Shown here: positions 1-34,039 of the stretch, one piece after another
Position numbering within the stretch: the first letter of the stretch is position 1
Layout of the letters: every line of letters starts with the position of its first letter
IMG/VR virus record: IMGVR_UViG_3300012863_000021
Span: 1 to 34,039 of that record
Direction: 5' to 3' (one strand)
DNA from: a virus
Taxonomy: Duplodnaviria > Caudoviricetes
DNA: 34,039 nt
Position numbers and translations under genes: made by a program
Notes under the pieces: model-generated
What the model saw: the letters and a program-made list of their open reading frames with translations, nothing else
What the model was told of the DNA's origin: nothing
The model's database searches: none

Positions 1-225
1 GTCCGGGCGTACGGCTCGGCCACCGTCCGGGCGTACGGCTCGGCCACCGTCCGGGCGTACGGCTCGGCCACCGTCGAGGCGTACGGCTCGGCCACCGTCG
101 AGGCGTACGGCTCGGCCACCGTCGAGGCGTACGGCTCGGCCACCGTCCGGGCGTACGGCTCGGCCACCGTCCGGGCGTACGGCTCGGCCACCGTCCGGGC
201 GTACGGCTCGGCCACCGTCCGGGCG
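1..225 (+). repeat. Coding tandem repeat, 24-bp unit GTC(CGG/GAG)GCGTACGGCTCGGCCACC, 9 full copies plus a partial copy
   Basis: Read directly. Units are contiguous, in the order R,R,R,E,E,E,R,R,R, with no spacers. Confidence 0.95.
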
Positions 226-681
226 TCGGCGTACGTGGCGGTGCACCTGCACTCCGCACGCGTCACCCTGTCCGGTGGTGTCGTCATCGACGTCACCAGG
301 CTGGACCTGACCGACCCGCAGACGTGGGCCGAGTACACCGGCGCCACCGTCATCGACGACACCGTCACCCTGTACAAGGCCGTCGACGCCGACCTGCACG
401 CAGGCCACGGCTACCGCCTCACCGCCTACCCGGTCGGTGAGGACGTCACCGCGTCCGACTGGCGCGACGACCACGACTGCGGCCGCGGCCTGCACGCCTC
501 CCCGCACCCGCACCAGGCGCTGTCGTACGCGCCGGCCGCGACCCGCATGCTCGAGGTCACCGTGCCCCTGGCGGACCTGCGGCCCATCCCCGGCGGCGCC
601 GCGAAGGCCAAGGCCCGCACCGTGCACGTCGTGCGCGAGGTCACGCTCGACGGCGCGCCCCTCCCGGCGGTGACCTCGTGA
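1..681 (+). CDS. 5'-truncated phage protein with V(R/E)AYGSAT octapeptide repeats and a conserved C-terminal domain (LYKAV...CGRGLH)
   Basis: Frame +1 is open from base 1 to the TGA at 681. The repeat region reads in frame into the 235..681 ORF. Confidence 0.8.
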   Translation, partial: VRAYGSATVRAYGSATVRAYGSATVEAYGSATVEAYGSATVEAYGSATVRAYGSATVRAYGSATVRAYGSATVRASAYVAVHLHSARVTLSGGVVIDVTRLDLTDPQTWAEYTGATVIDDTVTLYKAVDADLHAGHGYRLTAYPVGEDVTASDWRDDHDCGRGLHASPHPHQALSYAPAATRMLEVTVPLADLRPIPGGAAKAKARTVHVVREVTLDGAPLPAVTS

Positions 682-1010
682 GCGCCGACCAGCCGGTGTT
701 GCGCATCGTGCACATCCGCAAGGAGCACGGCGACCTGGGTGCGCCTGACCCGGGCACGGCCGGTGTCATCGCGACGTACGAGCTCGACGACGTCACCGGG
801 CCCGAGCTGACGTTCCGCTGGGACGTGACGACGAACCTCGGCGTCGGCCCCGACCCGAAGCGTGCGGCGCGGCAGCTGGGGATCGTGCTGCACGACCTGG
901 CGCACACGCTGCTGTCGCAGGCCGGGGTCGTGCTCGACCTGTCGCCGGAGCGCGTCGACGAGCCGGACCCGGACCGTGAGCACGACGAGCGCGCCACCGG
1001 GGGTGCCTGA
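678..1010 (+). CDS. Hypothetical phage protein
   Basis: GTGA overlap with the upstream stop, high GC3, TGATG coupling to the next gene. Confidence 0.75.
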   Translation: MSADQPVLRIVHIRKEHGDLGAPDPGTAGVIATYELDDVTGPELTFRWDVTTNLGVGPDPKRAARQLGIVLHDLAHTLLSQAGVVLDLSPERVDEPDPDREHDERATGGA

Positions 1011-1273
1011 TGCACCAGATCGTCGCCGCCGCGACCAACGTCGTCAGCCACCACGGCAAGCCCCCGCGTCCTGTCCCGACCGTGACCATCCCCGCGGACG
1101 AGCACGAGCGGCTCCTGGCCGTCGTGGCCGCCGCCCGCGACTGGGAGGGCAACCTCGCTCTCTCCGGCGAGGGCTGCCCCGACTGCGGTGCATCCGGTGA
1201 ACCGTCCGCCGAGAACCGCCTCGAGGACGCCGTCAGCGCCCTGTGGACTAACGACGCCGGAGGTGCCCGATGA
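1010..1273 (+). CDS. Hypothetical phage protein (CxxC motif)
   Basis: Translationally coupled on both sides; CPDC motif. Confidence 0.7.
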   Translation: MHQIVAAATNVVSHHGKPPRPVPTVTIPADEHERLLAVVAAARDWEGNLALSGEGCPDCGASGEPSAENRLEDAVSALWTNDAGGAR

Positions 1274-1650
1274 GCGCGCCAGCCCAGCGCGGCGGGGAGG
1301 CAGTGGATCGGGAGGCTGTCCAGCGCCGCATCGACCTGACGCTCAAGTCCGTCGCCCGGTTCGTCAACCGAACCGCCAAGACGCCCGGTGAGCGGCAGTC
1401 GATCGTCGCGGCTCTCGCCGACGCCCAGGCAGACGTGGCCCTCCTCGCCGCCCGGGGTGACGCCCCGGTGCAGTCCGTGAGCGCGGAGCAGGTCATCAAG
1501 GCACACCCCGAGTTCCAGCGGGAGTACGGGCGTGCCATCCGTGAGGCGCCGAGCAACCGCACCGGGGTGTCCTCGGACGACGCCCGCAAGGCGTACGTGG
1601 CCGGGTACACGGCCTTCCTCGCTGCCCTGGGGATCGAGGTGCGGCGATGA
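1270..1650 (+). CDS. Hypothetical phage protein
   Basis: GGAGG RBS and ATGA overlaps at both ends. Confidence 0.75.
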   Translation: MSAPAQRGGEAVDREAVQRRIDLTLKSVARFVNRTAKTPGERQSIVAALADAQADVALLAARGDAPVQSVSAEQVIKAHPEFQREYGRAIREAPSNRTGVSSDDARKAYVAGYTAFLAALGIEVRR

Positions 1651-2489
1651 CCGACTACACCACCCTCCCGCCGCGGCACCAGCCGTACACCGGCGGCGAC
1701 CCCAAGGCCGCACTCGCCGAGGTCCGCACCATGGTCGAGCACGCCATCACCCACCAGCCGAGGTCTCTGCAGAAGCGCATCGGCCCCTCCGAGATCGGCA
1801 CCCCGTGCGACCACTGCCTCGCGGCGAAGCTCGCCGGGTGGCCCCGCACCGACACCGGCGTCCCGTGGCTGCCGTACATCGGGACCTGCGTGCACGACGG
1901 CCTCTCCCAGATCATCATGGCGCACGAGGGCGACCGCAACGCCATGCACACCACCGGGCTGCGGTGGCTGTCCGAGCACCGCGTCACCGTCGGACGCATC
2001 GGCGACGTCGACATCACCGGGTCCTGCGACCTGTTCGACACCACCACCGGCACCGTCATCGACTTCAAGGTCGTCGGCGCCACGACCCTGCGCGCCGCCA
2101 AGCGCGGCCCCTCCCCCGTCTACCGCACCCAGGTCAACCTCTACGGGCTCGGGTTCGTCAACGCCGGCCAGCAGGTCGACCACGTCGCCATCGCGTACCT
2201 GCCGCGCAACGCCGTCTCCCTCGACGACGCCGTGTGGTGGACCGCGCCGTTCGACCCCGCGCTCGCCCACCAGGCCCTGACCCGCGCGAACCGCCTGCAC
2301 GCGAACCTCACCGCCCTGACCGCGCTCGGTCAGGGCGCGGTGCGCGCGTGGATCAGTGCCCTGCCGCGCGACCCCGCCTGCCACGACTGCGGCAGGTACC
2401 CCGACCGTCCCGCCGGGCACACCGCCCCCGGGCACCACCCCGGCAGCCAGCTGACCGGGCTCATCCCCACCACCCCCACCGCCGCGTGA
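1647..2489 (+). CDS. Cas4/RecB-like PD-(D/E)XK exonuclease (phage recombination)
   Basis: Motifs IGPSEIGTPC, GSCDL...VIDFK, QVNLYG and a C-terminal CxxC. Confidence 0.8.
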   Translation: MTDYTTLPPRHQPYTGGDPKAALAEVRTMVEHAITHQPRSLQKRIGPSEIGTPCDHCLAAKLAGWPRTDTGVPWLPYIGTCVHDGLSQIIMAHEGDRNAMHTTGLRWLSEHRVTVGRIGDVDITGSCDLFDTTTGTVIDFKVVGATTLRAAKRGPSPVYRTQVNLYGLGFVNAGQQVDHVAIAYLPRNAVSLDDAVWWTAPFDPALAHQALTRANRLHANLTALTALGQGAVRAWISALPRDPACHDCGRYPDRPAGHTAPGHHPGSQLTGLIPTTPTAA

Positions 2490-2515
2490 GCGGCACGCAC
2501 CCACAGGAGCAGCAG

Positions 2516-3247
2516 ATGTCCCAGCAGACCCCCAGCGCCAACGACGTCCTCATGGGCGGTGGCGGCGCCCTCACCGCGAAGTTCACCAACCCCGGCGACA
2601 TGATCGGCGGGCGCATCGTCGCCGAGCCGCGCGTCTACCAGGAGCGCGAGTACGACCCCCGCAACCCCGGCAACGGCGCCCCGAAGTTCTACCCGAAGTC
2701 CGGCGACCCGATCATGTCCGTGTCCGTCGACGTGCAGACCGACCTGCGTGACCCGTCCGACCCCGACGACGACGGCGTGCGCCGCATCTACATCGAGGGC
2801 AAGCGGCTCAAGGACGCCGTCCGTGACGCCGTCCGCAACGCCGGCGCCGACGGCCTGCACGTCGGCGACGAGCTGCACGTCGCGTTCACCGGCCTCGGGC
2901 AGGCCGAGAACGGCATGAACGCCCCGAAGCTGTACGCCGCGAAGTACGTGCACTCCTCGGCCGGTGCAGCCCTGGACGCGCTCGGCGGCACCCAGCAGCC
3001 GGCGGACCCGTGGGCGACGCAGGGACAGCAGCAGACGCCCACCCCGACCGCGCCCCCCGCCGTCGCGCCGGTCACGCAGTCCGCGCCCGCTCAGGTGCCC
3101 ACCGCCGCGGCTCCGCCCGCGCCCGCGCCCGTCCAGACGCCCGCCGCGCAGGCCAAGTCCCTCGCCGCCCTCGGCCTCACCGCCGAGCAGATCGCCCCGC
3201 AGCTCGGCCTCGACGCCTCCGTCGTCGCCATCCTGCTCGCTTCCTGA
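2516..3247 (+). CDS. Putative phage ssDNA-binding protein with a Pro/Ala-rich tail
   Basis: AGGAG RBS before the ATG at 2516. VQTDLRDPSDPDDDGVRRIY motif typical of actinophage SSB-like proteins. Lies between the exonuclease and the primase. Confidence 0.65.
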   Translation: MSQQTPSANDVLMGGGGALTAKFTNPGDMIGGRIVAEPRVYQEREYDPRNPGNGAPKFYPKSGDPIMSVSVDVQTDLRDPSDPDDDGVRRIYIEGKRLKDAVRDAVRNAGADGLHVGDELHVAFTGLGQAENGMNAPKLYAAKYVHSSAGAALDALGGTQQPADPWATQGQQQTPTPTAPPAVAPVTQSAPAQVPTAAAPPAPAPVQTPAAQAKSLAALGLTAEQIAPQLGLDASVVAILLAS

Positions 3248-3349
3248 CGGAGGCACCCCGCGCGCGCGACCGGCGCGCCACCGCCCGTTCGACCCGGGGC
3301 GCGGGGACCACGCACCAGCACCACCACGAACATCAGGAGCACCGAGCCC

Positions 3350-3616
3350 ATGAAGCCGTCAGCGGTCGTCCCCCGGATCGAGCACGCCAAGCTCGACGAG
3401 CTCGCGGCGAGCGGCCCGCGCCTCCCGCTGAACGGCCAGGAGCTCACCACGCACCTTCAGGTTAATCGGGTCGCCCGGCCCAAGATCCGGTCGAAGAGTC
3501 GCAATGAGCGCCCCCTCGCGGATCACCGCTTCGTGGAGCCGCCCGACGGCAGCGTCAGCAGCGTTCGCGTCCATGTTCGTACCCCGTCCTCGTCGACGCT
3601 GGTCGGCCTGGCATGA
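3350..3616 (+). CDS. Hypothetical protein (competes with the antisense ORF 3359-3574)
   Basis: AGGAG upstream and stop overlapping the primase ATG, but atypical codon usage. Confidence 0.35.
   Translation: MKPSAVVPRIEHAKLDELAASGPRLPLNGQELTTHLQVNRVARPKIRSKSRNERPLADHRFVEPPDGSVSSVRVHVRTPSSSTLVGLA
3359..3574 (-). CDS. Small antisense hypothetical protein (71 aa, helical)
   Basis: GAGGA/GGGG upstream of the ATG, protein-like amphipathic composition, locally lower GC. Confidence 0.45.
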   Translation of the reverse strand: MDANAADAAVGRLHEAVIREGALIATLRPDLGPGDPINLKVRGELLAVQREARAARRELVELGVLDPGDDR

Positions 3617-6225
3617 GCGCCGTGCTCGGCGCCGCCCTCGATCTGCTCGAGCACGGCTACTCGATCATCCCGATCCGCCCAGACCGTAGCAAGGTCCCCG
3701 CCCTGCCCTCCTGGAAGCGGTACACCGCCGAGCGTGCGACGGCCGACGACCTGCACGCGTGGTTCGCCGACGACCAGCACGACCTCGGCGTCGTCCAGGG
3801 CACCGTGTCGGGGCACGCCGAGCTCACCGAGCTCGAGGGCCGCGCCGTCGCCGCGCTCCCCGACCTCAAGGCCCTCGCGCACGACACCGGCCTCGGCGAC
3901 CTGTGGGACCTCGTCACCACCGGGTGGGTCGAGATGTCCCCCTCCGGCGGGCTGCACTTCCACTACCGCCTCACCGACGGGCCCGTGCCCGGCAACACCA
4001 AGCTCGCACGCCGGCCCGCCACCCCCGACGAACTCGCCGCCAACCCCGGCGACAAGGTGAAGGTCCTCGCCGAGACCCGCGGCGAAGGCGGACAGGTCGT
4101 CGTCGCCCCCTCCCGCCACCACGCCACCGGCCGCCCCTGGGCGCGACTGCTCGGCGGACCCGCCACCGCGCCGACGATCACCCGCGAGCAGCGCGACGCG
4201 TTCCACGCCGTCCTGCGCACCCTCAACGCCCAGCCCGAGCCGCCCACGCCCGCCACGACCACGCCGAGCACCCCGCGCACCTTCGGCGACGGCATCACCC
4301 CCGGCGACGACTACGAGAACAAGACCGACTGGGCCGACATCCTCACCCCCCACGGCTGGCAGCTCGTCACCCAGCGCGGCCGCACACGGTACTGGCTGCG
4401 CCCCGGCAAGCCCCTCGGGTCCGGGTTCTCCGCCACCACCGGGCACGCCGACGACCGCGACCGTCTCTACGTCTTCACGACGAGCACGGACTTCGACGCC
4501 GAGGTGCCGTACACGAAGCTCGGGGCCCTGGCCGTGCTCGAGCACGGCGGGGACCACTCGGCGGCCGCCAAGGCCCTGCACGCCGACGGGTACGGGCAGC
4601 GCCCCGAGCAGACCCGCCCCCAGCACGCCACCGGCGATGACCTCGCCGGCCTCATCGCCCCCACCCACCAGGAGACCCCGTGGCCGACGACACCTGCGAC
4701 TGCTTCCCCGACCACCCCGACGGCCGCTGCACCTGCGACGGCTGCTGGGCCTGCGACGGCCACGTCCTCGACTGCACCTGCGACATCGCCTGGGACTGCC
4801 AGCACCGCCTCGGGGCCTAGCGAGCCGGCCACCTACACCGAGACCGACGACGGCAACGCCCTACGCCTCGTCGACACCCACGGCCACCACGTCCGCTACG
4901 TCCCCCAACGCGGCCAGTGGCTCACCTGGACCGACCACCGCTGGACCTGGGACGAAGCCGGACACGTCCACGAGCTCGCACGCGACATCGCCCGCAACCT
5001 GCCCACCCACGACCGCACCGCCGAACGCCACCGCAAGACCACCCTGTCCCGCCGCGGCGTCGAAGCCATGGTCGCCCTCGCCCGCACCGACACCCGCACC
5101 ACCGTCCACCTGCGCGACCTCGACGCCCGACCCTACGAGCTCAACACCCCCGCCGGCGTCGTCAACCTCCGCACCGGGACACTGTCCCACCCCGAACCCG
5201 CCGCCCTGCACACCCGCTCCACCGCCGTCGCACCCGCACCCGCAGGCACCCCACACCCCCTGTGGGACAAGTTCCTCGCCGACACCTTCGCCGGCGACCC
5301 CGCCCTGACCACCTACCTGCAACGCCTCCTCGGCGTCTCCCTCGTCGGCACCGTCCTCGAACAACTCCTGCCGTTCGCGCACGGCCTGGGCGCCAACGGC
5401 AAGACCACCCTCCTCGGCGTCGTACAGCGCCTCATCGGCATCGGCGACGACGGGTACTCCATCAGCGCACCCGCCGAGATGCTCCTGGCCACCCACCAGC
5501 AAGGCCACCCCACCGAGATCGCCCGGCTCGCCGGCGCCCGCCTCGTCGTCACCTCCGAGCTCGAGGACGGGCAACGCTTCGCCGAAGCCCGGATCAAGCA
5601 GCTCACCGGTCGCGACGTGATCAGCGGCCGGTTCATGCGCCAGGACTGGTTCTCGTTCGTCCCCACCCACACCCTGTGGCTGCTCGCCAACCACCAGCCC
5701 GCCGTCAAGGCCGGCGGGCCCGCGTTCTGGCGGCGCCTGCGACTCCTGCCGTTCGAGCACACCGTCCCCCCCGAGGCACGCATCGCCGACCTTGAAGACC
5801 GGCTCGTCGACGACGAAGGCCCGGCCATCCTTGCCTGGCTCATCACCGGCGCCCACGACTACTTCACCCACGGCCTGGCCGAACCCGCGTCCGTGCGCAC
5901 CGCCACCGACACGTACGCCGCCGACCAGGACACCGTCGCCCGGTTCGTCGCCGAGGAATGCGCCACCGGCGACCCCAACGCCCAGCACCTGCAGGTCCGC
6001 GTCGCCGTCATCCGCGCCGCCTACGAACGCTGGTGCCGCACCGAAGGCGAGGAGCCCGTCTCCCCGAAGTCCCTCACCCAGCAGCTGCGCGCCCGCTACG
6101 GCGTCATCTCCGAACGCGACTCCGCCGCCCGCCTGTACTCCGGGATCCGCCTCAACGATGTGTCACGCGACGACACCGAACCGTCACGCACCGAGGCCCG
6201 GTGGCAGCAGGACGAGGGCTGGTGA
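3613..6225 (+). CDS. Bifunctional primase-polymerase / P4-D5 family SF3 helicase
   Basis: N-terminal prim-pol motifs (SPSGGLHFHY, ETRGEGGQVVVAPS); Walker A GLGANGKTT; IKQLTGRDVISGRFMRQDWF; FWRRLRLLPF. Confidence 0.93.
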   Translation: MSAVLGAALDLLEHGYSIIPIRPDRSKVPALPSWKRYTAERATADDLHAWFADDQHDLGVVQGTVSGHAELTELEGRAVAALPDLKALAHDTGLGDLWDLVTTGWVEMSPSGGLHFHYRLTDGPVPGNTKLARRPATPDELAANPGDKVKVLAETRGEGGQVVVAPSRHHATGRPWARLLGGPATAPTITREQRDAFHAVLRTLNAQPEPPTPATTTPSTPRTFGDGITPGDDYENKTDWADILTPHGWQLVTQRGRTRYWLRPGKPLGSGFSATTGHADDRDRLYVFTTSTDFDAEVPYTKLGALAVLEHGGDHSAAAKALHADGYGQRPEQTRPQHATGDDLAGLIAPTHQETPWPTTPATASPTTPTAAAPATAAGPATATSSTAPATSPGTASTASGPSEPATYTETDDGNALRLVDTHGHHVRYVPQRGQWLTWTDHRWTWDEAGHVHELARDIARNLPTHDRTAERHRKTTLSRRGVEAMVALARTDTRTTVHLRDLDARPYELNTPAGVVNLRTGTLSHPEPAALHTRSTAVAPAPAGTPHPLWDKFLADTFAGDPALTTYLQRLLGVSLVGTVLEQLLPFAHGLGANGKTTLLGVVQRLIGIGDDGYSISAPAEMLLATHQQGHPTEIARLAGARLVVTSELEDGQRFAEARIKQLTGRDVISGRFMRQDWFSFVPTHTLWLLANHQPAVKAGGPAFWRRLRLLPFEHTVPPEARIADLEDRLVDDEGPAILAWLITGAHDYFTHGLAEPASVRTATDTYAADQDTVARFVAEECATGDPNAQHLQVRVAVIRAAYERWCRTEGEEPVSPKSLTQQLRARYGVISERDSAARLYSGIRLNDVSRDDTEPSRTEARWQQDEGW
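4680..4820 (+). CDS. Overprinted 46-aa Cys-rich protein (MADDTCDCFPDHPDGRCTCDGCWACDGHVLDCTCDIAWDCQHRLGA) in an alternative frame of the primase linker
   Basis: AGGAG at 4670-4674, GTG at 4680, TAG at 4818-4820. Every codon ends in G or C in this frame. 9 Cys and 3 His. Confidence 0.6.
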   Translation: MADDTCDCFPDHPDGRCTCDGCWACDGHVLDCTCDIAWDCQHRLGA

Positions 6226-6430
6226 GCACCCGATGACGGTTCGACCCGACACATGTGTCACACCCGCCGCGACACATCGCCCGAGCATCCCCGCAGGTCA
6301 TGACACATATGACACGTGTTCCCCACATCACCTCATGACGAATGACGGGTACCCCTCTGTTTGTACGCATCACGCGGGCGCGCAAGGGGTACAAACAGCC
6401 TGGGCCGCGCATCCGTCACAACCGTCACGG
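6155..6430. other. Putative phage replication origin (TGAC(A/G)/(T/C)GTCA iterons around a central inverted repeat)
   Basis: Many TGACAC/TGACGG/CCGTCA/GTGTCA copies. Inverted repeat CTGTTTGTAC 6357-6366 / GTACAAACAG 6389-6398. Lower GC. Immediately after the primase-helicase. Confidence 0.6.
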
Positions 6431-6838
6431 CGAGCATGCTTGCGCGCCGTCCTGGAGAAGCGCGGCGAGGACCCCGACCTCGCAGGCACCAGAGCCGTCC
6501 CACGCTGGTGCCGCACCTGCCGACGCGCCGTCCTCGCCGGCTACGACGCACCCGTCCTCGGCGGGCTCGCCATCGTCGACCCCTTCCGCGCCACCTGGCA
6601 GCAAGAAGCCGCCGCCGTCCTCCTCGCCCGACCCACCTGGTGGCTCGCCGGCCCCTGGCCCATCCGCGGCGAGCTCATCGCCCGCCACCACCCCGGCATC
6701 CCCGACGTCGGCATCCGCGCACCCGCCGACCAGGTGCTCGTCGTCATCGCCCACGACTGCACCCGACCCCCACTCGCCACCACACCCCTGCCCACCCAAC
6801 GCACGATCGCCGACCGGCCCACCGACCCGCCGTACTGA
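6233..6838 (+). CDS. Hypothetical protein with CxxC; true start uncertain (possibly near 6441)
   Basis: High GC3 only from about 6440. The WCRTCRRAVLAG...HDC pattern is typical of genes that follow actinophage primases. Confidence 0.55.
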   Translation: MTVRPDTCVTPAATHRPSIPAGHDTYDTCSPHHLMTNDGYPSVCTHHAGAQGVQTAWAAHPSQPSRRACLRAVLEKRGEDPDLAGTRAVPRWCRTCRRAVLAGYDAPVLGGLAIVDPFRATWQQEAAAVLLARPTWWLAGPWPIRGELIARHHPGIPDVGIRAPADQVLVVIAHDCTRPPLATTPLPTQRTIADRPTDPPY

Positions 6839-6848
6839 GGAGACCGAC

Positions 6849-7037
6849 ATGCCCGAGCACGAGCAGGACGACCAGCCACGTACGTGGGACCACTCCCGCA
6901 AGGGGCGCCTCGTCGGCGTCGTCGTCCACGAGGGCGACACGTGGATCACCATCCGCTGCACCGAGCCCAACCGCCAGGCCGACGCCGGCGAGAGCCTCAC
7001 CTTCCGCCGCAGCCTCGCCACGGAGGTGGACGCGTGA
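6849..7037 (+). CDS. Hypothetical protein (62 aa)
   Basis: GAGGAG RBS; TGATG coupling to the next gene. Confidence 0.75.
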   Translation: MPEHEQDDQPRTWDHSRKGRLVGVVVHEGDTWITIRCTEPNRQADAGESLTFRRSLATEVDA

Positions 7038-7567
7038 TGGTCAACCGCCCCAAGCAGATCGGCACCGCCGCCGAGACCGCCGTCGTCCGCACCGCCCGGC
7101 GCCTCGGCTTCCCCGGAGCCGACCGCCTCACCCTCACCGGCCACCTCGACCGCGGCGACGTCGGCCTCTGCCCCGGCGTCATCATCGAGGTCAAGGGCGG
7201 CGGCGCCGCCAAGACCGCCTCCGACGGGCTCATCGACACCTGGCTCGCTGAGACGGCGCGCGAGCGCCTCCACGCAGGCGCCGACGTCGCCTTCCTCGTC
7301 ACCCAGCGTGCCGGCGTCGGCGCACCCAACGCTCACCGCTGGTGGGCCTGGTGGCGTCTCGGCGACCTCATCGCCCTGCGCCACACCTGGCGGGCAGGCA
7401 CCGACGCCGTCGTGCGTATGCAGCTCGGCGACGCCCTCGCGCAGCTGCGCGCAGTCGGCTACGGCGAACCACTCACAAACCACGGGACGCACAGCGGGAC
7501 AGACCACGGGACGGGGGACGTCCCGTGGTTGCCCGCGCGCGCAGGCGCGGCCGGTGGTGCGTCGTGA
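7037..7567 (+). CDS. Holliday junction resolvase-like PD-(D/E)XK nuclease
   Basis: KQIGTAAETAVV...DRGDV...IIEVKGG motif pattern of actinophage resolvases. Confidence 0.75.
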   Translation: MVNRPKQIGTAAETAVVRTARRLGFPGADRLTLTGHLDRGDVGLCPGVIIEVKGGGAAKTASDGLIDTWLAETARERLHAGADVAFLVTQRAGVGAPNAHRWWAWWRLGDLIALRHTWRAGTDAVVRMQLGDALAQLRAVGYGEPLTNHGTHSGTDHGTGDVPWLPARAGAAGGAS

Positions 7568-7613
7568 GCGTCGTCGACTGCCCCACCAGCACCACCTGCA
7601 CCCCGGAGGCGAC

Positions 7614-8522
7614 GTGACCACCACCTACCTGCCCGACCGGGCCACCACCACCGCCGTCGACCCCCGCGACGACGGCGCCTGCCCGCTGACGCACCGCGAC
7701 GACGCGCCCCCGCAGCTCGACCCCGACCAGTACGTGTGCCGCCGCTGCACCGGCCGCCTGCGTGGCCTGCTGAGCGACCTGCCCGGCCTCATGGGCGACC
7801 TCGACATCGCCCTGACCCAGCAGGCCAGGTTCACCGCCCGCGTCGGGTCCCGCTCCACCGAACGCCGCCTGCCCCTGGGGCTGCCCGCCGCCGACGCCGC
7901 GTTCGTCGCCCGCAACACGATCCTCGCGAACACCGAGTGGGTCGCCGCCGTGCGCGGACACCCCATCCCGCAGACCTGGACCGCCATTGCCGGCTACCTC
8001 ACCGCCGCCACCACCTGGCTGTCCCGGCACCCCGACGGCCCCCAGGTCGTCGACGAGCTCACCGCCGCCGTCGTCAACGCCCGCCGCACCATCGACCGGC
8101 CCGCCGACCGCGCGTACCTCGGCCGGTGCGGCGCCCTGCTCGAGGTCGTCGACGTCGACGGGCTCACCGGTGCCGTCGACTGCGCCCACGAGCTGTACGC
8201 CCGCGACGACCAGGTCGTCGTCGACTGCCCGCACTGCGGCACGACCTGGAACGTGCGCACCCGTCAGGACCGCATGCTCGAGCAGCTGCGCGACCACCTG
8301 CTGCCGGCCGTCGACGTCGCCCGCGCCGTCGACGGCCTCGGCCGGCCCGTCACCCCCGAGCTGATCCGGCAGTGGAAGCGCCGCGGGGTGCTCGCCGTCA
8401 CCCTCGACGAGCACGGCAACCCCCGCGCCGACCCCCGCGGCCGGCCCCTGTACCGGGTCGGTGACGTCCTCGACGTCGTCGCCGGGCGCGTGACGGAGGC
8501 CGGTGGCGTGCCGCGTCCATGA
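7614..8522 (+). CDS. Zn-binding protein with C-terminal HTH (putative late transcription regulator)
   Basis: GGAGG RBS; CxxC pairs; C-terminal VTPELIRQWKRRG...PLYRVGDVLD MerR-like HTH; last gene before the terminase. Confidence 0.7.
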   Translation: MTTTYLPDRATTTAVDPRDDGACPLTHRDDAPPQLDPDQYVCRRCTGRLRGLLSDLPGLMGDLDIALTQQARFTARVGSRSTERRLPLGLPAADAAFVARNTILANTEWVAAVRGHPIPQTWTAIAGYLTAATTWLSRHPDGPQVVDELTAAVVNARRTIDRPADRAYLGRCGALLEVVDVDGLTGAVDCAHELYARDDQVVVDCPHCGTTWNVRTRQDRMLEQLRDHLLPAVDVARAVDGLGRPVTPELIRQWKRRGVLAVTLDEHGNPRADPRGRPLYRVGDVLDVVAGRVTEAGGVPRP

Positions 8523-8546
8523 GCAGCGTCCGCGTGTCGCTTCCCG

Positions 8547-8569
8547 TTGTCGCACTGTCACGATAGGCT
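8547..8569 (+). promoter_or_regulatory. Putative late promoter, tTGTCG-N11-TAGGCT
   Basis: TAnnnT -10 box at 8564-8569 in the intergenic region upstream of the packaging operon, with repeated TGTC(G/A)C motifs. Confidence 0.45.
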
Positions 8570-8591
8570 TCGCCAAGATCACCAGTCCTGT

Positions 8592-8632
8592 CAGAAGACC
8601 CCGGAACGCACACCGCGTCCCGGGGTCTTCTG
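8592..8632 (+). terminator. 13-bp stem-loop in the late leader (terminator or attenuator-like)
   Basis: CAGAAGACCCCGG 8592-8604 pairs with CCGGGGTCTTCTG 8620-8632. Confidence 0.6.
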
Positions 8633-8690
8633 CATCCCCACGGCCCGGCCAGGCGCCGACCCGTGAGCGCGAGCGAGGTGAGCACACCCG

Positions 8691-9206
8691 ATGCCACCGC
8701 GCCGCCGATGGACACCCGAGCACGACGAGCAGCTGCGCACCATGCACGCCGCCGAGATGTCCGTCCGGGACATCGCCCGCAAGCTCGGCTTCGGACACGG
8801 CACCATCGGCCGACACCTGACCGCCCTCGGCCTCGCCGGCGGGAACCGCACCCGCACCGCGGCCGCCACACAGACGAACCGCGCCGACGCCGCTGCCCGC
8901 CGCGCCGCCCTCGCCGTCAACCTCCTCAGCGACGCCGAACGCCTACGCGCCCAGCTGTGGCAGCCGCACACCTACTTCGACTGGGGCGGCAAGGACCACG
9001 ACTTCGCCGAGCACACCGTCCCCGAGCCCACCCCCGCCGACAAGCTCAAGCTCGTGCAGGCCGCGTCCGCGCTCGTCGCCACGATCGAACGGCTGACGAA
9101 GCTCGACGCGGACGCCGGCGTGCACGAGGCCGTCGGGATGCTCGACCAGATCGCCGCCGCGATCAAGGCCGCCGCCGACCGCATGCCCGACCCGGACAAG
9201 CCGTGA
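8691..9206 (+). CDS. Terminase small subunit (N-terminal HTH)
   Basis: MSVRDIARKLGFGHGTIGRHL HTH; directly upstream of and coupled to the large subunit. Confidence 0.8.
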   Translation: MPPRRRWTPEHDEQLRTMHAAEMSVRDIARKLGFGHGTIGRHLTALGLAGGNRTRTAAATQTNRADAAARRAALAVNLLSDAERLRAQLWQPHTYFDWGGKDHDFAEHTVPEPTPADKLKLVQAASALVATIERLTKLDADAGVHEAVGMLDQIAAAIKAAADRMPDPDKP

Positions 9207-10531
9207 GCGTCGCCGTCACGGCGCTCGCCGCCGTCACCACCGCCGTGCTCGCCGGCCTGTCCCCCCGGCAGGTCTGGTCCATCGCCCGCTGCACCGCCCG
9301 CGTCAACCTCTGGACCGGATCCATCCGGTCCGGGAAGACCATCGCGTCGCTGCTCGCCTGGCTCATCTACGTCGCGCACGCCCCCGCCGGCGGGGCGCTC
9401 GTCGTCGTCGGCCGCACCCGCGAATCCATCGCCCGCAACGTCTTCGGCCCACTACAGGACGCCTCCCTGTACGGGGCGCTCGCCCGGCACGTGCAGTACA
9501 CCGCCGGCGCACCCACCGCCACGATCCTCGGCCGCACCGTGCACGTCCTGGGCGCATCCGACGCCCGCGCCGAGATGGTCCTACGCGGCCTGACCGTCGC
9601 CGGCGCGTACGTCGACGAAGCCACCCTCGTGTCCGAGGCGTTCTGGACGCAGCTGCTCGGGCGCATGTCCGTACCCGGGGCGCGCCTGTTCGCCACCACC
9701 AACCCCGACGGGCCCGCGCACTGGCTCAAGCGGCAGGTCATCGACCGCGCCGACGAGCTCGGGTACCGGATCTTCAGGTTCCGCCTCGCCGACAACACGC
9801 ACCTCGACCCCGCGTACGTCGCGCAGATCACCCGCGAGTACGTCGGCCTGTGGTACCGGCGGTTCATCCTCGGCGAGTGGGTGCAAGCCGCCGGCGCGAT
9901 CTACGACACGTGGGACCCCGCCCGGCACGTCGCACCCGTCAACACGCTCCCGACCATGGACCGGGTCCTCGCCGTCGGCGTCGACTACGGCGACACCCAC
10001 CACACCCGCGGGTACCTCCTCGGCCTCGGTCCCGACCTGCGCGACGGACACGCCGGCGAGCACCGGCTGTACGTCCTCGCCGAGTGGGCACCCTCACAGG
10101 CCACCATGGGTGAGCAGTCCACATCCCTGCAGGCGTGGCTGCGTGCACAGCCCGTCGACGCGTGGCGCACCCCCGAGTGGGTAGCCGTCGACTCCGCCGC
10201 CGCGTCGTTCCGCCACCAGCTGCACCACGACGGCGTACCCGGTGTCCGCAACGCCCACAAGGCCGTCCTGCCGGGCATCCGCACCGTCGCCGGGCTCCTG
10301 GCCACCGACCGGCTCGTCGTCGCCGACACGTGCCGGCACCTCATCGACCGTCTGCCCGGGTACGTGTGGGACGACAAGGCCACCGCCCGCGGGCAGGACG
10401 CCCCGGTGAAGGCCGACGACGACGAGGTCGACGCCCTGCGGTACGCGATCTACACGACCCGCCTGGACTGGCGCGACCTGGTGCCCCTGGCGGCCGCCGA
10501 CGTGACCGCACCCGGCGACGACACAGACTGA
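9203..10531 (+). CDS. terL: Terminase large subunit (PBSX-like)
   Basis: Walker A GSIRSGKT, Walker B AYVDE, TTNP motif, nuclease motifs VGVDYG and DDDEVDALRY. Confidence 0.95.
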   Translation: MSVAVTALAAVTTAVLAGLSPRQVWSIARCTARVNLWTGSIRSGKTIASLLAWLIYVAHAPAGGALVVVGRTRESIARNVFGPLQDASLYGALARHVQYTAGAPTATILGRTVHVLGASDARAEMVLRGLTVAGAYVDEATLVSEAFWTQLLGRMSVPGARLFATTNPDGPAHWLKRQVIDRADELGYRIFRFRLADNTHLDPAYVAQITREYVGLWYRRFILGEWVQAAGAIYDTWDPARHVAPVNTLPTMDRVLAVGVDYGDTHHTRGYLLGLGPDLRDGHAGEHRLYVLAEWAPSQATMGEQSTSLQAWLRAQPVDAWRTPEWVAVDSAAASFRHQLHHDGVPGVRNAHKAVLPGIRTVAGLLATDRLVVADTCRHLIDRLPGYVWDDKATARGQDAPVKADDDEVDALRYAIYTTRLDWRDLVPLAAADVTAPGDDTD

Positions 10532-10542
10532 GGAGGGCCGCC

Positions 10543-10737
10543 GTGAAGGTCACGATCCACCTCGACGACGGCTCACGCATTACCGTCCGCCGCATGGACG
10601 GCGTCCTCGAGCTGCTCGAGCAGTGGCGGGACGGTGACGCACCCGTGCTGTCCGTGTCGCTCGACGACGTCGCCGTGACCCACGTCGCCCGTGCGCACAT
10701 CGTGCGCATCGACGTCGACGAGCCCGAGGACGCCTGA
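10543..10737 (+). CDS. Hypothetical protein (64 aa)
   Basis: GAGGAGG RBS; TGATG coupling to the portal gene. Confidence 0.75.
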   Translation: MKVTIHLDDGSRITVRRMDGVLELLEQWRDGDAPVLSVSLDDVAVTHVARAHIVRIDVDEPEDA

Positions 10738-12275
10738 TGCCGCTGCCCACGACCTCCGTCACCTGGCCACCCAAGCAGCTCGAGCAGGTCACCCCCGTCC
10801 TCGGCGAATGGTCCGCGTGGTGGACCGGCGACCCCCACGCCCTAGCCGGCGTGTACCGCGGCCGCTACGACGCCCCCGCCGTGCGGCCCTCGCAGCGGCG
10901 CGGCGGCGTCGTCGGCGCCCTGTCCCGGTTCTGGTGGGGGCGGCCCGTCACCAGCCCGGGGCAGCAGCATGACCAGACGCACGTACCCCTCGCCGCGGAC
11001 ATCGCCCGCACCAGCGCGGACCTGCTGTTCTCCGAGCCGCCCGACCTCGTCGTCGACGACAAGCCCACCCAGGCCCGCCTCGAGGAAGTCCTGTCCGACC
11101 ACCTGTTCGCGACGCTGACCGGCGCCGCCGAGCAGGCCGCCGCGCTCGGGGGCGCGTACCTGCGGGTCACGTGGGACGCCACCATCTCCGACGCCGCGTT
11201 CATCGTCGCGGTCCCCGCCGACGAGGCGTGGCCCGAGTTCGCGTGGGGGCGGCTGCGCGCCGTGACGTTCTGGCACGTCGTCGCCGAGGACAACACCACC
11301 GTGTGGCGGCACCTCGAGCGGCACGAGCTCGCACCCGACGGCGTCACCGGCCTCGTGCAGCACGGCCTGTACCAGGGCACCGGCACCGACCTCGGACGGC
11401 CCGTCCCCCTGCAGGACCAGCCCGCGACGGCGCCGCTCGCCGCCGCCGTCGACGCCAACGGGTACGTCATCGCCGGGCGCACCCCCGGCCTGGCCGTCGT
11501 GTACGTCCCCAACTGCGACACCACCACCGCCAAGGCGTGGCGTGCGGTCCCCGCCGCACGCGGGTGGGGTGCGTCCGACTTCGACGGCATCGAACCGCTG
11601 CTGGACAACCTCGACGAGATCCACGGGTCCTGGATGCGTGACCTGCGCCTGGCGAAGGCGCGCATCCTCGTCGCCCGGTACATGCTCGACGACAACGGGC
11701 CCGGCTCCGGCGCGTCGTTCAACCTCGACGCCGAGGTGTACGCGCCGCTGAAGATGGAGCTCGAGGAGTCGGGGAACGCGCCGATCACCCCCCAGCAGTT
11801 CGACATCCGGTTCGAGGAGCACCGCGGCACCGCACGGGAGTGGACCGAGCGCATCATCCGTTCCGCCGGGTACTCCCTGCAGACGTTCGGGGACTGGGAT
11901 TCGGCGCAGATGACCGCGACCGAGGTGCAGTCCCGTGACAACCGGTCCCTCATGACGAGGGGCCGCAAGCTGCGGGCGTGGCGCCCGGCGTTGACCGCGC
12001 TCGTCACGAAGCTCCTGGCCGTCGACGCCGACGTGTTCGGCCGGCCGGGCAACCCCGAGGGCTTGCAGGTGCGGTTCCCGGACGGGATCTGGGAGACGCC
12101 GCTGCAGCTCGCGCAGACCGCGCAGGCGATGCGTGCCGCCGAGGCCGCGTCGACGCGCACCCTCGTCGCGCTGCTGCACCCCGAGTGGGACGAGATCGAC
12201 GTCGACGACGAGACGACGCGGATCCTCGGCGAGCGGGGCGCGCCCGTGCGTGACCCGTTCGCCGTGACGGAGTAG
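10737..12275 (+). CDS. Portal protein (A118/SPP1-like)
   Basis: 512 aa after terL; HVPLAADIARTSADLLFSEPP and TATEV motifs. Confidence 0.9.
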   Translation: MPLPTTSVTWPPKQLEQVTPVLGEWSAWWTGDPHALAGVYRGRYDAPAVRPSQRRGGVVGALSRFWWGRPVTSPGQQHDQTHVPLAADIARTSADLLFSEPPDLVVDDKPTQARLEEVLSDHLFATLTGAAEQAAALGGAYLRVTWDATISDAAFIVAVPADEAWPEFAWGRLRAVTFWHVVAEDNTTVWRHLERHELAPDGVTGLVQHGLYQGTGTDLGRPVPLQDQPATAPLAAAVDANGYVIAGRTPGLAVVYVPNCDTTTAKAWRAVPAARGWGASDFDGIEPLLDNLDEIHGSWMRDLRLAKARILVARYMLDDNGPGSGASFNLDAEVYAPLKMELEESGNAPITPQQFDIRFEEHRGTAREWTERIIRSAGYSLQTFGDWDSAQMTATEVQSRDNRSLMTRGRKLRAWRPALTALVTKLLAVDADVFGRPGNPEGLQVRFPDGIWETPLQLAQTAQAMRAAEAASTRTLVALLHPEWDEIDVDDETTRILGERGAPVRDPFAVTE

Positions 12276-12279
12276 GCCC

Positions 12280-13419
12280 GTGCCGCGGGTCGTCCTGGAC
12301 GACCGGGACGCGCTCGACGAGGCAGCCGCCGCCCTGGCGGGGATGTTCGCCGACGCCGAGCTGTCCCTGCAGCGGGCGCTCGCGGTGCAGGTTCGTGCCG
12401 GGCTCGAGCAGGACCCGGATGACGTCCTGCGGCACCTGCGGCTCGCGCAGCTGCGCGACGACGCCCGTGCGGTCGTCGACCGGTTACTGACCGCGACACC
12501 GGGCGAGGTGGCCGCGGTGCTCGCCGCAGCGTCGCAGGGTGGTGCGGCGGCGGCACTGGCCGAGCTGTCCGTGCTCGCCGGCGTGCGTGACCTGGCGGCG
12601 GTGACCGCCGCCGCGTCGGGGTCGTTCGCCGCGCAGGCGCTCACGTTGGACCTGGTGTCGTCGCTCGACGACGTAACGCGGCGGATCTTGCGGTGGCCGG
12701 ACGACGTGTACCGGCAGGCTGTCGCCGGCCCGACGTCGCGGCTGCTGCTCGGGCTCGGGCAGACGACGCGCACGGCGCGGGCCGCGGCGTGGCAGTCGCT
12801 GATCGCCCGTGGGGTGACGTCGTTCACGGACCGGGCGCAGCGGCGGTGGAGCCTCGCGACGTACGTCGAGATGGCCACGCGCACCGCCGCCCGGCGGGCG
12901 TGGGGTGCGCAGCACGAGCAGACGATGCTGGACGCCGGCATGGACCTGGTGTCCGTCGTCGTCGGGTCGGACGCGTGCCAGCGGTGCGCGGCGTGGGCCG
13001 GGAAGATCCTGCGGCTGACGCCGGGGCCGGTCGGGCGCGTGCGTGTCCCGCGGGCCGACGGTCGAGGCGACGTCGTCGTGCACGTCGCGGGGACGCTCGA
13101 GCAGGCTCGTGACGCCGGCTGGGGTCACCCGAACGACCGGTGCCGTCAGGTGGCGTACCTTCCGGGCCTGTCCGTCGTCGAGGACGCCACCACATACGAC
13201 CCGGACGCCGAGGCCGCCAGGGAGCGCCTGCGGGCGCTCGAGCGCGAGGTCCGCAAGGCGAAGATCGACGAGGCGGCGGCGGTCACACCCGAGCAAGATC
13301 GCCGGGCGCGCCGACATCGCCTCGACCTGCAGGCGCGGATCCGTGGGCACGTCGAGGACACGGGGCTGAACCGTAAGCGGTACCGCGAGCAGGTCTCGCT
13401 CGGGCACCGAATGCGGTGA
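12280..13419 (+). CDS. Minor capsid protein (capsid maturation/MuF-like)
   Basis: WSLATYVEMATRT, CxxC and HPN-x-R motifs; position after the portal. Confidence 0.85.
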   Translation: MPRVVLDDRDALDEAAAALAGMFADAELSLQRALAVQVRAGLEQDPDDVLRHLRLAQLRDDARAVVDRLLTATPGEVAAVLAAASQGGAAAALAELSVLAGVRDLAAVTAAASGSFAAQALTLDLVSSLDDVTRRILRWPDDVYRQAVAGPTSRLLLGLGQTTRTARAAAWQSLIARGVTSFTDRAQRRWSLATYVEMATRTAARRAWGAQHEQTMLDAGMDLVSVVVGSDACQRCAAWAGKILRLTPGPVGRVRVPRADGRGDVVVHVAGTLEQARDAGWGHPNDRCRQVAYLPGLSVVEDATTYDPDAEAARERLRALEREVRKAKIDEAAAVTPEQDRRARRHRLDLQARIRGHVEDTGLNRKRYREQVSLGHRMR

Positions 13420-13423
13420 GCCG

Positions 13424-13621
13424 CTACTCGTCGTCGGTGGAAGCGGAGACCCAGAATCCTGCGGCGTACACCGCCAGGGTGGAGTTCGCCTCCCCTGTGA
13501 AGTCGCGGACGACGAACAACGTCCCGTCCCTCACCGCCAGTCCCGCGGCCGACGCGTGCTCGATGACGCCACCCTTTGCGCCTGCGCGCGTCTCGTTCTG
13601 GACGAAGACCTTCACGCCCAC
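13424..13621 (-). CDS. Small antisense moron protein (about 65 aa, beta-rich)
   Basis: GAGAGG RBS before the GTG at 13621. Protein-like sequence VKVFVQ...LAVYAAGFWVSA. Fills the gap between head genes. Confidence 0.55.
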   Translation of the reverse strand: MGVKVFVQNETRAGAKGGVIEHASAAGLAVRDGTLFVVRDFTGEANSTLAVYAAGFWVSASTDDE

Positions 13622-13725
13622 GGGATACCACCTCTCATCTGTCGCGGACCCGGCGTCCGCGTCATGCCCCGCACCGTACGTGCGGGCACCCACACCCCGA
13701 CACCCCCGACCCAGGAGGTCACCCC

Positions 13726-14439
13726 ATGCGTCGCCGCCTCATCTCCCCGCGCCTGCGCTTCCGCTCCGCCGACCCCGGCGCCGCAACACCCGGCACCGTC
13801 ACGGCCGCACCCGTCGCCGACGCGACGGCCGACCCCGGCGCGCCGACGACGCCCTCGCCCACGCAGGAGGCTCCGCCCGCCGCCCAGCAGCAGGCGCCCG
13901 CCGCCCAGCCCGGCGACGGACTGCCCGACGACCCCGCCGTGCTCAAGTCCCTCATCGTCGACCTGCGCCGCGAGAACGCCGCGTCGCGCACCAACGCGAA
14001 GACGCAAGCCGCCGAGGAGGCGCGCAACGCCCTCGCGCAGGACATCGGCAAGGCCCTCGGCCTCGTGCAGGACGAGAACGCCACCCCGAAGCCTGAGGAG
14101 CTCACCGCGCAGGTCCAGGCCGCACAGGCCGCCGCGCGCGAGTCCGCCGTCCAGCTCGCCGTGTACCGCACCGCGAGCACCCACCAGGGCGACCCGAACG
14201 CCCTGCTCGACTCCCGGGCCTTCCTGGCGAAGGTCACGGACCTGGACCCCGCAGCCGCGGACTTCCAGGCCCAGGTCGACGCCGCGGTCAAGGCCGCGGT
14301 CGCCGACAACCCGAAGCTCAAGGCCGCCCCGGTGGCGACCGCGAGCAGCGTCGACCACGCCGGCGGGACCGGCGACAGCACGCGCCGCACCCCCAAGTCG
14401 CTCACCGACGCCGTCGCGACCCGCCTCGGCACGTCCTGA
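13726..14439 (+). CDS. Capsid scaffolding protein
   Basis: AGGAGG RBS; Pro/Ala-rich N-terminus; LRRENAASR coiled coil; upstream of the major capsid gene. Confidence 0.85.
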   Translation: MRRRLISPRLRFRSADPGAATPGTVTAAPVADATADPGAPTTPSPTQEAPPAAQQQAPAAQPGDGLPDDPAVLKSLIVDLRRENAASRTNAKTQAAEEARNALAQDIGKALGLVQDENATPKPEELTAQVQAAQAAARESAVQLAVYRTASTHQGDPNALLDSRAFLAKVTDLDPAAADFQAQVDAAVKAAVADNPKLKAAPVATASSVDHAGGTGDSTRRTPKSLTDAVATRLGTS

Positions 14440-14455
14440 CCCCACAGGAGCAGTC

Positions 14456-15406
14456 ATGCCCGTCACCCTCGCCCAGGCCCAGCAGAACGCGGTCGACGAC
14501 GTCGACCTGGCCGTCATCGACGAGTTCCGCACCAACGAGATCCTCGACCTGCTGACGTTCGACGACGTCGTGTCGCCGGTCGGCGGCGGCGGGACCCTCA
14601 CGTACGCCTACCGGCGTCTCGCCGAGCTCGGCACCGCGTCGTTCCGTGCGATCAACGCGGAGTACGCACCGACCGAGGTCAGCACCACGCGGCACAGCGT
14701 GGACCTCAAGCCCCTCGGCGGGGCGTTCCAGCTCGACCGTGTGCTGTCCCGGGTCGGCCCGGCCGCCACGGGCGAGGTCGCGCTGCAGCTGTCCCAGAAG
14801 ATCCGCGCCTCGCAGGCCGAGTTCGGCAACGCCGTCATCAACGGGGACTCCTCGCTCGACGCGGACTCCTTCGACGGCCTGTCGAAGGCCCTCGCGGGGT
14901 CGTCCACCGAGGTCACCACGGCGATCAACTGGACCGGGGTCGTCGACGAGGCGAAGGCGTTCCAGATCCTCGAGGACATCGACAACCTCGTCGACCTCGT
15001 CGACGGCGGCGTCGACGCCCTCATCGGCAACCGGCGCGTCCTGGCGAAGATCGCGTCCGCGGCCCGCCGGGCGAACATGTACGTCGAGCAGGTCGGTCCG
15101 CGTGACGCGCGGATCCGGTCGTACGGCGGCATCCGCCTCGTCGACGCCGGCCGTCGCGCCGGCGCGAACGGTGAGGTCATCCCGGTCGACGGTGGCGGCG
15201 TCTCCGCGCTGTACGCGGTGCGGTTCGGCCTGGACGCGTTTCACGGCGTGTCGATGGCCGGTGCACCGCTGGTGCAGACGTGGCTGCCGGACTTCAGGTC
15301 GGCGGGTGCCGTCAAGACCGGTGAGGTCGAGATGGGTCCGGTGGCTGTCGCGCTCAAGCGCACCAAGTCCGCCGCGGTCCTGCGGAACGTCGACATCGTC
15401 GCCTGA
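14456..15406 (+). CDS. Major capsid protein
   Basis: AGGAG RBS; 316 aa; FRAINAEY, GGAFQLDRV and VKTGEVEMGPVA motifs; synteny. Confidence 0.9.
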   Translation: MPVTLAQAQQNAVDDVDLAVIDEFRTNEILDLLTFDDVVSPVGGGGTLTYAYRRLAELGTASFRAINAEYAPTEVSTTRHSVDLKPLGGAFQLDRVLSRVGPAATGEVALQLSQKIRASQAEFGNAVINGDSSLDADSFDGLSKALAGSSTEVTTAINWTGVVDEAKAFQILEDIDNLVDLVDGGVDALIGNRRVLAKIASAARRANMYVEQVGPRDARIRSYGGIRLVDAGRRAGANGEVIPVDGGGVSALYAVRFGLDAFHGVSMAGAPLVQTWLPDFRSAGAVKTGEVEMGPVAVALKRTKSAAVLRNVDIVA

Positions 15407-15412
15407 CCTGCA

Positions 15413-15443
15413 GCCCCGCCGCCCCTCACCGGGGCGGCGAGGC
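15413..15443 (+). terminator. GC-rich stem-loop after the major capsid gene
   Basis: CGCCGCCCC 15417-15425 pairs with GGGGCGGCG 15431-15439. Confidence 0.5.
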
Positions 15444-15478
15444 GCGGGTCGGGGTGCAACGTCTCCGAGGAGGAGCCC

Positions 15479-15823
15479 ATGAGCATCACGATCACGAGCC
15501 CGATCGACGGGTACCAGGGCAGGAGCACGTTCGGTCCTGTCACCGTGGACTTCGTCGACGGTGTCGCCGAGGTGGACACCCTGTCCGACGGCCTGCGGGC
15601 CTACCTGACGGGTCACGGGTACGGCGTCGGTGAGGCCGTCGAGGTCCCCGAGGGTGTCCCGGTCGAGAAGTGGACGCACGCCCAGCTCGACGCGTACGCG
15701 GCGGAGCTGGGCCGTGAGCCGTTCAAGTCGAACACGTCGAAGGCGGACAAGGTCGCCGCGCTCGTCCCGCCGTCCGGCGACGACACCCCGCCGTCCGGCG
15801 ACGACACGAACCCGGAGGGCTGA
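15479..15823 (+). CDS. Hypothetical head-region protein
   Basis: GAGGAGGAG RBS; C-terminal PPSGDDT duplication. Confidence 0.8.
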   Translation: MSITITSPIDGYQGRSTFGPVTVDFVDGVAEVDTLSDGLRAYLTGHGYGVGEAVEVPEGVPVEKWTHAQLDAYAAELGREPFKSNTSKADKVAALVPPSGDDTPPSGDDTNPEG

Positions 15824-15826
15824 CCC

Positions 15827-16360
15827 ATGGTGCTGGACCCCCGCACGATCCCCGCGACCACCCAGGTCGGCACGAAGCTGCGTGACGCGGCCGTCAACCC
15901 CACCGAGGACGACTTCCTCCCGCCGGTCAACGCCGGCGTCGAGGGCGAGCTCGGCAACCCGCACGGACCGAGCGTCGTCTCCCCGGAGATCCACGCCTCG
16001 CAGGGCGTGCGGCCCGTGCGCCCCGGCGACGTGGACGACGACCCCGCCGGACAGTCGGCCGACGAGACCGGGCACACGCTCGTCTGGCAGCCGCAGACCG
16101 ACCCCGTCGAGGGTCTGACGATCGACGGCGACACCACCGTCGCCGTCGAGGACACGATCGAGCTCACGGCGACGGCCGACCGGACCAACTCCGGTGAGGT
16201 CGACGTCACCGAGGCCGCCGAGTGGTCCTCGTCCGACGACACCAAGGCCACCGTCACCTCCGGTGGCCTCGTGGCCGGTGTCGCAGCGGGCACGGCCACG
16301 ATCACCGCGCAGTACGGCGGGAAGTCCGACACGCACGCGGTGACCGTCACCGCGGAGTGA
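15827..16360 (+). CDS. Ig-like (Big_2) domain virion protein
   Basis: WSSSDDTKATVTSGGLVAGVAAGTATITA is the Big_2 signature. Confidence 0.85.
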   Translation: MVLDPRTIPATTQVGTKLRDAAVNPTEDDFLPPVNAGVEGELGNPHGPSVVSPEIHASQGVRPVRPGDVDDDPAGQSADETGHTLVWQPQTDPVEGLTIDGDTTVAVEDTIELTATADRTNSGEVDVTEAAEWSSSDDTKATVTSGGLVAGVAAGTATITAQYGGKSDTHAVTVTAE

Positions 16361-16365
16361 TGACC

Positions 16366-16403
16366 TCGGCGGCGGGCCCTGACGCTCCCGGGCCCGCCGC
16401 CGA
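16366..16403 (+). terminator. 14-bp stem-loop
   Basis: TCGGCGGCGGGCCC 16366-16379 pairs with GGGCCCGCCGCCGA 16390-16403. Confidence 0.6.
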
Positions 16404-16442
16404 ACCACCCCACCCCTCGTCCCCCGCTGGGAGGTGCTCGTC

Positions 16443-16883
16443 GTGCTCGTGTACGCCACCGTCGCTGACCTGCTCGACGAGCCCTGGGGCATCACCTCGC
16501 CGCCGGCGCACGCCGGTCGTCTGCTCGCGTACGCGTCCCGGCTCGTGCGCCGCGCCACCATGACCGCCGTGTACGCCGTCGACGACGGCGGCGCGCCGAC
16601 CAGCTCGGGCGTCGCTGCGGCGTTCCGGGACGCGACGTGCTCGCAGGTCGTCGCGTGGCTGACCGCGGGCATCGACCCGGCAGGCGGTGCCGTGCAGCTC
16701 GAGGCGGCACCGGTGCGTGCCAAGCGTCTGGGGTCCGGCGCCGTCGAGTACGACACCGCCGCGTCCGCGTCCGTCACGGCGATGACCGCACGCGCCGCTG
16801 CGGCGACGACGCTCGCCGGTGACGCGTACCTCATCCTGGCTGACGCCGGGCTGACGTCGACCCGCCCCGGGGCGACCCGGTGA
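16443..16883 (+). CDS. Head-to-tail adaptor
   Basis: YATVADL N-terminus, ATCSQV motif, synteny; start at 16434 or 16443. Confidence 0.8.
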   Translation: MLVYATVADLLDEPWGITSPPAHAGRLLAYASRLVRRATMTAVYAVDDGGAPTSSGVAAAFRDATCSQVVAWLTAGIDPAGGAVQLEAAPVRAKRLGSGAVEYDTAASASVTAMTARAAAATTLAGDAYLILADAGLTSTRPGATR

Positions 16884-17215
16884 GCGACCTCGACGATTTC
16901 ATGGTGCACACCGTCACCGTGCGCACGCTGCTCGGCGCCGGCGGCATGGGCCAGACGTGGGCCACCCCGGTCGTGCTGTCCCCGCCGAGCGGGGTGTTCG
17001 TCGACGACAAGCGGCGTCTCGTGCGCGGACCCGACGCCGTCGAGGTCGTGTCCGAGACCACCGTGTACGACGTCGACTCCACGCACGCCGACCTGTGGGC
17101 ACCCGGCTCCCGGGTCGACCTGCCGTCGGGGCGCACCGCCACCGTCATCGTCGCCGCTGTGCGCACTTCCGGCGTCCTCGAGCTGCCTGACCACGTGGAG
17201 GTGGCGCTGACGTGA
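16880..17215 (+). CDS. Head-to-tail stopper
   Basis: Coupled gene; size and synteny. Confidence 0.75.
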   Translation: MSDLDDFMVHTVTVRTLLGAGGMGQTWATPVVLSPPSGVFVDDKRRLVRGPDAVEVVSETTVYDVDSTHADLWAPGSRVDLPSGRTATVIVAAVRTSGVLELPDHVEVALT

Positions 17216-17571
17216 GCGACGACGTCAAGGTCACCTGGGACGGGCTGCGCGCCAAGGTCGCCGCGCGTGCCGGCGCGGCACGCGGCGTCACCATGGCCGC
17301 GCAACGAGTCCAGGCCGTCACGGTCCCGCGCACGCCGATGGACGTCGGTGACCTGCGCTCGTCGATCGTCGTCGTGCCGGCCGAGGCGGACCTCAACCCG
17401 ACCGCGGAGGTCGGCTCGGACCTGCCGTACGCGGCCCGGCAGCACGAGGCCCTGCACTACCGGCACCGGCACGGGCGGGCGAAGTTCCTCGAGTCCGCGC
17501 TGCGTGACAGCGAGGACGACGTGCAGCGCATCGTGGCCGAGCAGGTCCGCCGCTCCCTCGAGGGCCCGTGA
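17212..17571 (+). CDS. HK97 gp10-like neck/tail completion protein
   Basis: TPMDVGDLRSS, PYAARQHE and AKFLE motifs. Confidence 0.8.
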   Translation: MSDDVKVTWDGLRAKVAARAGAARGVTMAAQRVQAVTVPRTPMDVGDLRSSIVVVPAEADLNPTAEVGSDLPYAARQHEALHYRHRHGRAKFLESALRDSEDDVQRIVAEQVRRSLEGP

Positions 17572-17993
17572 TGGACGACGCCGCTCTCACCGTGACGTTG
17601 TGCACGTGGCTCGCGACCGCCGACGTCGGCGTGTGGCGGCCCGCCGGCCCGTCGTACACGACAGCAGAGGTCGGGGTCTTCTACGGCGCCCTCGGTGCGA
17701 CACCGGACCGTGCGGTCGGCGTCAGCGTGTACGGCACCGACGACGACGTCGCCCTCGGCACCGCGACCCGGTGGGTGCAGGTCCGGTACCGCGGCGCGCC
17801 GGGCACCCCTGACGGTGCCGACACCCTGGCCACTGCAGGTTTCCGCGCCCTGCACGGCGTGCACCACCGCGACGGCGTCGCACGCGCCCGCAGGGTCTCG
17901 TCGGCGCACCTCGGCGCGGACGACAACGGCCGCCAGGAGCGGACCGACAACTACGAGATCACCCTCTCCCCCGCCCCTGGAGGCACACCATGA
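17568..17993 (+). CDS. Tail terminator
   Basis: VQVRYRG and LGADDNGRQERTDNY motifs; directly upstream of the major tail gene. Confidence 0.8.
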   Translation: MMDDAALTVTLCTWLATADVGVWRPAGPSYTTAEVGVFYGALGATPDRAVGVSVYGTDDDVALGTATRWVQVRYRGAPGTPDGADTLATAGFRALHGVHHRDGVARARRVSSAHLGADDNGRQERTDNYEITLSPAPGGTP

Positions 17994-18742
17994 GCGTCAC
18001 CACCGAGCTCGGCTTCTCCTACGAGTACGCCGTCGACATCAACCTCGGCACCACGGCGGAGCCCGACTGGCGGTTCATCCGCTTCTCGTCGGCGATCGAC
18101 CCGCAGGTGACGTCGGTCACCCAGGACGGTGCGACGTACGACGACGACGGCGCCCCGCACCCGATCAAGACGTCGGAGTCCTGGACGCTGGGGCTCACGG
18201 TGCAGCTGCACCGGCAGGCCGACGGTACGTTCCTGCCCGAGGTCGAGAAGCTGCTCGCACTGGCCGGCCCCGAGGCCGTCGGCAACGCGGCCACCGGTCA
18301 CTTCCGCTGGTACGACGACCCGACCGGTTGGGAGCCCAACCCCGACGAGGCGTACGAGGGTCGCGGCACGGTCGCGGTCACCCGGCAGAACACCGGCAAC
18401 GACCAGATCGCGGGCCTCACGGTCACGGTCACCGGCCAGGGTCGACGCACCCGCATCTCCAACCCGTCGACCGCCACCTCGGGCGCCACCCCGGCGCTGG
18501 TGTCCGCGCTGCCGTCCGGTGCCGCCGCGTCCGCGCAGATCACCATCACCGGGTCCGGTTTCACGGGCGTCACAGGTGCGGCAGGCGTGAAGGTCGGCGC
18601 GACCAACGCGACGTCCTACGTCGTGGTCAGCGGCACGAAGATCGTCGCCGTCGTCCCCGCGGGCACGGCCGGCAGCGCGCCGATCACGGTCACGCACCCC
18701 ACGAACGGCGCGAGCGCGCCGCTGGCGTACACGCGCGCCTGA
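17990..18742 (+). CDS. Major tail protein with C-terminal IPT/TIG Ig-like domain
   Basis: Tail-tube N-terminus (FRWYD); ITITGSGFTG...SYVVVSGTKIVAVVP IPT motif. Confidence 0.85.
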   Translation: MSVTTELGFSYEYAVDINLGTTAEPDWRFIRFSSAIDPQVTSVTQDGATYDDDGAPHPIKTSESWTLGLTVQLHRQADGTFLPEVEKLLALAGPEAVGNAATGHFRWYDDPTGWEPNPDEAYEGRGTVAVTRQNTGNDQIAGLTVTVTGQGRRTRISNPSTATSGATPALVSALPSGAAASAQITITGSGFTGVTGAAGVKVGATNATSYVVVSGTKIVAVVPAGTAGSAPITVTHPTNGASAPLAYTRA

Positions 18743-18751
18743 CCCCACGAC

Positions 18752-18788
18752 GCGAGGGCGGGTGGTTGTCGGGGCCGCCCGCCCTCGC
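18752..18788 (+). terminator. Stem-loop after the major tail gene
   Basis: GCGAGGGCGGG pairs with CCCGCCCTCGC. Confidence 0.55.
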
Positions 18789-18831
18789 TACACCCCCGAC
18801 ACCCCCGGCACGCCCCGACCAGGAGACCACC

Positions 18832-19353
18832 GTGGCCCTGAAGGACCTCACCCAGTACCTGACGCCCGCGCTCGAGCTGCCGTACGACGGCGAGACGTAC
18901 GTGGTGCAGCCGCCGTCGAAGGACGTCGGCATCAAGCTCGCCGCGATCAACGCCATCGGTGTCGCGTCGTACGCGTCCGTGCTCGAGCAGTGCCCCACGT
19001 GCGGGCGATCGGGCTCCCCCGACGTCCCCGCGGAGACGCTCACGCTCGTCGAGTCGATGGGCGACGTCGACGTCGCGGCCCTCGCTCTCGGGCAGGACGT
19101 GTACGACCGGATGCTCGCGGACGGTGTGCCGGGTCCGCACATCGACCAGATGGCCATGTACGCCCTGTACTACTGGACGCTCGGTGAGGACACCGCCGAC
19201 AGGATCTTCGCCGCCCAGCACGGGGGCGGTGGTGCGTCGGGGGAAGCCCGCTCGGGGTCTTCGACGTCGCCGCGTGGGCCCCGTACGGCGTCGGGGAACC
19301 GGACCCAGCGACGGGCATCTACCCGCGGTACCGGGGTGTCCCGGAAGCGCTGA
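18832..19353 (+). CDS. Tail assembly chaperone (gpG-like)
   Basis: AGGAG RBS and GTG at 18832; between the major tail and tape measure genes. Confidence 0.85.
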   Translation: MALKDLTQYLTPALELPYDGETYVVQPPSKDVGIKLAAINAIGVASYASVLEQCPTCGRSGSPDVPAETLTLVESMGDVDVAALALGQDVYDRMLADGVPGPHIDQMAMYALYYWTLGEDTADRIFAAQHGGGGASGEARSGSSTSPRGPRTASGNRTQRRASTRGTGVSRKR

Positions 19354-19583
19354 AGCCGAAGCACACGCGTCAGCCCGACGGGCCGCGGGTCGGCTGGGTG
19401 GACGTCCTCGACCACTGGCCGCTGGTCGTGCTGGACCTGCACGAGCTGTACGGCGCGGACATCGACGACGTGACCCTGGTGCGCCCGTGGCCGTGGTGGC
19501 GGGACCGCATCTGGGGGCTGCTCGGCGCGGACACGCGTCTGCGGCGCGCACTCACGCCGCCGCCGCGGCCTCCTACAGGTTGA
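19239..19583 (+). CDS. Tail assembly chaperone -1 frameshift extension (gpGT-like)
   Basis: Slippery G GGG GAA at 19239-19245. The -1 frame is open to 19583 and reads SPLGVFDVAAWAPYG...WPLVVLDLHELYG...WPWWRDRIWGLL. Confidence 0.8.
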   Translation, partial: GGSPLGVFDVAAWAPYGVGEPDPATGIYPRYRGVPEALKPKHTRQPDGPRVGWVDVLDHWPLVVLDLHELYGADIDDVTLVRPWPWWRDRIWGLLGADTRLRRALTPPPRPPTG

Positions 19584-19875
19584 GCAGCAGCACGATGACG
19601 ACGACCGCCACGACAGCTCCGGCCACGATCCACTCCCGGCGGCGCTGCTCGGGGGTCTTCGCGGCCTGAGCTGCTGCCCGGCCGGCGCGGGCGCGCGCCG
19701 CGTAGCCGCGCTCACGCCGCAGCGTCACGTGGTCCTTCGCGGACAGCAGGGGCCCCCGTGTCGTCTCGGCCAGCTCCCACCCGTCGCGTGCGTACCGGTT
19801 CAGCAGTCGCTGCCGTACCCGCGGGTTGTTCGCCGGGGCCTTGACCGTCTTGTACTCCCACGCCTGCGCGTCCAT
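19573..19875 (-). CDS. DUF4177-like protein with C-terminal transmembrane helix (antisense moron)
   Basis: WEYKTV...LLN...DGWEL motif; hydrophobic C-terminus WIVAGAVVAVVVIVLLL. Confidence 0.7.
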   Translation of the reverse strand: MDAQAWEYKTVKAPANNPRVRQRLLNRYARDGWELAETTRGPLLSAKDHVTLRRERGYAARARAGRAAAQAAKTPEQRRREWIVAGAVVAVVVIVLLLNL

Positions 19876-19907
19876 GCGCCCCATCGAACCACCAGGGGGT
19901 GACAGCC

Positions 19908-22865
19908 GTGACGTTGAAGGTCGGCGAGCTCGTTGCGTTCATCCGTGCGGACGGCACCCAGTTCGACCGGCAGGTCGACTCCTCGGGGCAGAAGTTCTCC
20001 CGCCTGGGGTCCACGATCGCCGCCGGTACGAAGGCGATCGCCGGGTCGATGGTGGCGGTCACGGCCGCCGGTGTCGGCCTGGGTGCGGCGGTGTTCAAGA
20101 TCGGCGCGGACTACAACCGGTTGCAGCAGTCGTCGCGTGCGGCGTTGACGACGCTGCTCGGGTCGGCTGAGGCCGCGAACGCGCAGATGGACAAGCTCGA
20201 CGCGTTCGCGAAGACGTCGCCGTTCGCCAAGCAGGTGTTCATCACCGCGCAGCAGCAGCTCCTCGGGTTCGGTGTCACCGCCGACAAGGTCCTGCCGACG
20301 CTCGACGCGATCCAGAACGCTGTCGCGGCGGTCGGCGGGTCGAACGAGGAGGTCTCGCGGGTCACGTACGCGCTCGCGCAGATGCAGGGCCAGGGCAAGC
20401 TCACCGGGGAGACCCTGAACCAGCTCGGGCAGTACGGCATCGACGCCGCGACGATCCTCGGGCAGCAGCTCGGTGAGACCGGGCAGGAGATCCGCCGGCT
20501 CGCGTCGAAGCCGGGTGGCATCCCCGTGGACGAGGTGTGGGACCCGCTCGTGACCGGGCTCATGCAGCGGTTCGGCGGCGCGACGGACAACATCAAGCAG
20601 CAGATGGACGGCGCCCTGGACCGCATCAAGGGCGCCTGGCGGGACGTCGGCAGCATCCTGGCCGCCCCGTTCATCGACCCGAAGGGCGGCGGCCGGGCCG
20701 TCGAGTGGGCGAACAAGGTCGCCGACGGGTTGCGGGCCCTGGAGCAGAAGGCCAAGCCGGCCGTCGACCTGCTCGTCGGGCGGTTCGCACCGGGCCTGGA
20801 CCAGGTCAGCGTGCAGCTCGACCGTGCACGCGCCGCGGTCAACCGCCTGGACCTGTCGCAGCTGAACCGTCAGCTGGACACGGTCGCGAAGCATGGGCCG
20901 CTCGTGGCCGCCGCCGGTGGCGCACTCGTCGCGTTCGGCACGGGTTCGATCCCCGTGCTCGGTCGCCTCCTGCCCGCGCTGAACCCCGTGGTGGGTGCTG
21001 TCGTCGGCCTGGTCGCCGCCACCCCGTCGCTGCGTGCCGCCGGCGCGGACCTCGTGACCGGTCTCGGGCCGGCCGTGCCCGTACTCGAGCGCATCGGCAA
21101 GGCGCTGGTCGATGCCGCCGTCGCGGCGATCGACGAGCTCGCGCCGGCTGCTGGTGAGCTGCTCGGCGCGCTCGGCCCGGTGGTGGTGCTGCTGGTGCAG
21201 CAGCTCGCCCCGGCGCTGGTGGCGACGATCGGTGCGACGACACCGCTGGTCGGTGTCCTGGCGGACGTCGTGTCGTGGTTGGGGCAGCTGCCCGGCCCGG
21301 TCCTGGCTGGTGCGGCTGCGTTCGGTGTCGCCGCTGCGGTCCTGCCGCGGATGGTCGCCGGCCTGCAGGGTGCTGCGGCGTCCGCCGCGGCCGCGGGCGG
21401 GGCGCTCAAGGCAGCGTTCATCGGGAACCCCGTGACGCTGGCGATCATGGCGATCGCCACGGCCGTCGGGATCTTCGTGACCCGGCAGGCCGAGGCCGAG
21501 CAGCGGGTCGCCGACCTGACGAGCACCCTGGACCAGCAGACCGCGGCGATCACCGAGAACACCCGGGCGCACGTGTACAACCGCCTCGAGACCGACGGTG
21601 TCATCGCGAAGGCCAAGGAGCTGGGGCTGTCCCTCGACCGGGTCGTCGACGCCGCCGTCGGTGGGCGCCGCGCGACAGACTCGCTCACCGAGGGGTACGA
21701 GAACGCTGCCGCCAAGACGCGCGAGCTCGCGCGCGGCGGTCTCGGTGCGTTCGCGGAGGGCACCGCTGAGGCCACACGCAAGTCCATGCTGTACAAGGAC
21801 GTGCTCGTAGCCGTCGGGGGCGTGTCCGACGACGTCGCGGAGTCCCAGCAGCGCGTCAAGGACCAGGTCGAAGCCGGGATCGGTGTGACCGAGGGTGCGA
21901 CGCGTGCGGTGCGCACGCAGGAGGAGGCGCTGCGGGACCTCGTCGACGCCCAGAAGGCTGCTTCCGGGGCGGCGATCAGTGTCCGTGAGGCGCAGATCCG
22001 TGCGACCGAGTCGCAGGAGGCCGCGAACGAGGCCATCAAGGAGGGCGTGCGGATCACCCGGGAGGGGACCGGTGCGGTCGACCTCAACGCGGAGAGCACA
22101 CGCCTGGCCGACAAGGCGCTGCTGGACCTCGTCGCGTCGCAGGGCACGCTGACCGATTCGATGCGGAAGAACAACGCGGGCGCCGGTGAGCTCGACCGGA
22201 CGGTGCGTCAGCAGCGGGACGCGTTCGTGCAGACCGCGCAGCAGATGGGCTACACCCGTGACGAGGCGGACAAGCTCGCGGCCGCGTACGGCCTGATCCC
22301 GAACAACGTCATCACGAAGATCACCGCCGAGGCCGAGGCTGCGCAGGCCGTGATCGACCGGTTCATCACGGTGAACGACGGTCGGCGCATCCGTGTGACC
22401 GTCGACACCGCGGCGGGGAACACGTACAACTACGCCCCGGGCAACAAGTTCGTGATGTCCGCGCAGCACGACGGGGCGATCGTGAAGGCGTTCGCCGGCG
22501 GCGGGTTCCACGGGTTGACCCCGATGGACGCGGTCGCGCAGATGGTGCCCCCGAACACGTGGCGTGTCGTCGGCGATCGCGTGCGCGACACGGAGGCGTA
22601 CATCCCGCTCGACGGGTCGGTGCGGTCGCTCGCGATCCTCGACCAGGCTGCGAAGCACCTCGGGCAGCGGGTCATCCCGATGGCGAACGGGGGCATGGCA
22701 GGTCGGCCCGCGCCGGTGAACGTCACGATGCCGCCGCTCGGCGACATCGTCGCCGCGTTCTCACCGGCGCAGTTCGCCGAGCTGGTCGACGCGATCTCGG
22801 GGCGCGCCCGCGCCGAGGCGACCGGTGCCGTACGCACCGCACGGGTCTGGGGGCAGCCGCGATGA
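19908..22865 (+). CDS. Tape measure protein
   Basis: About 985 aa, Ala/Gly-rich helical; tape-measure domain FAKTSPF...QMQGQGKL; start at 19899 or 19908. Confidence 0.93.
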   Translation: MTLKVGELVAFIRADGTQFDRQVDSSGQKFSRLGSTIAAGTKAIAGSMVAVTAAGVGLGAAVFKIGADYNRLQQSSRAALTTLLGSAEAANAQMDKLDAFAKTSPFAKQVFITAQQQLLGFGVTADKVLPTLDAIQNAVAAVGGSNEEVSRVTYALAQMQGQGKLTGETLNQLGQYGIDAATILGQQLGETGQEIRRLASKPGGIPVDEVWDPLVTGLMQRFGGATDNIKQQMDGALDRIKGAWRDVGSILAAPFIDPKGGGRAVEWANKVADGLRALEQKAKPAVDLLVGRFAPGLDQVSVQLDRARAAVNRLDLSQLNRQLDTVAKHGPLVAAAGGALVAFGTGSIPVLGRLLPALNPVVGAVVGLVAATPSLRAAGADLVTGLGPAVPVLERIGKALVDAAVAAIDELAPAAGELLGALGPVVVLLVQQLAPALVATIGATTPLVGVLADVVSWLGQLPGPVLAGAAAFGVAAAVLPRMVAGLQGAAASAAAAGGALKAAFIGNPVTLAIMAIATAVGIFVTRQAEAEQRVADLTSTLDQQTAAITENTRAHVYNRLETDGVIAKAKELGLSLDRVVDAAVGGRRATDSLTEGYENAAAKTRELARGGLGAFAEGTAEATRKSMLYKDVLVAVGGVSDDVAESQQRVKDQVEAGIGVTEGATRAVRTQEEALRDLVDAQKAASGAAISVREAQIRATESQEAANEAIKEGVRITREGTGAVDLNAESTRLADKALLDLVASQGTLTDSMRKNNAGAGELDRTVRQQRDAFVQTAQQMGYTRDEADKLAAAYGLIPNNVITKITAEAEAAQAVIDRFITVNDGRRIRVTVDTAAGNTYNYAPGNKFVMSAQHDGAIVKAFAGGGFHGLTPMDAVAQMVPPNTWRVVGDRVRDTEAYIPLDGSVRSLAILDQAAKHLGQRVIPMANGGMAGRPAPVNVTMPPLGDIVAAFSPAQFAELVDAISGRARAEATGAVRTARVWGQPR

Positions 22866-23653
22866 GCGTCACGATCACGACGTCGCTGGTGCCTGCGGGC
22901 CCTCCGCCGCCGGTGCAGCTGGTCATCGACGGCATCCCGTCCGGTGGCGCGTACACGGTCACGGGGGTCGTGGGAGCGTCGTCGTGGCCGGTCCCTGGTG
23001 GCGTGGGCGTGAGCGGCGGCGGGCAGGTCGTGCTGGTCGACAACCGCACGGCGCTGAACCTTCCCGTGACGTACCGGGTGGTGACCGACGGGCAGGCGTA
23101 CGACGCGGCGCCGATCACGGTGCCGCACGAGGGTGCACGCATGCTGCAGTCCCTGGACGGGACAGTGCAGGTCCCGTTCGACTGGCTGCCGAACCGGCTG
23201 CCGCTGGCCCCGTCCCTGTCGGCCGGGGTGTACGACGTGCCGGGACGGGTGCGGCCGGTGGTGCGGACCGTCGTCGGCGGCGACGGCGGGGGTGAGCTGC
23301 GCATCCGCACGACGCCGTCGCAGACGGCCGCGCTGCAGCGGCTGCTGCGCAAGGGGGCACCGGCGGTGCTGCGGACCGATGGGCGGTCCCTGGACCTGCC
23401 GGTGGTGTCCTTGCTGCTCGTGACCGGCGCGACGTCGCAGCTCGCGTACGACACCCTGGGGATGTCGGCGGACCGGGTGTGGTCTCTGTCGTACCTGCTG
23501 GTCGACGACCCGCAGCCGTCGGCGGTGCTGTCGGCGTTCACGTGGGACGACTTCGACGACGCGATGGCCACGCGCACGTGGGCGGACTTCGACGCCCTGT
23601 TCGCCGGGTCCACCTGGGATTCGTTCGACACGTACCCGTGGACGCAGCTGTGA
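22862..23653 (+). CDS. Minor tail protein (distal tail-like)
   Basis: ATGA coupling to the tape measure gene; TWDDFD/TWADFD/TWDSFD C-terminal repeats. Confidence 0.8.
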   Translation: MSVTITTSLVPAGPPPPVQLVIDGIPSGGAYTVTGVVGASSWPVPGGVGVSGGGQVVLVDNRTALNLPVTYRVVTDGQAYDAAPITVPHEGARMLQSLDGTVQVPFDWLPNRLPLAPSLSAGVYDVPGRVRPVVRTVVGGDGGGELRIRTTPSQTAALQRLLRKGAPAVLRTDGRSLDLPVVSLLLVTGATSQLAYDTLGMSADRVWSLSYLLVDDPQPSAVLSAFTWDDFDDAMATRTWADFDALFAGSTWDSFDTYPWTQL

Positions 23654-26046
23654 GGGCGGGCGCACCGGACGAGGTGCTGTCGGGGTCGGCGGGCTGGGAG
23701 GCCCGGGTGTGGTCGTGGCTGGGTCCGCGGCTGCTGACCGCGTCCCCGGTCCCGCTGCTGCGTGGCCGGTTGACGGTCGACGTGACGGCCGCGGTCCCCG
23801 AGCGGGTGTCGCTGGTGGTGCCCCGGTTCGCTGACGGCGTGGACTGGTACCCGGGGGACGACCCGGAGCACCCGCTGGCCCGGTACGGGCAGGAGCTCGC
23901 GGTGTCGGTGGTGGTGTCCTCGGCGCTGCCGGCCGATGGCGTCAGCGAGTGGGAGACCCGCTTGGGGCGGTTCCTGGTGGTGTCGTGGGACGAGGGTGAG
24001 GACGGGTCGGTCCGGGTGGAGGCGGTGGGTCGGCTGCGGCGTCTGGCGGACGCGCAGCTGACGGCACCGACGCAGCCTGCGGCGGGCGCGACCCTGGTGT
24101 CGGAGGCGCGCCGGTTGATGCCGGCGGGCATGTCCGTCGCGATCGACCCTGCACTGGTGAACCGCACGTGCCCGTCGGGGATGTCGTGGTCGGCGGACCG
24201 CCTGTCGGCGTTGCAGGAGATCGCCGACGCGTGGCCCGCGCGGTTGCGGACGGACGAGTGGGGGCAGGTGGTGCTGGCGGCGCCGCTGCCGGAGGTGCCG
24301 GCCCCGGTGGTGGTGCTGCGGACCGGTGAGCGGGGCACGGTGGTGCACGCGCTGCGGTCGGACACCCGGGAGGGCTCGTACAACGAGGTCGTGGCGACGT
24401 CGTCGGCGCCGGGCGCGGAGGGTGTGTCGGCGGTCGCGCGGGTCCTGTCGGGGCCGATGGCGGTGACTGGTGAGTACGGTCCGGTGACGCGCCGGTGGGC
24501 GTCGCCGCTGATCGCGACGCGGGCGCAGGCGCTGGCGTCGGCGCGCACGATCCTGGGCCGGTCGGTGCTGCCGACCCGGCGGCTGCCGGTGACGTGCGCC
24601 CCGGATCCGCGGGTCGATGTCGATGACGCGGTGGAGGTCCGGCACGGGGACCTGGACGTGGTGCGGCGGACCGCGTCGGGTGCGGTGCAGCTGCGCAACG
24701 AGGCCCTCAACCCGGGCCCGTCGACGTCGGCGTGGTCCGGCACGGTCGAGGTGCGACGGAACCTCGCCCTGCGACCCCAGCCGACCACATCGACGTCGTA
24801 CAACTACCAGAACAACGGCGGCGAACTCGGCACCTCAACGGTCGTAACGGGCGCAGTGGACGGGCCCGAGGTCGCTCCGGGCGTGCGCGCGACGGCCTAC
24901 CTGAGGCGCACCATCACGACCGCGAAGACGGGCAGCGGCACTGGTGGTTTCTACCAGTACGCGGCCTCCCCGTACTCCGCGACGATCGGGCAGCAGGGCG
25001 TCGTGTCGGCCTACGTCCGGTCGTCGCACGCCGTGCAGGTCAGCATGGCGAACAACTGGCGGACCACGGCGAACGGCGTCGTGGGCACCGCCACGGGCCC
25101 CACCATCACCCTCCCGGCCGGGCAGTGGGTGCGCGTGTCGGGTGCCGCCGCGACGGCCACCGCTCCAGCCGATCACCTCGGCTGGTGGGTGACCATCGCC
25201 GCCGCGTCGATCCTGCCTGTCGGGGGCACGTTCGACATCACCGCCGTGCTGCCGGAGGTGGGCGCCGATGTGCTCCCGTACTTTGACGGGGGCATCAGCC
25301 CCGACCCGCTGCTCTCCGCGTCGTGGGTGGGTCTGGCCGGCGACTCCCCGTCGGTCCTGACCGGGCGACAGCCGCTGCGCTGGGCCGGGTCGTGGACGCG
25401 CCGCTACCTCGTCACCGACGAGGGCGCGCCGGCGATCGAGTTCGTGCGCGAGGGCACCGGCTCCCTGTACGGCGACCCGCACGGGACGCACGCGACCGCC
25501 TACCACCCCGCGCTGGCCGGACGATGGTTCGCCCTGGGGGTCGAGATCAAGCCGCTCACGGCGACGGTCGCCTCGACCATGCGCATCATCCTCGCCCCGT
25601 ACAACGGAGCGAACCTCAACGGCTTCGCCGCCCAGGCAGGGGCCAGCACCCCCGGCGTGTCGGGGCAGTGGCAGCGGTCCGTCCACGCCGCGCAGATCAC
25701 CGCGGACGGCGCGGGCGCCGGGTACCTCCGTGCGCTCGCCTGGCCGAACACGTCAGCCGGTGGGGCGTTCCGCGTCCGTCGCGCCGTCGTCGCCTACGCC
25801 GACACCGAGGCCGCCGCCCGCGCCGCCGTCGCGCAGCACTTCGACGGGGGTACGCGTCTGCCCGACGGTCGCCGCGGACGCTGGACCGGCACCCCCGGTG
25901 CGTCACCGTCGCAGCTGCTGGCCCCGCAGGTCGTCACCGAGTCCTACGAGCCGACCGACCGCACGTGGGGGTACGTCGTGGCGTACGACCTGCCGCTGAC
26001 CGTCCACGACGGGCCCATGCGCATCGACCTGGGTGTCGTGTCGTGA
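23650..26046 (+). CDS. Minor tail / baseplate hub protein with inserted carbohydrate-binding-like modules
   Basis: Hub-like N-terminus (LARYGQEL, YNEVVA, PDPRVDVDDAVEV). About 430 aa of beta-rich insert precedes the short C-terminal GYVVAYDLPLT segment. Confidence 0.8.
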   Translation: MRAGAPDEVLSGSAGWEARVWSWLGPRLLTASPVPLLRGRLTVDVTAAVPERVSLVVPRFADGVDWYPGDDPEHPLARYGQELAVSVVVSSALPADGVSEWETRLGRFLVVSWDEGEDGSVRVEAVGRLRRLADAQLTAPTQPAAGATLVSEARRLMPAGMSVAIDPALVNRTCPSGMSWSADRLSALQEIADAWPARLRTDEWGQVVLAAPLPEVPAPVVVLRTGERGTVVHALRSDTREGSYNEVVATSSAPGAEGVSAVARVLSGPMAVTGEYGPVTRRWASPLIATRAQALASARTILGRSVLPTRRLPVTCAPDPRVDVDDAVEVRHGDLDVVRRTASGAVQLRNEALNPGPSTSAWSGTVEVRRNLALRPQPTTSTSYNYQNNGGELGTSTVVTGAVDGPEVAPGVRATAYLRRTITTAKTGSGTGGFYQYAASPYSATIGQQGVVSAYVRSSHAVQVSMANNWRTTANGVVGTATGPTITLPAGQWVRVSGAAATATAPADHLGWWVTIAAASILPVGGTFDITAVLPEVGADVLPYFDGGISPDPLLSASWVGLAGDSPSVLTGRQPLRWAGSWTRRYLVTDEGAPAIEFVREGTGSLYGDPHGTHATAYHPALAGRWFALGVEIKPLTATVASTMRIILAPYNGANLNGFAAQAGASTPGVSGQWQRSVHAAQITADGAGAGYLRALAWPNTSAGGAFRVRRAVVAYADTEAAARAAVAQHFDGGTRLPDGRRGRWTGTPGASPSQLLAPQVVTESYEPTDRTWGYVVAYDLPLTVHDGPMRIDLGVVS

Positions 26047-27017
26047 GCGACCTCGACCTGACCCCACCCCCGGCCGCCCCCACCGACGGGCTGCTGACGA
26101 TCGAGGCCCCGATCCTCGCCGTCGAGCCCGCCGGTGCGCTCGTGCAGGTCCAGATCCGTGAGTCCGCGCTGTGGCTGCCTGCCGTCGCAGGCCGGTATGT
26201 CGCCGTCGCGGTGTCCGCGACGTCGTCCGCACGCCGCGCCCGGGTGATGCTGGACCCGCAGCGCGGACGCCCCGAGCTGGTCCTCGGACCGGTCACCCCA
26301 CGTGACCCGCAGGTCCCCGCGACGATGACCGCGTCCACGTCGGACACCGCGACGGTCACCCTGGACGGGGCGTCGCACGTCCTGCCGTACCTGACCGGGT
26401 CGTACGGGACGCTGCCGCGCGCGGTGTGGGTGTCCCTGGACGACTGGGGTCGCCCCATGCTGGTCCTGGGCCCGTCCGCGGTCGCGGACACCTCGACCCC
26501 GGTGCCCGACCCTGGTGGCGGTGGCGGCGGCACCGGGCAGGTCACCGCGACGATCGGCGCGCAGTGGTCCGGGTCGTACCGGCACAACCGCGCCGCGTGG
26601 GACCGCTGGAACACCGACAGGTACGGCGGCCGCTCCACCCTGTACCAGGGCAACGGGTCCGGGTCGGGTCCGATGACGGGGCTCGCCGTGTACGGCGACC
26701 AGCTCGTCAATCTCGGCGCCACGTCCATCGACCGGGTGCAGGTCGCGATCCGGTCCGTGGGCCTGGCCTCAGGGTCCCCCGCGGTCACCGTGCAGGGATC
26801 CCCCCACGGCACACCCCCTGGTGGGGCCCCGTCGGCGTCCGGGGACACCGCCACCGGCATGGGCGCCCTGGTGGACCTGCCCGCGTCGGTGCGTGAGGCC
26901 ATGCGCACCGGCGCCGTCAGGGGCCTCGCGCTGGTCGGGGCCGCGTACTCCGCCGCCGCCGGCGCGGGCAACGGGGACGGGATGAGCCTGGTCGTCACGT
27001 ACACCCGGCCCGTCTGA
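26043..27017 (+). CDS. Minor tail protein
   Basis: GTGA coupling; Gly-rich linker; WSGSYR...LYQG...GLAVYG domain. Confidence 0.8.
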   Translation: MSDLDLTPPPAAPTDGLLTIEAPILAVEPAGALVQVQIRESALWLPAVAGRYVAVAVSATSSARRARVMLDPQRGRPELVLGPVTPRDPQVPATMTASTSDTATVTLDGASHVLPYLTGSYGTLPRAVWVSLDDWGRPMLVLGPSAVADTSTPVPDPGGGGGGTGQVTATIGAQWSGSYRHNRAAWDRWNTDRYGGRSTLYQGNGSGSGPMTGLAVYGDQLVNLGATSIDRVQVAIRSVGLASGSPAVTVQGSPHGTPPGGAPSASGDTATGMGALVDLPASVREAMRTGAVRGLALVGAAYSAAAGAGNGDGMSLVVTYTRPV

Positions 27018-27095
27018 CCCCGGGCACCTGGGGCCGGGGGAAAACAGCTCCGAGCCTGACCCACTCACTGATCGAGCAGAGAGGGGGTCGACGCG

Positions 27096-27638
27096 ATGGG
27101 GCCCGCTCTCGGAGACCCGCGACTCCCAAAGGCGTTCTGGGACAAGGTCGACCTCGACCATGTCACCGGGTGCTGGAAATGGCAAGCGCGCACGAATAGC
27201 GGCGGATACGGTTCGCTCAATATCGACGGCCAAAGCCTTTACGCCCACCGCCTCGCCTACGCGACACTCGTGGCTCCCATAGGTGAGCGACTGGTTATTG
27301 ATCACCTATGCCGCAACCCCCGGTGCGTCAATCCAGCACATCTAGAACCTGTACCCACAGGAGAAAACATCCGCCGGGGATTCAAGGGTTACGCCATCCG
27401 GTCAAACATCTGCGCACAGGGTCATGACACAACCCGGACCGGCGTTCGGATCGATCGACGCGGAAGCGGCCAGGGTCGTGACTGCCTCGCATGCCATCGA
27501 CAGCGTGCCCGAGATCAGCATGCCGCGATCCGTGCGGCATCGGTAGCACTAGGTGTATCACAGGCGGAATACACAAGGGCATACGGATATTCCACACGAA
27601 CGGCAATCGCAATCGTGACGCAAGCCAAAGAAGGGTGA
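27096..27638 (+). CDS. Free-standing HNH homing endonuclease
   Basis: CWKW...GYG...YAHRLAY...IDHLCRNPRCVNPAHLEPV..GEN; C-terminal CxxGH/CxxC; markedly lower GC. Confidence 0.92.
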   Translation: MGPALGDPRLPKAFWDKVDLDHVTGCWKWQARTNSGGYGSLNIDGQSLYAHRLAYATLVAPIGERLVIDHLCRNPRCVNPAHLEPVPTGENIRRGFKGYAIRSNICAQGHDTTRTGVRIDRRGSGQGRDCLACHRQRARDQHAAIRAASVALGVSQAEYTRAYGYSTRTAIAIVTQAKEG

Positions 27639-27644
27639 CCTTCT

Positions 27645-27782
27645 ATGTGGATTACGTGTGCATTGTGCGGGGCGCTCGTCGCCGACGTGCCCCTGCACGC
27701 CAACCACCACGAGGTCGCCGTCGGTGACGTCGTCGGCCAGCAGACCCCACCGCCCGACACGATCCCCCAGGAGGGCCCCTGA
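27645..27782 (+). CDS. Small CxxC protein (MWITCALCGALVAD..., 45 aa)
   Basis: ATG at 27645 after AAGGGTG; TGATG coupling to the next gene. Confidence 0.6.
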   Translation: MWITCALCGALVADVPLHANHHEVAVGDVVGQQTPPPDTIPQEGP

Positions 27783-28477
27783 TGGCGACCAACCCGCGCG
27801 GGCACACCGTCCCGTCCGCGCCCGAGACCCCGTCCCGGGCGGCGATCTTCGGGTCCCTGCTGACCATCGGTGACATCGTGCGCGTCGCGAACACGACCGC
27901 GCGCTCCCAGCTCGTCGCGGACCTGACCGCTGCGGGTGTCGGCCCGAGCGCGGCACGCCCGCTGTACGTGCACCGCACGGACGCCGCCACGGGGCGTGAG
28001 CTCGAGGTCACCGTCGACGGGTCGACGTGGCGTGCGGTCGCGTCCCGGCCCGCCGGTGCGGCACCGTACCTGCGGCTGACGTCCCCGTCGGCGGTGTCCC
28101 GCGTCGGGGCGTCGTGGTCGCAGGTCACGAACCTCACGACCGCGGCGGAGAGCGCCGGGGACCAGCCGTGGACGCACACCGGCGGGGCGGTCACGATCAG
28201 CGACACCGCCCTGTACAGCATCTCCGCGACGATCAGCGTGTCCTCCACGGCGATCGGTTTCGGCCTGGAGATCTACAACGTGACCCGCACGGAGCGGTAC
28301 GCCTACCAGGGCGGGTCGGTGACCGGTGGCGTCAACTCCGCGTCGGTGGCGGCGACGCGCCGGATCACCGGCGGGGACGTCGTCATCCTGCGCGTCAACC
28401 CCGCGTCGACGCTCAACGTGAACCAGCACAACATCCTCGCGCCGGTGACGCTGACGGTCACGCAGGTGTCGGGCTGA
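27782..28477 (+). CDS. Minor tail / fibre-like protein
   Basis: AGGAGG RBS; beta-rich C-terminal domain; between the tail and lysis genes. Confidence 0.75.
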   Translation: MATNPRGHTVPSAPETPSRAAIFGSLLTIGDIVRVANTTARSQLVADLTAAGVGPSAARPLYVHRTDAATGRELEVTVDGSTWRAVASRPAGAAPYLRLTSPSAVSRVGASWSQVTNLTTAAESAGDQPWTHTGGAVTISDTALYSISATISVSSTAIGFGLEIYNVTRTERYAYQGGSVTGGVNSASVAATRRITGGDVVILRVNPASTLNVNQHNILAPVTLTVTQVSG

Positions 28478-29364
28478 TGGGCTGGGCCCTGCCCGTCGCC
28501 GGCGGGTACGTCACGTCCGGGTACGGTCCGCGCACGTCGCCGGGCGGGGTCGGGTCGACCTGGCACCGCGGCGTGGACCTGGGTGGGCGGGGCACGGACT
28601 GGCTGGTGCGCTCGGTCGGCCCGGGCTACGTCCTGGCGCGCGGCACGAACGCCGTGCGGGGGCACTGGGTCGCGGTGCGGCACGACGACGGGTCGACGAC
28701 CGCGTCCCAGCACCTGGCGTCCGTCAGCGCGTCAGGTCGGGTCGGCGGCGGCACCGCCCTGGGGGTCATGGGGCAGACCGGGTCGTCCACGGCCACGCAC
28801 CTGCACCTCGAGGCGTTCCCGCCCGGCCGGTTCGTCCTCGTGGGCGACGCGTTCGCGACGGTCGACCGGGCGGTCGACCCCGAGCCGTACCTGCGGGCCC
28901 GTGGTGTGGACCTGCGCACCGGGACCGTGACCGTCACCAACCCCGGCCCCGGGACCGGGGGCGTGCCCGACGTGCCCGCCGTGGACCCGGTGACCCCGAT
29001 CAGCCCGCTCCCCGAGGAGGACGACATGCCCGTCTACGTGAAGACCACCAGCGGGGACATCTTCTCCGTGATGCCCGGCCGTGGACCCCTGCGGCTGACG
29101 ATCGAGCAGTGGACGCTGCTGGCACGCACCGGCGCGGTCCTGCGCAACGCTGGCGACCCGGTGCACCGGCAGGAGGTCGACGTGATCTCCGCGACCATGC
29201 AACCGCCCGTGGCGACGCCCGAGCAGGTCGCGGCGGCCGTCGCTGCGTCCACGGCCCTGCGGGTCGCGATCGGTGACGAGGTGTGGACCCGCCCCGTGAC
29301 CGTCGCCGGGCAGCGGGTCACCATCGGGCAGGCCGTGCAGGCCCTGGCGAACGCGGGCGTGTGA
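28477..29364 (+). CDS. Endolysin, M23 peptidase plus C-terminal putative binding domain
   Basis: VTSGYGPR, HRGVD (HxxxD) and GQTGSSTATHLHLE (HxH) motifs. Confidence 0.9.
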   Translation: MGWALPVAGGYVTSGYGPRTSPGGVGSTWHRGVDLGGRGTDWLVRSVGPGYVLARGTNAVRGHWVAVRHDDGSTTASQHLASVSASGRVGGGTALGVMGQTGSSTATHLHLEAFPPGRFVLVGDAFATVDRAVDPEPYLRARGVDLRTGTVTVTNPGPGTGGVPDVPAVDPVTPISPLPEEDDMPVYVKTTSGDIFSVMPGRGPLRLTIEQWTLLARTGAVLRNAGDPVHRQEVDVISATMQPPVATPEQVAAAVAASTALRVAIGDEVWTRPVTVAGQRVTIGQAVQALANAGV

Positions 29365-29801
29365 TGCCGGACACCGGGCTGCCGCGCTGGGCGCGGGTCA
29401 TCGGGCGGTCCCTGCGCGTGGCCGCGTACCTGCTGACCGTCGTCGTCGCGGTCGGGGACACGTGGTGGCCGTCGGCGACGATCGACGGCGTCGTCCCGGC
29501 GTGGCAGCTGCAGACCACCGCGGTCGCGATGACCGTGCTCGGGCTGCTCGGTGCGGTCGGTGTGCTCGTGCACCGGTGGCGCGTGGAGTGGGTGTGCGCG
29601 TCGGTCGTGGCGTTCCTGCTCGCGGGGCGCGCCGGACCGGTGTGGGCGTCCGTCGACGACATCCCCTCACGCCTGGCCGCCGCGGCGATGATGACGCTCG
29701 CCAGCATCGGGCTCGCCGCCCGCGCACTGGATCTGTGGGTGTTCGCGGTCAAGACGGCCGGCGCGGCGCACCTGCCGCGACGTCGGGAGGCGCGCGCGTG
29801 A
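29364..29801 (+). CDS. Membrane protein of the lysis cassette (about 4 TM)
   Basis: Several hydrophobic segments; TGATG coupling to the endolysin. Confidence 0.75.
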   Translation: MPDTGLPRWARVIGRSLRVAAYLLTVVVAVGDTWWPSATIDGVVPAWQLQTTAVAMTVLGLLGAVGVLVHRWRVEWVCASVVAFLLAGRAGPVWASVDDIPSRLAAAAMMTLASIGLAARALDLWVFAVKTAGAAHLPRRREARA

Positions 29802-30151
29802 CCCACGAGCTCACCCTGGTCGGTCTCGGTGCGCTCGGCGGGATCCTGTCCGGCGCGGCCGCCCTGTGGGGCGTGCGCAACAGCCGTCGCGCCGGGGTCG
29901 CCGGTGACGAGCGGGAGGCGCGCCGCGACGAGGCCGCCGCACGCCGGGACACGATCGCGGACCGGGACGCGCAGATCGACCAGCTGCAGGAGGACGTGGT
30001 CGGGCTGCGGGAGGCCGTCGCCCGGGTCACCCAGCGCGCGGACGCCCTGCTCGACGAGCTCGAGCGGGAGCGTGCGTACTCCCGGGCGCTGATCGACCAC
30101 ATCTACCGCCAGGCCCCACCCCCACCCCCGGAGCGTCCCGCACGCCCCTGA
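29798..30151 (+). CDS. Membrane-anchored coiled-coil protein of the lysis cassette
   Basis: N-terminal TM, heptad region and PPPPERP end. Confidence 0.75.
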   Translation: MTHELTLVGLGALGGILSGAAALWGVRNSRRAGVAGDEREARRDEAAARRDTIADRDAQIDQLQEDVVGLREAVARVTQRADALLDELERERAYSRALIDHIYRQAPPPPPERPARP

Positions 30152-30164
30152 CCAGGAGGTCACC

Positions 30165-30581
30165 ATGTCTCACCCCGTCCCCGCCGCCGCGCAGTCCTGG
30201 TGGCGTCGCGTCCTGGCGTTCGAGCCCGTGGCCGTGCAGGCCGTCGTCCGCGCCGTGTTCGTGCTGGTCGGCGCGACGGGCCTGGCGGTCCCCGAGGTCG
30301 TCGAGGTCCGCATCCTGGCGACCGTCGTGGCGTTCTACGCGCTCGTCGAGGTCGTCACGACCCTCCTGACACGCGCCCGGGTCACCCCGGACGCCGCGGT
30401 GGTCGAGCGTGCGACCACCGACGTCGACTCCCTGCCCGTGGTCGTGGCCGGCCCCGCAAACGATGTCATCCCGGCCGGTGAGGTCGTGCGCGTGCACGGT
30501 GTGCCGCGCCTGGCCGACGACGAGCACGACGACGAGCCCGGCGGTGGGCTGGACCCGTACCCGTACCCGCGCGGCTTCTGA
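30165..30581 (+). CDS. Putative holin (2 TM)
   Basis: AGGAGG RBS; EPVAV...TM-TM...RARVTP pattern of actinophage holins. Confidence 0.75.
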   Translation: MSHPVPAAAQSWWRRVLAFEPVAVQAVVRAVFVLVGATGLAVPEVVEVRILATVVAFYALVEVVTTLLTRARVTPDAAVVERATTDVDSLPVVVAGPANDVIPAGEVVRVHGVPRLADDEHDDEPGGGLDPYPYPRGF

Positions 30582-30594
30582 CCGGGCCCCTGTC

Positions 30595-30819
30595 GTGGAC
30601 CCGTGCGCGCACCGCTGCGACGTCGTGCAGGGCCTGGTCCTGCAGGTGTCCCGCCTGACCGGGCAGGACCAGGCCACCGTCCGTGTCGGTGTCGGCCTGG
30701 CCCGCGACTACGTGCCCCTGACACCTGCACCGGTGTGCACCGGGTGCACGGCCGTGCACCCGTCCCCGCTGGCAGCCGCGGAGTGCTGCACCACGACCAC
30801 GACCGGGAGGCTGGCATGA
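30595..30819 (+). CDS. Possible small Cys-rich hypothetical protein
   Basis: Open frame coupled to the next ATG; CTGC...AAECC motif; no clear RBS. Confidence 0.35.
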   Translation: MDPCAHRCDVVQGLVLQVSRLTGQDQATVRVGVGLARDYVPLTPAPVCTGCTAVHPSPLAAAECCTTTTTGRLA

Positions 30820-31847
30820 CGACGGTCCGCATCGACCTGCGCGACCCGTCCCTGACGGGCCCCGACGTCCCGGTCACCGGGGTCGTGGACTGGACCCCGA
30901 CACGCCGCCGCCGGGTCGAGGGTGACGACGGCCCGCACGTGACCTTGCCCACGGGGCGGCGCGCGCGGATCGACGGCGCGGCGGTGACGGTCGACGTGGA
31001 CCCCACGGGACCGCATTGGTGCTGGCGGGTCGACGAGCGGGTGCCCGGCGGCACGACCCGGTGGGTCGCGGTCCCCGAGGCTGGGGGTGTCGTGCCCTAC
31101 GCGGACCTCGTCGACGTCGACCCCGGCACCCTGGACCCGCTCGACCCGCCGCCGCCGTCGGTGGTGGACGTCCTGGCGCAGGCCGCGCAGGCCCGCGACG
31201 ACGCGCAGACCGCAGCCCAGGACGCGGGCGGGTCCGCGACCGTCGCGACGGCCGCCCGCGACCAGGCCGTCGCCGCAGCAGGCACGGCGAGCGGTGCCGC
31301 CGACGCGGCGAGCGGTGCAGCAGGGGCAGCGATCGGTGCGGCGTCCAGCGCGCTGACGTCGGCGTCCGACGCGACCTACCAGGCCGGGGTCGCGTCGTCG
31401 GCCGCGACCGCAGCGCTCGGCCACGCCTCCGACGCCCTGTACCAGGCAGGGGCCGCGACCACCGCCGCCACCGACGCCGCCGCCGCGGCGACGACCGCCG
31501 GCGCGTCCGCGACGACCGCCACGGGTGCCGCGACCGCAGCAGCCGCCGACGCCGGTGCCGCCGGCGCGGCCGCCGCTGCCGCGGCCGACGCGCAGGGCGC
31601 AGCCGAGGCCGCCGAAGTTCACGACGCTGGGCGGCATTCAGACATTCTGGCAAACCCAGCTCGCCACCGGCGTGCCTTCTGTCTTGAACGGCAAGCCCGC
31701 CGGTCTTATAACGGCGGCGGCATCCGGTGTCAATTTCCTCGTCGGAATTCTGCAACCGAGCACGGCGGGCACTCAGGTGGCGGGGAAGGTACTGCTGGCA
31801 CCGACCGCTTCCAGCGCCGGAAAGACCATCACCCTGTTCTGGTATGA
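30816..31847 (+). CDS. Tail-fibre-like protein, N-terminal part with Ala-rich shaft; out of frame after about 31612
   Basis: GGGAGG RBS; WCWRVDE...YADLVDVDPGTL N-terminal module; the sequence stops looking protein-like at the GC drop. Confidence 0.65.
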   Translation: MTTVRIDLRDPSLTGPDVPVTGVVDWTPTRRRRVEGDDGPHVTLPTGRRARIDGAAVTVDVDPTGPHWCWRVDERVPGGTTRWVAVPEAGGVVPYADLVDVDPGTLDPLDPPPPSVVDVLAQAAQARDDAQTAAQDAGGSATVATAARDQAVAAAGTASGAADAASGAAGAAIGAASSALTSASDATYQAGVASSAATAALGHASDALYQAGAATTAATDAAAAATTAGASATTATGAATAAAADAGAAGAAAAAAADAQGAAEAAEVHDAGRHSDILANPARHRRAFCLERQARRSYNGGGIRCQFPRRNSATEHGGHSGGGEGTAGTDRFQRRKDHHPVLV

Positions 31848-32145
31848 CGGATCGAACTACGGCCAGACGCCTGCCCTGCTGTCTTCGGTCCCGGGGGAGG
31901 CACGGCTGTACAACCTGCCGTCAGCACGCGTCTCGGTCGCAACCGTCCGGTGGTACTTTTCCCGTAATGCCGCGACAGGTGCGTGGGTCGAGGGCGATCA
32001 GTTCTACGCGTGCGAACCCATCGCGGAAGTTGTCACATCCTCCGGGGTCACCCTTCCGGGCCCGTACTTCGACGGCGACACCGCCCGCGCGGAATGGACC
32101 GGCACGCCGAACGCCAGCCCGAGCACGCTCTGGTCGGCCGGCTGA
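31612..32145 (+). pseudogene. Start-less C-terminal carbohydrate-binding-like tail module in the +1 frame
   Basis: Reads PKFTTLGG...PYFDGDTARAEWTGTPNASPSTLW, with the same end motif as the modules in the hub gene. No RBS or start. Lower GC. Confidence 0.6.
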
Positions 32146-32165
32146 CCCCCCCGCCCCGCACGACG

Positions 32166-32195
32166 ACGCCCCTCCCGCTTCGGCGGGAGGGGCGT
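32166..32195. terminator. Probably bidirectional intrinsic terminator between convergent units
   Basis: 13-bp stem ACGCCCCTCCCGC / GCGGGAGGGGCGT with a TTCG tetraloop. Confidence 0.85.
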
Positions 32196-32196
32196 T

Positions 32197-32319
32197 CTGT
32201 CATGCCCGGCCAGGGCCGGGAGTACCAACCACCATCGGTTGCTGGGTTCACCCCCGGCGTGCGGGGACATCCACCTACCGGCGACTGTCACTCGGCTCAT
32301 CCCCGCGTGCGGGGAGTGG
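32197..32319 (-). CRISPR. Degenerate type I-E-like mini-array (3 repeat-like units, spacers of 21 and 18 nt); candidate Racr / crRNA-like RNA
   Basis: Minus strand: CCACT-CCCCG-CACG-CGGGG-ATGAGCCG (32319-32293), GATGT-CCCCG-CACGC-CGGGG-GTGAACCC (32271-32244), GTACT-CCCGGC-CCTG-GCCGGG-CATGACAG (32225-32197). Compare the I-E repeat pattern GTGNTCCCCGCGNNNGCGGGGATGANCCG. Confidence 0.7.
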
Positions 32320-32406
32320 TCATGAGGGTAGCGGGTGTCGAGCCGCGGCGCGGCGGTTTCGGTCAGGCGAGCCGGACAGGTCGACCACGTGCTGCCCCGC
32401 CGGCGC

Positions 32407-33093
32407 TCACCCTTGGTCCTCGACGCGTGCGGGTCGCCCACCCTTGCCGGGGCGCGCCGCGTGCCAGGTCAGCACCTCGCCGCGGTCCCACACGTCCAGC
32501 CTGCGCCCGCGGTACCCGACCGGCGCGTCCCCGAGCGGGCGCGGGACCCCGGCGTCACCTCGCGCGTGGTACGCCCGCCACGTCGAGGCTGTGACCCCGA
32601 CCAGCGCGGCGGCCTCGTCGGCGGTCAGCATGTCGCTGCGCTCGCGCCACAGCGCGGTGAGCGCACGCGAGACGCGCACGGCCGTCGGCGTCCACCCCGG
32701 GTCCCGCGACCCCCAGATGACGTGCACGGCGTACTGCTGTACGGCGCGGGGACGGGCGTCGCGGGGACGCTCGGTCTCGAGGCGCGCACCGGGCAGGTGG
32801 TCCAGGAGCCGGGCGACCGCCTCGTCCGCGTCGCGGCGGGTCAGCCACCCCAGGGAGTGCATCAGGGCCATGCGCCCGCCGGCGTACACGCCGACCTGCA
32901 CCCGTACCCGCCCGGCGACCATCGCGGCCATCTCGTCGGCCGGCAGGTCCCGTGTACCGCGCGGCAGGTGCACGACGTCGAGGTCGGCCGCGAGGGCGTC
33001 GAGCTCGCGCATCAGCGGCCAGCGGTGCGCCCGCGGCCAGTGCCCGTGGGCGTCGAGGTGATCGGCGGACGGCGGCGGGACGGCGGTGGGCAC
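32407..33093 (-). CDS. Two-domain protein with C-terminal HTH (AlpA/MerR-like); candidate Aca-type regulator or Acr-HTH fusion
   Basis: MLTADEAAALVGVTASTWRAYHARG...P.P...W...EV..W...RPG motif; last gene of the minus-strand operon. Confidence 0.75.
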   Translation of the reverse strand: MPTAVPPPSADHLDAHGHWPRAHRWPLMRELDALAADLDVVHLPRGTRDLPADEMAAMVAGRVRVQVGVYAGGRMALMHSLGWLTRRDADEAVARLLDHLPGARLETERPRDARPRAVQQYAVHVIWGSRDPGWTPTAVRVSRALTALWRERSDMLTADEAAALVGVTASTWRAYHARGDAGVPRPLGDAPVGYRGRRLDVWDRGEVLTWHAARPGKGGRPARVEDQG

Positions 33094-33096
33094 CGC

Positions 33097-33321
33097 TCAG
33101 TCCTCCACCGCGACGACCGCGGCGTCCGGGACTCGCAGGGTCAGCCCGTCGCGGTAGGCGACCTCGGTCATCCCGGGCTCGTAGTAGCCGATCACGACCT
33201 GCCCGACCCGCTCGGTCGCGTAGAGCCGGACCCGCTCGTCGGTGACCTTCGAGAAGTCCACCCGGGCGCGGGTGCCCGGGGTGTAGTAGGTGGTCCCGTC
33301 GCTCCATCGGCTGATGCTCAT
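33097..33321 (-). CDS. Small hypothetical protein (74 aa, beta-rich); Acr candidate
   Basis: AGGAG RBS before the ATG at 33321; high GC3. Confidence 0.8.
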   Translation of the reverse strand: MSISRWSDGTTYYTPGTRARVDFSKVTDERVRLYATERVGQVVIGYYEPGMTEVAYRDGLTLRVPDAAVVAVED

Positions 33322-33353
33322 GGCAGGTCTCCTGGTGGGTCGAGGTGGTCGGG

Positions 33354-33638
33354 TCAGCGCAGGGGCTTGAGGGTGCGCAGCGCGCGGGCCGGGATGGTCT
33401 CGTCCTGCGACCAGGTGGCCAGGTGCGCGTCGCGCTCGGCCTGCGGCAGGCGCTTCCACGCGTCGAGCGGGGCGTGCGAGGCGCGCTCGGCGGCGTCGAG
33501 GTCCAGGCGCGCCTGGAAGATCGCGGCGTTGCCCTCGATGGTGAGGTCGTCGTGGGTGCGCAGGGCCTCGTCGCGGGCCTGGCGTGCGGCGTGCTTGGCG
33601 AGGGCCGCGGCGAGTGCGTCCTGGGCGATGGTGCTCAT
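33354..33638 (-). CDS. Small hypothetical protein (94 aa, helical); Acr candidate
   Basis: AGGAGG RBS; first gene after the promoter. Confidence 0.8.
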   Translation of the reverse strand: MSTIAQDALAAALAKHAARQARDEALRTHDDLTIEGNAAIFQARLDLDAAERASHAPLDAWKRLPQAERDAHLATWSQDETIPARALRTLKPLR

Positions 33639-33677
33639 GGTGTCCTCCTGGGCTGTGGTCCCTGCCTGATGACACCT

Positions 33678-33722
33678 AATCTACAGCACTACAACCCTTC
33701 GCGCAACCGTACTGCTGTAGAT
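33678..33722 (-). promoter_or_regulatory. Sigma-A-type promoter TTGCGC-N17-TAGATT overlapped by a 14-bp inverted-repeat operator
   Basis: -35 at 33706-33701 and -10 at 33683-33678. Inverted repeat ATCTACAGCACTAC 33679-33692 / GTACTGCTGTAGAT 33709-33722 (13/14 match). Confidence 0.8.
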
Positions 33723-33763
33723 ACCGGGTGAAGATGTCAGACCCCCGCGCGACCCTAGGCAGC

Positions 33764-34039
33764 GTGCACATCCCCTACAGCGGCCCCAGCCCCACCGAGG
33801 CCGCCGCCCTGTGGCAGCAGATCCTCAACGAGCGCCCCATCCCGCCGCGGCACCTGCAGAACATCACGCGCATGCCGATCCAGGTGACCGCCCGGATGGT
33901 GTGGGAACGCGACGGCGTCGAGCTCGTCGACACCGAGGCCATCGACTGGGTCGGCCGGGACGTCCTCGTGCGCGTCACCGGCCCGCGGCGGCAGACCTCA
34001 GGCGTGTGGCTCGACGCCAGCGACGTGCGGCGGCGCTAG
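33764..34039 (+). CDS. Hypothetical protein ending GVWLDASDVRRR; probably leaderless from GTG 33764 (ORF open from 33728)
   Basis: High GC3 from 33764; TGTCA-N11-GACCCT motif ends 7 nt upstream of the GTG. Confidence 0.65.
   Translation: MHIPYSGPSPTEAAALWQQILNERPIPPRHLQNITRMPIQVTARMVWERDGVELVDTEAIDWVGRDVLVRVTGPRRQTSGVWLDASDVRRR

What the first reader, a model, noticed from the sequence alone, without database searches (positions are those of the whole stretch)
4670..4820. Hidden overprinted Cys-rich (metallothionein-like) gene inside the primase-helicase linker
Seen: the apparent low-complexity linker (WPTTPATASPTTPTAAAP...) has many A/T-ending codons, unlike the rest of the gene. The alternative frame has AGGAG, a GTG 5 nt later and 46 codons that all end in G or C. 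It encodes MADDTCDCFPDHPDGRCTCDGCWACDGHVLDCTCDIAWDCQHRLGA with CxC/CxxC clusters. It is below the ORF-track cutoff. Inference: a real small metal-binding gene nested in the linker without breaking the primase frame, or a captured gene that became the linker.
Basis: partly seen in the sequence, partly recalled or inferred. Interest (0 to 1): 0.72.

Follow-up and report, generated by a model that had tools for sequence, protein, structure and literature searches.

The report
Swappable gene inside phage primase linker
The linker of this phage's primase-helicase gene also encodes, in a shifted reading frame, a 46-residue cysteine-rich protein whose relatives are ordinary stand-alone genes in other phages, and related phages carry seven unrelated families of small genes between the same start and stop sites, so the linker likely serves as an exchangeable slot for small accessory genes, which are predicted but not yet shown to be translated.

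Summary
Observation confirmed: AGGAG 4670-74, GTG 4680, 46 codons all ending in G/C, TAG 4818-20, in frame +2 of an unbroken 870-aa prim-pol/D5-helicase gene. The peptide belongs to an unnamed family (111 clusters at 50% identity) that is mostly free-standing, e.g. mycobacteriophage Omega gp57 and Minerva gp159. The larger finding: 14 of 92 related linkers hold a nested ORF in the same frame, starting at the primase's Trp codon behind a Shine-Dalgarno site and stopping just before the helicase domain. These ORFs form seven unrelated Cys/His-rich families. Near-identical primases carry different cargo, with breakpoints at the start and stop. Both frames show constraint. Likely mechanism: C-ending codons read one base off give a stop-free Pro/Thr/Ala/Ser linker, so captured small genes cost little and are swapped by recombination in the conserved flanks. 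'Metallothionein' is not supported; a zinc-cluster mini-protein is more likely. No expression data; 2 of 14 copies have a damaged start or stop. Precedents: RSF1010 mobB, comS, the ShiLan out-of-frame HNH. New variant of a known kind.

The parts
3613..6225 (+). Host gene: 870-aa prim-pol / P4-D5-type primase-helicase
   Evidence: D5_N E 3e-31, DUF5906; PHROG polymerase/primase; TIGR01613; precomputed PF09250
4597..4830 (+). Inter-domain linker (78 aa, 72% P/T/A/S); residues 328-412 predicted as low-confidence coil
   Evidence: weak: alignment of 8, and residues 610-719 are also low
4670..4674 (+). Shine-Dalgarno site AGGAG of the nested gene (-7.4 kcal/mol with a recalled anti-SD motif)
4680..4820 (+). 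Nested 46-aa Cys-rich gene (family A, core CxCxxCxxCxGx4CxCD[IV]xW), frame +2; its GTG plus the next G make the primase Trp codon; TAG at 4818-4820
4858..5289 (+). D5_N domain, start of the helicase half; no in-frame start codon between the linker and this domain in the window

Best explanation
The linker of this phage primase-helicase holds a second reading frame with its own ribosome-binding site, start and stop, occupied here by a member of a widespread small cysteine-rich protein family and in related phages by six other unrelated small genes, so it likely acts as an exchangeable slot whose cargo is predicted to be translated by internal initiation on the early replication transcript. Shown: the anatomy, the family membership, the shared frame, start and stop, the different cargos between near-identical flanks, and constraint on both frames. 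Inferred: (1) In these high-GC phages most codons end in C. Read one base off, that C is the middle base of a primase codon, which gives Pro/Thr/Ala/Ser and no stop, so a captured small gene becomes a flexible linker almost by itself. (2) The start (ATG/GTG followed by G, read as Trp) and the stop (T-GA, read across a Glu/Asp codon) are built into conserved primase codons. Recombination in or at these flanks swaps cargos. (3) The slot favours short Cys/His/Asp-rich, metal-stapled peptides poor in Glu/Gln/Lys/Trp. (4) The window's peptide most likely folds round 2-3 zinc ions and acts as an early accessory protein on a host or phage partner, not on the primase itself (about 55-60%).
For: Family: 111 clusters at 50% identity. 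17 of 19 IMG/VR loci lie outside a primase; the other 2 are nested in this primase family. Annotated Omega gp57 and Minerva gp159. Slot: a uniform rule (start in linker, 30-70 codons, stop near the helicase boundary) finds 12 of 92 linkers in frame +2, and two near-misses were added by eye. All 12 start ATG/GTG+G. Cys is 75 of 536 residues against 46 of 3663 in the +2 frame of 76 other linkers. Anti-SD pairing has median -6.7 against -1.7 kcal/mol for 174 out-of-frame ATG/GTG, p 1e-6. Seven families by pairwise shuffle test. Swapping: L013 vs L028 DNA identity is 96% upstream, 60% in the cargo, 91% downstream; window vs L028 is 79/92/80%. L005, P0119 and P0120 have 94-97% identical flanks and three different linkers. 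An AU test rejects one clade for six family-A carriers, p 6e-56. Selection on the nested frame: among 4 nested copies, 0 of 12 family-conserved core columns vary against 6 of 11 variable ones, Fisher p 0.005. Relatives in other runs have ATG in place of GTG at 4680. Selection on the primase frame: only 1 of 11, 1 of 9 and 5 of 33 substitutions fall on the nested third position, and C-ending codons number 498 against 455 expected, z 5.0. Cheap nesting: the shifted frame is stop-free in 7 of 15 free-standing copies and in 31 of 64 46-codon blocks of eight window ORFs.
Against: No transcript, ribosome or protein data. L028 has CGA where the stop should be (reads on for 584 codons) and L152 has ATC in place of ATG: 2 of 14 look damaged, or are assembly errors. 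RBS is weak in L010, L011 and L150 (-1.8 to -3.2). Free-standing relatives are firm only for family A. They are weak for E (PHROG E 1e-4) and B (E 0.004) and were not found for C, D, G, H, so some cargos could have arisen in place. The uniform rule also gave 3 chance ORFs in frame +1. The loci share ancestry, so p-values treat related sequences as independent. The column test is partly circular: Cys/Gly/Trp columns were fixed by the pattern used, though the nested copies were found through the primase. The C-ending excess comes mostly from family A and E and is absent in L152, L170 and L230. The tree is a quick one, and the clade holding all nested rows has weak support (77). The AF2 model of the peptide is uninformative (pLDDT 54).
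Confidence: 0.8

Rival explanations
1. Relic capture: small genes recombined into the linker, were tolerated as spacer, and are no longer expressed or useful.
For: L028 lacks the stop, L152 lacks ATG. Sister primases without a nested ORF exist (L011 vs P0128, L013 vs P0122), so the cargo is dispensable. No expression data.
Against: 12 of 14 keep start and stop. T at primase third positions (Cys/Trp codons) persists although the gene is 94% G/C there. Variation is confined to family-variable columns. The window has TAG one codon before the usual TGA site, which reads CGA here.
Confidence: 0.1
2. The peptide is expressed and is a metallothionein-like metal buffer or donor.
For: 9 Cys and 3 His in 46 aa, with CxC and CxxC motifs.
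Against: No match in Pfam, NCBIfam, PHROGs or PDB. Invariant Trp, Gly, Asp and fixed spacing. The module is often fused to unrelated phage proteins. It sits among early and replication genes.
Confidence: 0.12
3. Ribosomal frameshifting joins the frames: -1 from the primase into the cargo (truncated primase with a Zn tail), or +1 at the cargo stop into the helicase.
For: The frames are geometrically compatible, and an internal SD lies just upstream.
Against: No X XXY YYZ heptamer in 12 of 14 linkers, the window included. The codon before the stop differs among loci. No RNA structure signal (z -0.42). The start codon and SD spacing are those of initiation.
Confidence: 0.04
4. Selfish homing or self-splicing element like the ShiLan insertion.
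For: Same frame (+2), in-frame stop-free reading, patchy distribution (PMC11855218).
Against: Cargos are 40-57 aa with no nuclease match and are unrelated to each other. No Rfam match. The phage's only detected HNH gene is 22 kb away.
Confidence: 0.04

Closest known systems
RSF1010 mobB inside mobA/repB (PMC2200642; passages read)
   Same: A small gene in another frame inside a two-domain replication protein whose one domain is a primase.
   Different: mobB is, as far as I recall, one fixed partner of MobA. Here the host is a prim-pol/D5 helicase and the guest is one of seven unrelated, swapped cargos.
[quoted passage not shown]
   Same: Actinophage; insertion stop-free in the host frame; real gene in the third frame; patchy distribution; a similar Pacc40 insert has free-standing relatives.
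   Different: ShiLan is a 195-aa nuclease thought to home, with no detectable RBS, in a non-essential gene. Here: 40-57 aa, no nuclease, SD present, many cargos at one site of a replication gene.
comS in srfAB (Bacillus subtilis) and rpmH in rnpA (Thermus) (named in bioRxiv 10.1101/520783; passages read)
   Same: Same-strand out-of-frame internal initiation of a short protein.
   Different: These are shown experimentally and, from my own knowledge, are single fixed pairs. Translation here is unshown and the cargo varies.
Hepatitis B polymerase spacer over the surface gene; apple stem grooving virus linker (PMC8227390; section 8 and passages read)
   Same: An inter-domain linker of a replication protein is the shifted reading of another gene.
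   Different: Eukaryotic viruses, one overlap each, no exchange of the embedded gene described in what I read.
Rz1 in Rz; T7 gene 18.7 in 18.5 (PMC4283147 passage); T7 gene 4.1 in the primase-helicase gene 4 (recalled; search found no paper)
   Same: Fully nested small phage genes in a shifted frame.
   Different: Rz/Rz1 are a fixed interacting pair; nothing I saw describes cargo exchange.

Membership tests
Bacterial metallothionein (SmtA/BmtA, MymT type) | Short, Cys/His-rich with CxC/CxxC | tested here: met
   9 Cys, 3 His in 46 aa
Bacterial metallothionein (SmtA/BmtA, MymT type) | Match to a metallothionein profile or solved structure | tested here: not met
   no Pfam or NCBIfam family at E<=1; PDB profile search gave only E about 6 hits
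Bacterial metallothionein (SmtA/BmtA, MymT type) | Few aromatic residues (recalled criterion) | tested here: not met
   two Trp, one invariant and one in 76% of 90 family cores
Bacterial metallothionein (SmtA/BmtA, MymT type) | Multi-ion metal binding, metal-induced expression | not testable with these tools
   needs bench work
Nested out-of-frame gene (mobB/comS/Rz1 kind) | ORF wholly inside an intact host ORF, other frame | tested here: met
Nested out-of-frame gene (mobB/comS/Rz1 kind) | Own conserved initiation signals | tested here: met
   (13 of 14 with ATG/GTG; SD weak in 3)
Nested out-of-frame gene (mobB/comS/Rz1 kind) | Selection on both frames | tested here: met
   few, related sequences
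Nested out-of-frame gene (mobB/comS/Rz1 kind) | Protein made in vivo | not testable with these tools
   needs ribosome profiling or MS
De novo overprinted gene | No homologue outside the overlap | tested here: not met
   free-standing homologues, (family A; open for cargos C, D, G, H)
Out-of-frame homing endonuclease insertion (ShiLan type) | Encodes an HNH or other nuclease | tested here: not met
   40-57 aa, no nuclease profile
Self-splicing intron | Intron covariance match or strong RNA structure | tested here: not met
   Rfam none at E<=1; folding z -0.42
Phage/plasmid P4-family primase-helicase (host gene) | D5_N and primase C-terminal SF3 helicase domains | tested here: met

The most novel reading that the evidence does not exclude
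The primase-helicase linker is a maintained expression cassette: a fixed internal RBS, start and stop written into conserved primase codons, through which phages sample and trade a pool of small zinc-binding accessory genes (host-takeover or counter-defence factors) at almost no cost in length, with codon bias making each new cargo its own linker. If so, 'low-complexity PTAS linkers' in high-GC phage proteins are a general, unannotated reservoir of mobile genes.
Probability: 0.55. Interest if true: 0.85.

Novelty: new variant of a known kind. Interest (0 to 1): 0.73.

Why it matters
Nested genes in bacteria and phages are usually fixed pairs. Here one site takes unrelated cargos between constant signals, which gives a natural experiment on how overlapping genes arise by capture rather than de novo, and a simple codon-level reason why it is cheap in GC-rich genomes. 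It predicts that annotators miss small genes in PTAS-rich linkers and gives a protein-level signature to find them (Trp followed by 40-60 P/T/A/S residues and a drop in GC3). It also defines an unnamed, widespread actinophage Cys-cluster family (111 clusters) with members in cultured phages (Omega gp57, Minerva gp159) that can be tested directly.

Tried and rejected
AF2 of the peptide with 58 sequences: pLDDT 54, so no fold search was run. ESM Atlas: best 0.87 (window peptide) and 0.86 (L005 cargo), unnamed clusters, leads only. PDB profile search: nothing. Pfam/NCBIfam/PHROG: nothing for family A. No RNA holder listed among 13 sequencing runs, which says nothing on expression. tblastn of cargos against annotated phages: B only E 0.5-0.8; H, D, E, C, G none. 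IMG/VR scans for cargos H, B, C returned only the nested copies. Protein search for cargo E: no candidate. Searches used off-frame coordinates for L036, L068, L152 or L170; those rows are void and were redone, except NCBIfam, which was not repeated for those four. One mis-framed row (4830-6225) was dropped. Genome sweeps added little: 13 of 337, 1 of 78 and 8 of 401 genomes matched, one new nested locus. Separate translation of the helicase half: no in-frame start in the window's linker. Intron, homing and frameshift readings were rejected as above. No complex prediction was run, since I do not claim that the peptide binds the primase. Literature: nine searches found no description of this slot or this family; most subscription papers and bioRxiv supplements are not covered, and PhagesDB pham notes could not be seen.

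Full report
Setting. The window is a 34-kb, 73% G+C tailed phage record with terminase, portal, capsid, tail, tape-measure and endolysin genes. The closest named relatives of its primase lie in Cellulomonas, Sanguibacter, Timonella, Populibacterium and Demequina genomes, so the host is likely an actinomycete of that group (inference). The gene 3613-6225 encodes an 870-aa prim-pol/D5-type primase-helicase, in an early region with an exonuclease-like and a RusA-like gene.

Observation. The primase's own third positions fall to 31 of 48 G/C over the overlap against 770 of 821 elsewhere. The 46/46 figure alone is weak, since any P/T/A/S linker has C in the middle of its codons; but the run is 49 codons long here and at most 20 in 78 linkers without a nested ORF.

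The peptide is a member of a real family. tblastn finds it in 16 records of cluster J mycobacteriophages at E 3e-8 to 8e-7, annotated as Omega gp57 and Minerva gp159 and unannotated in Bobby and Yeet. A profile search gives 111 clusters at 50% identity, many with the module fused to unrelated small proteins. Of 19 IMG/VR loci, 17 lie outside a primase and 2 are nested in this primase family (in a few of the 17 another frame is open for 200-570 codons, which I did not check for a gene). The core is CxCxxCxxCxGx4CxCD[IV]xW. No Pfam, NCBIfam, PHROG or PDB family matches. So this is capture of an existing gene, not de novo overprinting, unless the family began in the linker and escaped; its wide free-standing spread makes that unlikely (inference).

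The site is a slot. From viral, genome and metagenome collections I extracted 94 distinct linkers and scored 92 (L071 is out of frame, L125 has an 891-nt insert). One rule (start inside the linker, 30-70 codons, stop near the helicase boundary) gave 12 ORFs in frame +2 and 3 in frame +1; the latter lack high GC3, Cys or an SD and look like chance. Two more +2 cases were added by eye: L028 (stop reads CGA) and L152 (start reads ATC). All 12 clean cases begin ATG/GTG followed by G, which the primase reads as Trp, behind a purine-rich site and a C-rich spacer, and end 1-16 nt before the helicase boundary; 11 end in TGA read across a Glu/Asp codon, the window in TAG one codon earlier. Anti-SD pairing (recalled motif) has median -6.7 kcal/mol against -1.7 for 174 out-of-frame starts in the same genes. 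Nested linkers are 207-267 nt; the median of the others is about 140. The 14 peptides form seven families with no significant cross-similarity apart from two isolated one-way borderline scores: A (window, L011, L028, L150), B (L005), C (L010, L036, L170), D (L012), E (L013), G (L068, L069), H (L152, L230). All carry Cys/His motifs (2-9 Cys). Relatives in four other public runs align through the linker at 80% or more, two with ATG in place of GTG.

Cargo moves. L013 (E) and L028 (A) are 96% identical upstream, 60% in the cargo and 91% downstream; the window and L028 show the reverse, 79/92/80%. L005, P0119 and P0120 have 94-97% identical flanks and three different linkers; L011 (A) and P0128 (no signature) are 93-95% identical. 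In trees of the flanks with the linker removed, nested rows fall in one weakly supported group of 46 of 82 rows, mixed with cargo-free rows. Holding six family-A carriers together is rejected (33 rows, quick LG+G4 tree, p-AU 6e-56; L150 left out as too short). Recombination between the two flanks also occurs (e.g. P0132/P0136 78% and 99%) and blurs the tree. Direction and order of events are not established.

Both frames are constrained. In four nested family-A copies, none of 12 core columns conserved in free-standing members varies, while 6 of 11 variable ones do (Fisher p 0.005, partly circular). The T of each Cys codon sits at a primase wobble position that is otherwise 94% G/C. Conversely, substitutions avoid the nested third position (1 of 11, 1 of 9, 5 of 33; less so in families C and H, 13 of 44 and 17 of 47), and nested codons end in C more often than the host gene's usage predicts (498 vs 455, z 5.0, mostly families A and E), as expected if the primase keeps its linker P/T/A/S-rich.

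Mechanism. Shown: the anatomy, family, slot, exchange and constraint above. Inferred: with most codons ending in C, the shifted frame is often open and linker-like. It is stop-free in 7 of 15 free-standing family-A copies and in 31 of 64 46-codon blocks of eight window ORFs, at 43-73% P/T/A/S. A small gene recombined between the prim-pol and helicase domains therefore supplies its own linker, provided its second codon starts with G (ATG-A would put TGA in the primase frame). Once RBS, start and stop are fixed in primase codons, cargos can be replaced by recombination at those short shared boundaries or passed on through the long homologous flanks. Peptides rich in Cys, His and Asp and poor in Glu, Gln, Lys and Trp (3-7 per cargo) fit this filter best, which would explain why all cargos look metal-stapled. 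The cargo would be made by internal initiation on the early transcript. For function I favour a small Zn-cluster protein acting on a host or phage partner (55-60%): unrelated cargos and free-standing copies argue against a role tied to the primase, and free-standing copies sit among early and replication genes. A metallothionein-like role gets 12%, a silent relic 10%, frameshifting and homing 4% each. AF2 gave no usable model; the linker is predicted coil, weakly.

Against. No expression evidence. Two of 14 copies look damaged. Free-standing relatives are weak for B and E and not found for C, D, G, H, though short divergent peptides are easily missed. The statistics treat related loci as independent.

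Comparison and novelty. Closest are RSF1010 mobB inside mobA/repB (PMC2200642, passages), the ShiLan out-of-frame HNH in an actinophage methylase (PMC11855218, parts 1-4 of 6), comS and rpmH (bioRxiv 10.1101/520783, passages) and the hepatitis B spacer (PMC8227390, section 8). I also read passages of bioRxiv 10.1101/2025.01.02.630785 (out-of-frame nucleases in inteins) and PMC4283147 (Rz1). None of what I read describes several unrelated non-nuclease cargos at one nested site, and nine searches found no report of this slot or family. Earlier unchecked notes of this scan report nested genes in other primase linkers, one with a similar slot idea; they are leads, not support, and no look-alike sequence was indexed. 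Verdict: real nested gene, new variant of a known kind, interest 0.73.

Noticed in passing
L125:891-nt linker region (IMG/VR locus): A related primase carries an in-frame insert of about 220 aa that ends in ...SHN before a Thr and has a LAGLIDADG-like stretch; it looks like an intein in the primase C-terminal module.
   Followed up: no
P0232 (protein only): 143-aa linker with the Trp + PTAS signature, about twice the usual length; may hold one long or two nested genes.
   Followed up: no
L028:3532-3672 and L152:2375-2512: Nested ORFs with a lost stop (CGA, 584-codon read-through) and an ATC start; decay, non-canonical start or assembly error.
   Followed up: partly
L002:2479-2630 and L003:2486-2611: Family-A genes in mycobacteriophages Bobby and Yeet are intact but not annotated in GenBank.
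   Followed up: partly
L040:2993-3120: Free-standing family-A gene in a replication module, about 1.4 kb upstream of a related prim-pol gene: a possible donor arrangement.
   Followed up: partly
window 27096-27638: Free-standing HNH endonuclease gene in the tail region.
   Followed up: no
window 6226-6425: Lower-GC stretch right after the primase gene with repeated GTGTCAC/GACAC-like words, a candidate replication origin (seen).
   Followed up: no
window 27645-27782: Another 45-aa ORF with CxxC and a His cluster, GC3 0.89, before a tail-region gene.
   Followed up: no
L068 and L070: The same primase linker with cargo G occurs twice on one Timonella contig, about 40 kb apart.
   Followed up: no

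Follow-up and report, generated by a model that had tools for sequence, protein, structure and literature searches.

A short-spacer type I-E CRISPR-like array in a Cellulomonas prophage as a candidate Cracr-type RNA anti-CRISPR

A 34,039-nucleotide stretch of viral DNA (the window, by which we mean the whole sequence analysed) carries on its minus strand three units resembling type I-E CRISPR repeats, separated by two short spacers. We consider that this array is probably a Cracr-type RNA anti-CRISPR, whose two short guides would form an undersized Cascade, compete with crRNAs and repress the cas operon without DNA cutting. It would extend the I-E Cracr-like arrays to Cellulomonas prophages and would otherwise be an expected example of them. 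We also tentatively propose, as an idea that we find possible rather than probable, that the short-spacer I-E arrays of actinophages, including those of the window lineage, aim Cascade at the most conserved codons within cas genes (K-V-V-V-I-D-E in cas3, N-L-N-R-D-D in cas7). In this arrangement, a Lys or Asn codon would act as the PAM and the unread sixth positions would fall on wobble bases, so that one guide would silence the cas operons of many strains by roadblock, even where no CreR circuit exists.

The array begins with a −10-like hexamer, TACCCT (32325–32330), as its predicted promoter. Repeat unit 1 (32293–32321, stem at 32314) is a copy of a short-loop I-E repeat that folds into a hairpin and whose tail, ATGAGCCG, is the 8-nt handle ending at 32293. 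It is followed by spacer 1 (21 nt; 32272–32292), by unit 2 (32244–32271, stem at 32266), a degenerate I-E repeat in which the stem and the handle (GTGAACCC, ending at 32244) are kept, and by spacer 2 (18 nt; 32226–32243), which is self-paired (−4.8 kcal/mol, a stability equaled by 3% of shuffles). Unit 3 (32197–32225, stem at 32220), defined by alignment with the related loci L003 and L005, is a divergent terminal hairpin with a predicted 3′ handle. Beyond it, a 13-bp GC hairpin without a U-tract (32166–32195; z −6.3), with a hairpin in the corresponding position of L003 and L005, is the likely end of the transcript and may also end the convergent plus-strand genes. In the minimum-energy fold of the whole array, unit 1 pairs with unit 2 and no separate hairpins are formed. 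A search against Rfam matched nothing in the window.

These coordinates agree with a preliminary description of this DNA, which had placed the three minus-strand units, the hexamer and the spacers of 21 and 18 nt exactly here. The I-E 5′ handles that it reported are intact in units 1 and 2 and absent from unit 3, but the leader before the stem, given there as 5 nt, is 7 nt long in the matching Cellulomonas repeat. Its promoter is retained only as the hexamer: TACCCT, a TAnnnT hexamer, is present at 32330–32325, whereas there is no consensus −35 and the scan for sigma-70 promoters found none there. Similarly, the GC hairpin that it read as a terminator does follow the last unit, but the U-tract is missing and the terminator scan was empty.

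To describe the host of this element, we considered the surroundings of the array. The window is a tailed-phage region with genes for a primase-polymerase, terminase, portal, capsid, tail and endolysin and, as previously noted, without a cas operon (a PHROGs scan of 61 ORFs gave 0 cas matches). The right 11.6 kb of the window recurs without differences in a 192-kb metagenome contig that runs on into bacterial genes, and thus the element is a prophage. Given that a flanking host protein is 83–89% identical to Cellulomonas proteins in its top matches, and that Cellulomonas iranensis has a 66% homolog of the gene adjacent to the array, the host is very likely a Cellulomonas. No related phage was found in the GenBank phage set, no homologous locus in the genome_contigs set, and no match to the exact unit-1 pattern in the viral_contigs set. 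When the array was compared with the contigs of four soil runs, the prophage contig alone matched, a search in which short host pieces may fall below the threshold. Two further features were observed in or beside this element: a short ORF resembling type II/IV secretion ATPases by the prophage end (L002:7663–8565), possibly interrupted by the insertion, and an HNH endonuclease gene in a low-GC stretch inside the tail region (27096–27638 of the window).

Cas8e above the family cut-off was detected in 10 of 110 Cellulomonas genomes and in 30 of 337 genomes of the family, so that the host lineage does have the type I-E system, with a similar repeat, on which the preliminary description relied. 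We analyzed 29 of the 30 family cas loci (L338, a fragment, was left out); cas3 lies upstream in 27 of these 29, directly before cas8e. In five Cellulomonas loci (L141–L145), the repeat has just two bases between its six-base stem halves, and the alignment of the units to the host repeat, which the preliminary description had proposed, showed that unit 1 is identical to these repeats at 23–24 of 28 positions, including the unusual short loop. Host arrays have a 61-nt period with spacers of about 32 nt. The window array is not a canonical I-E array, as its units differ from one another and its spacers are 21 and 18 rather than 32–33 nt. The final base of the host repeat is mostly C or G, from which we infer that the host PAMs are AAC and AAG; AAG is the canonical I-E PAM, and AAC is added by this inference. 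None of 1143 host spacers closely matched the window, and the PAM could not be read from protospacers.

Exact matches to the repeat pattern (stem-loop plus handle) in the 34-kb window were limited to units 1 and 2, and 100 Markov-resampled windows gave a mean of 0 exact and 0.04 one-mismatch matches, although this test is partly circular because the pattern was composed after the units had been seen. That the array exceeds chance is instead indicated by independent evidence, namely the identity of 23–24 of 28 positions with host-genus repeats and the conservation in L003/L004 and L005. The degeneracy of the units, the absence of a handle from unit 3 and the 73% GC of the window, at which GC hairpins are common, would also fit a decayed array remnant, or a cluster of REP- or terminator-like hairpins without a CRISPR role. 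We regard this as extremely improbable, since the promoter spacing and the end hairpin are conserved in three lineages, the same design occurs in many actinophages, and host genomes do not carry the repeat pattern as a dispersed element. A dispersed REP-like repeat was specifically rejected: the pattern had 0 matches in three of five close genomes, and in the other two it matched a CRISPR array (G004) and a palindromic site (G005).

The gene neighboring the array was found in four metagenome loci: L002 (the window prophage itself), L003, L004 and L005. L003 and L004, which do not differ over the stretch compared, have three units with spacers of 20 and 24 nt, and L005 has four units with spacers of 21, 21 and 22 nt. 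The TAnnnT hexamer precedes the first stem by 10, 10 and 9 nt in the window, L003 and L005, respectively. The sister arrays keep this hexamer, the short spacers, the divergent last stem and the end hairpin, whereas the spacers have changed; as judged by eye, L005 has a change in both partners of one base pair of its last stem. Spacer 1 of the window is related to spacer 1 of L003, and they differ at seed positions 2 and 3. As a separate observation, spacer 2 of the window (32226–32243) and spacer 1 of L005 agree at 12 of 18 positions when compared by eye, which hints that they have an origin or a target in common.

A viral pattern scan for two I-E repeats 14–26 nt apart returned 33 loci, of which 29 were kept after removing four coding tandem repeats. 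A few of these are normal arrays in which a single spacer is short, and the majority of the others resemble the window design by eye. Among these loci (L007–L039), about two dozen are I-E arrays of actinophages with short spacers, the majority of them preceded by a TAnnnT box and followed by a hairpin. The spacers extracted (56 viral and 7 from the three related arrays) are 20–21 nt long in 45 of 63 cases, 12 nt under the host length. The preliminary description had considered a tandem short-spacer I-E form to be unusual; with 29 viral loci from one scan, and with such arrays already published, this opinion did not hold. Similar spacers recur in L018, L021 and L027, and also in L016, L019 and L026.

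The window array likely works like a Cracr. The Cracr preprint (Liu et al., bioRxiv 10.1101/2024.10.29.618823) reports 20 I-E Cracr arrays, with Actinomycetota among the targeted phyla, and describes a three-repeat CracrIE of a Salmonella prophage that lowers casA mRNA and rescues T7. Like CracrIE, the window array is prophage-borne, has no cas genes and consists of three I-E-like units with a degenerate last one; the spacers are short in both (24 and 21 nt in CracrIE, 21 and 18 nt here). The array also shares with Cracrs that it is phage-encoded outside a cas locus, has host-like repeats and handle, and contains two different shortened spacers. However, Cracrs are defined in that preprint by their likeness to the CreR/CreA of the host, and they target cas or creT promoters. 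When we required that a spacer resemble the CreR or CreA of the host, or that a cas or creT promoter match it at 9 or more PAM-proximal positions, we found neither a CreR-like partner nor a promoter target for the window in 29 family cas loci and 110 genus genomes, and the array is accordingly a candidate Cracr; the one strong target of the family lies inside the cas3 frame.

Other known elements share part of this design. The viral regulatory mini-arrays of Shmakov et al. (PMC10120712) likewise imitate host repeats and have shortened spacers, free sixth positions and small genes as neighbors. CreR (bioRxiv 10.1101/2023.03.10.532045) is similar in being a degenerate mini-CRISPR with an I-E handle, an AAG-type PAM and repression by Cascade, but it is encoded by the host in the cas locus and has one spacer, whereas the window array is encoded by the phage and has two. 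Racrs (Camara-Wilpert et al., PMC10651486) are repeat mimics of phages, preceded by a promoter, whose RNAs compete for Cas proteins, with working I-E examples; they are described as solitary repeats forming aberrant subcomplexes, in contrast to the array with intact 5′ handles found here, and the presence of three units led us to reject the assignment as a single-repeat Racr.

Among the host genomes, G067 carries a mini-array upstream of cas3 (L149:3390–3480; G067:C251, about 32090–32180) with a 21-nt spacer, whose best PAM-flanked site in the locus lies just upstream (AAC-flanked, L149:3246) with 13 of 18 informative matches. This sequence likeness suggests a CreR-like host element with a candidate target upstream of cas3. 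CreR was found as one clear case among the 110 genomes with a strict pattern, and most sampled cas loci show none.

Evidence that the lysogen itself carries cas3 came from the four soil runs. We observed a 28-kb contig (19 kb in one run) containing a stretch of 100 nt that is 86% like G109 cas3 and translates to the end of the HD domain, and a second piece of 29 nt on the same contig. The depth of this contig (43.3, 23.5, 11 and 15.6) tracks that of the array contig (40.2, 22, 10.6 and 15.4) across the four runs, which suggests that cas3 belongs to the host, although the four runs may be the source of this DNA and may belong to one campaign and thus do not count as independent support. Only short pieces are at least 80% alike, and the actual host cas locus is more than 20% different from G109 over most of its length.

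We then searched for targets of the window's own spacers. No PAM-flanked target was found in the 29 family cas loci or the 110 genus genomes, and the best informative matches, 12 and 13 of 15, were within the range of mock spacers (11–13). The cas3 upstream regions and the array leaders contained no target for these spacers. Spacer 1 resembles a motif of the leaders, and spacer 2 resembles a cas1 motif or the −10 regions of leaders; these likenesses were rejected, as none of them has a PAM or seed. While the crRNA-mimic reading of the preliminary description fits the I-E-like units and a host lineage with an I-E system and a near-identical repeat, a cas-promoter target of the kind that it had suggested was not found in these loci and genomes. 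Because the actual host cas locus diverges from G109 over most of its length, the window spacers may still have a strain-specific promoter target.

The same searches bear on whether the guides silence other genes of the actual host strain, for example those for a CreT-like toxin, for a different defence system or for a housekeeping function. I-F Cracrs do silence toxin promoters (bioRxiv 10.1101/2024.10.29.618823); however, a conserved gene should recur genus-wide, and the PAM-plus-seed patterns of the two spacers gave 0 and 1 matches in the 110 genomes, the single one in a hydrolase gene. Another genus-wide pattern gave 7 matches versus 5 in controls, none with AAG/AAC, and a further one gave 1 versus 3 in controls. 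We consider such host targets very improbable.

Guides directed against rival phages or plasmids, or against promoters of the prophage itself in an arm missing from the window, also seem improbable. Spacers of viral mini-arrays are reported to target mostly other viruses (PMC10120712), and no integrase or repressor was present among the scanned ORFs, so that part of the prophage was probably outside the search. In contrast, spacers shortened by 12 nt are poor cutters (PMC6859484), and in the viral_contigs set no high-GC phage with an AAG/AAC PAM appeared among the 17 matches to the spacer 1 pattern or the at least 119 matches listed for spacer 2, in a set with few Cellulomonas phages. No self-match went beyond 8 positions in the window or in L002–L006.

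Cas6e cuts at the base of the repeat hairpin and leaves an 8-nt handle. In the Cracr-type mechanism that we favor, the array would be transcribed from the TAnnnT hexamer and host Cas6e would cut at the base of stems 1 and 2, yielding products of about 49 and 47 nt (about 86 nt should unit 3 escape cutting). The distance from the handle to the next stem is 26 and 23 nt in the window array versus 39 nt in host arrays, and on this basis the guides would load a Cascade missing about two Cas7 subunits. The undersized Cascade would drain subunits from immune crRNAs and, with its short guide, would bind without Cas3 cleavage and repress cas transcription. In I-E Cascade, 6 nt correspond to one Cas7 and 12 nt to one Cse2, and in the I-E system of S. 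thermophilus, R-loops form with spacers shortened by 12 nt, whereas spacers shortened by 6, 12 or 18 nt give no locking and no Cas3 cleavage (PMC6859484). In E. coli, however, interference was still seen with spacers longer than 20 nt (PMC5159557), and non-cleavage is therefore not assured. The self-pairing of the second spacers could hinder their loading. The seed differences between the first spacers of the window and L003, the joint fold of units 1 and 2, the rarity of CreR in the sampled loci and the finding of a target for just one of the seven spacers of the related arrays also weigh against this mechanism.

A rather unlikely alternative is that the array acts solely as a Racr-like sponge, its RNAs binding Cas6e, Cas5 and Cas7 and diluting crRNAs, with the window spacers as structural fillers that have no DNA target. 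I-E Racrs inhibit I-E immunity (PMC10651486), Cracrs themselves also work through competition (bioRxiv 10.1101/2024.10.29.618823), the second spacers are hairpins, and a target was found for only one of the seven spacers of the three related arrays, leaving six without. This absence says little, since the host's own cas locus was outside the sequences searched. In addition, the handles are intact here, whereas the RacrIF1 complex is described without Cas5f and Cas8f (PMC10651486), spacer 1 is partly conserved between phages, and the one targeted spacer, in a sister array, is specific for cas3 and has a PAM.

This spacer, spacer 2 of L003 (24 nt; approximately L003:3458–3481; the same in L004), has its match on the cas3 sense strand, in the codons for K-V-V-V-I-D-E-V-H, which contain the DExH motif, behind the PAM AAG (AAC in one locus). 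Over four loci the mismatches are at positions 12, 18, 20, 21 and 24, three of the five being sixth positions, which go unread in type I-E as well. For type I complexes this is stated in the case of I-F1 (PMC10120712). Searching the 110 genomes with the PAM and a 19-position seed gave 4 matches, all in cas3; without the PAM requirement there were 7 matches in five genomes, 4 in cas3 and 3 elsewhere that lack AAG/AAC. The spacer folds on itself with −11.1 kcal/mol, which partly reflects its palindromic target. From these matches, the predicted target of L003 is the cas3 coding sequence, and Cascade bound there would act as a roadblock to transcription of the entire operon, in which cas3 comes first.

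A second case was found in L011, an unrelated phage, which carries a two-repeat mini-array with one 21-nt spacer (near 4001–4062, minus strand). Behind AAC, the spacer matches the conserved cas7 codons N-L-N-R-D-D-T up to position 18, except at positions 6 and 12. It does so once per genome, in cas7, in five genomes that were chosen for having the match. When the cas7 pattern was extended to cover the 3′ end of the spacer, it had 0 matches in 401 genomes of the class, so that the match stops at position 18 and the last three bases are unmatched. A run of 17 positions behind AAG/AAC was reached by 1 of 3996 mock spacers taken from phage DNA versus 2 of 61 real ones. Runs of 12 in spacers of L009, L018 and L031 are not claimed as targets, since 130 of the 3996 mocks reach 12. 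The spacers of L007–L039 were compared with Cellulomonadaceae loci only. In both L003 and L011, the guide would pair with the template strand, an orientation in which E. coli Cascade silenced an ORF about five-fold (PMC4288158).

The proposal that such arrays aim at conserved cas codons relies on these two matches; that it applies to the spacers of the window itself is distinctly doubtful, though perhaps the case. It resembles the action of CasPRs (Sanderson et al., bioRxiv 10.64898/2026.02.23.707548), which silence cas operons via conserved motifs in cas coding sequence, as predicted for the L003 and L011 spacers; CasPRs, however, are CapR/AP2 DNA-binding proteins of Bacillota phages, and RNA guides to cas coding sequence would, if real, be their RNA-guided counterpart. 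The Cracrs described so far imitate a regulator of the host and act on promoters, which vary between strains and exist in some loci only, and the CasPR report considers that promoter dependence likely limits them (bioRxiv 10.64898/2026.02.23.707548). A conserved coding target would escape this limit and would be hard for hosts to evade. The target search of Shmakov et al. (PMC10120712) kept only matches in intergenic regions, mini-arrays and arrays, and targets in coding sequence would have escaped it; since that search looked only between genes, cas coding targets, if true, would account for part of the viral mini-array spacers without a known target. We found no viral guide RNAs targeting coding sequence in the literature, where the preprint supplements and the large tables of Shmakov et al. 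may list these arrays, and the word "coding" is absent from the main text of the Cracr preprint (bioRxiv 10.1101/2024.10.29.618823). Guidance of Cascade into cas coding sequence is thus a variant that we did not find in print, whereas the short-spacer array architecture is already known. The idea offers a direct test with one 24-nt spacer and one cas3 site.

Upstream of the array, three small genes form a predicted operon on the minus strand. The first encodes a 94-aa protein (33354–33638; three homologs besides itself), conserved in L003/L004, and is followed by a 74-aa ORF (33097–33321) and by the gene of a 228-aa protein (32407–33093) that combines a rare N-terminal domain with a MerR/excisionase-like helix-turn-helix (PHROG 597 and homologs). 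An operator-like inverted repeat (33679–33722, minus strand) covers the predicted operon promoter; its arms are kept in L003 and L004 and its middle differs. The 228-aa gene lies upstream of the array in L002–L005. Its protein was modeled with a pLDDT of 87.5, the N-terminal domain confidently, and neither PDB sequences nor Foldseek gave a match at E≤0.001. It was rejected as a known Acr or CasPR because no such families matched, the resemblance being limited to the MerR/excisionase-like HTH, and the profile of this HTH had 0 matches in the neighborhoods of L007–L039. The operon resembles an acr-aca layout, with no Acr identified among its proteins. L003/L004 have an extra 163-aa gene before the array; this gene and those of the operon are candidate anti-defence genes.

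Finally, several features were observed among the host repeats. In G004, which has no Cas8e match, an I-E array ends in inverted repeat copies (L151:775–1170), and G005 has a solitary palindromic repeat pair (L152:4595). A lone repeat-like hairpin lies between cas3 and cas8e in G064 (L146:2390–2420). The array leaders of most Cellulomonadaceae I-E loci (L141–L337) have conserved motifs about 50 nt and about 15 nt before the first repeat.
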